A stretch of DNA of 64,000 bases, taken from NCBI GenBank assembly GCA_963812135.1, contig CAWETU010000001.1, positions 1,056,001 to 1,120,000 of the forward strand, written 5' to 3'. Origin of the DNA: Vulcanimicrobiota bacterium. GTDB taxonomy: Bacteria; Vulcanimicrobiota; Vulcanimicrobiia; Eremiobacterales; Eremiobacteraceae. Shown here one piece after another: positions 1 through 64,000 of this stretch; position 1 is the first letter of the stretch; the number at the start of each line of letters is the position of its first letter. Position numbers and translations under genes: made by a program. The notes beneath the pieces are model-generated. The model worked only from the letters and a program-made list of their open reading frames with translations. It did not search any database and was not told where the DNA came from.

Positions 1-107
1 ATCAACTCGCATGAACGCGCGTACTCGGGTTGTCCGACTGGGTTGGTCTGTTCGACCGACGTGATGCCCGCGACGCCTTCCATATCCGCGGAGATGTAGA
101 TCTTCAT
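1..107 (-). CDS. dppA: M55 family D-aminopeptidase (DppA-like), 5' part only; runs off the window start
   Basis: Manual translation of the minus strand from ATG at 107 gives MKIYISADMEGVAGITSVEQTNP..., the DxEG N-terminal signature of M55 peptidases. Not in the ORF track. Confidence 0.8.
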   Translation of the reverse strand, partial: MKIYISADMEGVAGITSVEQTNPVGQPEYARSCEL

Positions 108-121
108 GTCCACACCTTCGG

Positions 122-697
122 ATGATGCGCTCGAATTCATTGCGCAGGGTGTGCGACTGCGACCGCGAAGCTGAATGCCTCGTAGTGTCTTTTGCGACGG
201 TCGCGCGTTCCCGCGCGGTGGCCCTGCCTTCGACCGCAGAGCTCCAACTGTTGTTCGCGCAGCTCAACCTCCGATATTTCGATGGCGTCTTGCGCGCGCA
301 TCGCATCGAGTACAACGCACGGCTGACGACGGTGACCGGGCGCATCAGCTATCGGCCGGCGCTCATCGAATTGTCGTCCCCGCTGCTCGCCGCTCACCCC
401 GATCATGTGCGCGACACGCTGCTGCACGAGATGGTGCACGCATGGCTTTTCCTCATGCGCCTGCCTTCGGGCCACGGCCGCGATTTCAAGGCGAAGATGC
501 ACGAGGTCGGGCTCGACAGCATCTACCACAATCTGCCGGTGTCGCGCCGGCGCAGTCACCGACGTTACGTGCTCGAATGCCCGCGCTGTAATCTTGCCTT
601 GGTGCGCAGACGCCGGCCGGGCGTGCGCGTCTCATGCGCGCGATGCTCGCCGCGCCGGTTCGATTCGCGGGTTGAGATGCGCGTCCGGGAGATGTGA
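122..697 (+). CDS. SprT-like zinc metalloprotease with C-terminal zinc ribbon (true start probably downstream)
   Basis: LLHEMVH (HExxH), HG..F motif, two CxxC pairs. Confidence 0.8.
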   Translation: MMRSNSLRRVCDCDREAECLVVSFATVARSRAVALPSTAELQLLFAQLNLRYFDGVLRAHRIEYNARLTTVTGRISYRPALIELSSPLLAAHPDHVRDTLLHEMVHAWLFLMRLPSGHGRDFKAKMHEVGLDSIYHNLPVSRRRSHRRYVLECPRCNLALVRRRRPGVRVSCARCSPRRFDSRVEMRVREM

Positions 698-706
698 CCA
701 CGCCCC

Positions 707-1273
707 ATGCCGACCTACATCGTAGGCATCACCGGCGCGAGCGGCTCGATTCTGGGCGTGCGCGCCCTTGAGGCGCTCCGCGCGGTGCCCGACGCGAAAG
801 TCCACCTGATCATGACCCAACAAGCGAAGCGGACGCTCGAGCTTGAGACCGATCTCAAGCCGGCAGAAGTGGAGAAGCTCGCCGATGTGGTGCATGACGA
901 GAAGAATCTTGCCGCTGCCGTCTCGAGTGGTTCGTTCAGAACGGATGGCATGCTGGTCATCCCGTGCTCGATGAAGAGCGCGGCCGCGATCGCGTATTCG
1001 ATGAACGACAACTTGCTCGTCCGTGCCGCCGACGTGTGCCTCAAGGAGCGCCGCCGGCTGGTGCTCAGCGTGCGCGAGACGCCCCTGCACGTCGGCCATT
1101 TGCGGATCATGATGCGACTGGCCGAGCTCGGCGCCGTCATCGCGCCTCCGATCACCGGCTTCTATCAGAAACCCAAAAGCGTTGACGATATCGTCAACCA
1201 CGCGGTCGGCAAGGCGCTCGACGCGCTCGGGGTGCCGAACGAGCTGTTCAAACGCTGGCGCGGATCGTCATGA
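707..1273 (+). CDS. ubiX: Flavin prenyltransferase UbiX
   Basis: GITGASG, PCSMKS, RETPL motifs. Confidence 0.93.
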   Translation: MPTYIVGITGASGSILGVRALEALRAVPDAKVHLIMTQQAKRTLELETDLKPAEVEKLADVVHDEKNLAAAVSSGSFRTDGMLVIPCSMKSAAAIAYSMNDNLLVRAADVCLKERRRLVLSVRETPLHVGHLRIMMRLAELGAVIAPPITGFYQKPKSVDDIVNHAVGKALDALGVPNELFKRWRGSS

Positions 1274-1545
1274 GCAAGTTCCTGGCTCGGCTGCTCATCA
1301 TCGTGTTGGCGCCGCTTCTTATGGGCGGCGTTTACAATTTGGAAGAAGAGAACGTGCCATACGGGGTGCCAGCTTGTGGGCCTTGGTTTGTGCCATGCTC
1401 CTATACACGAATTCGCGAAATGGGCTACTATATCACCATTCTCATAACTGGCGGCATCCTATTGGTTTACAACGAGCGTAGGGCCGAACCACACCCGTTC
1501 TCGGCATTGGACGACGAGAAGCGAAACGGTGACATCACCCCCTGA
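1270..1545 (+). CDS. Small hypothetical membrane protein
   Basis: Two hydrophobic segments; ATGA overlap with the ubiX stop; AT-richer than flanks. Confidence 0.5.
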   Translation: MSKFLARLLIIVLAPLLMGGVYNLEEENVPYGVPACGPWFVPCSYTRIREMGYYITILITGGILLVYNERRAEPHPFSALDDEKRNGDITP

Positions 1546-2350
1546 AGATGAGATAAAGCGCGGCCGCCACGATCGCGAGTGAAAGCCAGCGCATGAGCGG
1601 ACCCGGCTGCATGCGCGACGCGAGGTGCGCGCCGAGCTGGGCGCCGCCGACGGCGCCGATCGCCAGGAAGATCGCCGGCAACGGCAAGATGTCGCCGTAA
1701 TACGCGTGACCGGCGGCGCCGAACGCGGCGGTCACCGCGATGACGAGCTGCGATGTCGCCACTGCGATGTGCGTGGGAAAGCCGAACAAGTAGACCATCG
1801 CGGGCACCTGCACGACACCGCCGCCGATACCGAACATGCTTGCCAGAAAACCGGTGAAGGCCGAGACCGCGATTCCGCCCCAGACGTTGAAGCGATATTG
1901 ATGGCGCACACCGAGGGCGTCGACGAAATCGCGCGATATAGCGCCGCTCGGGGGCTCACCGGTGGGTTGATCTGTCCCTTTCGCCGCATCGCGCGCGAAG
2001 AACCCGCGTAACGCGACGCCAACGAGCAATACACCGAACAGCAACGTGAAGATGTGGTGTGGCACGTGCTGGTCGGCGTAGGCGCCAAGCAGTGCGCCAG
2101 GGATGCCCGCCGCGGAGAATATGAGGCCGCTCTTGACGTCGACGCGCTTTTGACGCAAGTAGGAGAGCGTCGATGAAGCCGAGTTCGCGAGCACCACTGC
2201 CAGAGAGGTGCCGGCGGCGACGCGCGGCGGGTCGCCCAGGAACAAGAGCAGCGGCACGATGAGGAAGCCGCCGCCCACGCCCACCATGCTGCCGTACGTG
2301 CCGACCGCAAAACCGAAGACGATGAACCCGATCGCCTCAAACCAGGGCAT
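1535..2350 (-). CDS. Sulfite exporter TauE/SafE (TSUP) family membrane protein
   Basis: Duplicated G(V/I)GGG..VP motifs, about 8 TM segments; start taken at MPWFEA. Confidence 0.85.
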   Translation of the reverse strand: MPWFEAIGFIVFGFAVGTYGSMVGVGGGFLIVPLLLFLGDPPRVAAGTSLAVVLANSASSTLSYLRQKRVDVKSGLIFSAAGIPGALLGAYADQHVPHHIFTLLFGVLLVGVALRGFFARDAAKGTDQPTGEPPSGAISRDFVDALGVRHQYRFNVWGGIAVSAFTGFLASMFGIGGGVVQVPAMVYLFGFPTHIAVATSQLVIAVTAAFGAAGHAYYGDILPLPAIFLAIGAVGGAQLGAHLASRMQPGPLMRWLSLAIVAAALYLIFRG

Positions 2351-2432
2351 GAAAACCCGTCCGGCGCGCAAAACGCACGAGCGTGACCATCGAGCGCCCC
2401 TTGCAGGCCTGGGGTGACGCGTCCTGCGCGTC

Positions 2433-2798
2433 GTGAGGAAGGCGTGGCATTACGTCTACCTGGCGCGTGCGAGCGACGGCTCGTACTATTGCGGCTACGC
2501 GCTCGACCCAGTCGCGCGCGTGGCCTTGCACAATCTGGGCAAGGGATCGAAGGCGTTGCGCGGGCGCAAACCGGTGGTGCTGGCCTACGTGAAACGCTTT
2601 GCGGACAAGGGCAGCGCGCTGTCGTACGAGATCGCGCTCAAGCGGCGCACGCACTCGCACAAAGCGTCACTGTCGCGACGCTGGCGACCTACGGCAAGCT
2701 CATCAAGCCGTGCGTCCGCGGCAAGTACCAGCGAACGTAACGCATCGCGGCGCCCAAGCGCTCGAGATCGCCGCCGTAGTCGGCGGGGCGCAGGTTGA
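2433..2798 (+). CDS. GIY-YIG nuclease family protein (UPF0213/YazA-like)
   Basis: YVYLAR..DGSYYCG, R...HN.GKGSK..RGRKPV, A...E..LK. Confidence 0.8.
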   Translation: MRKAWHYVYLARASDGSYYCGYALDPVARVALHNLGKGSKALRGRKPVVLAYVKRFADKGSALSYEIALKRRTHSHKASLSRRWRPTASSSSRASAASTSERNASRRPSARDRRRSRRGAG

Positions 2799-3372
2799 TG
2801 GCAAGCGAGAGTGACGGACACGCCGTCGGATCGGCGATGACCTTGATCTCCGGCTCGGGGACATTGAGACGCTCGTGCATAAAGCGCGCGAGCGCCGCGA
2901 CCGCGCGTTTCGGATAATACTGCTCGCTCGGAGATCCGACGAGGACCTCGCGCTGTTCCTTGACCGTTTCGACCGCGATCCCGCTGTGATCGTGTTGGTG
3001 GCCGCGTTCGGCCGGGTCACCCTCAAAATCGCCGTAGAGTTGATACGCGAGAAGGTCGCCGTACGTGAAGACCCATTCGGGATCGGCCGAGCGCCCAGCC
3101 GTACCGAACAGCGCGATGCCGACGCCGTTGTCGAGGACGTACTCGAGTATATGCGACACGGAAAACGGCGTGAACGGACCCGGCTCCGGTAGAGCGAGCG
3201 CGAAGTAGAAGAAGCCGTCTGGCCCCGGCTCGACTTGCGGATCGAAGGCGCGCATGCTCGCGTCCACGACAGCGTCATAAAAGCGTCGACGCCACGCATC
3301 GTTGCGCTGCTCGAGCGGCGTAGCGAAGAGCTCCGCGAGCGCTTGCGTATGGGTTAGATCAAATTGGGGCAA
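2689..3372 (-). CDS. Hypothetical protein
   Basis: 227-aa ORF with normal composition, co-oriented just downstream of efp. Confidence 0.7.
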   Translation of the reverse strand: MPQFDLTHTQALAELFATPLEQRNDAWRRRFYDAVVDASMRAFDPQVEPGPDGFFYFALALPEPGPFTPFSVSHILEYVLDNGVGIALFGTAGRSADPEWVFTYGDLLAYQLYGDFEGDPAERGHQHDHSGIAVETVKEQREVLVGSPSEQYYPKRAVAALARFMHERLNVPEPEIKVIADPTACPSLSLAINLRPADYGGDLERLGAAMRYVRWYLPRTHGLMSLP

Positions 3373-3384
3373 AAGTGGCGAGGG

Positions 3385-3942
3385 CTAAACGCGGGAGACG
3401 TACTTGCGATCGCGCGTGTCGATGCGGATGGTGTCACCGGGATTGATGAAGATCGGCACCTGCACGATCGCGCCGGTCTCAAGCGTTGCGGGCTTTGTGA
3501 GGTTGGTCGCGGTGTCGCCGCGGAAGCCGGGATCCGTCTGCACGACCTTGAGCTCGATGTGGTTGGGCAGCGACGCGCTGATGACTTTGCCGTCGTGGAA
3601 CTGCACCTCGATGGTCATGCCTTCCTTGAGAAGATCGGTGCCGTCGCCGAGCGCCTCGTGCCCGAGGTGGATCTGCTCGTAATTCGTCTGATCCATGAAA
3701 TGATACTCGTCGCCGCTATTATACAGATATTGCATCTCGCGCGTGTCGATGATGGCGCGCTGCAGCATCTCGCCCGCTCGAAACGTCTTCTCCAATGTGT
3801 TTCCGCGAATGAGGCTCTTCAGGCGCGTGCGCACGAAGGCCGAGCCCTTGCCCGGCTTGACGTGCTGGAAGTCGATGACGGTCCAGATCTGGCCGTCGAC
3901 GATCACCGAAACGCCCGTGCGAAAATCGTTGGTCGAGATCAT
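3385..3942 (-). CDS. efp: Elongation factor P
   Basis: MISTNDFRTG start, HVKPGKGSAFVR, PGFRGDTA; 185 aa. Confidence 0.97.
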   Translation of the reverse strand: MISTNDFRTGVSVIVDGQIWTVIDFQHVKPGKGSAFVRTRLKSLIRGNTLEKTFRAGEMLQRAIIDTREMQYLYNSGDEYHFMDQTNYEQIHLGHEALGDGTDLLKEGMTIEVQFHDGKVISASLPNHIELKVVQTDPGFRGDTATNLTKPATLETGAIVQVPIFINPGDTIRIDTRDRKYVSRV

Positions 3943-4559
3943 GTGGCTCCTTGAGGTTTCTTCTGTCCGATGCGCGGCTCGGTGCCCGCGCGCAGGCGCG
4001 CGATGTTGGCTTGGTGGCGCCAGAGCACGAGCGCGAGCGACAAGATCGAGTACACGATGTAGGGCCAGGGCGCGTGCAGCAGATACAACGCGATCGGCGC
4101 GGACGCGGTGGCCAGCATCGAGGACAGCGACGCGTACCGGCTGATCAGCGCTGTCGACAAGAACACCACCGCCCACACGAGCGCGGCGTAGAACGACAGC
4201 TCGACCAGTACCCCTAATCCGGTGGCGACGCCTTTTCCGCCTTCGAACTTCAGGAAAATCGACCAATTGTGTCCGACGATTGTCGCAAGACCGACGGTCG
4301 CGATGACGAGCGGGCTGGCGTGCAACACATAGATCGCGATCGCCGTCGGCACGAGGCCTTTGAAGACATCGCCGGCCAATGTCAGGAAGGCGCCCCAAAA
4401 ACCCATCACGCGCAACGCATTCGCGGCGCCGATGTTGCCGCTGCCGACGTCGCGCGGGTCGATACCGAACAGCCCTTTGCCCACAAGCACGCCGAACGGA
4501 ATCGAACCGATCAGATACGCGGCGACGATCAGCGCGATGTCGGGCAACGTCAACGTCAC
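3939..4559 (-). CDS. plsY: Glycerol-3-phosphate acyltransferase PlsY
   Basis: YLIGSIPFG, GSGNIGAAN, GHNWS, FEGGKGVAT, RHQANI. Confidence 0.95.
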   Translation of the reverse strand: MTLTLPDIALIVAAYLIGSIPFGVLVGKGLFGIDPRDVGSGNIGAANALRVMGFWGAFLTLAGDVFKGLVPTAIAIYVLHASPLVIATVGLATIVGHNWSIFLKFEGGKGVATGLGVLVELSFYAALVWAVVFLSTALISRYASLSSMLATASAPIALYLLHAPWPYIVYSILSLALVLWRHQANIARLRAGTEPRIGQKKPQGAT

Positions 4560-5938
4560 GGCGCGTCCTCGGCGGCGGTCGCGACGATGATCTCCTCCGA
4601 TTTCTTGCTATCCTGCTTGACGCGTGGGCGGAAGACGAGTCGCATCGGAGTGCCGTTGAAACCGAACGCCGCGCGGAGCGAATTCTCGAGGTGACGCTCG
4701 TACGAGAAGTGCACGAGGTGCGGGTCATTCACGAAGAACACAAACTCCGGCGGCGCGACGCTTGCCTGCGTGACGTAGTGGCACTTGAGCACTTTGCCGC
4801 GGAACCCCGGCGGCGGGTGGACTCGGAACACGTCGCGCACGACCTGGTTCAATTTGGAGGTCGGCACGCGTTTGCGCCGTTCGTCGAACGCGGCGGCGAC
4901 CGTGGCCCAGATCTTGTGGACATTTTTCTTCGTCAACGCCGACGCGTACACGATCGGCGCGTAGGGCGCAAATGCGAATTCGGCGCGCAGCGCTTCTTCG
5001 GTCTCCTTGCGATCGATCGTCGCGGGATCGACGAGGTCCCACTTGTTCACGAGCAAGACCAGCGCTTTGCCCTCTTCGATCGCGAGCCCGGCGATGCGGC
5101 GGTCTTGCGAGGTCACGCCGATCGTCGCGTCGATGACCAGAAGCGCGACATCTGACCGGCCGATCGCGGCCACGGCGCGCAAGCTCGAATAATAATCGAT
5201 CGCCGGTCCGGTCTTGACCGTTTTGCGCACGCCGGCCGTGTCGATGATGACGTACGGCCGTCCGCCCGATTCGATCGCGGTGTCGGTCGCGTCGCGCGTC
5301 GTGCCAGGTTCGGCCGAGACGATGGCGCGCTGTTTGCCGAGCAGCGCGTTGACCAGCGACGACTTGCCGACGTTCGGTTGGCCGACGATCGCCAAGTGGA
5401 TGGTTCCGTCATCTTCGTCGGGCGAAGCGGGGGTCTCGGGCGGCAGTTTCGCGACGATCGCGTCGAGCAGATCGCCGCTTTGCAATCCGTGGATCGCCGA
5501 GACCGCCATCGGCACGTCGAAACCGAGCGTGCAGAATTCGTAGATCGAAGCGGCGGTGGTCGGCGATTCCACCTTGTTGGCGACCAGCAATACCTTGTCG
5601 CGTTTCGGACGCAGCAGTTCGGCGACATCGGTGTCGCCCGGCATCACGCCGGTCTGTGAGTCGACGACGAACACGACGACGTCGGCCTCGCGGATCGCGA
5701 GTTCGGCCTGCGCGCGCGTCTGCGCGGCGATGTCCGCGCTCGCGCCGGTTTCGATGCCGCCCGTATCGACGATCGTAAGCATGCGGCCCGCCCACTCGAC
5801 AGGCGCGTAGAGCCGGTCGCGCGTGACGCCGGGAGTCGGGTCGACGATCGCTTGACGCGTGCCGGCAAGCCGGTTGAACAGCGAGGACTTGCCCACGTTC
5901 GGACGTCCGACCAGAGCGATGAGGGGAGCAGATGACAC
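4556..5938 (-). CDS. der: Ribosome biogenesis GTPase Der (EngA)
   Basis: Two GTPase domains (GRPNVGKS/DTGG and GQPNVGKS/DTAG, NKWD) plus KH-like tail; GTG start inferred at 5938. Confidence 0.95.
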   Translation of the reverse strand: MSSAPLIALVGRPNVGKSSLFNRLAGTRQAIVDPTPGVTRDRLYAPVEWAGRMLTIVDTGGIETGASADIAAQTRAQAELAIREADVVVFVVDSQTGVMPGDTDVAELLRPKRDKVLLVANKVESPTTAASIYEFCTLGFDVPMAVSAIHGLQSGDLLDAIVAKLPPETPASPDEDDGTIHLAIVGQPNVGKSSLVNALLGKQRAIVSAEPGTTRDATDTAIESGGRPYVIIDTAGVRKTVKTGPAIDYYSSLRAVAAIGRSDVALLVIDATIGVTSQDRRIAGLAIEEGKALVLLVNKWDLVDPATIDRKETEEALRAEFAFAPYAPIVYASALTKKNVHKIWATVAAAFDERRKRVPTSKLNQVVRDVFRVHPPPGFRGKVLKCHYVTQASVAPPEFVFFVNDPHLVHFSYERHLENSLRAAFGFNGTPMRLVFRPRVKQDSKKSEEIIVATAAEDAP

Positions 5939-5974
5939 GGCATAGGGGCATTCGCCGCGAAAGTCGCATCTCCC

Positions 5975-6727
5975 GTGATGCTCGCATATGCGCTCGTCGC
6001 AGCGCTCGTCGCAGTCGCACCCGCCACCGCCGAAATGCCGTCGCATGGCGGCGCGTTCGTGACGACGCTGCCGCTGGGCGCGGACATCTGGGTCGACGGC
6101 GCGTACGTCGGGCGCACGCCGGCGTTCGTCGATCTGCTGTCCGCCGGCAAGCACACGATCGTGGTGACGCGCACGGGTTGGGAAGCGCAAAGCGCGACGA
6201 TTCAAGTGAGCATCGGCCAGGTCGTTCAGGTCAGCCTGGTGCTGCCCCACACGAGCGGCACGGCGAACACGTCGCACGATTTCGGCGAACTCGTGGTGCG
6301 CGGCTCGCCCGCGGGCGCCGCCGTGTACGTCGACGGCAAAAAGCTCGGCGTCATCCCGTTGAACGCGACCAAGATCGCGGCGGGGTATCACATCGTCAGC
6401 GTCGTCGGCAAGCCGGACGAGCGTTCCACGCGCGACGTCAACGTCTATCCGGACACGACCACCACCATCTCCATCACGGCAGGCGAACCGGGCGGTCCGA
6501 CTGGCGACATCCTCGAGCCAGTTTCTTCTTATATACCGGCGTCGGACGTCGCGCAGAGCGGCAGCCAGGTGACGATCAAGTACCGCGGTTCCCAACTGCA
6601 GTGCGCGGTCGGCTCGCGCACGTACACGCTCAACGGCAAAGAGGGTCTGCTGTCGATCGCGCCCGCGATGCTCTCGGGCAAGCTGTATCTGCCGCAGTCG
6701 CTCTTGGAACACCTTAGCGGAAAATAA
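5975..6727 (+). CDS. Secreted PEGA-domain protein
   Basis: Signal peptide; two P.GA.V.VDG..G.(T/I)P repeats; C-terminal stalk-like segment. Confidence 0.75.
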   Translation: MMLAYALVAALVAVAPATAEMPSHGGAFVTTLPLGADIWVDGAYVGRTPAFVDLLSAGKHTIVVTRTGWEAQSATIQVSIGQVVQVSLVLPHTSGTANTSHDFGELVVRGSPAGAAVYVDGKKLGVIPLNATKIAAGYHIVSVVGKPDERSTRDVNVYPDTTTTISITAGEPGGPTGDILEPVSSYIPASDVAQSGSQVTIKYRGSQLQCAVGSRTYTLNGKEGLLSIAPAMLSGKLYLPQSLLEHLSGK

Positions 6728-6750
6728 GACGCTCCCGCGAACCACGCCCC

Positions 6751-8103
6751 ATGCCTTCGGTCTATCTTCAGACATTCGGCTGTCAGATGAACATCGCCGA
6801 CTCAAACGGTTTGGCGCACCAGGCGTGGTCGCTCGGCTGTACGTTCGCCAACGCGCCTGAAGAGGCGGACATCATCATCGTCAACACGTGCGCGATCCGC
6901 GAAAAGGCGGAGACGCGCGTGTACGGCCGGCTCGGCGCGCTCAAACCGATCAAAGAGAAGCGCCCCGAGATCAAACTGCTCGTGGCCGGCTGTTTGGCGG
7001 AAAAAGACCGCGAGATCATGCGCAAAAAGGCGCCGCACGTCGACGCCTTGCTCGGTCCACGCGAATACAAGAAGTTCAAAGCGCTGTTGAGCTCTTGGGG
7101 CGTGCCCACGGACGCGCCGCCGCCACAGACCGATTTTCGCATGCCGTCGGCGGAGGACGACCCGGGGCTCGACGGCGCGGGAGAATTCGCACATCTGCGC
7201 GCGCTGGTCAACATCACGCGCGGCTGCGAGAAGTTCTGCACGTACTGCATCGTGCCGTACACGCGCGGGCCGCTCGAGAGCATCGATCCCGACGAGATCG
7301 AGTCGCAGGTGCGCCGCGAGATACGCTGCGGCGCGCACGAGATCACGCTGCTCGGCCAGAACGTCAACTCGTATTTCTGGGAGCCGTCGAAGCTCGATTT
7401 CGCGGATCTGCTGATTCGGATCGGCGCGCTTGAGGGGCTCGAACGGCTCACGTTCCTGACATCGCACCCCAAAGATTTCGGACCGCGCGTCGTGGACGCG
7501 CTCGCACAGCTGCCGAAAGTCCAGCCGCGGCTGCATCTGCCGGTGCAGTCGGGCAGCAACGGCGTGCTCAAAGCGATGGCGCGCCTGTACACGATCGAAG
7601 AATACTTGGACAAGATCGCGTATTTCAGAGAGCGGCTGGCGCGCTGGGCGCTCACCACCGATCTCATCGTCGGCTATCCGACCGAGACCGAAGCGGACTT
7701 TTTGCAAACGCTCGATCTCGTGCAACGCGGCACGTTCGAGTACGCGTTCATCTTCGCGTTCTCGCCGCGCGCGGGCACGCCGGCGGCGACCATGCAGCCG
7801 CAAGTGCCGCCCGAAGAGAAGATCCGGCGCCTGCAAGCGATCAACGCCGCGCAGAACGACGTGACGCGCCGCTTCAACGAATCGTTCCTGGGCGAGACGG
7901 TGCGCGTGCTCGCGCAAGGTCCATCGAGAAAAGATCCAGCGAAGATGGCCGGCAAGACGGGCCACAACACCACTGTCATCTATCCGCGCGACGATCGCAC
8001 GAAATACGCACCGTGGACCGACGTCGTTGTCGAGCAAGCGTTTTCGTGGGGCGTGGCCGGCACTCCGGTGGGAATGCCCGAGCCGCTTTGCACGGTCGAG
8101 TAA
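6751..8103 (+). CDS. miaB: tRNA i6A37 methylthiotransferase MiaB
   Basis: TFGCQMN, NTCAIRE, GC; radical SAM CEKFCTYC; C-terminal TRAM-like domain; synteny with mutSL-miaA. Confidence 0.92.
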   Translation: MPSVYLQTFGCQMNIADSNGLAHQAWSLGCTFANAPEEADIIIVNTCAIREKAETRVYGRLGALKPIKEKRPEIKLLVAGCLAEKDREIMRKKAPHVDALLGPREYKKFKALLSSWGVPTDAPPPQTDFRMPSAEDDPGLDGAGEFAHLRALVNITRGCEKFCTYCIVPYTRGPLESIDPDEIESQVRREIRCGAHEITLLGQNVNSYFWEPSKLDFADLLIRIGALEGLERLTFLTSHPKDFGPRVVDALAQLPKVQPRLHLPVQSGSNGVLKAMARLYTIEEYLDKIAYFRERLARWALTTDLIVGYPTETEADFLQTLDLVQRGTFEYAFIFAFSPRAGTPAATMQPQVPPEEKIRRLQAINAAQNDVTRRFNESFLGETVRVLAQGPSRKDPAKMAGKTGHNTTVIYPRDDRTKYAPWTDVVVEQAFSWGVAGTPVGMPEPLCTVE

Positions 8104-8124
8104 ACTCGACCGCTACATAATATA

Positions 8125-10698
8125 GTGCGGAGGACGGCCAAAGGCGCGCAAGCGCCGCACGAGGACGGCACCGCGCAAGCGCTCGCGCAGCGTGCGGCCG
8201 TCGTGCCGGCGGATAGTGAAGACGTCAACTCGCCGCTGATCGCGCAGTATCTCGAGCTCAAACGCCAATATCCCGAAGCGCTGCTGCTCTCGCGCGTCGG
8301 CGATTTCTACGAGGCGTATGGCGCCGACGCCGACGATCTCGCCGCGTCGGTGCGCATCGTGCTCACGTCCAAAGAAGCCGGCAAAGGCAAGCGCGTCGCG
8401 ATGGCCGGCGTGCCGCATCACAACCTCGACCACTACCTCGCCCGGCTCATCCGCCAGCAACGCGTTGTCGCAGTCGCCGAGCAGATGGAGCCGCCCGCGC
8501 CGAACCGGCTCGTGCGACGCGAGATCGTCCGCGTCATCACGCCGGGCACGGTGCTCGAGGACCACCTGCTCGCGTCCGAACGCAACAACTATCTGTGCGC
8601 GGTCGCCGTCGCTGCAGGCCATACGGCCGTTGCGTGCGCCGACGTTTCGACCGGCGAAGCAAGCGTGGCGATCGCCGACTCGGATGACGATCTCGCCGCC
8701 GAGCTGGACCGCGCTGCGCCCGCTGAAGTCATCGTCGAGAGCGATGAAGACATCGCGCGCGTGCGGGCTCTTGTCGGCGACATCTGCCGCGTCGCGGTCG
8801 ATCCGCGCAGCGACGACGGCGCGAGCATCGAGACCTGCGAGCTCGACGCGTTCTCGCGCGACGAGCGGCCTGCCGCCAGGGCCGCGCTCGAACTGCTCGG
8901 CGCGTATCTTCAGTACGTGCGCCTCGACGGCGCGGCAGTCGTGCAGCGCGCGCGCCCGCGCCTGGCGCGTTCGGCCATGTTGATCGACCCCGCGACGCGG
9001 CGGCACCTGGACCTGCTCAGCGGCGCGGGAGAGAACTCGCGCGCCTCGTTGCTCAACGTGCTCGCGCGCACGAAGACGGCGATGGGCAGCCGCATGCTGG
9101 CGCAGTGGCTATGCGCGCCGCTGCTCGACGTCGGCCGTATCCGCGCGCGTCATGACCGGGTCGAGTCATTGGTGAACGCGCCGTCATTCCGGCTCGCGCT
9201 GCAAACCCAACTGGCAGAGATCGGCGACGTCGAACGGATCGTGCAAAAGGTGCGCTCGCGGCGCGCGGGCCCGCGCGATGTCGGCGCGCTGCGCGAGTCG
9301 CTGCACGCCATCGGACGGTTGGGCGCGCTGCTGATGGAAGTGAACGATACTGAGTTCGCTCGCATGCGCGAGAGATTGGAGGAGAAGGCGGGCGACAAGA
9401 CACCCGTCATCGCGCGCCTCGCCGAGCTGCTTGACCGGGCGCTCGTCGACGATCCGCCGGCGCTGATCGCCGACGGCGGCGCAATCAAGTCGGCGCACTC
9501 GCAGGAGCTGGGAGAGCTCATCGACCTGCGCACGCGCAGCCGCGATCATCTGCTCGCGCTCGAAGAGCGCACGCGAGCGCGCAGCGGCATAAAGTCGCTC
9601 AAGATCAAGTACACGCAGGCGTTCGGCTATTACTATGAGGTCACGCGCGCCAACGCTGCTTCCGTGCCCGTTGATTTCGTGCGCCGCCAAACGCTTGTCA
9701 ACGCAGAGCGATTCACCGACGCCGAGCTGCGATCGCTCGAGGCGGAGATATTGTCGGCGCGGTCGCGTCAGATCGCGCTCGAGAAAGACCTCTTCGAGGA
9801 GGTGCTCGCCACCATCGACGCGGCGCGCGAACGATTGCTGTCGGTCGCCGAAACGGTCGCGGAAATCGACGTCTTCGCTTCGCTCGCGCAAGTCGCCGGC
9901 GAGCGCCGCTACGTCCGCCCTATTATGCTCGAGACGAACGAACTTGACGTCGAAGGCGCCAGGCATCCGATCGTCGAGGCCTACGGCGGCGTCGACTTCG
10001 TGCCGAACGACTGCTGTCTCGACGCGCAACGTCGCTTCTTGCTGATCACCGGCCCGAACATGGGCGGCAAGTCGACGTACTTGCGGCAGACGGCGCTGCT
10101 CGCGATCCTCGCACAGATGGGCTCGTATGTGCCTGCAGCCGCCGCGCGCATGGGCGTCATCGAGCGGTTGTTCACCCGCATCGGCGCGGGCGACGACATC
10201 GCCGCCGGCCGCTCGACGTTTTATGTCGAAATGGCGGAGATGGCGCTCGTGCTGCGCGGTTGCACGCCGGCCAGCTTGCTGCTCATCGATGAGGTCGGCC
10301 GCGGCACCGGGACGACCGATGGTCTGGCGATCGCGCAAGCCGTCAGCGAGTATCTGCTCGGCCTCGATCTGGCCATGCCGATGGTGCTCTTCGCGACGCA
10401 TTTCCACGAGCTGGTCCGCCTATCCGGACGTTTCCCCACGGTCGAGAATCTGCACGTCGCGGTCGCCGAAGAGCCCGGCGGACCAGTCTTTTCGCACCGC
10501 TTGCTGCACGGCTCGAGCAGCCGTTCGTACGGCATTGCCGTCGCCAAAATGGCCGGTTTGCCCGCCGAGGTGGTACAACGCGCGCAAGAAATTGCCGATG
10601 ATATTGAACGGAGGCCCGGACCCGCCCCAGCACCGCTCCGGCGGCGCGGCGAGGCCGGGCGACCCGACGCTCAGCTCGCGCTCGACGTCGAACCGTAA
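8125..10698 (+). CDS. mutS: DNA mismatch repair protein MutS
   Basis: GDFYE, TGPNMGGKST, STFYVEM, DEVGRGT, FATHFHEL. Confidence 0.97.
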   Translation: MRRTAKGAQAPHEDGTAQALAQRAAVVPADSEDVNSPLIAQYLELKRQYPEALLLSRVGDFYEAYGADADDLAASVRIVLTSKEAGKGKRVAMAGVPHHNLDHYLARLIRQQRVVAVAEQMEPPAPNRLVRREIVRVITPGTVLEDHLLASERNNYLCAVAVAAGHTAVACADVSTGEASVAIADSDDDLAAELDRAAPAEVIVESDEDIARVRALVGDICRVAVDPRSDDGASIETCELDAFSRDERPAARAALELLGAYLQYVRLDGAAVVQRARPRLARSAMLIDPATRRHLDLLSGAGENSRASLLNVLARTKTAMGSRMLAQWLCAPLLDVGRIRARHDRVESLVNAPSFRLALQTQLAEIGDVERIVQKVRSRRAGPRDVGALRESLHAIGRLGALLMEVNDTEFARMRERLEEKAGDKTPVIARLAELLDRALVDDPPALIADGGAIKSAHSQELGELIDLRTRSRDHLLALEERTRARSGIKSLKIKYTQAFGYYYEVTRANAASVPVDFVRRQTLVNAERFTDAELRSLEAEILSARSRQIALEKDLFEEVLATIDAARERLLSVAETVAEIDVFASLAQVAGERRYVRPIMLETNELDVEGARHPIVEAYGGVDFVPNDCCLDAQRRFLLITGPNMGGKSTYLRQTALLAILAQMGSYVPAAAARMGVIERLFTRIGAGDDIAAGRSTFYVEMAEMALVLRGCTPASLLLIDEVGRGTGTTDGLAIAQAVSEYLLGLDLAMPMVLFATHFHELVRLSGRFPTVENLHVAVAEEPGGPVFSHRLLHGSSSRSYGIAVAKMAGLPAEVVQRAQEIADDIERRPGPAPAPLRRRGEAGRPDAQLALDVEP

Positions 10699-10746
10699 CA
10701 CCCGCGCGGAGCAAATAGGCCCATTCTTCGTACCGTTTCGTTTCCG

Positions 10747-12270
10747 ATGATCGTCGCCGCCGCCCGTTGGGTCGCGGTGGCTCAAGTGTTGCTCGCGCCG
10801 CTCAGCGCCCCGGCGCCGATGTGGCTGATCGCCGCGTTGTTCGGCTACGCGCTCGTCGCGACCGCGCTGGCCGCGATGCCGCGTCTCTCGAAGCGGCCGA
10901 ATGACAAGAAAGACGATCTGCCCGAGATCTCTTCAGCGCTCATCATCTTGCTCGACGTCGTGGCCACCGCTGCGGTCGGCTGGTTCTCCGGCGTCAGCTC
11001 GCTCGCGTTGCTCATCGGCCTTGATGCGGCAACGCTCTCGGACGCTGCCGCGATCTTCTTCATCGGCGCGTCGGCCGCGTGCCTCACGTTTGCGATCTAC
11101 TTCGGCCACCCGACCGACGCAGCCGGCAAGCCCGCCGACATGCTGCTGATAGTCGGCTACGCCGTCGCACTGCCGCTCATCACGTTCCTCGCCGCCGCAC
11201 ACGGCCTGTTGGGCCGCCGCCGCGCCGAGCAGCAGACGCGCGCCATCATGCGCGTACTGGACGCGGGTTCCGATCTCGGCACGAAGGTCACGCTCGCCGA
11301 AGCGCTCACGCAGCTCGTCATCATGCTGCGCGAGTTCCGCGAATCCGTGCCCTGGTCAAATCTCGTCATCTACATCACGCGCACCGACGAAGAAGCACAG
11401 GACGAAGTGCTCGTCGAGGAAGCGGTGGAAGGCGCGTACGCGGATTTCTATCGCGGCAGCAAGCTGCGCTTCGGCGAAGGCGTCGTCGGCTTCGCGGCCG
11501 CCGAGCAGCGTCCGCTCATCGTCGCCGACATCCAAAAAGATTATCGCGAGTCATCGCTGCCGCGGCCCAAGGCCGCGCACGCGTGTCTCGTCGTGCCGAT
11601 CGTGAGCGAGCGCGTCAGCATCGGCGCCGTGATGCTCGTGGCGGCCAAGCCCGGAGCGTTCGTGTTCGAGCAGCAGCGCCTAGTCGACCGGCTCGTGCGG
11701 CTGGCAGCCGTCGGCATCCAAAACGCGCGCTTGCACAGCAAGACGCTCGAACTCGCGGATACCGACTCGATGACCGGCTTGCTCACCAACCGGGCATACC
11801 AAGAGCGCCTCGAGACGGAGTTCCGCAAAGCGCAGCTCACCAAACAGTCGCTCTCGCTGCTCATCTTGGACGTCGATTTCTTCAAGCACGTCAACGATAC
11901 GTATGGTCACCCGCAGGGCGACGAATTGCTGCGCCAGTTGGGTGAAGTGATCCGCATGCACGCGCGCAAGATCGACATCTGCTGCCGTTACGGCGGCGAC
12001 GAATTCGTCGTGCTCATGCCCGAGACCATCAAGGCCGAGGCGGCCATGGTTGCGGGGCGGCTGCGCCAAGCCATCGAGAACAACGAGTTCACGCTTGAAA
12101 CGACGATCGCGAAGATCACCGTGTCGATCGGCGTCGCCGGGTATCCGCAAGACGTGTCCAGCAAACAACAGCTGGTGAAATCGGCCGACTCGGCGCTCTA
12201 CGCCGCCAAACAGTCCGGCCGCAACAACGTCAAGCTCGCGACTCGCGAGACGCTTCCCGTTCGAATGTAG
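10747..12270 (+). CDS. Membrane-bound GAF-GGDEF diguanylate cyclase
   Basis: N-terminal TM helices, GAF domain, D..FK.VND.YGH..GD, RKID I-site, YGGDEF. Confidence 0.9.
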   Translation: MIVAAARWVAVAQVLLAPLSAPAPMWLIAALFGYALVATALAAMPRLSKRPNDKKDDLPEISSALIILLDVVATAAVGWFSGVSSLALLIGLDAATLSDAAAIFFIGASAACLTFAIYFGHPTDAAGKPADMLLIVGYAVALPLITFLAAAHGLLGRRRAEQQTRAIMRVLDAGSDLGTKVTLAEALTQLVIMLREFRESVPWSNLVIYITRTDEEAQDEVLVEEAVEGAYADFYRGSKLRFGEGVVGFAAAEQRPLIVADIQKDYRESSLPRPKAAHACLVVPIVSERVSIGAVMLVAAKPGAFVFEQQRLVDRLVRLAAVGIQNARLHSKTLELADTDSMTGLLTNRAYQERLETEFRKAQLTKQSLSLLILDVDFFKHVNDTYGHPQGDELLRQLGEVIRMHARKIDICCRYGGDEFVVLMPETIKAEAAMVAGRLRQAIENNEFTLETTIAKITVSIGVAGYPQDVSSKQQLVKSADSALYAAKQSGRNNVKLATRETLPVRM

Positions 12271-12302
12271 TCCAGCGACGTTGCGCGAAGCGCTCGCGCA
12301 CG

Positions 12303-14018
12303 ATGCAGCCCCGTCCGATCCGCCAACTCGACGCCGCGACGATCGCTCAGATCGCCGCGGGCGAGGTCATCGAGCGGCCCGTTTCCGTCGTTAAAGAGCT
12401 TGTCGAGAACAGCCTCGACGCCGGCGCGTCGGCCATCGCGGTCGAGGTCGCTGACGGTGGCCGGTCCTCCATCTCCGTGACGGATAACGGCGTCGGCATC
12501 GCGCGCGACGATCTCGCGCTCGCCTTCGCCCGCCACGCGACCAGCAAGCTTTTTTCGGCGGGCGAGCTTTTCGGCATCGACACGCTCGGCTTCCGCGGCG
12601 AAGGCCTCGCCAGCATCGCCGCCGCCGGCGCGGTGGAGCTCACCTCGCGTCCTGAAGGCGCGGAGCTCGGCGCGCGGATCGAAGCGCACGGCGTCGAGGT
12701 CGGCAAGCCGGCCGCATGCGCCGCGCCGCCCGGCACGAAGGTGGTCATACGCGACCTGTTCGCGCTCACGCCGGCGCGCCGCGAGTTCATCAAGAGCGCG
12801 CGCGCGGAATTTTCGCGCATCAGCGCATTCCTTTCGCGCATCGCGCTCGGCTGGCCGGAAGTCGCTTTCGTCTTGCGCCATGACGGCAAGGACGTGTGGG
12901 CGCTGCCCGCCGTGCGCGACGGCATCGATCGCCTTGAGATGGTGTTTGGGTCGGGCTCGCGCGGCTCGCTCGTCGAGATCGCCACAAACGATGCGCCGGC
13001 GCGCATCATCGTAAGCGGCTACATCAGCCGGCCCGGCGACGATCGTCCGAACCGCGAGACGCAGGTCTATTTCGTCAATGGACGGCTGGTGCGGTGCGCG
13101 CCGCTGTCGGCGGCCTGGCTGGCGGGATCGGGCTCGTTCGGGATGACCAGGCGCTTCCCGTTCGGCATGCTCGCGCTCGAGCTCGCGCCCGAGGATGTCG
13201 ACGTCAACGTCCACCCGACGAAGATCGAAGTCCGATTCGCGCGCGGCAACGAAGTGTTCGACGCGGTGCGCATCGCAGTGGCCCGCACGCTTCGCGCCAC
13301 CGAACCGGAGCGTCCGGCGCCAGCGATCGCATTTGCGCCGCCGCCGTCGCTGCGCGATGCCATGGCAGCTCTCTCGGCTCGGAGCGAGTCCGCCGATTCG
13401 CTTCGGGCGACCGAACCGGTCGCGACGCTGGTCGCCGAACAGGCGGGCAAGCCAGGTGTGCGCGTCTTCGGTCAGATCGATCAGACGTACATCGCGGCCG
13501 GCGATGCGCAAGGCTTGTTCATCATCGATCAACACGCGGCGCACGAACGCATCGCGTATGAGGCCATTCTCGATCGCGAAGGCGATGCGGAATCAGGCGC
13601 GCCGCTGCTGTTCCCGACGATCGTCGAGTTGACCGACAGCCAAGCCGTCGTCCTCAACGAGAACCTCGACACGCTCGCGCAGGCCGGCGTCGTCGTCGAA
13701 CCGTTCGGCGAGGGCGCCTTTCGGATCTGTGCGTTGCCGGCCGGGTACGAGAAACGGCGCTTCGACTTGGCGGGCATGCTCGACGATCTCGCGGCAGACG
13801 ATGCGGCACGCGAAGGCGTCGCGCATCGCAACCGCTTGTTCGCCACGATCGCGTGTCATTCGGTCGTGCGCGCGCACGAGTCGCTCTCGCTCGCGGAGCA
13901 GGCGGCGCTCTACGATCGGCTGCAGCGCTGCCGCGACCCGCATACCTGTCCGCATGGCCGCCCGACCGTGCTGCGCATCGATGCCGCGTCGCTCGCAAAG
14001 GCGTTCGGCCGGGCGTGA
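12303..14018 (+). CDS. mutL: DNA mismatch repair endonuclease MutL
   Basis: IAAGEVIERP, GFRGEGL, DQHAAHER endonuclease motif, ACH, CPHGRP. Confidence 0.96.
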   Translation: MQPRPIRQLDAATIAQIAAGEVIERPVSVVKELVENSLDAGASAIAVEVADGGRSSISVTDNGVGIARDDLALAFARHATSKLFSAGELFGIDTLGFRGEGLASIAAAGAVELTSRPEGAELGARIEAHGVEVGKPAACAAPPGTKVVIRDLFALTPARREFIKSARAEFSRISAFLSRIALGWPEVAFVLRHDGKDVWALPAVRDGIDRLEMVFGSGSRGSLVEIATNDAPARIIVSGYISRPGDDRPNRETQVYFVNGRLVRCAPLSAAWLAGSGSFGMTRRFPFGMLALELAPEDVDVNVHPTKIEVRFARGNEVFDAVRIAVARTLRATEPERPAPAIAFAPPPSLRDAMAALSARSESADSLRATEPVATLVAEQAGKPGVRVFGQIDQTYIAAGDAQGLFIIDQHAAHERIAYEAILDREGDAESGAPLLFPTIVELTDSQAVVLNENLDTLAQAGVVVEPFGEGAFRICALPAGYEKRRFDLAGMLDDLAADDAAREGVAHRNRLFATIACHSVVRAHESLSLAEQAALYDRLQRCRDPHTCPHGRPTVLRIDAASLAKAFGRA

Positions 14019-14025
14019 CCGTGCC

Positions 14026-14976
14026 GTGAGGCTGCGCGCGCTCGCGTTGTGCGGCCCGACGGCGTCCGGCAAATCGGAGCTCGCCTCGCGTCTCGCTGCG
14101 GAGATCGTCGGAGAAGTGATCAATGCCGATTCGCGCCAGATCTATGCGGGTATGCGCATCGGCACGGGCTGGCCCAGTGACGAACAATTCGCCCGCGCCC
14201 CGCATCACGGGTACGGCACGATCGCAGCCGGCGATCGATACAGCGCGGGGCGATTTGTCGAAGACGCGCGCGGGACGATCGACGACGTCATCGCCCGCAA
14301 CAAGCTGCCTATCCTCGTCGGCGGCACCGGTTTGTATATCGAAGCGCTCGCAGGCAGCATGCCGCTCGACCGGCCGATCGCCGGCGACGAGTTACGTGCG
14401 CGCGTGCGCCACGAGGCCGATGTTCATCCGCACACCGCGCTGCGTTCCTGGCTCGAGGCGATCGCGCCGCACGCGGCGGCGCGGATCAAACCCGGTGACC
14501 GCTACCGCACGCTGCGCGCCCTCGAAGCTGCATTGGCCGCGCGAGAGAACGCTGCGAGGGGGCGCGAGCATTCGCCATCACCCGAGGTTCGCTCGGGTAC
14601 TTCATCGCTACCCGACCTTGACCTGACCATCGTCGTGCTCGACGCTCCCCGCGCACTGTTGGAGTCGCGGATCGAGCGACGCGTCCGCGCGATGTTCGCG
14701 GCCGGTCTCATCGAAGAAGCGCTCGCCGTCCGCGCCGCGTTTGGCGACGCGCCGGCGCTCAGCGGGATCGGCTATGCGGAAGCGTTGGCATACGCGGACG
14801 GCGCCGCGACGCGCGACGAGGCCGTCGCAGCCGCGATACGGCGCACACGCGCCTACGCCAAGCGTCAACAGACCTGGTTCCGGCGCATCGCGTCGGCGCA
14901 GCGGCTCGACGCATTCGATGCGCAGACGCCGGCGGCGCTGCGCGAGCTGGCAAGGGGTTTGGCGCGGGCGACGTGA
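14026..14976 (+). CDS. miaA: tRNA dimethylallyltransferase MiaA
   Basis: GPTASGKS, NADSRQIY, VGGTGLY, YAKRQQTWF; GTG start inferred at 14026. Confidence 0.93.
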   Translation: MRLRALALCGPTASGKSELASRLAAEIVGEVINADSRQIYAGMRIGTGWPSDEQFARAPHHGYGTIAAGDRYSAGRFVEDARGTIDDVIARNKLPILVGGTGLYIEALAGSMPLDRPIAGDELRARVRHEADVHPHTALRSWLEAIAPHAAARIKPGDRYRTLRALEAALAARENAARGREHSPSPEVRSGTSSLPDLDLTIVVLDAPRALLESRIERRVRAMFAAGLIEEALAVRAAFGDAPALSGIGYAEALAYADGAATRDEAVAAAIRRTRAYAKRQQTWFRRIASAQRLDAFDAQTPAALRELARGLARAT

Positions 14977-15047
14977 ACGATTGCGTGGTTCTCCTCAGAG
15001 AAGAGCGCCGCGCGTCATGTGGCGTTCGTAGAGAACCGGAGACAGAA

Positions 15048-15374
15048 GTGAAGACCAACGTTCCTCTGCAGGACGCATACCTGCTGGCCGTCAAGCGCGA
15101 AAACGCTCCGGTCACGATCTACCTGCGTAATGGCTTCCAACTGCGCGGCCACGTACGCGGCTTCGACAATTTCACGATCATCTTGGAATACGATAACAAG
15201 CCACACCTCGTCTATAAGCACGCGGTGTCCACCGTGTCGCCGCAAGCGCCCGTGCAGTTCTCAGGTTCGGATCTCGCGCAGCACGCGTCCGGCAATTCCG
15301 CCGCGCATCGCCCGGCCAGCCCGGATGCTGCTCCCGCTCCCAATTCAGACGCAGCCGCGCATCCGATCGGCTAA
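15048..15374 (+). CDS. hfq: RNA chaperone Hfq with low-complexity C-terminal tail
   Basis: LQDAYL, YLRNGFQLRG, FDNF, VYKHAVST; follows miaA; GGAG upstream of the GTG start. Confidence 0.95.
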   Translation: MKTNVPLQDAYLLAVKRENAPVTIYLRNGFQLRGHVRGFDNFTIILEYDNKPHLVYKHAVSTVSPQAPVQFSGSDLAQHASGNSAAHRPASPDAAPAPNSDAAAHPIG

Positions 15375-15393
15375 GCGCTAACCCGCAACGGTC

Positions 15394-16217
<824 letters not shown>

Positions 16218-16221
<4 letters not shown>

Positions 16222-17471
16222 GCGCGCTCGGCGCCGTCTTCGCCAAAGCCGATGGCAACGTGTTCGATATGCCTGGGCTGCAAGCGGTGGCAGATGACGG
16301 GCGCATCGCGCCGGCGCTGCCGGCCGATTTCATCCCGCTTCCTGATGGAGCGCTGCTTCTCACGCTGCCCGGCCGCAGCGTCGTCGGCTATCGCGGCGGC
16401 GCGAGCGTCTCGCTCGACTCGTTCGAGGGCGATGACATATCCGCGGTAGCGGCCGCGCTGCCCCTCGGCTACACGCGCACGCTGCTACCCGCCTACGTCG
16501 CGCGGCCGCAAGCGCCGCCGTTGCCGCTGTACGGCTACGCGGCGGTGGCCTGGCGCGACGGCGCGTTTCATGTCGGGGCGATGCGCACGGATCATCTCGA
16601 GAGCTGGTCGCCCGCCTCGCACGCCGACCAGGTTCTGCGCCGCGCGATCAAAGCACGCCGTCAAGAATTCCCCGATAGCCCGTTGCTCGCGCAGCTCGAG
16701 CGCTGCGCGCTCGAGTACGGCTGCTACACCGCGCAGAACGCGTTCTTGCGCCAAGGCGAAGCGGCCATTCCCGTGTCGCCGGCCTGCAACGCGCGCTGCA
16801 TCGGTTGTATCTCCGAACAAGAGCCTGATGCGGGCATCCAGAGCGCGCAAGCGCGGGTGCGGGCAGTGCCGGACGTGCGTGAGATCGCCGCGTTGGCCAT
16901 CGCGCACCTCGAGGGCGCCGACGACGCCATCGTATCGTTCGGACAAGGATGCGAAGGCGAGCCTCTGTTGGCCGCGCCGCGCATCGCGGCGGCGATCAGC
17001 GCCATCCGCGCACGCACCGCGCGCGGCACGATCCATATCAACACGAACGCGAGCCGGCCGCACGCGCTCGAGCAGCTCATCGATGCGGGCCTGCAATCGG
17101 TGCGCGTGAGCCTCAACGCCGTGCGCCCGGCGGCGTACGCCGCCTACTACCGCCCGCGCGGTTACGATTTTGACGACGTCGTCGAAAGCATCCGCATCGC
17201 GGGCGAGCGATGCGCGGCGCTTTCGCTGAACCTGCTCACGCATCCGGGCGTGACGGACGACCCCGATGAGATGGACGCTTTCGAGACGTTGCTTCGCGGC
17301 CATCGGATCGACATGGTCCAGACGCGCACGCTCAACGTCGATCCGGCGGTCTATTTCGCAGCGGTCGGCCGGCCCGCGCGCGAGCCGGTCGGGATACGTC
17401 GTTGGTTCGAGTGGATGCGCGCGACGTTTCCGTCGGTGCGCCTGGGCAACTTCACGCGAGGATTCGGTTAA
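16218..17471 (+). CDS. Radical SAM protein of unknown function
   Basis: CNARCIGC (CxxxCxxC), SFGQGCEGEP. Confidence 0.85.
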
Positions 17472-17474
17472 GCG

Positions 17475-17888
17475 TCAAGTCCGCGCGCGGTTGATCTCCT
17501 GGGCCACCATATTCATGACGATCTCCGTGCCGCTCACCACCGAATCGATGCCGAGCTCCTCAAAGATCTGCTTGTTCTTCGGATTGTTGACGCGCGCGAT
17601 CGTGCGCGGCTTGGCGAAGCGCTTCTTGGTCACCAGGCAGATGACGAGATTGTCCTCATCGTCACCCGTGTCTGCGATCACGACGTCCGCTCGCGTCGCG
17701 CCAGCCTCTTCGAGCACGAGCGGATCGCAGCCGTCACCGACTTGTGCGACTTCCGCATTGAGCGTCTGCGCCAGCGCCTGCGCTTTGCGCTCGATCTTCT
17801 CGATGACGACGACTTCGTGGCGAGCTTCGAGCAGCGCCCGCGCGAGATAGGTGCCGAGCTTACCGCCGCCGACGACGATGATGAACAT
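17475..17888 (-). CDS. TrkA-family NAD-binding protein (RCK_N only)
   Basis: VVGGGKLG, TGDDEDNL, ARVNNP. Confidence 0.85.
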   Translation of the reverse strand: MFIIVVGGGKLGTYLARALLEARHEVVVIEKIERKAQALAQTLNAEVAQVGDGCDPLVLEEAGATRADVVIADTGDDEDNLVICLVTKKRFAKPRTIARVNNPKNKQIFEELGIDSVVSGTEIVMNMVAQEINRART

Positions 17889-17891
17889 CGG

Positions 17892-18551
17892 CTAGCGCGC
17901 CGCCAATGCGGGAGCGATGAGCTTGCGGAATTCGGGCTCGGCATCAGGCGCGATGATCGCGACGACGCGGTCGCCCGATTGGAGTCGCAGACCGCCGTCT
18001 GGGATCAGGCTCGCATCGCCGCGCACGACGACGCTGACGCGCGTCTTACCTGGCAGCGTCACTTCGTCGACAGTCTGTCCTGCCATGGCATCGGTGATCA
18101 CGAATTCCACGACGTCGACGTCGTGCCGCTCGTAGGGAAGTTTGCGATAGGTCTCTTGCACGAGCGCGTTGACCATCAGGTGCGCGCCGACGGTGGTCGG
18201 ACAGATGGTGAGCACGCCGAAGTCGCGATACATGGCAGCGCGCATCGGATCGTAGATCCGGGCAACGACGGTCTTGACCTTGAAGTGGTGTTTGCCGATC
18301 AGCGCGGCCATGATATTGCGATTGTCGCCTTGCGTGCAGACCGCCATGCCGTCGGCCTGCTCCACCCCGGCGCGGCAGAGCACGTCGACGTCGATGCCGG
18401 TCCCTAAGACCATCTTGCCGGGGAAATCGCGGCCTAAGCGCTTGAACGCGGACGAGTCCACGTCGACGACCGTTATGTCGTGGCCCGCGCGGGCGAGCCG
18501 TTTCGCCAGGGTGGAACCGACACGGCCGCACCCGACGATCAGATATTTCAT
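17892..18551 (-). CDS. trkA: TrkA-family potassium uptake regulator (RCK_N + RCK_C)
   Basis: MKYLIVGCGRVG, GDNRNI, ARIYDP, C-terminal LRLQSGD. Confidence 0.85.
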   Translation of the reverse strand: MKYLIVGCGRVGSTLAKRLARAGHDITVVDVDSSAFKRLGRDFPGKMVLGTGIDVDVLCRAGVEQADGMAVCTQGDNRNIMAALIGKHHFKVKTVVARIYDPMRAAMYRDFGVLTICPTTVGAHLMVNALVQETYRKLPYERHDVDVVEFVITDAMAGQTVDEVTLPGKTRVSVVVRGDASLIPDGGLRLQSGDRVVAIIAPDAEPEFRKLIAPALAAR

Positions 18552-18678
18552 TCTTTTTTTGGAGCGCTCCGATGTATTATCGCGACGGCGTCGTTTCGGG
18601 TCGCGGCCGTGAGCGACCTCCGGCGCGGCCAGGCAAGGAGCGGCTCCGCGGCCGCACGAACGGAGAGCAGTCACACTG

Positions 18679-18753
<75 letters not shown>

Positions 18754-18806
18754 TTCTGTTCAGCCGCGCGCCCGAGCGCGGCACCGCATCTCCCAGGGAC
18801 GCTGAC

Positions 18807-19208
18807 GTGTTTTCACAGTTCAGTCAAGCGGCGCAGGCTGTCGTCCATCTGGCCGAGCAAGAGTGCCGCAACGCGAGCCACTACTATCTCGGCACCGAAC
18901 ACCTGCTGCTCGCGATGGCCATCGCGCCGCCGCCGGACGTGCTTGAGTATTTCCGCACGATCGGCGCGCAGCCGTGGGAGATCAAGGGTGCGTTGCGCGT
19001 CGCGATGGAGCCGCCGAGCGAGCACCCATGGGAGGGGATCATCATCACGCCGAGGGTTCGCCGGCTCTTCGACGAGCTGACGAGCACGCACGTGGGCGAC
19101 GCGCGCATCGAGCCGGTCGACCTGTTGAACGCGATCGTCGCCGACGGCGGCGGCGTCGCCGCACGGGTGCTCGCGGCATGGACGCCGCGCCCAGCGGCGC
19201 GCCGCTAG
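18807..19208 (+). CDS. Stand-alone Clp N-terminal (Clp R repeat) domain protein
   Basis: MFSQFSQAAQ..V.LA..E.R...HYYLGTEHLLLA matches the ClpA/C N-domain; no ATPase domain. Confidence 0.8.
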   Translation: MFSQFSQAAQAVVHLAEQECRNASHYYLGTEHLLLAMAIAPPPDVLEYFRTIGAQPWEIKGALRVAMEPPSEHPWEGIIITPRVRRLFDELTSTHVGDARIEPVDLLNAIVADGGGVAARVLAAWTPRPAARR

Positions 19209-19212
19209 CGCG

Positions 19213-19842
19213 ATGCACATCCTCGAAACCGTCTCGCATTTCGTCCTCCACCTGATCACCCGCCTCGGCTACGGCGGCCTTTTGGCGGGCATGTTCGGCC
19301 AAGCGGTCGGCGTGCCGCTGCCCAGCGAGCTGATGATGGGCTTCGGCGGATATCTCGCATTCGCGCACAGGTTCAACTTCGCGTTGGTGGTGCTCGTCGG
19401 CGCGGGCGGAGACACATTGGGCGCCGTCGCCGCGTACTGGATCGGCTATTATGGCGGCCGGCCGTTGCTGACGCGCTTCGGGCGTTTCTTCTTCATCGCG
19501 CAGCGCGAGCTCGCCGCGGCGGACGCATGGTTCGCACGCTTCGGCAACCGCGCGGTCCTGGTGTGCAAACTGCTGCCGGGCATCCGCGCGTTCGGGTCAT
19601 ACCCGGCGGGCGTCACCCACATGAATTTCGGCGTGTTCTTGGGTTACACCGCGCTCGGCTCGGTGTTGTTCTGCTCGGTCTTCGCCGCGCTGGGCTACCA
19701 TCTGGGCAAGCACTGGGATTTGATCATCGAGCAGATCAAGCCGATCGGGGCCGCGCTGCTCGTGGCGGTCGCGCTTGCCATCGTCATCTGGCTCGTCGTG
19801 CGCGCGCGCACCGAAAAGGCCAGGGGCTCCACGCCCGCGTAA
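19213..19842 (+). CDS. DedA family membrane protein
   Basis: PLPSE, G...AYWIGYYGGR, LLPGIR..SYPAG. Confidence 0.88.
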   Translation: MHILETVSHFVLHLITRLGYGGLLAGMFGQAVGVPLPSELMMGFGGYLAFAHRFNFALVVLVGAGGDTLGAVAAYWIGYYGGRPLLTRFGRFFFIAQRELAAADAWFARFGNRAVLVCKLLPGIRAFGSYPAGVTHMNFGVFLGYTALGSVLFCSVFAALGYHLGKHWDLIIEQIKPIGAALLVAVALAIVIWLVVRARTEKARGSTPA

Positions 19843-19857
19843 GACCTCTCCCATCCC

Positions 19858-21762
19858 GTGACTTCATTGCAAGAGCAGCTCGACCGCCTGCCGGCGGAGC
19901 CGGGCGTCTACCAGATGCTCGACGCGGACGGCGTCGTGCTGTACGTGGGCAAGGCGATCGACCTGCGCTCTCGCGTACGCTCGTATTTCCAGCCGGGCCG
20001 CGTCCACCACGTGCGCACCGACGCTTTGGTCGAGCGCGTCGCCGCCATCCGCACGATCATCGTCAAGAGCGAGGCCGAGGCGCTGCTGCTTGAGGCCAAT
20101 CTCATAAAGCAGCACAAGCCACAATTCAACGTCCGCCTCAAGGACGACAAGAAGTACCCGTATCTGAAGGTCACGCTCAACGAGGCGTATCCGCGCGTGA
20201 TCTTCACGCGCAAGCTGGTGGACGACGGCAGCCGCTACTACGGCCCGTACACCAACGCCGCGGTGCTGCGCGATTCGATCAATCTCATCCGGCGCGTCTT
20301 CCCGCTGCGCACGTGCCGGCTCGACGATATCGGCATCAAATATCATCGCCCGTGCCTACAATACCACATCAAGCGCTGCATGGCGCCGTGCGCCGGCTTG
20401 CAGACGCGCGAGGAATACGCGGCGATCGTCACCGAGGTCGTGCTCTTCCTCGAAGGACGCCAGGGCGTGCTGGTCGATAAGCTCGAGCGCCAGATGCTCG
20501 ACGCCGCCGATCACCTCTCGTACGAATACGCGGCGCGGCTGCGCGACCGGATCGCCGAGATCAAACGCGTCATGGCGCGGCAGCAGATCGTATGGCGCAG
20601 CAAGATCGATATGGACCTCGTGGCGGGCGCGCACGGCCAGGGCGTGTCGAGCATGGAAGTGTTCTTCGTGCGCGGCGGCAAGCTGGTCGGGCAAGAGCAT
20701 TTCATCGTCGAGGGGACCGAAGGGCGCTCGCCCGATGAGATCCTGGGCAGTTTTGCGGCGCAATATTACGCGACCGCCCCGAACGTGCCGAAGGAAGTGA
20801 TGCTCGAAGACGCGGTGCCCGAACAGCGCGCGTTGGCCGATGCGCTGTCGTTGCGCCGCGGCAACCGCGTGCGCGTGCTGGTGCCGCGCCGCGGCCAGCG
20901 CTCGGAGTTCATGCAAACGGTGCGCCGCAACGCCGAGCAGCATCTCAAAGAATATCTCACCAAGAGCGCGGTCGCCGACGAGCGCGCGACCGTTGCGTTA
21001 GAAGAGCTCGCGGCGGCGCTCGATCTGCCGGCCGTGCCGCAGCGCATCGAAGCGTTCGATATCTCGCACGTCCAGGGCACGAATGTCGTCGGCTCGATGG
21101 TCGTCTTCGAAGACGGGCGCCCGAAGAAGAGCGACTATCGGCGCTTCAAGATCCAGGGTGCGGAGGCGAACGACGACGTCGCGAACATGGCGCAGATGTT
21201 GCGGCGCCGGCTGCGCTACGTGTCGCCGACGTCGCTCGACGCCGAGCACAAGGGTTCGGTGATCCACAAGCATGACAAGAAGTTCGCGAAGCGTCCGAAC
21301 CTTTTGTTGATCGACGGCGGCCGGCCGCAGCTCAACGCCGCGACCAAGGTGCTCGCGGAGCTCGACCTCGTCGCGGTGCCGGTCGCGGCGCTTGCCAAGC
21401 AATTCGAAGAGCTGTATCTGCCCGACGAACCGGAGCCGGTGCTGCTGCCGCGCAATTCGCCGGCGCTGCACCTGGTGCAACGCATTCGAGACGAGGCGCA
21501 TCGCTTCGCCGTGACGTACCATCGAAAGCTGCGCGGGAAACAGCAGGTGAAGTCGGGGTTGGACGGCCTGCCCGGCGTAGGGCCGGCGCGCAAACGCGCG
21601 TTGGTCCACGCATTTGGCTCTGCGGCAGCGGTCAAGCGAGCGACGGTCGCACAGCTTGCGACAGTGCCGGGGATAAGCCAAGCGCTGGCCGCGACGATCC
21701 TCGATGGACTCAATGGAAGAGATGAAAATCCTGAGAAACCAAATGGCACAAACGAGCAGTAG
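19858..21762 (+). CDS. uvrC: Excinuclease ABC subunit C
   Basis: PGVY...YVGKA GIY-YIG domain, UVR domain, EAFDISH, IDGG, RDEAHRFA, HhH motifs. Confidence 0.97.
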   Translation: MTSLQEQLDRLPAEPGVYQMLDADGVVLYVGKAIDLRSRVRSYFQPGRVHHVRTDALVERVAAIRTIIVKSEAEALLLEANLIKQHKPQFNVRLKDDKKYPYLKVTLNEAYPRVIFTRKLVDDGSRYYGPYTNAAVLRDSINLIRRVFPLRTCRLDDIGIKYHRPCLQYHIKRCMAPCAGLQTREEYAAIVTEVVLFLEGRQGVLVDKLERQMLDAADHLSYEYAARLRDRIAEIKRVMARQQIVWRSKIDMDLVAGAHGQGVSSMEVFFVRGGKLVGQEHFIVEGTEGRSPDEILGSFAAQYYATAPNVPKEVMLEDAVPEQRALADALSLRRGNRVRVLVPRRGQRSEFMQTVRRNAEQHLKEYLTKSAVADERATVALEELAAALDLPAVPQRIEAFDISHVQGTNVVGSMVVFEDGRPKKSDYRRFKIQGAEANDDVANMAQMLRRRLRYVSPTSLDAEHKGSVIHKHDKKFAKRPNLLLIDGGRPQLNAATKVLAELDLVAVPVAALAKQFEELYLPDEPEPVLLPRNSPALHLVQRIRDEAHRFAVTYHRKLRGKQQVKSGLDGLPGVGPARKRALVHAFGSAAAVKRATVAQLATVPGISQALAATILDGLNGRDENPEKPNGTNEQ

Positions 21763-21811
21763 GCCCGCGCCGCCGGCACGAAGCGACCGGGCAGAGATGA
21801 GGTTTGGACGA

Positions 21812-22750
21812 ATGAATGGATTGACGCTGCGAGCAGCGCTACTGCTCTCCGCCTGCGCCATCGTGATGGCGGCCTGCACGAGCAACAACGGGGCGCCGCC
21901 GCCGCCGGTGAACGTTCATCAGCGGCTGTTCGTCGCGAATTTCGCCGCCGGCGGCGCGACTTCGAGCCTCGTCGCGTACGTCTTTCCGCTCACCGCCGCA
22001 ATCTCGCCGAACTCGACGTTGCCGAGCGCGCGCGGCCCCAACGGCGCGACCGGCATCACGTTCGATTTCGCAGACGATCTGTACATCGCGAACTCGTCGA
22101 ACAACACCGTCGTCGGCTATATCCCGTTCATCGGCAACAGCTCGAGCCCGAGCCTCACGCTGACCAACGGCATCTCGCAGCCACAGGATATGACCTTCGA
22201 CAACGGTTCGAATCTCTACATCGCGAATTTCAACGGCGGCGCGACCGGTGACGTCACCGTCTACGCTCCGCCCTTCGTCAACTCAAGCTTCCCGCTGTTC
22301 GCGATCAGCAACGGGGTCAACGGACCGACAGGTGTGGTCTCGGATGGCGTAGGCGACGTCTGGGTCACGAATAAGACGGGCCACAACGTCACGGGTTATG
22401 GACTGCCCGCGTCGGCGGCGAGCATACCTTTCGCGACCGTCAGCACCGGTCTGACCGGCCCTGTCGCTTCCGCGTTCGATCTCACCGGCGACATGTACGT
22501 CGTCGACAACACGGCCAACGCGATCGTCGTGTACAAACCGCCGATCACCACGGCCAGCACGCCCTCTTTCTCGATCACGAACGGCATCAACGCGCCGCGT
22601 TACGCGTCCTTCGATCAGGGCGGTTTCCTGTACGTGTCGAACGCGAACAACGTGACCATCTATCAACCGCCGTTCTCAGCGGCCAACGCGCCATTCCTCG
22701 TCATCACGAATGGCCTGAGCACGCCGGTGGGAGTCGCCGTAGGCTTCTAA
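21812..22750 (+). CDS. Lipoprotein with NHL-like beta-propeller repeats
   Basis: Lipobox MAAC; about six repeats of (N)G...P..(T/A)FD...LY(I/V).N. Confidence 0.75.
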   Translation: MNGLTLRAALLLSACAIVMAACTSNNGAPPPPVNVHQRLFVANFAAGGATSSLVAYVFPLTAAISPNSTLPSARGPNGATGITFDFADDLYIANSSNNTVVGYIPFIGNSSSPSLTLTNGISQPQDMTFDNGSNLYIANFNGGATGDVTVYAPPFVNSSFPLFAISNGVNGPTGVVSDGVGDVWVTNKTGHNVTGYGLPASAASIPFATVSTGLTGPVASAFDLTGDMYVVDNTANAIVVYKPPITTASTPSFSITNGINAPRYASFDQGGFLYVSNANNVTIYQPPFSAANAPFLVITNGLSTPVGVAVGF

Positions 22751-22789
22751 GAAGAGGGGGCGCCGCTCTTACGAGGGAACGGGCGGCCC

Positions 22790-23179
22790 ATGCACTTGAT
22801 CGTTCGGTTCATCATCAATGCGTTGGCTGTCCTCGCCATCTCGTACTGGCCGCTTCACGGTCAGCTCATGGGCATCTCCAGCGACGGGTGGAAACCCGCC
22901 CTGATAGCGGCCCTGGTTCTGGGAATTGCCAACGCGATCGTCCGCCCGATCCTCATGCTGCTCACGTGTCCTTTGATCATCTTGACGCTCGGCATCGGCA
23001 CGCTGTTCATCAACGCGCTGATCTTCTATTACGGTCTGCGCTGGATTCCGGGGTTCCACGTACCTGGGTTCTGGGCGGCGTTTTGGGGCGCGATCGTCGT
23101 GACGATCATCTCATGGATTCTCTCGCTGGTCATCCGTGAGCCTGAGGACGACCGGAGGCAGCGCCAGACAACCTCCTAG
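22790..23179 (+). CDS. 4-TM 'phage holin' family (YvlD-like) membrane protein
   Basis: NAIVRPIL.LLT.P..ILTLG...INA signature; GF..AFWGAI. Confidence 0.8.
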   Translation: MHLIVRFIINALAVLAISYWPLHGQLMGISSDGWKPALIAALVLGIANAIVRPILMLLTCPLIILTLGIGTLFINALIFYYGLRWIPGFHVPGFWAAFWGAIVVTIISWILSLVIREPEDDRRQRQTTS

Positions 23180-23222
23180 GGGTAGCGGTCGAAGGCGTTT
23201 TAGGGTAAAATAAACCGGTCGC

Positions 23223-23575
23223 GGGGGCGTCACGGTCTCGACGGGCTGTGCCCTGGCGAAGGAAGCAAGCGGAGTTCCGAGCTCTCCTTAAACGATCGGA
23301 CAACGTATAAACGCGAATAGCGAATACGCACTAGCAGCCTAATCTAGGCTAGCTACGGCCGCGGGGCAACGGCGCCGGCACGGGCCCGCGGACGTCACAC
23401 AAGACGGCTTACGATTCCGGGTGTCTCGACGGAGTCGGACAATGAATCGGGACTGGCGGCCGCGGTAATCGAGCTCGGAGAGTACGCGGTCGCGAGAAAA
23501 AAACCCGAGCTAAGCTTGTAGATGCCTTCGTGGGGGTCTTCTCGGACACCGGTTCAACTCCGGTCGCCTCCACCA
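23223..23575 (+). ncRNA. ssrA: tmRNA; proteolysis tag (A)ANSEYALAA at 23313-23342
   Basis: 5' GGGGGCG pairs with 3' CGCCTCC-ACCA including the G3:U wobble; T-arm GGTTCAACTCC; tag ORF ends ...YALAA-TAA; 353 nt; TAAAAT at 23206. Confidence 0.95.
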
Positions 23576-23617
23576 GAATTGATCGCGAGCCGGAAAAGCG
23601 CTCGGTAGCGCTAAAGC

Positions 23618-24466
23618 GTGGCTCGCATGGGCATCGTGCTCGCGTTGGCGGCGGCGCTCGTTTACGGCGCCGCTGATTTCTTTGGCGGTCTTGCGACCAA
23701 GCGCAACGTCGTGTGGGGCGTGGTGTTTGTCTCCGGCGTAACCGGCCTGGCCACCGCGATCGTCGCGCTACCGCTGCTGGGGCTCGGCCCACCGCTTCCG
23801 CGCGATCTCGAGCTCGGCGCGATCATCGGTGTGGTCGGTCTGATCGGCATCGCGGCATTGTATCGCGGTCTGGCGATCGCGCGCATGAGCGTGGTCGCGC
23901 CGATCACCGCGGTCGTCGCCGCATCGGTTCCGATCTTCTACGGCGTAGTGCGCGGCGAGCGCCCGTCGCTGCCGGCGATCATCGGTATTGTGCTTGCGCT
24001 GGGCGCAGTCGCGCTGGTCTCGCGCTCGAGCGATGAAGACGTGGCGGGCGACCCCGAGCCGCAACGCGCAGGCCTGCTGCTCGCGCTGCTCAGCGGCCTG
24101 GGGTTCGGACTCGTCTACGTCCTGCTGGCCGCGAGTTCGCGCGGCGCATGGCCCCTGGTCGCGTCGCGCACCATGTTCGTCATCCTCACCGGGCTCATCG
24201 TGTGGCGCATGCGGCTGCCGACCCTCACCGTCCGCGGCACCACGGGCTTTGCGGTGCTGACCGGCGTGCTCGACATGGGCGCCAACGTGCTCTACTTGCT
24301 CTCGCTGCGCTACACGTTGGTGGCGATCGCCGCCGTGATCGCATCGCTGTATCCTGCGAGCACGGTCATGCTCGCGCGCATCGTCTTGCACGAGCGCTTG
24401 CACTCGGTGCAATGGGCCGGCGTGGCCTGCGCGCTGGCCGGCGTGATATTGATGGCGCGCGGTTAG
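23618..24466 (+). CDS. DMT/EamA family transporter
   Basis: About 10 TM segments, two EamA halves, ASLYP..TV.LA...L.ERL. Confidence 0.85.
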   Translation: MARMGIVLALAAALVYGAADFFGGLATKRNVVWGVVFVSGVTGLATAIVALPLLGLGPPLPRDLELGAIIGVVGLIGIAALYRGLAIARMSVVAPITAVVAASVPIFYGVVRGERPSLPAIIGIVLALGAVALVSRSSDEDVAGDPEPQRAGLLLALLSGLGFGLVYVLLAASSRGAWPLVASRTMFVILTGLIVWRMRLPTLTVRGTTGFAVLTGVLDMGANVLYLLSLRYTLVAIAAVIASLYPASTVMLARIVLHERLHSVQWAGVACALAGVILMARG

Positions 24467-24536
24467 AGCAGGCGAGCGCCCGACCGAACGCGCGTTCTTG
24501 CCTTCACGCCGCGGATACGGTACGATAGGCCATGTC

Positions 24537-25061
24537 ATGAGCGGTCCCCGGCGCGCTAAAAGTCTCCTCATCGCTGCCATCACGGTGGCGATGCTCGTGT
24601 CCGCAGCTGGTTGCTCCAAGAAGCCTGCGCAGGTCGTGCAAGCGCCCGGCCACTTCACCGTCGACTTCGTCGACGCGGGCACCGAAACACTGGCGCCGAC
24701 GGAGTATTCGGTCGACCCGAACTTGGACACGAGAGGCCTTGCCGAATATGCCGTCACGCAACTGCTCGCCGGCCCGTCCACCGGCCGCGACGCGGTCGTG
24801 CTTTTCCCAGCCAGCACCGTTCTCAACGTCACGCTAGAGGGTGACACGGCCGTCGTCGACATCAGCGGCCCGCTCGCCACGGCCTACAGCGGCGGCGCTG
24901 ACGACGAATCGGCGATGTTCAAATCGCTGACCTACACGCTCACCAACGTCCCAGGGGTGGCGCGCGTCCAAGTGCTGGTGGGCGGCAAGAAGCGAGCCGC
25001 GCTCTCCGGCGGCCACATGGAGCTCGACGAACCGCTGACCAGGGAGAGTTTCGCGCAGTGA
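24537..25061 (+). CDS. GerMN-domain lipoprotein
   Basis: Lipobox AAGC; LLAGP, A.VD.S, SL.YTLT.VPGV..VQ.LV.G. Confidence 0.82.
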   Translation: MSGPRRAKSLLIAAITVAMLVSAAGCSKKPAQVVQAPGHFTVDFVDAGTETLAPTEYSVDPNLDTRGLAEYAVTQLLAGPSTGRDAVVLFPASTVLNVTLEGDTAVVDISGPLATAYSGGADDESAMFKSLTYTLTNVPGVARVQVLVGGKKRAALSGGHMELDEPLTRESFAQ

Positions 25062-27127
25062 TCCGTACCGTTAGCGCGCTGCTCGGCGCCGTGTTGGTGC
25101 TGAGCGGCCTGCTCGCTGCGCCGCTCGATGCGGCCGGCGTTCCCGTCAAGTCGACGAGCGCGAAAGTCTACGTCGCAGGACGCGAAGTGCCGTTCGAGCA
25201 CCTCGGCATCGCGTACAACGATCCGGTCGCGCCGGCGGGCGACCGCGGCGTTCGCACGATGCTCGACCTCGTCCAAGCGCAGATGAACTATCAGCCCGGC
25301 ACGCGTTTCGTGGCCATCACGCGCGCCGACGGCACGCTCATCACGCTGACCGTCGGCAGCGCGGCGCTGTCGGTCGGCGGATCAGCCGTGGCGATTCCGT
25401 TCGCCCCGTTCTACCGCGACAACGACCTCTATCTGCCGCTGCTGCCGCTTGCCAAGGCGCTGCAGTTGGGCGCGCGCGGTTTCCGCGGCGGCTACGTCTT
25501 CGTGCCGCAAGTCGTCGCCATCACCGCTCACACCGACGCACATCGAACGATCGTGGAGATGACCACGTCCGCCCCGGCTGCGTATCGCACGTCGTACGAT
25601 TCGCACTCGGGGACGCTGAAGATCATCTTCCCCGGATTCGGCACGGACTCACAAGGCACGCAGCCATTGTCTGGCCGCGATGGACTCGACGTACGCGTGA
25701 GCGAAGACGGACCACCCGGCTTTCCGACCACGACGGTCGCGATCGACGTCAAACGCGGCGTGAAATTCGCCGCGCACCGCGTCGAGGGCAAGCCGGCCGT
25801 GGATGCGGTGCTCGCGACGAGTGAGAGCGCGCTGCATTTGGATGATGGCACGCACGCGATCGGCCACGTCTCGCGCAACGACGCGAACTCATCGCCCTCG
25901 CCCGCGCCTCCCGTGCACGTCACTGCGACGCCGACGCCACAACCTTTGCCGACGGCCAGCCCAGCGCCGACGTCTCGACCGATCGCCCGGGTCACGCCTG
26001 CGCCATCTCCAACGCCGACTCCAAGCCCGACGCCAACTGCCGCGACGGCCGCTTCAACGAGCCCGGCGCCGGTGGCACCCGAGGCAACGGATAACGGCTC
26101 GCCCTCGCCAACCCCGACCGCGGCCGAGCAACACATCACCGACGCGACCATCGCCGAGATTCCCGGCGGGGGCACGCGCCTGACTCTGACGCTCACCGGC
26201 GGACCCGTGAGTTTCGAGTGGCACCGGCTGGCGGATCCGGACAACCGGTATTGGCTGGACATCAAAGGCGTCACGCTGGTCGGACCGGCGGAGACGCTGA
26301 CCTCGGCGTTGCCGTTCGTCAAGGACATCAAAATCACGCAATTCGAGCTCGACCCCGAGAAGATCGTGCGCATCACGATCGAACCGACGCAGCCGATCGA
26401 CGTCAACATCGGGCCGGTCGCGCAATCGACCGATCAGATGGGCATCCAGATCGAGCGCGAGCCGCCGCCTCCGGATGCGCCCAAGGCCGGCGTAGGCGTC
26501 GTCAGCTGGGTGCTCTTGTCGACGCCTCCACCGTCGCGCACGCCGACGCAACGCGATCTCATCGTGATCGACCCCGGGCACGGCGGCAACGATCCGGGTG
26601 CCGCGAATTCGAGCTACGGTCTCGTCGAGAAACAGCTCACCCTGGCTATCTCGCTGCGCTTGCGCGACGTGCTCCAACATCTCGGCTGGCGCGTGGTGAT
26701 GACCCGCGATTCCGACTACGAGGTCGGCGATCCCCAAGGCGCTGACGCACAGGAGCTGCAGGCGCGATGCGACGTGGCAAATGCCGCGGGCGCGCGCGTG
26801 TTCGTGAGCGTCCACGTCAATTCGTCGGTCGCCCACTCTCTCAACGGCACGACGACCTACTATTGGCGCCAAGCAGACAAAGCATTTGCGCAGGCGGTGC
26901 AGAGATCGGTCATCGTCGCCGACGGGATCACCGACGACGGCGTCAAACGCAATAACTTCTATGTCATCAAACACACCGACATGCCGGCAGTCCTGGTAGA
27001 GACCGCTTTCCTGAGCAACACGCACGATTCAGAACTGCTCGCGCGGCCGGCGTTTCTCGACAAACTCGCGCAAGGCATCGCCAACGGCGTCATGGAGTTC
27101 ACCGGCGGACCGCAGGCGCCGCTGTGA
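25058..27127 (+). CDS. N-acetylmuramoyl-L-alanine amidase (AMIN + Amidase_3) with Pro/Thr-rich linker
   Basis: IDPGHGG.DPGA, EK.LTL, SVHVNS, PAVLVETAFLSN. Confidence 0.92.
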   Translation: MIRTVSALLGAVLVLSGLLAAPLDAAGVPVKSTSAKVYVAGREVPFEHLGIAYNDPVAPAGDRGVRTMLDLVQAQMNYQPGTRFVAITRADGTLITLTVGSAALSVGGSAVAIPFAPFYRDNDLYLPLLPLAKALQLGARGFRGGYVFVPQVVAITAHTDAHRTIVEMTTSAPAAYRTSYDSHSGTLKIIFPGFGTDSQGTQPLSGRDGLDVRVSEDGPPGFPTTTVAIDVKRGVKFAAHRVEGKPAVDAVLATSESALHLDDGTHAIGHVSRNDANSSPSPAPPVHVTATPTPQPLPTASPAPTSRPIARVTPAPSPTPTPSPTPTAATAASTSPAPVAPEATDNGSPSPTPTAAEQHITDATIAEIPGGGTRLTLTLTGGPVSFEWHRLADPDNRYWLDIKGVTLVGPAETLTSALPFVKDIKITQFELDPEKIVRITIEPTQPIDVNIGPVAQSTDQMGIQIEREPPPPDAPKAGVGVVSWVLLSTPPPSRTPTQRDLIVIDPGHGGNDPGAANSSYGLVEKQLTLAISLRLRDVLQHLGWRVVMTRDSDYEVGDPQGADAQELQARCDVANAAGARVFVSVHVNSSVAHSLNGTTTYYWRQADKAFAQAVQRSVIVADGITDDGVKRNNFYVIKHTDMPAVLVETAFLSNTHDSELLARPAFLDKLAQGIANGVMEFTGGPQAPL

Positions 27128-27963
27128 GCGAACGTCCGCGCCCCGTGGCGATGCTCGATTCAGGTCTGGGCGGCCTCACCGTCTTGAACGCGCTGCGCGC
27201 GTTGGCGCCCGGCACCGAAGTCGTCTACTTCGCCGACACCGCAAATGTGCCGTACGGCGATCGCGCGCTTGACGACGTCGCCGCGCTGGGCGCGCGCATC
27301 GTCGAACGCCTCTCGCAGCACGATCCGGCCGTCATCGTCGTCGCATCGGGAACGACGTGCGCCGCATTCGACGCGCACGGCTGGCCATCGTCGCGCGTTC
27401 CTTATACCGGCGTGATCGATACCGGCGCCCGCGCCGCGGTGGCTGCGAGCGCGAGCGGCAGGATCGGCGTGATCGCGACGCGCGGCACGATCGACAGCGG
27501 CTGCTTCGAGCGAGGGGTGCACGCTCTCAAGCCCGATGCGCGCGTCACGAACGTCGCCGCGCCCGCGTTGGTGCCGATCGTCGAAGCCGGCGAGTCTTCA
27601 ACCGAGCGCGCGCAGGCCGCGGTCAACGCTGCATGCCGCGCGTTCGTCGACGCGCACTGTGACGCCGTGATCCTCGGCTGCACCCATTTCCCACATCTGC
27701 GCAAGTGGTTCACGGCTGCGCTCGGTCCGAGCGTGAAACTGGTGGACCCCGCCGATGCATGCGCGGCGGCGACCGTCGCGTTGTTGGCGCCCGAACCGTC
27801 CGGATCGGGGCGATTGATCTGCGAGGTGAGCGGCGACAAGCAGATGTTCGCGCGCTACGCGAAGCCGCTCGGCGCGCCGCGCATCGATGAACTCGTGCAC
27901 GTCGAATTACCACCTGCGAGGTCGCGACAAGACACCACGGGAATAACCAGGAGTGGTTCCTAA
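27124..27963 (+). CDS. murI: Glutamate racemase
   Basis: DSGLGGLTV, D.ANVPYG, ILGCTHFP; the first catalytic motif reads ASGT instead of ACNT. Confidence 0.85.
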   Translation: MSERPRPVAMLDSGLGGLTVLNALRALAPGTEVVYFADTANVPYGDRALDDVAALGARIVERLSQHDPAVIVVASGTTCAAFDAHGWPSSRVPYTGVIDTGARAAVAASASGRIGVIATRGTIDSGCFERGVHALKPDARVTNVAAPALVPIVEAGESSTERAQAAVNAACRAFVDAHCDAVILGCTHFPHLRKWFTAALGPSVKLVDPADACAAATVALLAPEPSGSGRLICEVSGDKQMFARYAKPLGAPRIDELVHVELPPARSRQDTTGITRSGS

Positions 27964-28357
27964 GGCTCAAACCTGGACACGGTTCGGAGCGATCGGTGTC
28001 GCAGCATTCGTCGCGGCTTTACTTGGATTGTTGAAGGTCGAATCGGGTTACCTGTGGCCCATAATGTTCCTGTTCCTTGCTCCGTTCCTAACAATAGCGA
28101 TCTACGTCGGTTTTTTGCGACTGGGATACGGTGCTAAACAGCAACCGGTAATACAGCCGAAGTCTATGACGATTGGGTACTTCTTTTTCGCGGCAAGTGC
28201 AATCGTATTCGCTCTGGCTCTCTTTATCATGGGGCCGACCAACGGATTCACAATCCTCGACGCGATGGTGATCGGGATGTTGCTCCTCTCCCAGGCGCTA
28301 AACATTACAGGCGTGTTGTTCGCGATTCGGCCACGTCGGACCGCGCCACTACAGTAA
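27953..28357 (+). CDS. Hypothetical 4-TM membrane protein
   Basis: Four hydrophobic segments; AT-richer than flanks. Confidence 0.6.
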   Translation: MVPKAQTWTRFGAIGVAAFVAALLGLLKVESGYLWPIMFLFLAPFLTIAIYVGFLRLGYGAKQQPVIQPKSMTIGYFFFAASAIVFALALFIMGPTNGFTILDAMVIGMLLLSQALNITGVLFAIRPRRTAPLQ

Positions 28358-29005
28358 GTGGAAGAGGCGGAAGAAGATGAGCGTCGAGGCGATCGCCACG
28401 ACGCCGCCGGCCAACACCTGCGCGACGGTGTGCGCGCGCAGATACACGCGCGCCCAACAGACGAGCGGCACGAGCGCAGCATACGGCAATGGCTGCAGCT
28501 TGAACAGCACGAACATCACCGTGAACGGACCAACGATGCCGAAGGCATGCGTGCTGATCTTCCAATACCGCGTGATGATCATGACGACGAGGGCGGTCGC
28601 CCAATAACCCCACGCCACGGCGACGATCTGCACGGGAACTTGCGCGATGGTGAAGCCGATGGCCGCCAACAGATCGATGGCGACGATCACCAAGAAGATC
28701 TTCTCACGTTCGAAGCGGTCGGACATGTCGAAGTCCGAGATGCGCCCCGTGACGTAGAGCAGCAGCAAGCAGACGAGCGGCGCCACCGTGTACACGGTGA
28801 CGCTCACGGCCGACAAGACCCAGAACTCCTTTGTCGAAACTGAGAACGCGTGAGAGATGATGATGAACAGCGCGGACGCGCAGATGAATGGGTTGAAGAT
28901 AGTCGAGAGCGCCTTCGCGAATTCGACGGCGGCGCGATGACTGCGCATCCCGACGACGATCGGCTCGACGCGGCTGCCGCGGACCTGGGGCTGCATAGGT
29001 GTCAT
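28349..29005 (-). CDS. PAP2-superfamily-like membrane protein
   Basis: Multi-TM; WKISTH and WARVYLRAHT..QV..G motifs. Confidence 0.7.
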   Translation of the reverse strand: MTPMQPQVRGSRVEPIVVGMRSHRAAVEFAKALSTIFNPFICASALFIIISHAFSVSTKEFWVLSAVSVTVYTVAPLVCLLLLYVTGRISDFDMSDRFEREKIFLVIVAIDLLAAIGFTIAQVPVQIVAVAWGYWATALVVMIITRYWKISTHAFGIVGPFTVMFVLFKLQPLPYAALVPLVCWARVYLRAHTVAQVLAGGVVAIASTLIFFRLFHLL

Positions 29006-29039
29006 TATAGCCGCGCGCAAGAAGGTCTGTAAAGTTAAA

Positions 29040-29816
29040 GTGACGCGGCGCAAACGCACGGGAGACGCATTCGAACTGCACGGCGACGATCGCGGCATCC
29101 TGCTGCTGCACGGGTTCTCAGGCAGCCCGGACGAGGTGCGCGATCTCGGCGCGCGCCTGCACGCGGAGGGCTACAGCGTCATCGCCCCGGCGCTGCCGGG
29201 TCACAGCGGCGACGTGCGCGAGCTCGATCGCATCACCGCCGACGATTATCTGGATTGGGCGTTGGCGCGGTTCGAGGCGATGGAGCGCGAATACCGCACG
29301 GTGCACGTCGTCGGTTTTTCGATGGGCGGCGCGCTCGGCTTGCACATCGCGCAGCACAAACGGCCGGCGACGGTCGTCACGATCAACACGCCGGTGCGCA
29401 TGCCGACACACGTGTTTCGCGGCGTGCATCTCGTCGCGCGCCACCGCGCGCAAACGCACTTGCCGGTGAATCCGAACGCATATTTCGGCGTCATCGGCTA
29501 TCCGACCGTGCCCGCATCGGCGGTCGCAACGTTCTTAGGGGTGCTTGCGCGAGTTCGAGAAGGGCTCGCAGACGTGCACACGCCGCTGCTCGTGATGCAC
29601 AGCGCACGTGACCTCACCGTGCCGCCTGCCAACGCCGCGTTGATCGATGCGTCGGTTGGCAGCCGCGACCGCAACGTCCTCGTGTTCAGGGAAGGGCAAC
29701 ATCTCATGACCGTGGGCCGCTGGCTCGACGTCATCGAACCCCACATCAGCGGTTTTCTCGCACGTGCGGACAGGGGCCGCGCGCGGGACGGCCGAACCTC
29801 TGGCAGGTCTTCTTGA
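29040..29816 (+). CDS. Alpha/beta-hydrolase (carboxylesterase, Est30-like)
   Basis: LLLHGFSGSP, LPGH, GFSMGG nucleophile elbow, D..VP, H. Confidence 0.88.
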   Translation: MTRRKRTGDAFELHGDDRGILLLHGFSGSPDEVRDLGARLHAEGYSVIAPALPGHSGDVRELDRITADDYLDWALARFEAMEREYRTVHVVGFSMGGALGLHIAQHKRPATVVTINTPVRMPTHVFRGVHLVARHRAQTHLPVNPNAYFGVIGYPTVPASAVATFLGVLARVREGLADVHTPLLVMHSARDLTVPPANAALIDASVGSRDRNVLVFREGQHLMTVGRWLDVIEPHISGFLARADRGRARDGRTSGRSS

Positions 29817-29877
29817 CTTCGCGTTTCGCGTCACAATGCGGGCTCATAGGCCCGTCTTTATAGGAGCACTCGATCTT

Positions 29878-30225
29878 TTGTTAGCAACGGTTTTTGCGCT
29901 GCTGGCGGCTTCGCCCGCCGCCTCGCTGCCGACGCCGATCCCGGCGCCGACCATCATCTTCCATCAAGCGACCTTCGCGGATCAATATCCGTGGGTCGTG
30001 AATCTCATCCAAGCGCTGTTCCTCGTCTCGACGGTCGCGCTCATCGCGCTGATGTCCGCGCAGACGACCAAGACCGAAGGCTTGTCCGGCAGCATCGGCG
30101 GACGCGCTGAGTCCGCGTACCACGGGCGTTTGGGGCTCGATCAACAGATCACGCGGGTGACGACCTTCACGGCGAGCGCGTGGATCGTCTTGGCCGTCGC
30201 GTTTTTCTTCGCGACTCCCCGGTAA
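29878..30225 (+). CDS. secG: Preprotein translocase subunit SecG with N-terminal extension
   Basis: Q..K.EGLSGSIGG loop between two TMs, then L...T; TTG start after GGAG inferred. Confidence 0.8.
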   Translation: MLATVFALLAASPAASLPTPIPAPTIIFHQATFADQYPWVVNLIQALFLVSTVALIALMSAQTTKTEGLSGSIGGRAESAYHGRLGLDQQITRVTTFTASAWIVLAVAFFFATPR

Positions 30226-30235
30226 ACGCCGCCGC

Positions 30236-31327
30236 ATGCCGCTGCTGTCCGTCAAAGACCTCGAGGTAACGTTCTCGACCGACGACGGCATCGTGCGGGC
30301 GGTCAACGGACTGTCGTTCGACATCGAGCCCGGCAAGACGCTCGGCATCGTCGGCGAGTCGGGTTCGGGCAAGAGCGTCACGGCGCTCTCTATCATGCGT
30401 CTCATCTCCATGCCGCCCGGCCGCATCGAAAAGGGCGAGATCATCTTCAACGGGACTGATCTGCTCAAAGTGGGCGAGGCGCAGATGCGCAGCATCCGCG
30501 GCAACAAGATCGCCATGATCTTCCAAGACCCGATGACCAGCCTCAATCCGGTGCTGACCATCGGCGATCAGATCATGGAGACGATCATGCTGCACCAGCA
30601 CAAGAGCCGCCACGACGCGTATAAGCGCGCAATCGAGATGCTCGAGCTGGTGCGTATCCCCGAGCCGCAGAAGCGCATCAAGTCATATCCGCACCAGTTC
30701 TCGGGCGGCATGCGCCAGCGCGTCATGATCGCCATGGCGCTGTCGTGCGATCCCGAGCTGCTGATCGCGGACGAGCCGACGACGGCGCTCGACGTCACCA
30801 TCCAGGCGCAGATCCTGGACCTCATGAACGACCTGCAAAAACGATTGAACTCGGCGATCATCATGATCACGCACGACTTGGGGGTCGTGGCAGAGATCTG
30901 CGAAAAAGTGCTTGTGATGTACGCCGGCAACATGGTCGAATACGGCACCGCCGATCAGATCTTCAGCGACCCCAAGCACCCGTATACGCTCGGCCTGCTC
31001 GACTCGCTGCCGCGCCTGGACGAGGGCGGGCAGCGCCGGCTCGTGCCCATCGAAGGCCAGCCGCCCAACCTGTTGCGCCTGCCAGCCGGCTGCACGTTCG
31101 CGCCGCGCTGCCCGTATGTGCTGCCGGACCATGCGATCATCCCGCCGCCGGTCATCGATTTTGGCGAAGGCCACCTCGCGCGCTGCACCTTATATAATGA
31201 AGAACCTGGTCTGAGGATACGCGCCGAGGCCGAGCGGCTCAAGCTGGCGAGCGCCGCAGCCAAGGAGAAGGCGCGCCAAGCGGCCGCCGAGGCGCTGCCG
31301 CTATCAGGAGACGCCGGCCGTGGTTGA
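30236..31327 (+). CDS. oppD: Oligopeptide ABC transporter ATP-binding protein
   Basis: [34 protein letters not shown]. Confidence 0.9.
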
Positions 31328-32435
31328 CGTCGCCCCGATCGCCGCGCCTCCGCAGGAAGCGCCGCCGGATCCGAACGCGATCGTCGAAGTCCGCCACGTC
31401 AAGAAATATTTCCCGATCACCGCCGGCGTGTTCTCGCGCCACGTGGCCGACGTCAAGGCGGTCGACGACGTGTCGTTCTCGATCCGCGCGGGCGAAACGC
31501 TCGGGCTCGTCGGCGAATCGGGCTCGGGCAAGACGACCATCGGGCGCTGCATCCTGCGCCTGCTCGAGCCGACGAGCGGTCACATCTTCTTCGAGCGCCA
31601 GGACATCACGAGTCTGCCGCAAGGCGCGCCGCTGTGGGACCGCGCCGCGCCCAACATGCGCACGCTGCGCAGCGAGATGCAGATCATCTTCCAGGACCCG
31701 TACGCGAGCCTCAATCCGCGCATGACGGTCGGCGACATCATCGCAGAACCGCTGCAGATCCACGGCATCGACGGCCAACCGCATCCCAACCGCGCGGATA
31801 TCGAAAAGCGCGTGAACGACTTGCTGCGCACGGTCAAGCTTGCGCCGTACCACGCCAACCGCTATCCGCACGAGTTCTCCGGCGGCCAGCGCCAGCGGAT
31901 CGGCATCGCCCGTGCGCTCGCGGTCAACCCGAAGTTCATCGTCGCGGACGAACCGGTCTCGGCGCTCGACGTTTCGATCCAGGCGCAGGTCGTCAATCTG
32001 CTGCAAGATCTCCAACAGCAGCTCGGTCTGACCTATCTGCTCATCGCGCACGATCTGTCGGTCGTGCGCCATATCTCCGACCGCGTCGCGGTGATGTACG
32101 TCGGCAAGCTGGTCGAGGTCGCGGACCGCGACGAGCTGTACAAACGCCCGCTGCATCCATACACGCAGTCGCTGCTCTCGGCGATCCCGATCCCGGATCC
32201 GCGCGTCGAGGCGCGCCGCAAGCGCATCATCCTCACGGGCGACATCCCCTCGCCGGTCAATCCCCCGAAGGCATGCCGTTTCAACACGCGCTGCCCGATC
32301 GCGTACGAGCGCTGCTTCATCGAAGAGCCGCTCTTGAAAGAATACAACGGCCACGCGGTGGCATGTCACAAAGTCGAGGAACTGCACGGCGAGCAGCCCG
32401 ACATCACCAAACGCACGGCCGAGGTTCATCGGTGA
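31320..32435 (+). CDS. oppF: Oligopeptide ABC transporter ATP-binding protein
   Basis: [38 protein letters not shown]. Confidence 0.9.
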
Positions 32436-32815
32436 TGGCGAGAACCGTCGCACTCATCTTCGGCGTCATCTACACCATCGTCGGCGTCGCCGGCTTTATC
32501 AATCCGATCGGCGGCACGATCGGCATGGCTCCCAGCGTCCTGCTGGGCTTCGCATCCGTCAATCTCGTACACAACATCGTGCATCTGGTGCTCGGCTTTT
32601 GGGGCCTGACCGCGGCGGGCGACGAGGCCCGCGCGGTGTCGTATTGCCAGATCGTCGGCGTCGTGCTCATCGTGTTGGCGTTGCTTGGATTCTTCGTCCC
32701 CAACCCGTTCGGACTCGTGCCGATCGGCGGCAACGATCCGTGGATCCATCTCATATCTGGCGTGATTCTCGCGTTCGCGGGGTTCGCTCGCTCGGGTTCA
32801 GCGGCGCGGACATAA
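32435..32815 (+). CDS. DUF4383-like small membrane protein
   Basis: [29 protein letters not shown]. Confidence 0.7.
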   Translation: MARTVALIFGVIYTIVGVAGFINPIGGTIGMAPSVLLGFASVNLVHNIVHLVLGFWGLTAAGDEARAVSYCQIVGVVLIVLALLGFFVPNPFGLVPIGGNDPWIHLISGVILAFAGFARSGSAART

Positions 32816-32841
32816 CGCGCGCGAGAACGGTCGCTTTAGAG

Positions 32842-32870
32842 GCCGGATGGTGCGTCATCCGGCTTTCTTT
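32842..32870 (+). terminator. Intrinsic terminator
   Basis: GCCGGATG/CATCCGGC 8-bp stem followed by TTTCTTT. Confidence 0.75.
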
Positions 32871-32895
32871 ATGGCCTCATGATGGTGTCCCGCAT

Positions 32896-32925
32896 TTGAC
32901 GGGCCTTGACGCCGTGGTGTATAGT
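32896..32925 (+). promoter_or_regulatory. Putative sigma70 promoter of topA
   Basis: TTGACG-N18-TATAGT about 90 bp upstream of the topA start. Confidence 0.6.
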
Positions 32926-33017
32926 AGGGAACGTTTGAGCGACTGCGGGGGCTCGTCCCGCATCGCACAACGTGTAGAAGCGGGTTTTTTCGACCCGCGG
33001 ACACCAACGGAGAAGTA

Positions 33018-35201
33018 TTGTCAAAGTCCCTCATCATCGTCGAATCGCCGGCCAAGGCCCGCACTCTTAAGAAGTTCCTCGGTTCCCGCTATCAAGTCTT
33101 GCCCTCAGTCGGTCACGTGCGCGACCTGCCCAAGAGCAGGCTCGGCGTCGACGTCGATCTCGACTTCAAGCCGACCTACGTCACTATCAAGGGCAAGGGG
33201 CCGGTCATCAAAGACCTGCGCGCGGCGGTCAAAAAAGCCAACCATATCTACTTAGCAACCGACCCCGATCGCGAAGGCGAAGCCATCGCGTGGCACTTGG
33301 CAGAAGTGCTCAAACTGCCGGATCCGCGCCGCATCGAACTCCACGAAATCACCAAGAGCGCCGTTCAAGAGGCGCTCAAGCATTCCGGGCCTATCAATAT
33401 GGATCGCGTCGACGCGCAACAGGCGCGCCGCATCCTCGACCGGCTCGTCGGCTACAAGATCTCGCCCATGCTGTGGCGCAAGATCCAAGGCGGGTTGTCG
33501 GCCGGACGCGTGCAGTCGGTCGCGGTCAAGCTGATCGTCGACCGCGAGCGCGAGATCGAAGCATTCGTCGCGCGCGAGTACTGGACGGTCTCGGCGCGCT
33601 TGTGGCCGCACGGTCACCACGACTCCGAGCACACGCTCGTCGCGGACCTCGTCAGCGTCGACGGCAAGAAGCTCGAGAAGTTCGACATTCCGACCGAAGC
33701 CGAAGCAACGCGGTTGGCGAACCGCTTGCAGAAGGCGAAGTACACGGTCACCAGCGTCAAGACGCGCGAGGTGCGCCGCTCGCCGGCCGCGCCGTTCACC
33801 ACCAGCACGCTGCAGCAGGAAGCGTCGCGCCGCCTCAAGATGCGCGTGCGCCGCACGATGCAGATCGCGCAGGGGCTGTACGAAGGCGTCGACGTCGGTG
33901 AAGAGGGCACGACCGGTCTCATCACCTACATGCGCACCGATTCGACCAGGCTGTCGACGTTCGCCATGGATCAAGCGCGCGAGTTTATCAATCGCACGTT
34001 CGGCGAGGAATACCACAACGGCAAACAGTTCAAGGTTTCGGAAGACGCGCAAGACGCGCACGAAGCCATCCGGCCGACCGATGCGAATCGCACGCCCGAT
34101 AGCCTCAAGCCGTATCTCGATCCGTCGCAGCTGCGCGTCTACCGGCTGATCTGGGAGCGCTTCGTCGCGAGCCAGATGGCGCCGGCGGTCTACGACCAGA
34201 CGACGGTCGAGATCGACGCCGACAACTGCGCGCTGCGCGCTACGGGCACCGTGCTCAAGTTCGCCGGCTACACGAAGATCTACGAAGAGACGCCCGACGA
34301 AGATGCCACCGAAGAGGACGAGCGCAAGAAGCACTTGCCGCCCGTGGAAGAAGGCCAGGCGATGGATCTGCGCGGCATCATGAAGGCGCAGCATTGGACC
34401 GAACCGCCTCCGCGCTTCACCGAAGCGTCGCTCGTCAAGACGCTCGAAGAGAAGGGTGTCGGCCGGCCGAGCACTTATGCGACGATCGTCGACACGATCC
34501 AGCGCCATTACACCAAGCTCGAGCAGCGCCGCTTCACACCGACGCCGGTCGGCTTGATCGTCAACGACGTGCTGGTCGAGTTCTTCCCCGACATCTTCAA
34601 CGAGACGTTCACCTCGGAGATGGAGCAACGGCTCGATCGCGTCGAGGACAAGCACGACGATTGGCGCTCGCTGCTGCGCGATTTCTACGCGCCGTTCTCC
34701 AAAGATCTGGCGCGCGCCGAAGAGTTCTTCCCGAAGATCGAGATCGAAGAGGAAGAGATCGACGAGACCTGCCCCGCATGCGGACGTCCAATGAAGATCA
34801 AGAACGGGCGCTTCGGCAAGTTCATCGCGTGCACCGGATATCCGGAATGCAAGACGACCAAGCCTATCGTGAAAGATTCGGGCGTCGTCTGTCCGCGCGA
34901 TGGCGGCCGCATCCTCGAGCGCAAGAGCAAGAAAGGCCGCATCTTCTACGGATGCGAGCGCTATCCGGCGTGTGACTTCGTGGCGTGGGATCCGCCGATG
35001 GTCGGTTCCGCCTGCAAGGAATGCGGCGCGTTCTTGGTGCGCAAGTGGGGCCGCAACGGCGGGCGCATCGTATGCAGCGTCGACGCGCACCACGATCACG
35101 GTCAGGAGCAGCCGCACGAGGCGCCGACCAATGGCGTTGTGCACTCGGGCCGCGTGATCGAGCACATGGACGAGCACTTGGAAGAGAAGCGCTCCGCTTA
35201 G
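33018..35201 (+). CDS. topA: DNA topoisomerase I
   Basis: IVESPAKA, ATDPDREGEAI, SAGRVQS, ITYMRTDS, C-terminal zinc ribbons. Confidence 0.97.
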   Translation: MSKSLIIVESPAKARTLKKFLGSRYQVLPSVGHVRDLPKSRLGVDVDLDFKPTYVTIKGKGPVIKDLRAAVKKANHIYLATDPDREGEAIAWHLAEVLKLPDPRRIELHEITKSAVQEALKHSGPINMDRVDAQQARRILDRLVGYKISPMLWRKIQGGLSAGRVQSVAVKLIVDREREIEAFVAREYWTVSARLWPHGHHDSEHTLVADLVSVDGKKLEKFDIPTEAEATRLANRLQKAKYTVTSVKTREVRRSPAAPFTTSTLQQEASRRLKMRVRRTMQIAQGLYEGVDVGEEGTTGLITYMRTDSTRLSTFAMDQAREFINRTFGEEYHNGKQFKVSEDAQDAHEAIRPTDANRTPDSLKPYLDPSQLRVYRLIWERFVASQMAPAVYDQTTVEIDADNCALRATGTVLKFAGYTKIYEETPDEDATEEDERKKHLPPVEEGQAMDLRGIMKAQHWTEPPPRFTEASLVKTLEEKGVGRPSTYATIVDTIQRHYTKLEQRRFTPTPVGLIVNDVLVEFFPDIFNETFTSEMEQRLDRVEDKHDDWRSLLRDFYAPFSKDLARAEEFFPKIEIEEEEIDETCPACGRPMKIKNGRFGKFIACTGYPECKTTKPIVKDSGVVCPRDGGRILERKSKKGRIFYGCERYPACDFVAWDPPMVGSACKECGAFLVRKWGRNGGRIVCSVDAHHDHGQEQPHEAPTNGVVHSGRVIEHMDEHLEEKRSA

Positions 35202-35255
35202 AACCGCATCCGACCCAAAGGCCACTCGCCGAGATGCTCCGAAGTAGGCACAACA

Positions 35256-36599
35256 ATGGATCGCGTGACGGTCATCGGCGGCGGGCTCGCCGGTTCCGAA
35301 GCGGCGTGGCAGCTCGCGCAGCGCGGTGTCCCCGTCGTTCTTTACGAGATGCGTCCGAACGTCCAGACCGGCGCGCACGTCAGCGGGCGGTTGGCGGAAC
35401 TCGTGTGCAGCAATTCGCTACGTGGCGTCTCGCTGGAAAACGCGGTCGGGCTTCTCAAAGAAGAGATGGCGCGGCTCGGTTCGCTGATCATCGAGGCGGC
35501 GCGCGCGAATGCGGTGCCCGCCGGCGGAGCGTTGGCGGTCAATCGCGAGCACTTCGCCGATCACATCGAGGAGCGTATCTCTGCCCACCCGCTCATCGAA
35601 CTGCGGCGCGAGGAATGCCGACGCATTCCGACCGACGGCATCGCGATCGTCGCCTGCGGACCGCTCGCATCCGCGGCGCTCGCCGAAGATCTCGCGCGAC
35701 TGTGCGGACCCCAGCTGCATTATTTCGACGCCGCCTCGCCGATCGTCGCCAGCGATTCGCTCGACCGATCGCAGCTGTTCGAGGCGTCGCGCTACGGCAA
35801 AGGCGACGGCGCAGATTACCTCAATATCGCGCTGGATAAAGAACAATACCGTCAGCTCGTGCGCGATCTGGTCGAAGGCGACAAGCACGAGCCTCATGGT
35901 TTCGAATCGGATGCCGCACGCGGCAAGGTTCCGTACTTCGAGGCGTGCCTACCGGTTGAAGAGATGGCTCGTCGTGGCGAAGACACTTTGCGCTTTGGCC
36001 CCCTCAAGCCGGTCGGACTTGACGATCCGCGCACCGGGCGTCGCCCCTATGCGGTCGTCCAACTTCGCCGCGAGAACGCGGCGGGTACCGCGTACAATTT
36101 GGTCGGCTTTCAGACCCGCCTCACATGGCCGGCACAGCGCGCGGCGCTCGGCAAGTTGCCAGGGCTCGAAAACGCGGAATGGCTGCGGCTCGGCGTCATG
36201 CATCGCAACACGTTCGTCGACGCCCCGCGGGTGCTGGCTGAAGACTTGAGCCTGCGCGTCGCTCCACAGGTGTTCCTCGCGGGTCAAGTGACGGGCTGTG
36301 AGGGGTATGTCGAGGCGGCCGCCAGCGGCATCGTCGCCGCCGTGAACGCCGCGCGCAGAGCCGCCGGCGACGAGCGCGCATTCTTCCCCTCGTCCCGGAC
36401 CGCCATCGGCGCGTTGCTCGCGTATCTGCGTGACGGCACGAGCCACGACTTCCAGCCGCAAAACGTCACCTTCGCGTATTTCGAGCCGCTCGAGACCCCG
36501 CGCCGCGACAAGCAGGCGCGGCGCCGCGCGCTCGCCGAACGCGCGCTCGCAGAGATCGATCAGATCGCACGCGAGTTCCACCCCATCGAGGTAGCATGA
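35256..36599 (+). CDS. trmFO: Folate/FAD-dependent tRNA m5U54 methyltransferase
   Basis: [35 protein letters not shown]. Confidence 0.95.
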
Positions 36600-37123
36600 T
36601 CCGTTCAACGACGATCGTCGCGGTGTTGCGCGACGGACATATCGCAGTCGGCGGCGATGGCCAGGTGACGCTCGACAAAGTCGTCATGAAACACCACGCC
36701 CGCAAAGTCCGCAAGGTCGGCGGCGGCAAGGTGCTGGCGGGTTTCGCGGGATCGGCCGCGGACGGCATCACGCTGCTTGACAAGTTCGAAACGAAACTGC
36801 AAGAGTTCCGCGGCAACATCACACGCGCCGCTGTCGAACTGGCCAAGGATTGGCGCCAAGACCGCTACCTGCGCCGGCTCGAGGCGCTGCTGATCGTCGG
36901 CGACACCGAGCATCTCTTCGTGCTTTCGGGCACGGGCGACGTCGTCGAGCCGGATGACAACATCGCGGCCATCGGCAGCGGCGGGCCGTACGCGCAAGCC
37001 GCGGCGCTCGCGCTCATCAAGAACACGCCGCTCGGCGCGGCGGAGATCGTGCAGGAGGCCTTGCAGGTCGCCGGCCGGATCGACATCTACACGAACGACG
37101 ATATCGCCATCGAAACCCTGTGA
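36596..37123 (+). CDS. hslV: ATP-dependent protease peptidase subunit HslV
   Basis: [26 protein letters not shown]. Confidence 0.96.
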
Positions 37124-37839
37124 GCGTGCCGCTCGGGCAAGCGGACTATCCGCGCCTCGGGCCGCTGCTCGCCACCGCGTTCGATCGCGCGGTCCGCGTG
37201 ACGCTGCGCTCGTGGGTCTGGATCATCGCCTTGATGCTCGCGTGCCTCGCATTCGCAGCGGTCGGCGCATCGCAGCGCGCGCTCGACGTATGCCTGTTTG
37301 TCTGGAGCTTCGCTGCTGCAGCGAACGCGATGCGCACGATCGACCCCACGTATCGCCTGGACTCGAGCAGCGTCGCCAGATTGTTCCTCGTCGGCGCTGG
37401 CGTCGGAATAGCATGCGTGTTCGGATTTGTCGCACTTGTGTGGCCCGCGGTGTGGCTCGGCACCAAATGGTCGATGGCTGAAGCGGCCGTTATCGCCGAT
37501 CGCCTTCCGGCTGAAGTCGCGATGCGCCGCTCCTGGGAGCTGACGACCGGACGCTTCTGGCGCACGCTGCTATTCGGGCTGGTGCTGCTGTTGGCGGTGG
37601 AGATCACGGCCGGCTTGCCGGCGCTCGTCATCGGCGGCATCGCCGGTGCGCTGGTCAACGTGAAGCTGGTCCCGGGCACGATCGACCAGGTGACGAACTA
37701 CGCCATCGCGCTCGCCGTGCCGATCGCGATGTACGCAAGCCAAGCGCAGTGGATCGCGGGTCTGTACTGGTACCGGTCGCTCAAGGCGATGCAAGAGGCC
37801 GAGCTTTCAGTGCTGGTCGCATCACCCACGACCGCGTGA
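37120..37839 (+). CDS. Hypothetical multi-pass membrane protein
   Basis: Several TM segments; A.RRSWELT.GRFW motif. Confidence 0.75.
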
Positions 37840-39095
37840 GGGTAGTACCGCTCCCGCCGTTCTGGCTTTTTCTTTCAAAGGCGTTTGATCGTGGCGTACT
37901 GATATCGGTGCGCCAATGGCCCTGGTTGATCGCCTGCGGGGCCGCGCTTGTCGCGATGGCAGATGACCGTGGGGTCATGGAGCTACATAGCGGTTTGGGA
38001 CGGTCTACCTCATCTGGTTCACTGCGGCGATGGTTGCGGCGCTTGCGGCTGACTCGACCGGGTTTCACGCCGACGCGCGCGTTTTACACGCGCATCGCTG
38101 GCGCGTTCATGGTCTACGAAATCGTCGTCACCGCCGGAATGCTACTGCTCGTCCTGCCTGGCCTGTATTTCGCATCTCGACTGTGGGTGACGACCGCCGC
38201 GGTCGGACTGGAAGACAAAGGAGTGGGACAGGCGCTCGCGCGTTCGTGGGATCTCACCCGCCGCGCATTTTGGCCGACTTTCGGACTCGTCGGGGTTATT
38301 TTTGTCGCCGACGTCGCATCAATCGCGATTTTTGGGTATATCGCGTTGAGAGAAATGTCCCTGTTGAGACTCGTGGAATCAAACAAAACGCTATTGCATT
38401 ATACGATTGTCGCCATGCGAGTCGGGCTGCGTCTCTACTTCGATGCGGTCGCAATCTCCGCCAAACTCCTTTGGTTACCAGTGCTCGCCGCGCTGCCTGC
38501 GCCGCCCGCGGCGATGCCGCTTCCTACACCCAGCTCAACGAATCCAGGCGCGTATCGGCGCCGTGCCTTGACACAACGCGATGAAGCGCCCATCGAAACG
38601 CCACGTCTGTGGCTTGAGCCGATTGTGCCCGAGCATGCCAAGACTCTGTACGCGCCGCTGCAGGACCCACTGTTGTATCGATACGTCAGCCAGCCGCCGC
38701 CCGAATCGGAATTCGCGCTTCGACGCCGCTTCGAACAGCTCGCGGCCGGCAGATCGCCGGATGGGTCGCAGATCTGGTTGAACTGGGCGGCGCGCGCCAA
38801 GACCGGCCCGTACGTAGGCCTGACCCAAGCGACGATCGAGGGCGATCACGCGCTGATCGGATACGACATCTTCGTGCCGTTCTGGCGCAACGGGTACGGC
38901 AAGGAAGCGTGTGGCGCAATGGTCGACGTGGCACTACGCGAATACGGTGTCACGTCGGTCACTGCGGTTGTCGACGCCGACAACGCCGCGTCGATCGCGC
39001 TGCTCGAGGTGATGGGCTTCTCTCGCGCGTGGACCGGACCGAGCGATGACATGCCCGGCCACACCGACCATCGCTATGAACGAGTTCTCGGCTAG
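37836..39095 (+). CDS. Paralogous membrane protein read through into a RimJ/RimL-type GNAT acetyltransferase (GNAT from about 38568); contains probable indels
   Basis: AFDR, ALARSWDLTRRAFW match the upstream paralogue; C-terminal IETPRLWLEP, WRNGYGKEA, NAASIALLE.MGF. Confidence 0.65.
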   Translation: MRVVPLPPFWLFLSKAFDRGVLISVRQWPWLIACGAALVAMADDRGVMELHSGLGRSTSSGSLRRWLRRLRLTRPGFTPTRAFYTRIAGAFMVYEIVVTAGMLLLVLPGLYFASRLWVTTAAVGLEDKGVGQALARSWDLTRRAFWPTFGLVGVIFVADVASIAIFGYIALREMSLLRLVESNKTLLHYTIVAMRVGLRLYFDAVAISAKLLWLPVLAALPAPPAAMPLPTPSSTNPGAYRRRALTQRDEAPIETPRLWLEPIVPEHAKTLYAPLQDPLLYRYVSQPPPESEFALRRRFEQLAAGRSPDGSQIWLNWAARAKTGPYVGLTQATIEGDHALIGYDIFVPFWRNGYGKEACGAMVDVALREYGVTSVTAVVDADNAASIALLEVMGFSRAWTGPSDDMPGHTDHRYERVLG

Positions 39096-39613
39096 TCGCC
39101 CTCGAGCAACGTGTGTTCGAGGTTTGCCTTGATCAGCCGGATGTCGTCTTCGCCATTCTGCCTGCTTAGCAACGCGAGCGCGGTGAAGCCGACGGGCAGG
39201 ATCCACGCTGCCTGGGCGACGCCCATAGGTTTGCCGATCGCCCAACTCGCGAGCAGTATCAGCGTGACGAGTAAAGAGCCCGCGCCGAATATACGCGTTG
39301 TCCAACCTGCGCCGAACCAACCGCTTAGTCGTGAGTGGTCGGCACCGCCGCTCAGCTGGCCGCGGAACACCGGACGTATCATCGTCAACAGATCGAAATG
39401 CGCCGGGGCATCGCCTCGAGGTTGGACCTCATAGAAGGCCTCGACGCGACCGTCGACGAGCGAGGCCGTCAAGTACGGCGTGTCGGATCTTACTAGCCGC
39501 GGTAGCATCAGCATGCCAAAGCGCTGCGACGCGACCTCAAACGATACAGGAACGTCAAACGTGTATGGCTGCGGTCCGATCGCAACGGCGTCGATAAAAC
39601 GCCAGAAATCCAA
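39092..39613 (-). CDS. Hypothetical protein with two C-terminal TM helices
   Basis: 173-aa ORF abutting the pntB stop. Confidence 0.55.
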   Translation of the reverse strand: MDFWRFIDAVAIGPQPYTFDVPVSFEVASQRFGMLMLPRLVRSDTPYLTASLVDGRVEAFYEVQPRGDAPAHFDLLTMIRPVFRGQLSGGADHSRLSGWFGAGWTTRIFGAGSLLVTLILLASWAIGKPMGVAQAAWILPVGFTALALLSRQNGEDDIRLIKANLEHTLLEGD

Positions 39614-41017
39614 CTACGCGGCCGCGACGTCAGCGGCGAGCTTCTGCACCGAGTCCTTCGCGTCGCCGAACAGCATCATCGTCTTGGGGTTCTCGTAGAG
39701 CGGATTGTCGATGCCCGCGAAGCCTGGGTTCATGCTGCGCTTGAGCACGACGACGTTTTTCGCTTTGTCGACATCCAGGATCGGCATGCCGTAGATCGGG
39801 CTGTTCTGGACGTTGCGCGCTGCGGGGTTGGTGACGTCGTTCGCGCCGATGACCAGCGCGACGTCCGCGGCTTCGAACTGCGGATTGATCTCGTCCATCT
39901 CGTGCAGTTGATCGTAGGGCACGTTGGCTTCGGCGAGCAGCACGTTCATATGGCCGGGCATGCGGCCCGCTACCGGGTGGATCGCGAACTTGACGTCAAC
40001 GCCCCGTTTCTCAAGATTCGACGCGAGCTCGCGCACTGCGTGTTGCGCTTGTGCGACCGCCATGCCGTAGCCCGGCACGATGATCACCGAGCGCGAGTAC
40101 GCGAGCAGTGTAGCCACGTCCTCAGCGCTGGCGGAACGCACTGTGCCGCCGCCGGGCGCAGCCGCCGGACCGCCGGTGACCGCCTTGGGCGCCGCGCCGA
40201 ACGCGCCGAACAGCACGTTGCCGAGCGAGCGATTCATCGCGGTCGCCATCAGCGTGGTCAGCAGCGTACCGGATGCGCCGACCAGCGTGCCGCTGATGAT
40301 GAGCACCGTGCTGTCGAGCGCGAAGCCGGTGACCGCCACTGCGACGCCTGTGAACGAGTTGAGCAGCGAGATCACGACCGGCATGTCGGCGCCGCCGATC
40401 GGCAACACGCCGAGTACGCCGAGCAACAACGCAGCGACGATGATCCCGCCGAAAGCCGCTGCCGAGACGTGGCCCAGCAGCATGAACGCCGAGAGGCCGA
40501 CGACCGCCAGCAACACGAGCGCGTTGACGAATTGCTGGCCGGCATACGTGATCGGGCGGCCGGTCATGAGCTCTTGCAGTTTCGCGAACGCCACCAGGCT
40601 GCCCGAGAAGCTCACGGAGCCGATGATCGAGCTGAGGATGATCGGCAACAGCTGATCCCAGGTCGGCGTCGCGCCGCCTTGCGTGAGGCGGATGAACTCG
40701 CCCGCCGAGACCAGCGCTGCCGCGCCGCCGCCCGCGCCGTTGAAGAGCGCGACCATCTGCGGCATCGCAGTCATCTTGACAAGCCTGGCAGAGACCAAGC
40801 CGATCGGCACGCCGACGACGGCGCCGATGATGATGTCGGTCCACGACAGGATGCGAGAATCGAATCCGGTCGCCACGACCGCGATCGCCATGCCGATCAT
40901 GGCGAGGATGTTGCCCACGCGCGCCGTGCGCGGCGAGCTCAAGAACTTGAGACCGAGGATGAAGAGGACCGCGGTGACGAGATACGCGATCGAGAGCACG
41001 ATTTGTTCGATCGTCAT
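39614..41017 (-). CDS. pntB: NAD(P) transhydrogenase subunit beta
   Basis: MTAMPQMVA, GGADMPVVISLLNS, HPVAGRMPGHMNVLLAEA, GANDVTNP. Confidence 0.97.
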   Translation of the reverse strand: MTIEQIVLSIAYLVTAVLFILGLKFLSSPRTARVGNILAMIGMAIAVVATGFDSRILSWTDIIIGAVVGVPIGLVSARLVKMTAMPQMVALFNGAGGGAAALVSAGEFIRLTQGGATPTWDQLLPIILSSIIGSVSFSGSLVAFAKLQELMTGRPITYAGQQFVNALVLLAVVGLSAFMLLGHVSAAAFGGIIVAALLLGVLGVLPIGGADMPVVISLLNSFTGVAVAVTGFALDSTVLIISGTLVGASGTLLTTLMATAMNRSLGNVLFGAFGAAPKAVTGGPAAAPGGGTVRSASAEDVATLLAYSRSVIIVPGYGMAVAQAQHAVRELASNLEKRGVDVKFAIHPVAGRMPGHMNVLLAEANVPYDQLHEMDEINPQFEAADVALVIGANDVTNPAARNVQNSPIYGMPILDVDKAKNVVVLKRSMNPGFAGIDNPLYENPKTMMLFGDAKDSVQKLAADVAAA

Positions 41018-41313
41018 CGCGGGCGGTTCTCCGTCCGCCCTTTGAACATCTCGAGCATGCGCTCGGTGACGGCAAAACCGCCGACGACGTTGATGGAGCC
41101 GAGCACCATCGCGGCGATGCCGATCGCGTGGCCGACCGCGCCGCCGATCGCGGCGCCCGCGATGAGCATCGCACCGACGACCACGATGCCGTGGATCGCG
41201 TTGGTCGCGGACATGAGCGGCGTATGGAGCATCGACGGCACTTTGGAGATCACTTCGAACCCGACGAACACCGCCAGGACGAATACCGTGAGCTGGATCA
41301 GGAAGTGTTCCAT
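41014..41313 (-). CDS. pntAb: NAD(P) transhydrogenase subunit alpha part 2
   Basis: VPSMLHTPLMSATNAIHG, INVVGGF.VT.RML.MF. Confidence 0.93.
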   Translation of the reverse strand: MEHFLIQLTVFVLAVFVGFEVISKVPSMLHTPLMSATNAIHGIVVVGAMLIAGAAIGGAVGHAIGIAAMVLGSINVVGGFAVTERMLEMFKGRTENRPR

Positions 41314-42459
41314 CAAGCACCGACTCCTTGCAGCCGCGAGCGAACCGCTTCGTTGACGATCTCGCCGTCGCGCGTGACGCATGCGCCGCGCACGATCTCG
41401 TCGTTCATGTCCAACGTCAGCGTGCCGTCCTTGACGAGCAGCGTCAACAATGCCAGCACGTTCTTGGCGTACAGCATGCTCGCGTGTTGGGGCATCGTGC
41501 TCGGAAGGTTGAGCGGACCTGCAATGGTGACGCCGTTTTTGACCACAGTCGATCCCGGTTCGCACAATTCGCAGTTGCCGCCGGCCTCGGCGGCAAGATC
41601 GACGATCACCGAACCCGGTCGCATGTTCTGCACGGCGGCGGCAGTGATGAGCAGCGGCGCCCGTCTGCCGGGGATGAGCGCGGTGGTGATGATAACGTCC
41701 ATGTTGGTCGCGGTCGAGGCGATCAGCTCTTGATCGCGCTTTTGCTGATCGGCGGCGAGCTCTTTGGCATACCCGCCCGCGCCTTCGGCATCTTGGGGCG
41801 GCGAGCCGAGAAACGTGGCGCCCAAGCTCTCGACTTGTTCTTTGACCACGGCGCGCACGTCGAAACCGGTCACGACGGCGCCGAGCCGCCGCGCGGTCGC
41901 GATCGCCTGCAGACCCGCGACGCCGGCGCCGAGCACGAGCACCTTGGCGGGCGGCACCGTGCCGGCCGCGGTCATGAGCATCGGGAAGAATTTTGGCAGC
42001 GAATCGGCGGCGAGCAGCGCCGCCTTATAGCCGGAGACCGTCGCTTGCGATGACAACGCGTCCATGCTCTGCGCGCGCGAGATGCGCGGGATCAACTCCA
42101 TTGAGAACCCGGTGACCTTGCGTTGCGCGAGCTTGGCAGCGTATTGCGGATCGGACAGCGGCTGCAAAAACGCGACGAGCGTCGCGCCTTCGGGCATGAG
42201 GCTCAATTCGTCGGGACCATCCGTCAAGCGGCCGCTGCACCTTGACCACCATCCCAGCGGCGCCATAGGTCTCCGCGGCCGACGCGCCGAGCGTCGCGCC
42301 CGCGCTCTGATAATCGGCATCGCGGAAGCCTGCGGCATCGCCGGCACCGTGCTCCACGATCACCGCGTTGCCCGCTTTCACCAGCCGCCCGGCGACGTCT
42401 GGTGTGAGCGCGACGCGGTGCTCTCCCGGCGCGATCTCCTTGGGTACGACAACGTTCAA
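41313..42459 (-). CDS. pntAa: NAD(P) transhydrogenase subunit alpha part 1, with an apparent frameshift at about 42227
   Basis: VPKE..PGE.RVALTP in one frame; RISRAQSMDALSS, GAGVAGL, TALIPG in the next; removing one base joins VKVQRPL-TDGPDEL; AGGAG before the TTG start. Confidence 0.88.
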
Positions 42460-42615
42460 AACGACGTCTCCTAAAAACGCGCGATGCAAGATCGCGCGGC
42501 TCGATGTGGCGGCGGATTAGATTCCCGTGAACGTGTGTTTCACCCTGTTCTCACCGCATCCCCAGACTTTTCGCGGCACTGCGACGATAGTATTATCGCG
42601 GAGGGTCTAAAGCCG

Positions 42616-43445
42616 ATGACAAAACCATTGCTCGCCGTTGCGATCGCCGCTGTGAGCGTGGCGTGTCTCGCGATCCAACCCGATGGCGCCCGCGCGGGTG
42701 GTCCGTGCGCCGACTCGTGCAATCTCGCCGATCATATGGCCACGCATCAGATGGTGGCCATGAACGACATGCCCGGTATGGGAGGGATGAGTACGGCCTC
42801 GCCTGCACCTGGCGGGTCAAAACAGCCCGACGACTGTGTCGACAGACCTGCATCAGACCGCGCATATGGCCATGACGATGCCTCGTCCGGTGACGCCTGC
42901 GGACCAGCAGCGCGCCGATCAGATCCTGGCGTCGCTGCGCAAGGCGATCGAGCCGTTCAAGGACTATCGAGCCGCGGAGGCAGCCGGCTACAAGCAGTTC
43001 CTGTCCAAAGGTGCCGCAAGAGATCTACCATTTCACGAACTGGAGCAACGCGTTCGCGAACGTGCTCTCGTTCGATCCTGCGCGGCCGACCTCGCTGATG
43101 TACAAGCGCGTGCCCGGCGGGTTCGAACTCGTCGGCGCGATGTACACCGCGCCCGAGCAGGCGACGCAGGACCAGCTCAACGAGCGCGTGCCGCTGAGCA
43201 TCGCCACCTGGCACCTGCACACGAACCTGTGCCTACCTCCGCCCGGTCAACAGGTCAAATGGGTAGGACCCGGCGCGCAGTTCGGTCTGGCAGGCTCGAT
43301 CACCACCGCGCAGGCGTGCGAAGCCGCCGGCGGCAGCTTCAAGCCCGTCATCTACAATTGGATGGTGCACGTCTGGCCGTTCGAAACCGATCCTTCGAAG
43401 ATCTGGGCGACCGAAGAGCATCCGGGTATCATGGACCATATGTAA
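42616..43445 (+). CDS. Secreted His/Met-rich hypothetical protein split by two apparent frameshifts (about 42827 and 43008)
   Basis: Signal peptide MTKPLLAVAIAA; plausible protein continues across three successive frames (..KQP|TTVSTDLHQ..FLSK|VPQEIYHFTN..WHLHTNLC..WMVHVWP). Confidence 0.7.
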
Positions 43446-43494
43446 GTAGCATCCCGGAGGGCGGTGGCCTCTGACGGCGAATTTTGAACTTTCC

Positions 43495-44907
<1,413 letters not shown>

Positions 44908-45441
44908 GTGAGCATGGCGTACATAAGACGCATCATCTTCGAACCCGATCCGATCCTCCACAAGGTGGCGAAGAAAGTCACCAACCTCGAGCTCAAGCTG
45001 CCGCTCACCCAACAGCTCATCGACGACATGTTCGTGACGATGCATAACGCGCCGGGCATCGGCCTGGCCGCGCCGCAAGTGGGCATCGGCAAGCGCATCA
45101 TCGTCGTGCAGCTCGGCGGCGAGGACGACCCGGCCTACGCGGTCGTGAATCCGGTGCTCAGCGATTTCGAGGGCGAGGAAGAAGGCGTCGAAGGCTGCCT
45201 CTCTATCCCTGGCGTGATCGGCGATGTCAAACGCGCCGCCGCGTGCACCGTGACCGGGCTCGAGAGAGACGGCAAGAAATTCACATTGCGCGCCGAGGGC
45301 ATGCTCGCGCGCTGTTTCCAGCATGAAGTCGATCACCTCGACGGCGTGCTGATCACCGACAAAGCGACGAACATCCGCGATGCGATCCCCGCGGAACAAC
45401 CGGAGAAAGAAGAAGAGAACCTTCGCAACGTCGGCATCTGA
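44908..45441 (+). CDS. def: Peptide deformylase
   Basis: GIGLAAPQVG, EGCLS, QHEVDH. Confidence 0.96.
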   Translation: MSMAYIRRIIFEPDPILHKVAKKVTNLELKLPLTQQLIDDMFVTMHNAPGIGLAAPQVGIGKRIIVVQLGGEDDPAYAVVNPVLSDFEGEEEGVEGCLSIPGVIGDVKRAAACTVTGLERDGKKFTLRAEGMLARCFQHEVDHLDGVLITDKATNIRDAIPAEQPEKEEENLRNVGI

Positions 45442-45454
45442 ACCCGGGCGCCGT

Positions 45455-46348
45455 TTGCGCGCGATCTTTTTCGGAAGCTCGGCATTCGCGGTGCCAAGCC
45501 TGCTTCACCTCAACCGCGAACACGATATCCTCGGCGTCTACACGCAAGCCGACCGGCCCGCGGGGCGCGGTCTGAAGATGACGCCCACGCCGGTCAAGAC
45601 GGCCGCCGCCGCCGCCGGCTTGCCAGTGTTCACCCCCGATCGCTTGGACGGCGCGTTTTGCGAAGCGGTGGGCGCGCTCTCACCCGACGTGCTGGTCACC
45701 GTTTCGTACGGCAAGATATTGCCGGCACGGTTGTTGACGACGCCGAAACTGGGCGCCCTCAATGTCCATCCCAGCCTCTTGCCCGCGTATCGCGGCGCGA
45801 CGCCGATCCAGGCCGCGCTGCGCGACGGACTCGCGCGCACCGGCGTGAGCATCATCTGGATGTCGGAACGGATGGACGCCGGCGATATCGCGCTTGCCGA
45901 AGACGTCGAGATCTTGCCCGACGATGATTTTCAAACGCTGCACGACCGGCTCGCGCAGGTCAGCGCGCAGCTGCTCGCACGCGCGACGAATGAATTGGCC
46001 AAAGGCACCCTCGCTCGCGTCGCCCAGGATGAGGCGGCCGCTACGTACACGCGCCCGCTTTCACGAGAAGACGCGCGCTTGCGTCTCGACGATGCGCGCC
46101 GCAACGTCGACGTGATCCGTTCGCTGAGCCCCAAGCCGGGTGCGTGGCTCGAACTGCGCGGCAAACGCGTCAAGGTCTTACAAGCTCGAGCCGAAGGCGA
46201 TGCGCCTGGCCAGGCTGGCGCGCTGCTTTCGCTCGCCGGTGAGGGTCCGCTGATCGCATGCACAGCCGGAGCGTTGCGATTGCTGCGCGTCGTGCCCGAA
46301 GGCAAACCGCCGATGAGCGGCGTCGACTTCGCTCGATCGCTCGCGTGA
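45455..46348 (+). CDS. fmt: Methionyl-tRNA formyltransferase
   Basis: FFGSSAFA, NVHPSLLP.YRGA.PI, MDAGDI; start inferred. Confidence 0.94.
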   Translation: MRAIFFGSSAFAVPSLLHLNREHDILGVYTQADRPAGRGLKMTPTPVKTAAAAAGLPVFTPDRLDGAFCEAVGALSPDVLVTVSYGKILPARLLTTPKLGALNVHPSLLPAYRGATPIQAALRDGLARTGVSIIWMSERMDAGDIALAEDVEILPDDDFQTLHDRLAQVSAQLLARATNELAKGTLARVAQDEAAATYTRPLSREDARLRLDDARRNVDVIRSLSPKPGAWLELRGKRVKVLQARAEGDAPGQAGALLSLAGEGPLIACTAGALRLLRVVPEGKPPMSGVDFARSLA

Positions 46349-47682
46349 CTGCGCGCGAAGTCGCACTGCGCGCGCTGATGCTTGGCGGCGATGCGTCAGC
46401 GACGCTGGATCGCCTGCTCGATCGCGCGGGCCTTGACGGCCGCGACCGGGCGTTCGCCACCGAACTAGCGCATGGCACGCTCAAGCGACGGCGCACGCTC
46501 GCCTGGGCTTTGCAGCGCTGTTTGAACAAACCGTTCGAAAAACTCGACGTGCTGTTGCAATGGGTGCTCATGCTCGGCGCGTATCAGATCCTCTACCTCG
46601 AGCGCGTGCCGGTGCACAGCGCTGTGGACGAAAGCGTCGCGCTCGCGCGCCGGCTTGGCCATGCCGGCATCGCCGCGACGGCAAACGCCGTGTTGCGCCG
46701 CCTGAGCCGGGAGCGGCCGCAGCCGCCTGAGCCGACGCGCGAAGGCGGCGCGACGGCGCTTGGCCTTTTCGCGTCGTTGCCTGACTGGATCGCGCAAGCA
46801 TATATCGAGCGCTTTGGTTTCGACGAAGCCGTTCGCATCGCAGCCGGTCTCAATGCGCCGCCGCGCCGAGCCGTTCGTGTCAATACGGAGAAATGGTCGC
46901 CCGAGCAAGCGCGCGACGCGCTGCACGGCGCGGGTTTTGAGACGACGCCGGGTTCGCTGGACATTCCGGAATGCATCATCGTCGCCAATGCGTCGCGCGG
47001 CGACCGCCGCAAACTCGCCGCCTGGCTCGCCGACGGCCGGCTCACGCTGCAAAGCGAAGAAAGCCAATTCGCGGTGCAGCTGCTCGCGCCGCAGCCCGGC
47101 GAGACGATTCTCGACGTGTGTGCCGGCCGCGGCGTGAAGACCGGCGGCATCGCCGCGCGCATGGCAGGCCGCGGTCGCATCGTCGCCGTCGACGACGATG
47201 CGGTCAAACTCAAAGCGCTCCAGACATCCGCGGCGCATTTCGCGACGCCGGTCGTGGTCATCCGCGCCGATGCGCGCAGCGCGTACGCGGCAGGACCGGA
47301 CGGGGGTGTGGATGCTGCACTGATCGACGCGCCCTGCTCGGGACTCGGGATCATCGGCCGGCGCGCCGACGCGCGCTGGCGCAAAGACCCCAACGATCCG
47401 GCGCGCTTCGCTGCCGTGCAGCGCGACATCCTCGCGCGTGCGGCGTCACATGTAAAGCCGGGCGGCCGGCTGCTGTACGTGACGTGTTCGACCCACCCAC
47501 TGGAAGATGAAGAGGTCATCGCCGCGTTCTTGCGCAGTGACGGCCAGTGGCGCGCCCGCCCGCTCGCGCTGCCCGCACCTGCGTCGAGCATCACACCAGC
47601 CGGCGACGGTGTAATGAGTGAGCCAGGCATCAACGGTGCCGACGGATTCTTCTACGCCATGCTCGAACGCGCACCGCGATGA
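46345..47682 (+). CDS. rsmB: 16S rRNA m5C967 methyltransferase RsmB (Sun)
   Basis: NusB-like N-terminus, LDVCAGRG.KT, DAPCSGLG, YVTCS. Confidence 0.92.
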   Translation: MTAREVALRALMLGGDASATLDRLLDRAGLDGRDRAFATELAHGTLKRRRTLAWALQRCLNKPFEKLDVLLQWVLMLGAYQILYLERVPVHSAVDESVALARRLGHAGIAATANAVLRRLSRERPQPPEPTREGGATALGLFASLPDWIAQAYIERFGFDEAVRIAAGLNAPPRRAVRVNTEKWSPEQARDALHGAGFETTPGSLDIPECIIVANASRGDRRKLAAWLADGRLTLQSEESQFAVQLLAPQPGETILDVCAGRGVKTGGIAARMAGRGRIVAVDDDAVKLKALQTSAAHFATPVVVIRADARSAYAAGPDGGVDAALIDAPCSGLGIIGRRADARWRKDPNDPARFAAVQRDILARAASHVKPGGRLLYVTCSTHPLEDEEVIAAFLRSDGQWRARPLALPAPASSITPAGDGVMSEPGINGADGFFYAMLERAPR

Positions 47683-48110
47683 TCGCGAATGCGCTCGCCG
47701 TTCGTTGGGAATCGCTCTTCATGGCGCTTGGTGCCTTGGCGCTCGCGCTGTGGGCGTTTCGATCGCCTTCGGGCCCGCCGCCAGCGGAGCAATCAGAGCC
47801 CGTTGGCGCCGCCAGACTGCGCGTGCAGCGTCCCGGCCAGACCGCTGATATCGTCGACGTTCGAGATGGCTGTCTGTTCGGCCGCGGCCGGGATTGTGAC
47901 ATCGCGTTCGACGATGCGAGCGTTTCGAAGCTGCACGCCCGCTTGCACCTGGCAGACGGCGCGGCGACTATCGAGGATCTCGACTCCACCAATGGCACGT
48001 TGCTGAACGGAAAGCGGCTCGAAGGCATGGCCGCGCTGCGCCGTGGGGACAGGATTGGTTTGGGAACCAACCAAATAGTCTTCCTCGGAGCGCCATCCCA
48101 GGACGTTTAG
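47679..48110 (+). CDS. Membrane-anchored FHA-domain protein
   Basis: N-terminal TM; GR, VSKLHA, DLDSTNGTLLNG. Confidence 0.88.
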   Translation: MIANALAVRWESLFMALGALALALWAFRSPSGPPPAEQSEPVGAARLRVQRPGQTADIVDVRDGCLFGRGRDCDIAFDDASVSKLHARLHLADGAATIEDLDSTNGTLLNGKRLEGMAALRRGDRIGLGTNQIVFLGAPSQDV

Positions 48111-48134
48111 CGCGCTCAGTAGGAAGCGGATTCG

Positions 48135-49238
48135 ATGGAGGTCGGCGTAGCCACCGACGTCGGCGCGGGCCAACGATCGAACGAGGACGCATGGAGCGCA
48201 GAACAGCTCCATAAGAACGTCACGTTGCTTGCCGTCGCTGACGGATTCGGTCGCGCCCACGGCGTGCCCGCCGCCACCCTCGTGCTCGAGACCGTACGAG
48301 ATGCGGTGCGTCGCGAGCTTCGCCGAGCGACCTTTCCATCGCGCACCCTGAGCCCCACCGATGTCCGCCAGCTGCTGGTCAGCGCCTTCACCGAAGCCAA
48401 CGATCGCCTCTACCGCCTCGGCGGCGGCAGCGACGACTGCGTCACCACCGCTTCGACCTGCACCGCGGTGCTCATCATCAACGATCAGGCGTTCATCGGC
48501 CACATCGGCGACTCTCGCGCGTACCTGCTGCGCCGCAATGAGCTCGTCGCGCTGACCAACGACGAGTCCATCGTGCCCGAGCTGGTGCGCAGCGGCGGCC
48601 GCTCGCCACGCCTCGGCAAACAACGCCCGTTCCGGCCGCTGCTGATGCGCGCGCTCGGCGTCGAAGATGCGGTGGCGGTCTCACCCAAAGTCTCGCACTA
48701 CACCTTGCATGCGCGCGATGCGATTGCGCTGCTGACCGATGGCGCGCACCGCGCAGTGGCGCTAGCAGATCTGCAACCCGCGTTGACCAACCGCGACACC
48801 GCCGATGCGAGCGCGCAGCGCGTGGTCGCGCTCGCCCGCATCGCCGGCGGTTCGGATAATGCCACGGTGCTGTTGGCGCGCGACGTGACGTTGCACGGTA
48901 CGCCCGCGGATCGCGCGCGCGTACCCAAACGGCCGAGGATCGCCGGCGTCACACTGCTGGTCGCACTCGCGTTGTTCGTCATCGTGACCACCGGCATCAT
49001 CGCGTGGTGGATCAGCGACAGCCATCTTTACCTCGGCACAGATCCTTCGGGCAAAGTCGCGCTCTATGCGGGCACGCCGGCAAGCTTCTATGGCGTGCCG
49101 TTGCACGTGACGCGCAAGACCTATGACGTGGTCGCCGGTTCGCTCCCGTCGTCCGTGCAGCAAAACCTCGAGCGCGGCGTGATCGTCAACGATCCTAACG
49201 CCGCCGACGATTTCCTCCGGACCCAAGCGCGCCACTAA
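48135..49238 (+). CDS. PP2C-family Ser/Thr phosphatase with C-terminal TM anchor
   Basis: RSNED, VADG, HIGDSRAY, TDG, GSDNAT. Confidence 0.87.
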   Translation: MEVGVATDVGAGQRSNEDAWSAEQLHKNVTLLAVADGFGRAHGVPAATLVLETVRDAVRRELRRATFPSRTLSPTDVRQLLVSAFTEANDRLYRLGGGSDDCVTTASTCTAVLIINDQAFIGHIGDSRAYLLRRNELVALTNDESIVPELVRSGGRSPRLGKQRPFRPLLMRALGVEDAVAVSPKVSHYTLHARDAIALLTDGAHRAVALADLQPALTNRDTADASAQRVVALARIAGGSDNATVLLARDVTLHGTPADRARVPKRPRIAGVTLLVALALFVIVTTGIIAWWISDSHLYLGTDPSGKVALYAGTPASFYGVPLHVTRKTYDVVAGSLPSSVQQNLERGVIVNDPNAADDFLRTQARH

Positions 49239-50549
49239 GTGGATGTGGTCGCGCGTTCGCTAAACGCGCCAAACGTCAAGCTTCGCGATCTCGCGCCGTT
49301 GCTGGTCGTCTTGACCGCGGCGGGGATCGGCATGGCGCTGCTGCTGCCGGTCAACGGCTGGTACCCGTGGTGGATGCTGCTCATCTCCGGCGCGCTGTTC
49401 GTCGTCTGGCAAGCCACGCCGCCGGACAACGTCGAGCACGATCGCACGATCATCCCCATCGTCGCCGCGATCTGCGCGCTCGGCATCCTGGAGATCAGCC
49501 GCATCGACCCATACTTGGGCCGGCACCAGACCGGCTCGCTTATCTTCGGGCTGGCGATCGTCGTGCTCGGCCAGCGCCTGTTCGTGCAGTACCGCAAGCT
49601 CGCGCACGTCACGTATCCCTGGGTCTTGATCTCGCTCGCGCTGTTCGTCGCGCTGCACTATTTCGGTCAAGAGATCAACGGCGCGCGGTTGTGGTTCCAC
49701 ATCGGGCCGTTCAATGCGCAGCCGGTGGAGGGCATCAAGCTCTTCATGGTGTTCTTCATGGCGGCGTATCTGGCGGATCGGGGCGACGCGATCGCCGCCG
49801 TGCGCTGGTCCGACATCGGCACCTACGCTCGGCTGATCGTGCCGCTCATCCTTGGCTGGGGCGTGTCGATCCTCACGCTCGTGCTACAACACGACGTGGG
49901 CATGGCCGCGCTCTTCTTGGGGATCTTCCTCGTGATGCTGTACGTCTCGTCGCGGCGGCTCGACATCGTCATCGCGTTCTTCGCGATCTTCGCGCTGGGC
50001 GCGTGGTTCGCGGCGCACAACTTCCCCTACGTGCAGACGCGCATCGGCGTCTGGCTCGATCCGTGGACCGACCCGCTGGGGCGCGGCTACCAGGCCGAGC
50101 AGGGTTTCTTCTCGCTGGCGGCCGGCGGACTGCTCGGCACCGGCTACCATCAAGGGCATCCGGGATTCATCCCGGATGCGGCCACCGACTACACCTTTGC
50201 GGCATGGGCGGAAGAATTCGGATTGCTCGGCGGACTTGCGCTGATCGCGTTGTATACCGTGCTCGTCGTGCGCGGGTTCAGCATCGCCTTTGCAGCAGCC
50301 GACCGCTTCACCGCGCTGCTGGCAACCGGCTTCGCGGCAACGCTCGGCATTCAAGTGTTCGTTATCATCGGCGGCGTCGTCGGCCTGTTGCCATTAACCG
50401 GCATTACGCTGCCGTTCTTCTCGTATGGCGGCTCCAGCATCGTCGCCAACCTCGTCATGCTCAACTTCCTATGGTTGTTCAGCCGTAAGTCGGGGGAAAT
50501 AGAAAAACAGACGCAGCCCCTCGCTCCAGAAGGCGCGGGCGGCTCGTAA
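49239..50549 (+). CDS. rodA: SEDS family peptidoglycan polymerase (FtsW/RodA/SpoVE)
   Basis: NGARLW, QPVE..K, TDY.F...AEEFG, PLTGITLPF.SYGGSS. Confidence 0.88.
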   Translation: MDVVARSLNAPNVKLRDLAPLLVVLTAAGIGMALLLPVNGWYPWWMLLISGALFVVWQATPPDNVEHDRTIIPIVAAICALGILEISRIDPYLGRHQTGSLIFGLAIVVLGQRLFVQYRKLAHVTYPWVLISLALFVALHYFGQEINGARLWFHIGPFNAQPVEGIKLFMVFFMAAYLADRGDAIAAVRWSDIGTYARLIVPLILGWGVSILTLVLQHDVGMAALFLGIFLVMLYVSSRRLDIVIAFFAIFALGAWFAAHNFPYVQTRIGVWLDPWTDPLGRGYQAEQGFFSLAAGGLLGTGYHQGHPGFIPDAATDYTFAAWAEEFGLLGGLALIALYTVLVVRGFSIAFAAADRFTALLATGFAATLGIQVFVIIGGVVGLLPLTGITLPFFSYGGSSIVANLVMLNFLWLFSRKSGEIEKQTQPLAPEGAGGS

Positions 50550-50567
50550 CCCTCCTTAGGGCCTACC

Positions 50568-51296
50568 ATGGAAGGAATCAACGTGACGAACAAGTCTCTT
50601 ATTTTCGCTTTTTGCACCGCGATGCTCGCGGCGGCCAGCGTCGGCTGTACCTCCTCGGGGTCGACCTCCGGACCGCAGCCACCCGGCCCGATCAACTCAT
50701 CGATAACGGACCCGACTGGCGACACGAATAGCATCGCAAACGGAGCGACGATCTACGACATCACCGGCGTGACATCGTCGCGCACAGGTCCCCCTGGGGG
50801 CACCTACACGACCATCACGGTCGCGGTGACGTTTGCTCAGCCGGTGGCATTACCACCACCCGGCGGAACTCCTGACGTCGCCGGAACGCAGCTCGCCGGC
50901 TATGTCGTCTTCGACACGGACGGCAACTTTGCCGACGGAACGAACTTCAATTTCTGCAGCACCGGCGGCGGCGGCACGTACAATGGAGCTGACTATCAGG
51001 TCTACCTATTCACGCGATTGGCCGATGGCAGCTATCCGATTCAGGGACCGCTGCCGACAGTGACGCAGACCGGCGAGGCCGCGGTCACGGTCAACGGCAA
51101 TACGATCGCGTTCACCATACCGATCGCCGCGATCGGCAACAATCCGGCGGGACCGTTCAACCTCGGCGTCGTGGCGGGCAACAATGGTAATCCGTCCGAC
51201 TGCGCGGCGAATTCCGGCTATACCGCTGCGAATTTCCTCGAGCATCCGATGAGCGGCAGTCCTCAACCAGGAAGAACGACTGTGTGGGGCCGGTAG
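50568..51296 (+). CDS. Hypothetical lipoprotein
   Basis: Lipobox SVGC; Thr/Gly-rich beta-type body with DPTGD motif. Confidence 0.7.
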   Translation: MEGINVTNKSLIFAFCTAMLAAASVGCTSSGSTSGPQPPGPINSSITDPTGDTNSIANGATIYDITGVTSSRTGPPGGTYTTITVAVTFAQPVALPPPGGTPDVAGTQLAGYVVFDTDGNFADGTNFNFCSTGGGGTYNGADYQVYLFTRLADGSYPIQGPLPTVTQTGEAAVTVNGNTIAFTIPIAAIGNNPAGPFNLGVVAGNNGNPSDCAANSGYTAANFLEHPMSGSPQPGRTTVWGR

Positions 51297-51325
51297 AATA
51301 ACTGAGAAACGTCTGAGTATTCCAC

Positions 51326-51359
51326 GCGCGAAGGGACGAGCTTGCCCGTCCCTTCGCGC
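51326..51359. terminator. 13-bp perfect inverted repeat (terminator-like hairpin)
   Basis: GCGCGAAGGGACG-N8-CGTCCCTTCGCGC, 30 bp after the stop; no U-tract. Confidence 0.55.
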
Positions 51360-51424
51360 ATGGTTCACGAACGCGCTTCGCGAAGCCGCACCTTTCGATG
51401 CCGCATCACGTTATTAGTAATGAC

Positions 51425-51985
51425 ATGAAGAAACGAGCAACCCTGGCCTGTGGCGCGATTGGCCTCTGCCTCGCGCTCGTCGGGTGCAACCCATTTCAAT
51501 CGGTCCAACTCGACCTCACGCCTAACCCGCTGATCGTCGGCCTTCTCGACACGCATGCGACGATCCATGCGCACGTGGTGACGCACGGCATCGGAACGGT
51601 GCCGTTCGACAACGTCCAGTTTGCAGTCTACAATGCGGACAATTCGCTCCTGCTGAGCACCAAAGAGAAGATCGACCAGAGCGGCCAGACGACGACGATG
51701 GATCGCGACTACACGATTCCCATCAACGGCGCGGCAGTCGCGCTGTCCGGCACGAAATACATCGAGGTGCGGATCTTCGATCCGAGCGGTAAGGAGCTCG
51801 CGGCCCGCAAGCTCGACCTCGTCGTCCACGTGCTCAACGGCGTCTCGATACCCGACATCCTGATGCCCAAGGGTTCGACGCCGGGCAACAGCCCTGCACC
51901 GGCGACGCCTCAACCAGCACCGGCGCCGACCGCTTCGCCGACACCCGCACCCGCGCAGAGCGCCGCACCAGCGCCAGGCCTCTAG
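51425..51985 (+). CDS. Hypothetical lipoprotein with Pro/Ala-rich tail
   Basis: MKKR..LVGC lipobox. Confidence 0.7.
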   Translation: MKKRATLACGAIGLCLALVGCNPFQSVQLDLTPNPLIVGLLDTHATIHAHVVTHGIGTVPFDNVQFAVYNADNSLLLSTKEKIDQSGQTTTMDRDYTIPINGAAVALSGTKYIEVRIFDPSGKELAARKLDLVVHVLNGVSIPDILMPKGSTPGNSPAPATPQPAPAPTASPTPAPAQSAAPAPGL

Positions 51986-52031
51986 CCGATCACGAGGTCG
52001 CCCTAGGCCCGGCTGCGAACGTCCGTACGAT

Positions 52032-52970
52032 ATGGCAGTTCGACGCCGGCGGCCAAGGCGTCGCCCGCGCCCGCGCCCGTTTCCGTGGCTTCCAACCGTC
52101 ATCATCGTGTTGCTCGTCGCCGGGTTGTGGTGGAGCGTCGGCGCGCTTAAGCGGCAGATCGCCGGCTATTATGAGACCGGTCCGCATGGACACCGGACGC
52201 CACAACGTGTGGCCGTGCAGCCGCATACGACCACGTCGCAGCACGCCGTTCCGGCAGCCGTGGCGCAGCGCCCGCTCGTCTCAGCGACCGGCGCGCTCGC
52301 GCCGATCCATCCGCCCCGGGTCGCGATCATCATCGACGACTGCGGCAACAATCTACCTAAAGATGAACAGTTTCTCGGCCTCCAGGCGCCGCTGACGCTC
52401 GCGATCTTGCCGCTGTCCGCACACGGCCGCGACATCGCGCAAGAGGCGCAGGCCGCTGGTAAGTCGATCATATTGCACTTGCCGATGCAACCCGTGTCCG
52501 CAGAATTCAATCCGGGTCCTGGAGCCATCACGACGGCGATGACCGACCGGCAGATCATGGCGCAGGTCGAGCAAGACTTGGAGTCGTTGCCGCCGGTGCC
52601 CGGCGCGAACAACCACATGGGCAGTCTTGGCACCAGCGACCCGCGCGTGATGCACGACGTGCTCGAAGTGTTCAAATCGAAGCGGCTGTTCTTCATCGAC
52701 TCGGAGACGTCCAATGCGAGTCTCGGCGCGCAGATGGCGCGCGAGGTCGGCGTGCAGACGGCGGCGCGAGACGTCTTCTTGGACAACGATGTCAATGAGC
52801 CCGCGATCGAGGCGCAGTTGCGCGAAACGCTCAAGGTCGCGCTGGCGCATGGACAGGCGATCGCGATCGGTCATCCCAACGCCGAGACGGCGCAGGCGCT
52901 CGCGGTCATGATTCCGCAGATGCAGGCCGCCGGCATCGAGTTCGTCCCCGCCGAAACACTCGTCAAGTAA
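52032..52970 (+). CDS. Divergent polysaccharide deacetylase family protein
   Basis: AIIIDDCG, HLPMQP, NNHMGS, FIDS.T, RDVFLD, AIGHP. Confidence 0.9.
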   Translation: MAVRRRRPRRRPRPRPFPWLPTVIIVLLVAGLWWSVGALKRQIAGYYETGPHGHRTPQRVAVQPHTTTSQHAVPAAVAQRPLVSATGALAPIHPPRVAIIIDDCGNNLPKDEQFLGLQAPLTLAILPLSAHGRDIAQEAQAAGKSIILHLPMQPVSAEFNPGPGAITTAMTDRQIMAQVEQDLESLPPVPGANNHMGSLGTSDPRVMHDVLEVFKSKRLFFIDSETSNASLGAQMAREVGVQTAARDVFLDNDVNEPAIEAQLRETLKVALAHGQAIAIGHPNAETAQALAVMIPQMQAAGIEFVPAETLVK

Positions 52971-53021
52971 CGGCCACCTCTCGGCCACATCTCGCTCATA
53001 TGACTTCGGCACACTGCCGCA

Positions 53022-53912
53022 ATGGCTGCCGGCCGCGTCATCCTCGCAGACCTGGGCGCTCCGCCGGACACCGCGGCGTTGGTCGCGTGCGACGATGCCG
53101 AGACGGCGCTGGCGATCGAACGAGTGCGAGCGCGGCTGCTGCGCTCACGAAAACGTTTGTTGCGAGGTTCGGGAGAACGCGCGGCGCTCGATTCGACGAT
53201 CGGGCAGCTGCGGCGGCTTCAAAATCCGCAGTTGGGCGCATATCGCAGCGGTTCGGTCATCGTGTTGTCGGAGCCGTTCAATGGGATCGGCAGCCCGATT
53301 GTCCAGGCGCCGTTCGAGCGGGCGTGCGTTGCAGTCAGCAAGCTGCTGCGCGGTACGGCGCCAGCGATGCTTGTCCATGCCTTGGCGCCATATGGCGAGC
53401 TTGCGTTGACGCAGGCGGTGGCGGCAGGCGTCAGCATCGCGCTTGTTCCCGAGGGGCAAGCATTCGCGAGTTTCTCGTCATCGGTCGCACGTTGCGCGCC
53501 GGCGATCGACGAGTGGCCCTCGCCGCCATCAGGCCTGTTTGTCGTTGACGAACGCCGGATCTTGCTGCGCGCACGCTCGCTGCGGATGACCGCGGCGCAC
53601 GAGTTCGCGCACGCGCTCGACGCGCTGCTCGCGCGCAAAAAGCGGTCGTATTTCTCATACGAAAGCGAAGAACTGCGTTATTACTTCGCGACTGCTACAG
53701 GTTGGGTCAACGAATATGCGGCGAGCAGCCTCGACGAGTATTTCGCGGAGAGCGTGCGAGCATATGTGGAAGTCAACGATGAACGCTGCGCTTGGCTGCC
53801 GTTAACCCGCCAGGACCTCTACTTGCGTGACCCGCGCATGTTTGGGCTCATCGAGCGCCTTTTCAAAAGTGGCTTCAAGGCCGCCGAGCGGCGCACATTA
53901 CACCGGTCATAA
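53022..53912 (+). CDS. Zinc metallopeptidase, anthrax lethal factor (ATLF)/Pro-Pro endopeptidase-like
   Basis: HEFAHALD followed by Y...S..EYFAES...Y. Confidence 0.7.
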   Translation: MAAGRVILADLGAPPDTAALVACDDAETALAIERVRARLLRSRKRLLRGSGERAALDSTIGQLRRLQNPQLGAYRSGSVIVLSEPFNGIGSPIVQAPFERACVAVSKLLRGTAPAMLVHALAPYGELALTQAVAAGVSIALVPEGQAFASFSSSVARCAPAIDEWPSPPSGLFVVDERRILLRARSLRMTAAHEFAHALDALLARKKRSYFSYESEELRYYFATATGWVNEYAASSLDEYFAESVRAYVEVNDERCAWLPLTRQDLYLRDPRMFGLIERLFKSGFKAAERRTLHRS

Positions 53913-53978
53913 AGGAACGGCATCGGACGAAGGGACGGCGACCTGGATTCCCGTAACCAAGCCGGGCGTTTTGGAGGG

Positions 53979-54539
53979 ATGATGATGAGACTAACGGTCA
54001 TCGTTTGGATAATGTTGCTCGCCGGGGTCTGCACGGCGACTGCCGTGGCTGCCACTCCTCCGGCCGTGGCTCCAAAGCCGATGCTTCAACTCAAAGCATC
54101 GCCGACGCCGACACCCACCCCGGCGTTGTACCAGGTCTTGAGATTCCAGATCATGACCGGCAGAGATGATCTGCGCGGCGACAGCGATTCATCGGCTGAC
54201 ATCTGGTACCAAGATGGCGCCAAAGATCATTGCACGCTCAAAGCGCAAAGCGACGGCGGCTGGCCCGTGGGCTCGATGCACACCGTCGATTGCCATCTGG
54301 TTAGAGCGCGGACCGTTGACCAGCTGCGCAAATCGTGGATCTGGGTCAATCTGCAATCACATTCGAGCTTCGGCGAGAGCCCGGACAATTGGAACGTCAA
54401 CGGAATGGAACTGCACGCCGTTCAGATCGGCGGCTCTGCCTCTCCCGGCTGCGTCTACCGCGCGTCAGGAAATCCGTTGTTCCGACTGACCGGCAGCGTT
54501 CCAAAAGTGAACATCATGACATTCTATCACTATTGCTGA
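53979..54539 (+). CDS. Secreted hypothetical protein
   Basis: Signal peptide, PTPTPTP linker, TG.DDLRG motif; GGAGG RBS. Confidence 0.7.
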   Translation: MMMRLTVIVWIMLLAGVCTATAVAATPPAVAPKPMLQLKASPTPTPTPALYQVLRFQIMTGRDDLRGDSDSSADIWYQDGAKDHCTLKAQSDGGWPVGSMHTVDCHLVRARTVDQLRKSWIWVNLQSHSSFGESPDNWNVNGMELHAVQIGGSASPGCVYRASGNPLFRLTGSVPKVNIMTFYHYC

Positions 54540-54557
54540 CGCCGAAGGAGCAGACAG

Positions 54558-55088
54558 ATGAAGAGCCTTAGGCTGCTCGCCGCGTTTCTTGTTGTGATCG
54601 CCGCCGCCTCGGTGATCGGATGCACGTCGTCGTCGCGCAATGCTCCGAGCACCTCGCCGAGCGTGGCGCCGGGCGCGACCGCTGCGCCGGCGGCGGTCAT
54701 CAGCGCATGCGATCTTTTCACACCGGCGATCGCGAAACAGTTCCTCGGGCCAAACGCGAAGCAGACCATCAACGCGCAGCCGAATAAGTACATGACGCAT
54801 TGCCAATACACCAGCGACCGAGGTTTTATCAGCGTGATGGTTGGCAGCCGTTGGGACATGATCAGCGTCGGCCAGGAGAACGTTCCGGGAGAAAAGCCGA
54901 TGGCGGGCCTCGGCGACGAGGCCCACATCAACCCGACGAATCTGCGCGTTCGAAAAGGAACGGTCGGAATGAGCATTACCGCGACTGGACCGGCGGGCGA
55001 ATATCAGGGAGCGGCCGCCGACGCGCAACTCGCGCAAGGCGAAGCGTTGTCGGTCAAGGTCGCAAAGGCGCTCCTGCCGCGCCTCTGA
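54558..55088 (+). CDS. Hypothetical lipoprotein (DUF3558-like)
   Basis: Lipobox VIGC; AC.L.T......LG, C.Y, GLGDEA. Confidence 0.65.
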   Translation: MKSLRLLAAFLVVIAAASVIGCTSSSRNAPSTSPSVAPGATAAPAAVISACDLFTPAIAKQFLGPNAKQTINAQPNKYMTHCQYTSDRGFISVMVGSRWDMISVGQENVPGEKPMAGLGDEAHINPTNLRVRKGTVGMSITATGPAGEYQGAAADAQLAQGEALSVKVAKALLPRL

Positions 55089-55092
55089 CGTC

Positions 55093-55551
55093 CTAGCCGG
55101 CTGAGGGTAACGCGCGCACGTCGGGTTCGACCCAGCGTGCGCGTGCGCGTTCGGAAAAGAGAACGCTTGCCGAGTAGAAGCGCAGCGGCAGATCTTTGTC
55201 CAGCAATCGAGCGTCAAGTTTGAGGAGCTCGTCGAACGTCGCCTCCACGTGACGGGTGGCGTGCGCTGCGACGAGCTTGACCCACAGGACGGTCAGCGTG
55301 TGGTGGAACTTCGACGCGTGGCCGTGCAGCGACGCAAAGTGCTGTATCGTCTCGAGCATCGCTCGCTCGGCGTCCGTCACGCCGCGTTGCCGCACGTAAA
55401 GCCACGCCGCCCTGAGATGATCGCGATGATGGAATGCGTGGTTCGGGATCGCACCCGTCTCGAGGGCATGCAAGAAACCGTCGTCGGAGTGGTCCACGTT
55501 CAACCTCGCTTGGCTTGCCTTTTCGCGAAATGCCTGGCCATCGGTTTCCAA
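55093..55551 (-). CDS. Conserved hypothetical protein
   Basis: FHHRDHLRAAW, FHHTLT..W, YS..LFS..AR..WVEPD; start may be downstream. Confidence 0.7.
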   Translation of the reverse strand: METDGQAFREKASQARLNVDHSDDGFLHALETGAIPNHAFHHRDHLRAAWLYVRQRGVTDAERAMLETIQHFASLHGHASKFHHTLTVLWVKLVAAHATRHVEATFDELLKLDARLLDKDLPLRFYSASVLFSERARARWVEPDVRALPSAG

Positions 55552-55916
55552 TAGCTCGTATGCCAGCCGCTCCTGAATCCCTTGGCCAGCGATGCGGTCG
55601 GGATACCGGCGTGGATCATCGTCAGCTCAGTTCCCTTGCCTTTCGGCTTAAGGCGGATATCGAGGATCGATTCCGGGCGGCCTTTCGGCCACGTTTGGGA
55701 TTTCCACGTCTGGACGATGCGTTTTCCGGGCACCAACAGCAACATCACTCCCGATACATAGCCATTCCACGCGCTCATCTTGCCGCCACGCTTTTTCACG
55801 AGCTTCGCCTTGGCACCGGTGAACGCGGCGTGCTTTTTCGCATCGGCGTAGGCGCCATACACGACGCGCGGCGGAGCATCGAAGGTCACGGTCTGCTCGA
55901 TGGTCTTCGTTTTCAC
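55500..55916 (-). CDS. SRPBCC/AHSA1-domain protein
   Basis: F.APP..VY, PGKRIVQTW, GTELTMIH, GW...YW; GAGGAG before the GTG start. Confidence 0.8.
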   Translation of the reverse strand: MKTKTIEQTVTFDAPPRVVYGAYADAKKHAAFTGAKAKLVKKRGGKMSAWNGYVSGVMLLLVPGKRIVQTWKSQTWPKGRPESILDIRLKPKGKGTELTMIHAGIPTASLAKGFRSGWHTSYWKPMARHFAKRQAKRG

Positions 55917-55926
55917 GACGGTCTCC

Positions 55927-56325
55927 TCAGGCGAGAAAATGATATGCGATGAGCAACGCGAGTAAACTCCAGTTAACCACGTGACCGGTCCAACAGAACA
56001 GGCACGGCATGCGGGTGATGAAGAGCAAGCTGTACGCGAGGAATACGGAGAACGCAGCGGCGGCGATCGCCGCGGCCAGGGCGATGTCGTATACGAGGGG
56101 GGTGGCCAGCAGCCACGCCGCGATGCCGAGCAGCACGTAGTACGAGATGCCGAACGCGGAGTTCGGGATCCCAGCAACGGCGCGCGCTTGCGGGCGCGTG
56201 ACCACGCTCGGCTCGTCGAGTTCGCCGCGCGCGAAGCGATTGGCTTTGCTTTGCATGAACGACGCCGCATATAAACCGATGAGACATAGCACGTCGATGC
56301 TCAGCGGGAAGAGGAGCCGAGTCAC
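55927..56325 (-). CDS. Vitamin K epoxide reductase (VKOR) family protein
   Basis: GIPN..FG..YY, CLFC at the start of the last TM, H..N. Confidence 0.75.
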   Translation of the reverse strand: MTRLLFPLSIDVLCLIGLYAASFMQSKANRFARGELDEPSVVTRPQARAVAGIPNSAFGISYYVLLGIAAWLLATPLVYDIALAAAIAAAAFSVFLAYSLLFITRMPCLFCWTGHVVNWSLLALLIAYHFLA

Positions 56326-57158
56326 ACGCCGACGTTGAAATCGCGCAGCGCGGCGTTGAGCGACGTTTTTTTGTCGGTCGATTCAGAACGCTCGCCGATG
56401 ATCAGCGCGCAGGGCGTGCCGAACAATCCACCCGGAAAGGTCTTGGATTGCATGCCGGGGATCACGACGGCTCGCTCGGGTACTTCGCCCTTGTACACTT
56501 TCGCCGGCTGTTGCATGACATCGATGATCGGCGTCGAGGCGGTGAGCACCGTGCCCGCGCCCAAGACCGCTTCCTTGCCGACGTACACGCCTTCGACCAC
56601 CACGCAGCGCGATCCGATGAAAGCGCCATCGTCGATGATCACCGGCCGCGCGCTCGGCGGTTCCAGCACGCCACCGATGCCGACGCCGCCCGACAAGTGC
56701 ACGTTCGTGCCGATCTGCGCGCAGCTACCGACGGTCGCCCACGTGTCGACCATCGTCCCTTCGCCCACATATGCGCCGATGTTGATAAACGACGGCATCA
56801 ACACGGTGTTTGCCGCGAGATACGCGCCGAAACGCACGGCTGCAGGCGGCACGATGCGGATGCTCGTGCGGTTCTCCCACATCGATTTGAGCGGGATCTT
56901 GTCGTAGAAGCGCATCGGCCCGGCTTCGCTCGGCTCGGCGTTGTGAGCCGCGAAATACAATTCGATGGCCTGCTTGACCCAGTCGTTGACCACCCATCCG
57001 TTGTCGGTGGGTTCGGCCGCGCGCAACCAGCCGTTGTCGAGCGCACCGACGGTTCTTTCGACGGCTTTACGCACCGGCGCCGTCGAGAGCAGCGCGCGAT
57101 CTTCGTACGCCGCATGAATAGTCGCCGCGAGTTGTTCGCGATCGAGATTGACTGCCAT
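56322..57158 (-). CDS. dapD: Tetrahydrodipicolinate N-succinyltransferase
   Basis: W.VN.WVKQAI, DKIPLK, TMVDTWATVGSCAQIG, GGVLEP. Confidence 0.95.
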   Translation of the reverse strand: MAVNLDREQLAATIHAAYEDRALLSTAPVRKAVERTVGALDNGWLRAAEPTDNGWVVNDWVKQAIELYFAAHNAEPSEAGPMRFYDKIPLKSMWENRTSIRIVPPAAVRFGAYLAANTVLMPSFINIGAYVGEGTMVDTWATVGSCAQIGTNVHLSGGVGIGGVLEPPSARPVIIDDGAFIGSRCVVVEGVYVGKEAVLGAGTVLTASTPIIDVMQQPAKVYKGEVPERAVVIPGMQSKTFPGGLFGTPCALIIGERSESTDKKTSLNAALRDFNVGV

Positions 57159-57207
57159 CGGATGAGAGGTTAGCGGCACACGCCCCCGGGGCCTCGTCCC
57201 GCGCTCG

Positions 57208-57237
57208 TTGACACCCCTCGCGAACGCATAGTATAAT
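57208..57237 (+). promoter_or_regulatory. Consensus sigma70 promoter for tRNA-Gln/tRNA-Glu
   Basis: TTGACA-N18-TATAAT ending 16 bp before tRNA-Gln. Confidence 0.85.
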
Positions 57238-57253
57238 TTGTATTCGCGTTCGT

Positions 57254-57329
57254 TCCCGGGTGGTGTAACTGGTAACACGCCTGACTCTGAATCAGGAGAC
57301 TCGAGGTTCGAAACCTTGCCCGGGAGCCA
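57254..57329 (+). tRNA. tRNA-Gln (anticodon CTG)
   Basis: TCCCGGG/CCCGGGA acceptor, CCTGA-CTCTGAA-TCAGG anticodon arm, GGTTCGAAACC, encoded CCA. Confidence 0.95.
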
Positions 57330-57371
57330 TCCTCCTCAGAACGCGTGGGTCGATTATTGTCGACCGCTCAT

Positions 57372-57447
57372 GGCCCCATCGTCTAGAGGCCTAGGACGCC
57401 GCCCTCTCAAGGCGGAGACAGGGATTCGAATTCCCTTGGGGCTACCA
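57372..57447 (+). tRNA. tRNA-Glu (anticodon CTC)
   Basis: GGCCCCA/TGGGGCT acceptor, CCGCC-CTCTCAA-GGCGG anticodon arm, encoded CCA. Confidence 0.95.
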
Positions 57448-57481
57448 CTTGCAGATAACGAATCGAATGGCGAAATAGAAC

Positions 57482-57781
57482 ATGCGCACTTTCGATTTAT
57501 TCCTCGCGGCTGTGCTTACCCTGGTCGTCGTCCTCACCGCGGTGAACTATTTCTATTATCAGCATGAGATAGAGATGATCAATCGGGCGATCATAGCACT
57601 CGATCCCACCCATCCGCCGACTCCAGCAGACGAGGCAATGCTCGAGAAGATGGTTCGGGAGCATAGGAATGTACCGGGCGAGTATCGTTGGCTCTTTGGG
57701 CGTGAGGCAATTATCGTTTTCCTGGCGCTTGGGGCTATCGCCCCTCGGGTCCGCCTGAAGCAGCGCACGGCTACTACCTAA
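57482..57781 (+). CDS. Small 2-TM hypothetical protein (cassette 1)
   Basis: 99-aa ORF with two hydrophobic segments filling the space between tRNA-Glu and the first repeat. Confidence 0.6.
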   Translation: MRTFDLFLAAVLTLVVVLTAVNYFYYQHEIEMINRAIIALDPTHPPTPADEAMLEKMVREHRNVPGEYRWLFGREAIIVFLALGAIAPRVRLKQRTATT

Positions 57782-57846
57782 ACTCTAGACATCTTATATA
57801 GAAGGGGTGGGACTCTTCGGAAAACGTCCCACCATGGGGCCGCCGA

Positions 57847-57893
57847 GCCCTCTCAAGGCGGAGACAGGGATTCGAATTTCCTTGGGGCTACCA
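57847..57893 (+). repeat. Direct repeat of the tRNA-Glu 3' half (att-like), copy 1
   Basis: 46/47 identical to 57401-57447 (GCCCTCTCAAGGCGG...GGGGCTACCA). Confidence 0.93.
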
Positions 57894-57899
57894 ATCCGA

Positions 57900-58250
57900 A
57901 TGCCTGCTTCTCAGATTGCAGCGGTCAAGTGGACTCTGCGAGTCCTCGTTGCGGTTGCCGCGCCTATTTTAGCGTACTTCCTAACGTGGTATGTTGCAGG
58001 CTTTACGATCAGTCCGAATATGGCGCCTCCCGGTCAACCCGAGTTCAGGGAGGGCACACCCGCCACTATCTTTGTATACGCCACCCTCTTCCCGTTTACG
58101 TTGGTTGCCTTTCTCGTCTTTGGGCTTCAGGTGGTGAGCCGGAAACCGTGGACTCCGCAATCAATCTTGTTGAGCATTTTTCTCCCGTTCTGCGCGGTCG
58201 GATTTTTCTGGCTTTTCTTATACCTCGCGTACCACGCAAGAATGTTCTAG
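57900..58250 (+). CDS. Small 3-TM hypothetical protein (cassette 2)
   Basis: ORF from ATG at 57900 (or GTG at 57929 region) with three hydrophobic segments between the two repeats. Confidence 0.6.
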   Translation: MPASQIAAVKWTLRVLVAVAAPILAYFLTWYVAGFTISPNMAPPGQPEFREGTPATIFVYATLFPFTLVAFLVFGLQVVSRKPWTPQSILLSIFLPFCAVGFFWLFLYLAYHARMF

Positions 58251-58321
58251 GTCCAAACCCCACCCAATAGGTAGAGTGGGGACAGGCTCTAAACCTTATG
58301 ATACGGAGCCCGCTTGGCACT

Positions 58322-58366
58322 TCTCAAGGCGGAGAACGGGGATTTCAATTCCCCTGGGGGCTACCA
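58322..58366 (+). repeat. Degenerate direct repeat of the tRNA-Glu 3' half, copy 2
   Basis: TCTCAAGGCGGAGA (14 identical nt), then GGGGATTTCAATTCCCC and GGGGCTACCA. Confidence 0.85.
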
Positions 58367-58417
58367 ACTGCCAATTCCCGCCAGGGTTTTGGCTCTTTCT
58401 ATAGCGTAGATTTTCAA

Positions 58418-58942
58418 ATGGACAAAGCGAGTCGTTTAGAAGAACGCCGCAAACTGTTTGAGGAACACGGTCACCTTTCGTACTTGGCAGAAGTGCAAAA
58501 ACGCGAGGGCGGGTTCGGCGTGGTGGTGCGTGCGGTCTCGCAGGTTGAAGAATTACTCGACGTTGCTCTTAAGAAGCACGAGAAGTGGAGCGTTGTCAAA
58601 GACCTTGCCGAGGACGTAGATAGCAAGATTCGTTTGGCGCGGGCGTTGGACATAATTGACTCTGACATGTACGCAGTCATGCAAGCACTGAGGCGTCTTC
58701 GCAATGAAGTTTCACACGAATGGAATGCCGTCGTTGACGAAAAACGAGTAAACGAATTAATGAACGCTATTCCATCCCACGTAAGAGACAGCACTAAACA
58801 ATTAGTGGGAGTCCTCCAGCGGCTTCCTCTTAGTGAGGAGGATAAAAGGGAACTTTGGTTAGTCGAATTGATGATTGTTGTGGCGACGGCGGTCATGACC
58901 GTAAACGGGAAATGGCTCCCGCTGGGGCCTGCGGTCACTTAA
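58418..58942 (+). CDS. HEPN-superfamily (MtlR-like) protein
   Basis: KI.LA.AL.II...Y.....LRRLRNEVSH (RxxxxH); AT-rich (23/60 GC in 58741-58800). Confidence 0.65.
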   Translation: MDKASRLEERRKLFEEHGHLSYLAEVQKREGGFGVVVRAVSQVEELLDVALKKHEKWSVVKDLAEDVDSKIRLARALDIIDSDMYAVMQALRRLRNEVSHEWNAVVDEKRVNELMNAIPSHVRDSTKQLVGVLQRLPLSEEDKRELWLVELMIVVATAVMTVNGKWLPLGPAVT

Positions 58943-58997
58943 AGATTGCAGAAGATGAAGCGAGAGGTGCCTGCTTGTACGTCGCCTCAGAATTGAG

Positions 58998-59213
58998 CTA
59001 GTAGCCTTCCGGCTCGTCTCCCTCTGGGTCGAGGTCGGCTTCGAGTGCATCGGGATTGTTCGCGTTCGGGTTCGCCGTTCGGCTCGAGGGCGAGCCCTGG
59101 CTTGGATTGACCCTGTCATACACGACGGACGCGGCGCTGCTCAGGACTCGAGCCGCACCCCAAGCCAACGCGATGATGATCGCGAAGAAGAGGAGACCCA
59201 TAAGTAGGCCCAT
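58998..59213 (-). CDS. Small hypothetical protein (N-terminal TM, acidic tail)
   Basis: 71-aa ORF abutting the stop of the DUF1801 gene. Confidence 0.45.
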   Translation of the reverse strand: MGLLMGLLFFAIIIALAWGAARVLSSAASVVYDRVNPSQGSPSSRTANPNANNPDALEADLDPEGDEPEGY

Positions 59214-59214
59214 T

Positions 59215-59589
59215 TCATTTACGCGTGCGTTTTTCGTTCTGCGCGACGCGCGCCTTCACTAGCTTCTTCACAAGAGTGGCAGATAAGGGCTTGTCCACGG
59301 GAAAGCGGATCGTGCCCTTCGATGAGTCGAGGTTCTTGAGATCCTTCTTGAACTTTCTCATGACGGCCATGCTCATCGGGAAGAAACTGCAATGGTGCGT
59401 AAACGCGGCGAATGCCACCAGCCCCCCTTTGTATCGAAAGGTTGGGATCTGATAGCTGATAGTCTCCGTTGCTTCCTTTGGCGCGGCGGACCTGATCGCC
59501 ACACGAATCTTCTTTAGAGTGCCGCGGGCCGGTTCCGGAACCCCCGCGATGTACTGGTCGACTCCGGATTTCGTATTTTTCTTGCGCAT
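59215..59589 (-). CDS. DUF1801/YdhG-like protein
   Basis: VD.YI, R.AI...AP.A.E.ISYQIP, SKGTIRFP. Confidence 0.82.
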   Translation of the reverse strand: MRKKNTKSGVDQYIAGVPEPARGTLKKIRVAIRSAAPKEATETISYQIPTFRYKGGLVAFAAFTHHCSFFPMSMAVMRKFKKDLKNLDSSKGTIRFPVDKPLSATLVKKLVKARVAQNEKRTRK

Positions 59590-59711
59590 GACGCGGAGCG
59601 TTCCGCTCAACCCGAACAACCCCTTGGCGGCGGAGCCTGTCGGCGTAAAGCAGTATACGTTCGGGGCAAAGGCAAACTAGACAGGGTCTTACTCCATAAC
59701 TGAGGAGTTCT

Positions 59712-60758
59712 TTGCAAGCAGTCATACTCGTCGGCGGTGAGGGGACGCGGCTTCGGCCGCTGACCTACGCCTTGCCCAAACCCATGGCGCCGCTGCTCGG
59801 CCGGCCCTTCATCGGCTGGATCATCGAGCGCCTGCGCGTCGCCGGCGTGGACGACGTGATCCTGTCATGTTGCTACCTGCCCGAGGCGATCGAGTCGCAT
59901 TTCGGCGATGGCCGCTCGCATGGCGTTCGCTTGCATTACGTCCACGAAGAGCAGCCGCTCGGCACCGCCGGCGCCATCAAGAACGCGGTCGACCACATCG
60001 ATGGAACGATCTTCGTTTGCAACGGCGATATCCTCACGGGCGTCGACCTGCGCGCGTTGCTGACGGCGCACCGCAAGAACAACGCAGTGGCGACGATCCA
60101 CACGCGCCCGGTCGACGATCCAAGCCAGTTCGGCGTCGTCGAGACGGACGCGGATGGCAACGTGCGCCGTTTTGTCGAAAAGCCCAAGCCCGGCGAGACG
60201 TCCGCGCGCGACATCAACGCGGGGACATATGTGCTCGAGCCCGAGGCGATCGAAGCGATTCCGGCAGGACGGCCCGTCTCGATCGAACGCGAGACCTATC
60301 CGCTGCTCATCGACTCGACGCACCGCGTGTTCGCGGTCTCGACCAACGATTATTGGATCGACGTGGGGCGTCCGGACACGTACCGCCAAGCGCACCGAGA
60401 CATCCTCGACGGCCGCTACGCGCATCCGGTCGGCGTGGAACTCGCGCCCGGCATTTGGTCCGCTGACGGCGCGCCACTGCCGCGCGATGTCAGCGCGCGC
60501 GCTCCGCTGTATATCGGGGCGGGCGCCACCATCGGCGCGGGCGTGACGCTCGAACCGTATTCGGTGATCTACGACGGCGGCGCGATCGGCGACGGCGCAA
60601 CCATCGGCGACGCGATCCTGTGGCCGGGTTGCAGTGTCGGCGAACACGGCACCGTGCGCGGCGCGATTCTCGGACTGGACGTCGCAGTGGAACCGAAGGC
60701 TGCCGTGCCGGCGGGCTCGGTGCTCGGCCGCGGTGAGCGGGTGACCGCCGCCCGCTGA
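59712..60758 (+). CDS. NDP-sugar pyrophosphorylase (mannose-1-phosphate guanylyltransferase-like)
   Basis: ILVGGEGTRLRPLT...PKP, EEQPLGTAG, FVEKP, hexapeptide repeats. Confidence 0.88.
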   Translation: MQAVILVGGEGTRLRPLTYALPKPMAPLLGRPFIGWIIERLRVAGVDDVILSCCYLPEAIESHFGDGRSHGVRLHYVHEEQPLGTAGAIKNAVDHIDGTIFVCNGDILTGVDLRALLTAHRKNNAVATIHTRPVDDPSQFGVVETDADGNVRRFVEKPKPGETSARDINAGTYVLEPEAIEAIPAGRPVSIERETYPLLIDSTHRVFAVSTNDYWIDVGRPDTYRQAHRDILDGRYAHPVGVELAPGIWSADGAPLPRDVSARAPLYIGAGATIGAGVTLEPYSVIYDGGAIGDGATIGDAILWPGCSVGEHGTVRGAILGLDVAVEPKAAVPAGSVLGRGERVTAAR

Positions 60759-62914
60759 TGGATCCGCTCGATCAGCTCAACGACGAGCAGCGCGCCGCCG
60801 CGGCTCACACCGATGGCGCTGTCCTCATCTTCGCCGGCGCGGGCTCGGGTAAGACGCGCGTCCTGACGCACCGCATCGCGTACCTCCTCGCAACCAACCG
60901 CGCGCCGGCGCACCGCATCCTCGCCGTCACCTTCACGAACAAGGCAGCGGGCGAACTGCGCACGCGCCTCCAGGCACTGGTCGGCGACGCGTCGCGGGGT
61001 CTGTGGGTCGGCACGTTTCATTCGATCGGCGTGCGCATGCTGCGCCGCGACGGTGCCGCGGTCGGCGTCGCTCCTAATTTCGTGATCTACGATGACGCGG
61101 ACCAGCGCACGCTCATCAAAGAGATCCTGCGCGACATGAACATCGACGAGCGCAACTATCATCCAGGCGCGGTGCTGCGGCACATCGGCCGCGCGAAGGA
61201 GCGCCTGCTCGATCCGCTCGCCTACGCCGACTCCGCCGACGGGCAGCTCTCGCCGGTGGTCGCTTCCTTATATAGCGAGTATCAGCGCCGGCTCAATCAG
61301 GCCAATGCGCTTGATTTCGACGACCTCATCATGCGGACGATCGGGCTGCTCGAGCGCCCGATGGAGGGCAAGCCCTGGCGCGAGCGCTTCCAGTACGTGC
61401 TCGTCGACGAGTATCAGGATGTCAACGAAGCGCAGTACCGCATGGTGCGCGGCCTGTCGCAAGGCAGCGGCAATATCGCGGTCGTTGGCGACGACGATCA
61501 GTCGATCTACGCGTTCCGAGGCGCCGATCACCGCATCATCTTGCGCTTCGAACGCGATTTCCACAACGCCTCGACCTATCGGCTCGAGCGCAACTACCGC
61601 TCGACATCGCCGGTCCTCTCGGCTGCCAACGCGTTGGTGTCGCACAACACGCAGCGCCATCGCAAGAAGCTGTGGACAAGCCGCGAGGGCGGCAAACCGG
61701 TGCGCGTGTACGCCGCCACCACCGAACGCGACGAAGCGCGTTTCGTCGTCGATACCATTCACGCAGGCGTGACCGATGAGGGTCGCAGCCTGAGCGATCA
61801 CGTCGTGTTGTATCGCACCAACGCCCAATCGCGCGCCTTTGAAGAGGCCATGTTGGTGGCCGGCACTCCGTATCGCGTGGTGGGCGGCGTCGGGTTCTAC
61901 GCGCGCGCCGAAGTCAAAGACGCGCTGGCGTATCTGCGCTACATCACCAATCGCGACGACGGCATCAGCTTGCGTCGTATCATCAACGCGCCACGGCGCG
62001 GCATCGGCCAGGCGACGCTCAACGCGATCGCCGACGAAGGGGCGCGCCGCGGGCTTTCATTCGCACGCGCCATGCTCGAAACTGAGGTCATCGCGGCGGT
62101 TGCTCCCAAAAAGGCCAAGGACCTTGCGGCGTTCTTCCGCGACATCGACGCGTTCGCGGTGATCGCCACCGATCAGGGCCCAGCCGCGGCGCTCGTCTCG
62201 GTCTTGGAAGACACCGGCTACGTCAAAGAGCTGCGCGACGAGGACACGGTCGAAACGCGCTCGCGTCTCGAGAATTTACAGGAGCTGATCGGCGTGGCCC
62301 GCGAGTACGAAGAGCGCGAGGGGCCGGACGTCGCCGGGTTCTTGGCGAACATCTCGTTGGTGTCGGATCTCGATGCGATGGACAAGGGCGGATCCGCAGT
62401 GACCCTGATGACGCTGCACATGGCCAAGGGCCTGGAGTTTCCTGTCGTGTTCCTCGCGGGTCTGGAAGAAGGCGTGTTCCCGCACAATCGCGCGCTCGTG
62501 GATCCGCATGAGATAGAAGAAGAACGAAGGCTGGCATACGTCGGCGTGACGCGCGCGATCGACGAGTTGTATCTCTCCTTTGCGAAGCGACGCACGACGT
62601 TCGGCAGCGCGTATCTGCATCCGCCGTCGCGCTTCCTCAACGAGATGACGGGTCTCGAGTTCCTCAATGCGCCGCCGCTCTCGCCGATCGGGTCGCTCGC
62701 GGGCACGTGGGAAGAGCTGGCCGCACCGGCGCCGATCGAGCGCGAGATCGAATTGGTCGTCGGTGACGCTGTCACACATCCGAAGTTCGGCGCGGGCAAG
62801 GTCCTTGAGGTGCGCGGTGCCGGCGGCGATGCGTTCGTAACCGTGGACTTCGGCGCAGTTGGGCGCAAGAGCATCATGCTCAACTACGCCAAGCTCGAGA
62901 AAGTCGCTCCGTAG
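60758..62914 (+). CDS. pcrA: ATP-dependent DNA helicase PcrA/UvrD
   Basis: AGAGSGKT, VDEYQD, NYRS, HMAKGLEF, EERRLAYV, C-terminal Tudor-like V.HPKFG.G. Confidence 0.95.
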   Translation: MDPLDQLNDEQRAAAAHTDGAVLIFAGAGSGKTRVLTHRIAYLLATNRAPAHRILAVTFTNKAAGELRTRLQALVGDASRGLWVGTFHSIGVRMLRRDGAAVGVAPNFVIYDDADQRTLIKEILRDMNIDERNYHPGAVLRHIGRAKERLLDPLAYADSADGQLSPVVASLYSEYQRRLNQANALDFDDLIMRTIGLLERPMEGKPWRERFQYVLVDEYQDVNEAQYRMVRGLSQGSGNIAVVGDDDQSIYAFRGADHRIILRFERDFHNASTYRLERNYRSTSPVLSAANALVSHNTQRHRKKLWTSREGGKPVRVYAATTERDEARFVVDTIHAGVTDEGRSLSDHVVLYRTNAQSRAFEEAMLVAGTPYRVVGGVGFYARAEVKDALAYLRYITNRDDGISLRRIINAPRRGIGQATLNAIADEGARRGLSFARAMLETEVIAAVAPKKAKDLAAFFRDIDAFAVIATDQGPAAALVSVLEDTGYVKELRDEDTVETRSRLENLQELIGVAREYEEREGPDVAGFLANISLVSDLDAMDKGGSAVTLMTLHMAKGLEFPVVFLAGLEEGVFPHNRALVDPHEIEEERRLAYVGVTRAIDELYLSFAKRRTTFGSAYLHPPSRFLNEMTGLEFLNAPPLSPIGSLAGTWEELAAPAPIEREIELVVGDAVTHPKFGAGKVLEVRGAGGDAFVTVDFGAVGRKSIMLNYAKLEKVAP

Positions 62915-62943
62915 TAGGGCCATCTTGTCCCGCCCTTGAAACG

Positions 62944-63705
62944 ATGAAGCACATGATACGGGCCGGTGTTGCCGGAGCGAACGGCAAGATGGGGACGCTG
63001 ACCGCGAGCGCGCTCGACAACGCCGACGACATCGAATATGTCGGTGGACTCGTGCGTGCTGGATCAGCGAAGGGGCCGAAGCAATTCAGTGATATCGAGA
63101 CCTTTGTCAAGCAAGCCCATCCGGACGTGCTCGTCGACTTCTCCCTCTTCCCGGACTCGAAGCGCCTCGTGCTCGACGCGCTCGAGCGCGGCGTGCGCGT
63201 GGTCATCGGCACGTCCGGCTACGGCGCCGACGATCTTCAAGACGTTCGCCACGCGGTCGACCGCACCGGCGTCGGCGCGATCTTCGCACCCAACTGCGCA
63301 GTCGGCGCGGTGCTCATGATGAAGTTCGCCGAAACGGCGGCGCCGCATTTCGATGCGATCGAGATCGTCGAGACGCATGAGACCGGCAAAAAAGATGCGC
63401 CGTCGGGCACCGCGATGGCGACGGCGCGCAAACTCGCCGAGCACGGGACGTTCAAGCGCGCAGCGACCAAGGTCGTCAAAGCCGAAGGCGCGCGCGGCGC
63501 GGAGATCGGCGGCATCGGTGTGCATAGCCTGCGGATGCCCGGCATCGTCGCGCAGCAAGAAGTGGTTCTCGGCGGTCATGGCGAGATGCTGAGCATCCGT
63601 CATCAGTCCTTGTCTCGCGACTCGTTCATGCCGGGCGTGTTGCTGGCGGTTCGCGCGGCGGCAAAGCTCACGCGCTTCGTCGACGGATTGGGGGAGTTGC
63701 TGTGA
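62944..63705 (+). CDS. dapB: 4-hydroxy-tetrahydrodipicolinate reductase
   Basis: GANGKMG, IGTSG, ETHETGKKDAPSGTA. Confidence 0.93.
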   Translation: MKHMIRAGVAGANGKMGTLTASALDNADDIEYVGGLVRAGSAKGPKQFSDIETFVKQAHPDVLVDFSLFPDSKRLVLDALERGVRVVIGTSGYGADDLQDVRHAVDRTGVGAIFAPNCAVGAVLMMKFAETAAPHFDAIEIVETHETGKKDAPSGTAMATARKLAEHGTFKRAATKVVKAEGARGAEIGGIGVHSLRMPGIVAQQEVVLGGHGEMLSIRHQSLSRDSFMPGVLLAVRAAAKLTRFVDGLGELL

Positions 63706-64000
63706 CCCGGCCGGAGCGGCGCCTCAACGTGGCGATCGTGGGTGCGGCAGGTCTCGTCGGCGAGACGGTGGCGCGCATCTTAGAGGAGCGCAGCTTCCCA
63801 ATCGGGTCGTTGCGCGCGTTCGGCACGGGCCGCTCCGCTGGTATCCGCCTCGATGTGGCGGGCTGCGGCGCCGAGATCGAATCGCTCGATGCTACAACCG
63901 AGCCCTTCAAGAATATCGACGTCGCATTTTTCTCCGCAGGGGATGCGGTCAGTCAGCGATATGCTAAAGCTGCGGTGCAAGCCGGCGCCTTCGTCGTCGA
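63702..64000 (+). CDS. asd: Aspartate-semialdehyde dehydrogenase, 5' part only; runs off the window end
   Basis: Manual translation: MTRPERRLNVAIVGAAGLVGETVARILEERSFP...DVAFFSAG; follows dapB. Confidence 0.88.
   Translation, partial: MTRPERRLNVAIVGAAGLVGETVARILEERSFPIGSLRAFGTGRSAGIRLDVAGCGAEIESLDATTEPFKNIDVAFFSAGDAVSQRYAKAAVQAGAFVV

Follow-up and report, generated by a model that had tools for sequence, protein, structure and literature searches.

Tandem sub-kilobase single-gene units bounded by tRNA-Glu 3' halves at an integration hotspot of an Eremiobacteraceae genome

The interval between tRNA-Glu(CTC) and an NDP-sugar transferase gene, contained in the 64,000-nucleotide stretch analysed here (hereafter the window), is a site-specific integration hotspot with tandem accretion (Table 1). 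Integration into tRNA genes and tandem accretion are textbook processes, already known, and what is unusual here is the material that has accumulated: sub-kilobase units with a single gene each, free of integrase debris, with ends that are conserved across unrelated cargo, in a genome whose tyrosine recombinases come down to a single Xer-like enzyme and in which serine recombinases are absent. We favour, with modest confidence, the reading that the units are miniature integrative elements, non-autonomous and dependent for their insertion on an integrase provided in trans. To our knowledge, true miniature non-autonomous forms of integrative elements, comparable to the MITEs of transposons or to the cassettes of integrons, have not been established.

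Table 1. Features of the tRNA-Glu(CTC) locus (positions are those of the window).
Feature	Position	Strand	Details
Promoter-like site TTGACA-18-TATAAT	57208..57237	+	12/12; tRNA-Gln/tRNA-Glu operon
tRNA-Gln(CTG)	57254..57329	+	ARAGORN, Rfam
tRNA-Glu(CTC), intact	57372..57447	+	integration target; ARAGORN, Rfam
Unit 1, 446 bp	57448..57893	+	34-nt spacer, ORF1, arm A, displaced tRNA half
ORF1, 99 aa	57482..57781	+	N-terminal membrane-like segment
Arm A	57782..57846	+	hairpin GGTGGGAC...GTCCCACC (57806-57833), then ...GGCCGCCGA abutting crossover
Copy 1 of tRNA-Glu positions 30-76	57847..57893	+	46/47; repeat search, alignment, profile
Unit 2, 473 bp	57894..58366	+	6-nt spacer, ORF2, arm B, displaced tRNA half
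ORF2, 116 aa	57900..58250	+	hydrophobic
Arm B	58251..58318	+	hairpin CCCCAC...GTGGGG (58258-58281) plus spacer
Copy 2, diverged tRNA half	58319..58366	+	repeat search, alignment, profile
Terminator-like hairpin GCCAA..TTGGC + T-run	58370..58403	+	z=-3.43; 0/200 shuffles fold as well
ORF3, 174 aa	58418..58942	+	HEPN-like (DUF4145-like), RNxxxH motif
Hydrophobic ORF, 71 aa	58998..59213	-	no assigned family
DUF1801 gene	59215..59619	-	right flank conserved within genus
NDP-sugar (nucleotidyl) transferase	59712..60758	+	right anchor of hotspot, conserved across family

The original prediction, made from the letters alone, had described an intact tRNA-Glu(CTC) followed by two units, each with one co-oriented ORF and a copy of the tRNA 3' half. 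ARAGORN and Rfam agree on the tRNA gene, and the coordinates of both units were confirmed. A 47-nt direct repeat (57401-57447 vs 57847-57893) is 98% identical (46/47), and a third, diverged copy ends at 58366, giving start-to-start spacings of 446 and 471-473. A profile of tRNA halves scored this third copy at 58321-58366 (E=9.7e-12), and the profile alignment reveals a paired change in its T-stem, from AGGGA/TCCCT to GGGGA/TCCCC. The repeat is not due to chance, since a 19-nt core motif occurs in the 2.79-Mb genome three times in forward orientation at the locus and once in the other tRNA-Glu gene, while the reversed motif used as a control occurs 0 times. The GC content is 0.48-0.58 over 57300-58950, compared to 0.60-0.72 in the flanks. 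No further decayed tRNA copies were found by the profile scan past copy 2 or after ORF3, nor did Rfam find RNAs other than tRNA-Gln and tRNA-Glu in 57000-59400. A tRNA-like RNA made of arm plus copy was discarded as a candidate: Rfam detects the two real tRNAs only, and arm plus copy folds no better than shuffled sequences (z=-0.34 and -0.74).

The target gene is 100% identical across most of the family in our comparison of relatives, and the interval behind it has a different content in 16 out of 16 of them, so that the locus is anything but invariant. It measures 144 bp in G012 and 247 bp in G014, both empty alleles, and exceeds 4 kb at the other extreme. Finding different inserts at the same site among relatives is what identifies an integration hotspot. 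In none of the 16 (0/16) are the ORFs of the window the ends of integrase-bearing islands. Further tRNA 3'-half repeats, for which the original prediction had suggested searching the genome, were found at tRNA-Glu(TTC), where the genome under study (G000) bears a second array of the same kind. Empty-site alleles with the same flanks are present at both loci. At tRNA-Glu(TTC), the empty alleles of G002, G003, G004, and G005 read ...GGGGGTACCA and then the native terminator; in the occupied alleles of G000, G006, and G001 the intact gene ends in ...GGGGGTAAA, behind which lies a terminator that belongs to the element, the displaced native CCA and terminator being found 713, 805, or 570+894 bp downstream, respectively. 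These genus comparisons involve seven genomes of a single genus, which are kin and not independent. The repeats and the relatives together support the earlier view that the displaced tRNA 3' halves stem from crossovers in the anticodon stem-loop.

An assembly artefact, or a simple local duplication of the tRNA region, is extremely improbable in our view. In its favour, the source of the genome is a metagenome, assemblers can be misled by short repeats, and public contigs (X1-X4, depth 2-5) leave 57492-57987 without cover; the 20 public runs listed as matching the locus are all Logan contigs, with a best word share of 0.49 and no RNA run among them. Yet at two loci, and in independent assemblies of at least six genomes, the same architecture appears with different content, the array of G006 recurs in a metagenome contig (L119), and a Logan contig from run X1, which may be the source sample, bridges copy 2 (58138-58442) with 0 differences. 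The stretches that separate the repeats are not related to one another, and hence do not represent a duplication.

As had been predicted, the newest unit adjoins the tRNA. A DUF4760 orthologue (87-92% aa) lies at increasing distance from the tRNA in three genomes: directly beside it in G006, one unit away in G005, and in G001 separated from it by two units and a further ORF. At the TTC locus the native terminator is distal to the inserts, and P0010, a homologue of ORF1 (78% identical) that is likewise preceded by a tRNA-Glu 3' half and the same spacer, follows a partial tRNA copy and not an intact tRNA. The rise of repeat divergence with distance from the tRNA, put forward as fitting this order, gives no more than an approximate clock, since every copy comes in together with the unit on its right.

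Under the mechanism that we propose, the 3' half of tRNA-Glu(CTC) would act as an attachment site for integrative elements, and two single-gene elements (446 and 473 bp) would have inserted successively through tyrosine-integrase-type recombination in the anticodon stem-loop. Each newcomer would supply its own tRNA 3' half to complete the gene, i.e.: the 3' half of the intact tRNA would have come with unit 1, and the earlier 3' half, and finally the operon terminator, would have been pushed downstream. The units would belong to small families set by their ends (arm A, arm B), carrying unrelated cargo into both tRNA-Glu genes of the genus, and an autonomous relative, or some element passing through, would have provided the integrase in trans. 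At present the array is probably static. The original prediction had proposed that the units travelled as circles, of 446 and 473 bp, under a recombinase acting in trans. Two points count against such mobility: neither an excision product nor a circle junction nor a polymorphism in unit number was observed, the low-depth public contigs showing no joints, and about 450 bp makes a small circle for an integrase that requires arm sites and bending of the DNA.

Across the two tRNA-Glu loci of G000, G001, G003, G005, and G006 we delimited 12 units of 354-894 bp, all of them (12/12) with one apparently intact ORF, and the variable one-ORF units of similar size expected in relatives do exist. The longest ORF is co-oriented with the tRNA in 11 of the 12, starting 5-353 nt past the left boundary as called; in ten of these 11 the start lies at most 153 nt from the tRNA or copy end as called, and in three at most 7 nt. 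All extra tRNA-half copies (15/15) found by the profile scan in the loci examined are on the strand of the tRNA. The cargo consists mostly of small membrane or secreted proteins and genes of expanded families. Within the window, neither ORF1 nor ORF2 has a Pfam or PADLOC family; ORF2 looks multi-membrane-spanning when its sequence is judged by eye, has a GC3 of 0.63 (0.43-0.55 for the three other overlapping ORFs listed), and fell below recognition level in an ESM Atlas look-up.

Units with unrelated cargo share their ends. Arm A (...GGCCGCCGA/GCCCTYTCAAGG) is common to unit 1 of the window, to G006 at both tRNA-Glu loci, and to G001, and a similar but decayed version, read by eye, precedes copy 2 of the TTC array of the genome under study. 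Arm B is common to unit 2 of the window and unit 2 of G003 (76.7% over 120 nt of arm plus copy), and arm C to G001 and G005 (80% over 92 nt). A scan of 385 genomes of the class, with a threshold of at most 2 mismatches, located arm A at 4 sites in three genomes of genus g1; a lone 2-mismatch site outside the genus (G292) was set aside as a probable chance match. At 3 mismatches there were 14 further matches (19 in all), about as many as for the reversed control (about 18), and these are thus noise. One exception among them is a match in G011, inside its tRNA-Glu interval. Assembled genome contigs gave 0 matches to arm A and metagenome contigs gave 2, one being the G006 locus again and the other a chance match. 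The word pair of the arm A hairpin occurs only 8 times genome-wide, ruling out a REP-like repeat.

With an identity of 75-86%, the arms are about as similar as orthologous intergenic DNA, and their conservation could partly reflect vertical inheritance within the genus.

These units could also be explained by decay in place: ordinary integrase-bearing islands or prophages that had integrated repeatedly at tRNA-Glu would have been deleted down to their att ends and one selected gene each (CIME-like scars, or retained 'morons'), and the units would never have moved at their present size. This is the main rival to our reading, though we hold it less likely. Random deletion endpoints would rarely leave ORF starts as close to the left boundary as those described above, and they would have to spare one apparently intact ORF and no integrase debris in 12 out of 12 units, as well as both ends in units with unrelated cargo. 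Neither the 385 genomes of the class nor the metagenome scan contained a large element with arm A, B, or C. Some units fit decay better. Unit 1 of G003 and unit 2 of G001 are armless: their ORF stop directly adjoins a copy of only 36 and 26 nt, respectively, a picture suggestive of trimming or of a different integrase class. The 5' end of ORF2 also seems to differ elsewhere: its homologue P0011 is 92% identical and has a different N-terminus and upstream sequence, with no tRNA-derived peptide upstream, so that unit 2 may begin, on its left side, within an older gene, leaving room for in-place trimming.

The recombinases of the lineage bear on both readings. No recombinase is found in the 64 kb, as originally stated, nor at the arrays, and the unlinked tyrosine recombinase that the original prediction proposed looking for is a single one: the only PF00589 match of the genome, Xer-like, at C1:1527056, about 407 kb from the window. 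Resolvase, Recombinase, and Phage_int_SAM_3 had 0 matches each in the genome, ruling out serine recombinases as the mover. There is no integrase among 120 ORFs of at least 100 aa from the intervals of the 16 relatives. A tblastn search with six recombinases revealed no integrase debris in the arrays (best value in a tRNA-bounded unit, E=0.83), and we accordingly rejected hidden integrase fragments. Being absent from units and genome, the integrase of our preferred reading would have to have acted in trans on units that would have entered at their present size. Integrases using the tRNA-Glu site do exist in the family, given that G025 has at tRNA-Glu(TTC) a 17-kb element with a 391-aa integrase and arm-type repeats. 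This full, parent-type element is also what decay in place would start from, and other genomes of the genus have broken or truncated integrases in their tRNA-Asp arrays, showing that ordinary islands do decay in this lineage. At four other tRNAs, the genome under study has integrase-less, multi-gene tRNA-bounded units of 2-7 kb, which again suit decay, and tandem accretion followed by decay is the documented route to tandems of this kind (PMC5704250; bioRxiv 10.1101/2020.12.28.424599).

We then asked how the units sit within the transcription frame of the tRNA genes. The promoter-like site of the tRNA operon is the only one on the + strand in 57100-59300, promoter calls being consensus matches only, and the hairpin behind copy 2 is probably the displaced end of the operon; a similar hairpin is found right after the intact tRNA in G001. 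From their position between the two, ORF1 and ORF2 are probably transcribed together with the tRNAs. ORF2, starting 6 nt after a CCA, has no promoter-like site of its own.

Such a frame recalls integrons, to which the original prediction had likened the array. In integron arrays, a single strong promoter is followed by a row of packed, co-oriented cassettes of about 0.4-0.9 kb, each with one gene and a terminal recombination site; most of them lack a promoter, and the newest sits at the insertion point. The units described here are likewise co-oriented, tightly packed, and single-gene, lying downstream of one strong promoter-like site with the newest proximal. Nevertheless, there is no IntI, attI, or attC and no linked platform recombinase here: the boundaries are tRNA halves, the site consists of a tRNA 3' half plus an upstream arm, and crossover positions vary, so that the array is not an integron, nor an integron-like system in the sense of belonging to that class.

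A looser version of the comparison would make the units tRNA-anchored cassettes (arm hairpin, ...GGCCGCCGA, and tRNA-Glu 3' half), serially captured, expressed from the tRNA promoter, and mobilised by a recombinase encoded outside the cassettes, possibly the single Xer-like enzyme of the host. We find this unlikely. If it were true, the locus would be a functional analogue of the integron built on a tRNA gene, through which a lineage almost without mobile-element genes would sample small envelope and defence-type genes. Less likely still is a platform that is active at present, in which the tRNA-Glu 3' half and the arm hairpin would form the site of a host recombinase (Xer-like or unrecognised) and the tRNA promoter would play the role of Pc. 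The co-orientation and close packing of the ORFs, the lack of a promoter-like site at ORF2, the strong promoter-like site upstream, the terminator-like hairpin past the last copy, and the nature of the cargo would all suit such a platform, as would the detection of no site-specific recombinase other than the Xer-like gene, for which 28 of 32 genomes of the family have one strong match. But nothing ties Xer to tRNA sites, and no recombinase is linked to the array. Identity with the tRNA starts at position 30, 33, 37, 41, or 51 depending on the unit, which fits several integrases and not one enzyme; arm plus copy shows no folding beyond that of shuffles; in the TTC units a terminator of their own comes immediately behind the tRNA, making read-through expression there less plausible; and classic integrases for the tRNA-Glu site are available in the family.

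Among known systems, the closest are products of tandem accretion. As described in PMC5704250, CIMEs (cis-mobilizable elements) are decayed ICEs or IMEs, integrase-less products of tandem accretion, and they share with our units the tRNA 3' end as target, attL and attR as direct repeats, the newer element next to the gene, the loss or absence of integration genes, and a possible mobilisation by the integrase of a related element. The units do lack integration and transfer genes and retain attL and attR. They differ from CIMEs in measuring 354-894 bp, in having exactly one ORF and no integrase debris, and in having arms common across cargo, and for these reasons they look like a family of miniature elements and not like individual wrecks. 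With tRNA-targeting elements in general they share a co-oriented distal repeat, empty-site alleles, and a proximal newest insert; an element-encoded integrase is found only in the 17-kb element of G025. That element, a classic tRNA island or prophage, resembles the units in its tRNA-Glu target and in its type of identity block, which starts in the anticodon stem or the T-arm and reaches the 3' end, and some units also have arm-type repeats (unit 1 of G001 has GTTAGGGTGGCA twice); its size, its 391-aa integrase, and its arms (AAGGTATCCT repeats), which are unrelated to A, B, and C, set it apart. Tycheposons of Prochlorococcus, as defined in the preprint (bioRxiv 10.1101/2020.12.28.424599), carry their own tyrosine recombinase (937 integrase-carrying elements), and fragmented integrases and scattered partial tRNAs are reported there. 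Their islands are similar to the arrays in their partial-tRNA flanks, in older insertions being pushed inward, in degenerate remnants, and in a host with few or no other mobile elements, and dissimilar in that no unit here has a recombinase, the units are far smaller, and the host belongs to an unrelated high-GC soil lineage.

With 12 units below 0.9 kb, three end types, empty and occupied alleles, and hosts almost without recombinases, these loci offer a compact test case. If the units move at such a size, no smaller cargo carriers that depend on an integrase would have been described, and their mobility would explain the spread of small membrane, secreted, and HEPN-type genes in a lineage without the usual vehicles. 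If they are immobile, the locus would still record how islands were pared down, with unusual tidiness, to single genes lodged within a tRNA transcription unit.

The array ends before ORF3. The three ORFs are all on the + strand, starting 34, 6, and 51 nt past a CCA as had been noted, but the proposal that ORF3 is a third cassette did not hold: it stands behind the terminator-like hairpin and no tRNA copy follows it. ORF3 is a low-GC islet and not a tRNA-bounded unit. Its residues R95, N96, and H100 are invariant in seven aligned sequences and match the Rx4-6H motif of the HEPN superfamily, and DUF4145 scores 22.3 bits (cut-off 23.1) in ORF3 and above the cut-off in 2 of 6 relatives. A word search with ORF3 matched only ORF3 itself, and a family search with three query sequences retrieved a single distant relative from a Solirubrobacterales MAG, where no tRNA lies close by. 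ORF3 and the 71-aa ORF stand where G006, G005, and G001 have a methyladenine glycosylase gene.

The original prediction had described, behind an intact tRNA-Glu(CTC), a tandem array of small one-gene units ending in displaced tRNA 3' halves. A 47-nt block corresponding to positions 30-76 of the tRNA is indeed repeated with 46/47 identity (copy 1), and a second, diverged half follows (copy 2, profile E=9.7e-12), delimiting units of 446 bp and 473 bp with one ORF each. ORF1, ORF2 and ORF3 start 34, 6 and 51 nt after the preceding CCA, respectively, and GC content is 0.48-0.58 in the array vs 0.60-0.72 in its flanks. In a scan of the 2.79-Mb genome, the core motif of the tRNA half was found three times at the array and once in the other tRNA-Glu gene, and its reversed control did not occur at all. 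The repeat, ORF, GC and motif-count results therefore agree with the description, which was accurate in its coordinates, units, ORFs and repeats. Over 57000-59400, Rfam matched the two tRNA genes and nothing else. Copy 2 carries about 9 changes with respect to tRNA-Glu, and its T-stem is kept by a paired change (AGGGA/TCCCT to GGGGA/TCCCC); this would be consistent with descent from another functional tRNA-Glu, as opposed to simple decay, or could be a coincidence. The window also has a tmRNA gene and a tRNA-Pro(CGG).

Coordinates of the features discussed (window positions, unless a contig, C1, of the same genome is given)
Feature	Position	Strand	Remarks
tRNA-Pro(CGG)	18679-18753		
tmRNA gene	23223-23575		tag peptide ANSEYALAA
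sigma-70-type site	57208-57237	+	TTGACA-18-TATAAT
tRNA-Gln(CTG)	57254-57329		Rfam agrees
tRNA-Glu(CTC)	57372-57447		Rfam agrees
ORF1	57482-57781	+	99 aa, in 446-bp unit
copy 1	57847-57893		
ORF2	57900-58250	+	116 aa, in 473-bp unit
copy 2	58319-58366		
terminator-like hairpin	about 58370-58403		
ORF3 and 71-aa ORF	58367-59213		
ORF3	58418-58942		174 aa, downstream of 473-bp unit
tRNA-Glu(TTC) array	C1:106244-107777		outside window; one-ORF units; loci L053, L093, L094
tRNA-Asp	C1:1291033-1291109		copies at 1295662, 1300101, 1302164, 1307242
Xer-like protein	C1:1527056		315 aa

The tRNA-Glu(CTC) locus of 16 relatives from the same family keeps its flanks (DapD on the left, a nucleotidyl transferase and a UvrD-like helicase on the right), and the stretch from tRNA to transferase differs in each genome. 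With lengths of 144 bp (G012) and 247 bp (G014), two sites are effectively empty; elsewhere this interval reaches more than 4 kb. Among genomes of the genus, two additional tRNA-half copies each give units of 874 and 558 bp in G001 and of 354 and 797 bp in G003, one gives a unit of 747 bp in G006, and one in G005 is partial; G011, G008 and G023 have weaker fragments. ORF1, ORF2 and ORF3 do not recur in the CTC loci of these 16 relatives, and none of the 120 ORFs of at least 100 aa from their intervals is an integrase. We consider it extremely improbable that the array is an artefact. In unit 1 of G001 (L036, oriented 2860-2890), two direct GTTAGGGTGGCA repeats lie shortly after the tRNA and look like integrase arm-type sites in the left arm of the element. 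The assembly of G007 breaks within tRNA-Glu(CTC), contig C26 ending and contig C10 beginning inside the gene, a break that a repeat or heterogeneity of the population at the hotspot could explain.

A second hotspot, the interval between tRNA-Glu(TTC) and tRNA-Val(TAC), contains one-ORF units in the genome of the window (G000), G006 and G001. In the empty allele (G002, G003, G004, G005) the gene ends in ...GGGGGTACCA, with a conserved terminator hairpin behind it. In the occupied allele the intact gene ends in ...GGGGGTAAA, followed by a different terminator hairpin that is common to all three genomes, and the native CCA and terminator are displaced downstream behind a tRNA-half copy (by 713 bp in G006, 805 bp in G001 and 570+894 bp in G000). 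These before/after alleles are the signature of site-specific integration into a tRNA, in which the insert brings the new 3' half and the old one is displaced. With its element-borne end, the intact tRNA-Glu(TTC) of G000 has lost the encoded CCA and would therefore depend on CCA addition; the displaced native copy retains both CCA and native terminator.

The proposal that the newest insert adjoins the tRNA was borne out by two observations. In G006, 29 nt separate the intact tRNA from a DUF4760 orthologue (87-92% aa identity), which is found at growing distance in the other genomes: one unit precedes it in G005, and two units and one more ORF in G001. The start of P0010, a homologue of ORF1 from another metagenome (78% identity), reads as a conceptually translated tRNA-Glu 3' half plus a spacer identical to that of ORF1 in the window; the residues before this half do not match the intact tRNA, where an in-frame stop occurs, and hence the ORF1-type cassette of that organism sits behind a partial copy. 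We are highly confident that the inserts entered at the tRNA and accreted there in tandem. Both are known processes: PMC5704250 gives the definition of cis-mobilizable elements (CIMEs) and a three-step scheme, and the tycheposon preprint (bioRxiv 10.1101/2020.12.28.424599) describes successive integrations, partial tRNAs and remnants.

G000 (98% complete, 6 contigs) has one PF00589 match, a Xer-like protein, no match to Resolvase, Recombinase or Phage_int_SAM_3, and no serine recombinase domain. A PF00589 match is present in 31 of 32 family genomes (all but G030; the tally takes in the unpublished G010, G013 and G016); 28 of these 31 have one strong Xer-like match, and extra phage-type integrases are sparse. 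G005 and G006 bear integrases adjoining tRNA-Thr, and broken or truncated ones within tRNA-Asp arrays; in G025, tRNA-Glu(TTC) is occupied by a classic 17-kb element that carries arm-type repeats and encodes a 391-aa integrase. Integrases for the tRNA-Glu site class are therefore present in the family, and absent from G000 and from the tRNA-Glu arrays. An active integron-like platform, worked by a host recombinase, seems quite unlikely to us. G000 has a single tyrosine recombinase, yet at least six tRNA-bounded island arrays. A scan of all its 47 tRNAs revealed co-oriented downstream 3'-end copies at five more: tRNA-Glu(TTC), Ala(CGC), Val(GAC), Asp(GTC, four copies) and Pro(GGG). The 105 ORFs of at least 110 aa at these other arrays included no integrase. 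Except at tRNA-Glu(TTC), the copies bound multi-gene, integrase-less units of 2-7 kb, with cargo including LuxR-STAND NTPases, VIT1, MgtC, an AI-2E transporter, HicB, MarR and an RND efflux pump.

The displaced copies are preceded by 45-65 nt that sort into types common to units with unrelated cargo. Arm A, a GGGTGGG/CCCACC-type hairpin followed by ...GGCCGCCGA and abutting GCCCTYTCAAGG, is found in unit 1 of the window, G006 (both tRNA-Glu loci) and G001, and a decayed arm resembling it by eye precedes copy 2 of the TTC array of G000. Arm B is common to unit 2 of the window and unit 2 of G003 (76.7% over 120 nt), and arm C to G001 and G005 (80% over 92 nt). A scan of 385 class genomes at up to 2 mismatches located arm A at 4 sites in three genomes of the genus, and at one 2-mismatch site outside it, taken for chance; scans of two public collections yielded nothing new. 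The hairpin is not a general repeat, since its words are rare (8 occurrences in the genome). Following the standard lambda-type recombination model, we take the arms to be element-side (P) arms, and the tRNA half at the left of a unit to have been brought by that unit. Of the 12 one-ORF units (354-894 bp) at the two tRNA-Glu loci, 11 have their longest ORF in the orientation of the tRNA, and most of the longest ORFs have, by eye, an N-terminal hydrophobic or signal-like segment. DUF4760 (PF15956), whose members recur as cargo of tRNA-Glu units, is hugely expanded in G000 and the 6 other genomes of the genus (24 matches in G000, 13-29 per genome, 0/14 control genomes), several copies lying in tandem clusters or beside tRNAs.

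Judging from these sequence features, we lean towards units that are miniature non-autonomous elements, which would have arrived at their present size and been moved in trans. Low-depth contigs from public sequencing runs showed no joints indicative of excision. Conservation of both ends extends over unrelated single-gene cargo and two target genes, units are uniformly small, ORFs are intact, co-oriented and near the left boundary, and TTC-type units carry a replacement tRNA terminator. The arrays also lack integrase debris (tblastn with six recombinases; best match within any tRNA-bounded unit E=0.83), which speaks against the units being larger islands reduced in place. We hold such a reduction possible, though less likely: the genus demonstrably shows ongoing decay at tRNA-Asp, units of 2-7 kb make up other arrays of G000, two units have no arm and their ORF stops directly at a short copy, the N-terminus of P0011 (a homologue of ORF2 from another metagenome, 92% identity) is different, and arm similarity could be partly vertical. 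All comparisons involve kin of a single genus. A limited literature search, which does not establish absence from the literature, found no earlier account of tRNA-bounded units that are smaller than 1 kb, hold a single gene, lack an integrase and have conserved arms.

The sigma-70-type site directly 5' of tRNA-Gln is perfect, and is the sole + strand promoter-like site within 57100-59300. Behind copy 2, a terminator-like hairpin with a T-run folds much better than shuffles (z=-3.43). With these two signals around them, ORF1 and ORF2, for which a family search gave no match, look as if they lie inside the tRNA transcription unit. ORF3 is not a third unit like units 1 and 2, because it is located past the hairpin and has no tRNA copy on its far side. 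ORF3 is predicted to be a HEPN-type protein: HMMER found 6 relatives among 1.84 billion representatives (identities 56%, 44% and about 30%), R95, N96 and H100 are invariant in their alignment and form an Rx4H motif, and DUF4145 scores slightly below the cut-off in ORF3 and above it in 2 relatives. With a right edge devoid of a tRNA copy, ORF3 and a 71-aa ORF occupy the place of the methyladenine glycosylase (Adenine_glyco) gene of G006, G005 and G001 (L038 3756-4277 in oriented coordinates, also L036 and L040), and represent a replacement of that gene.
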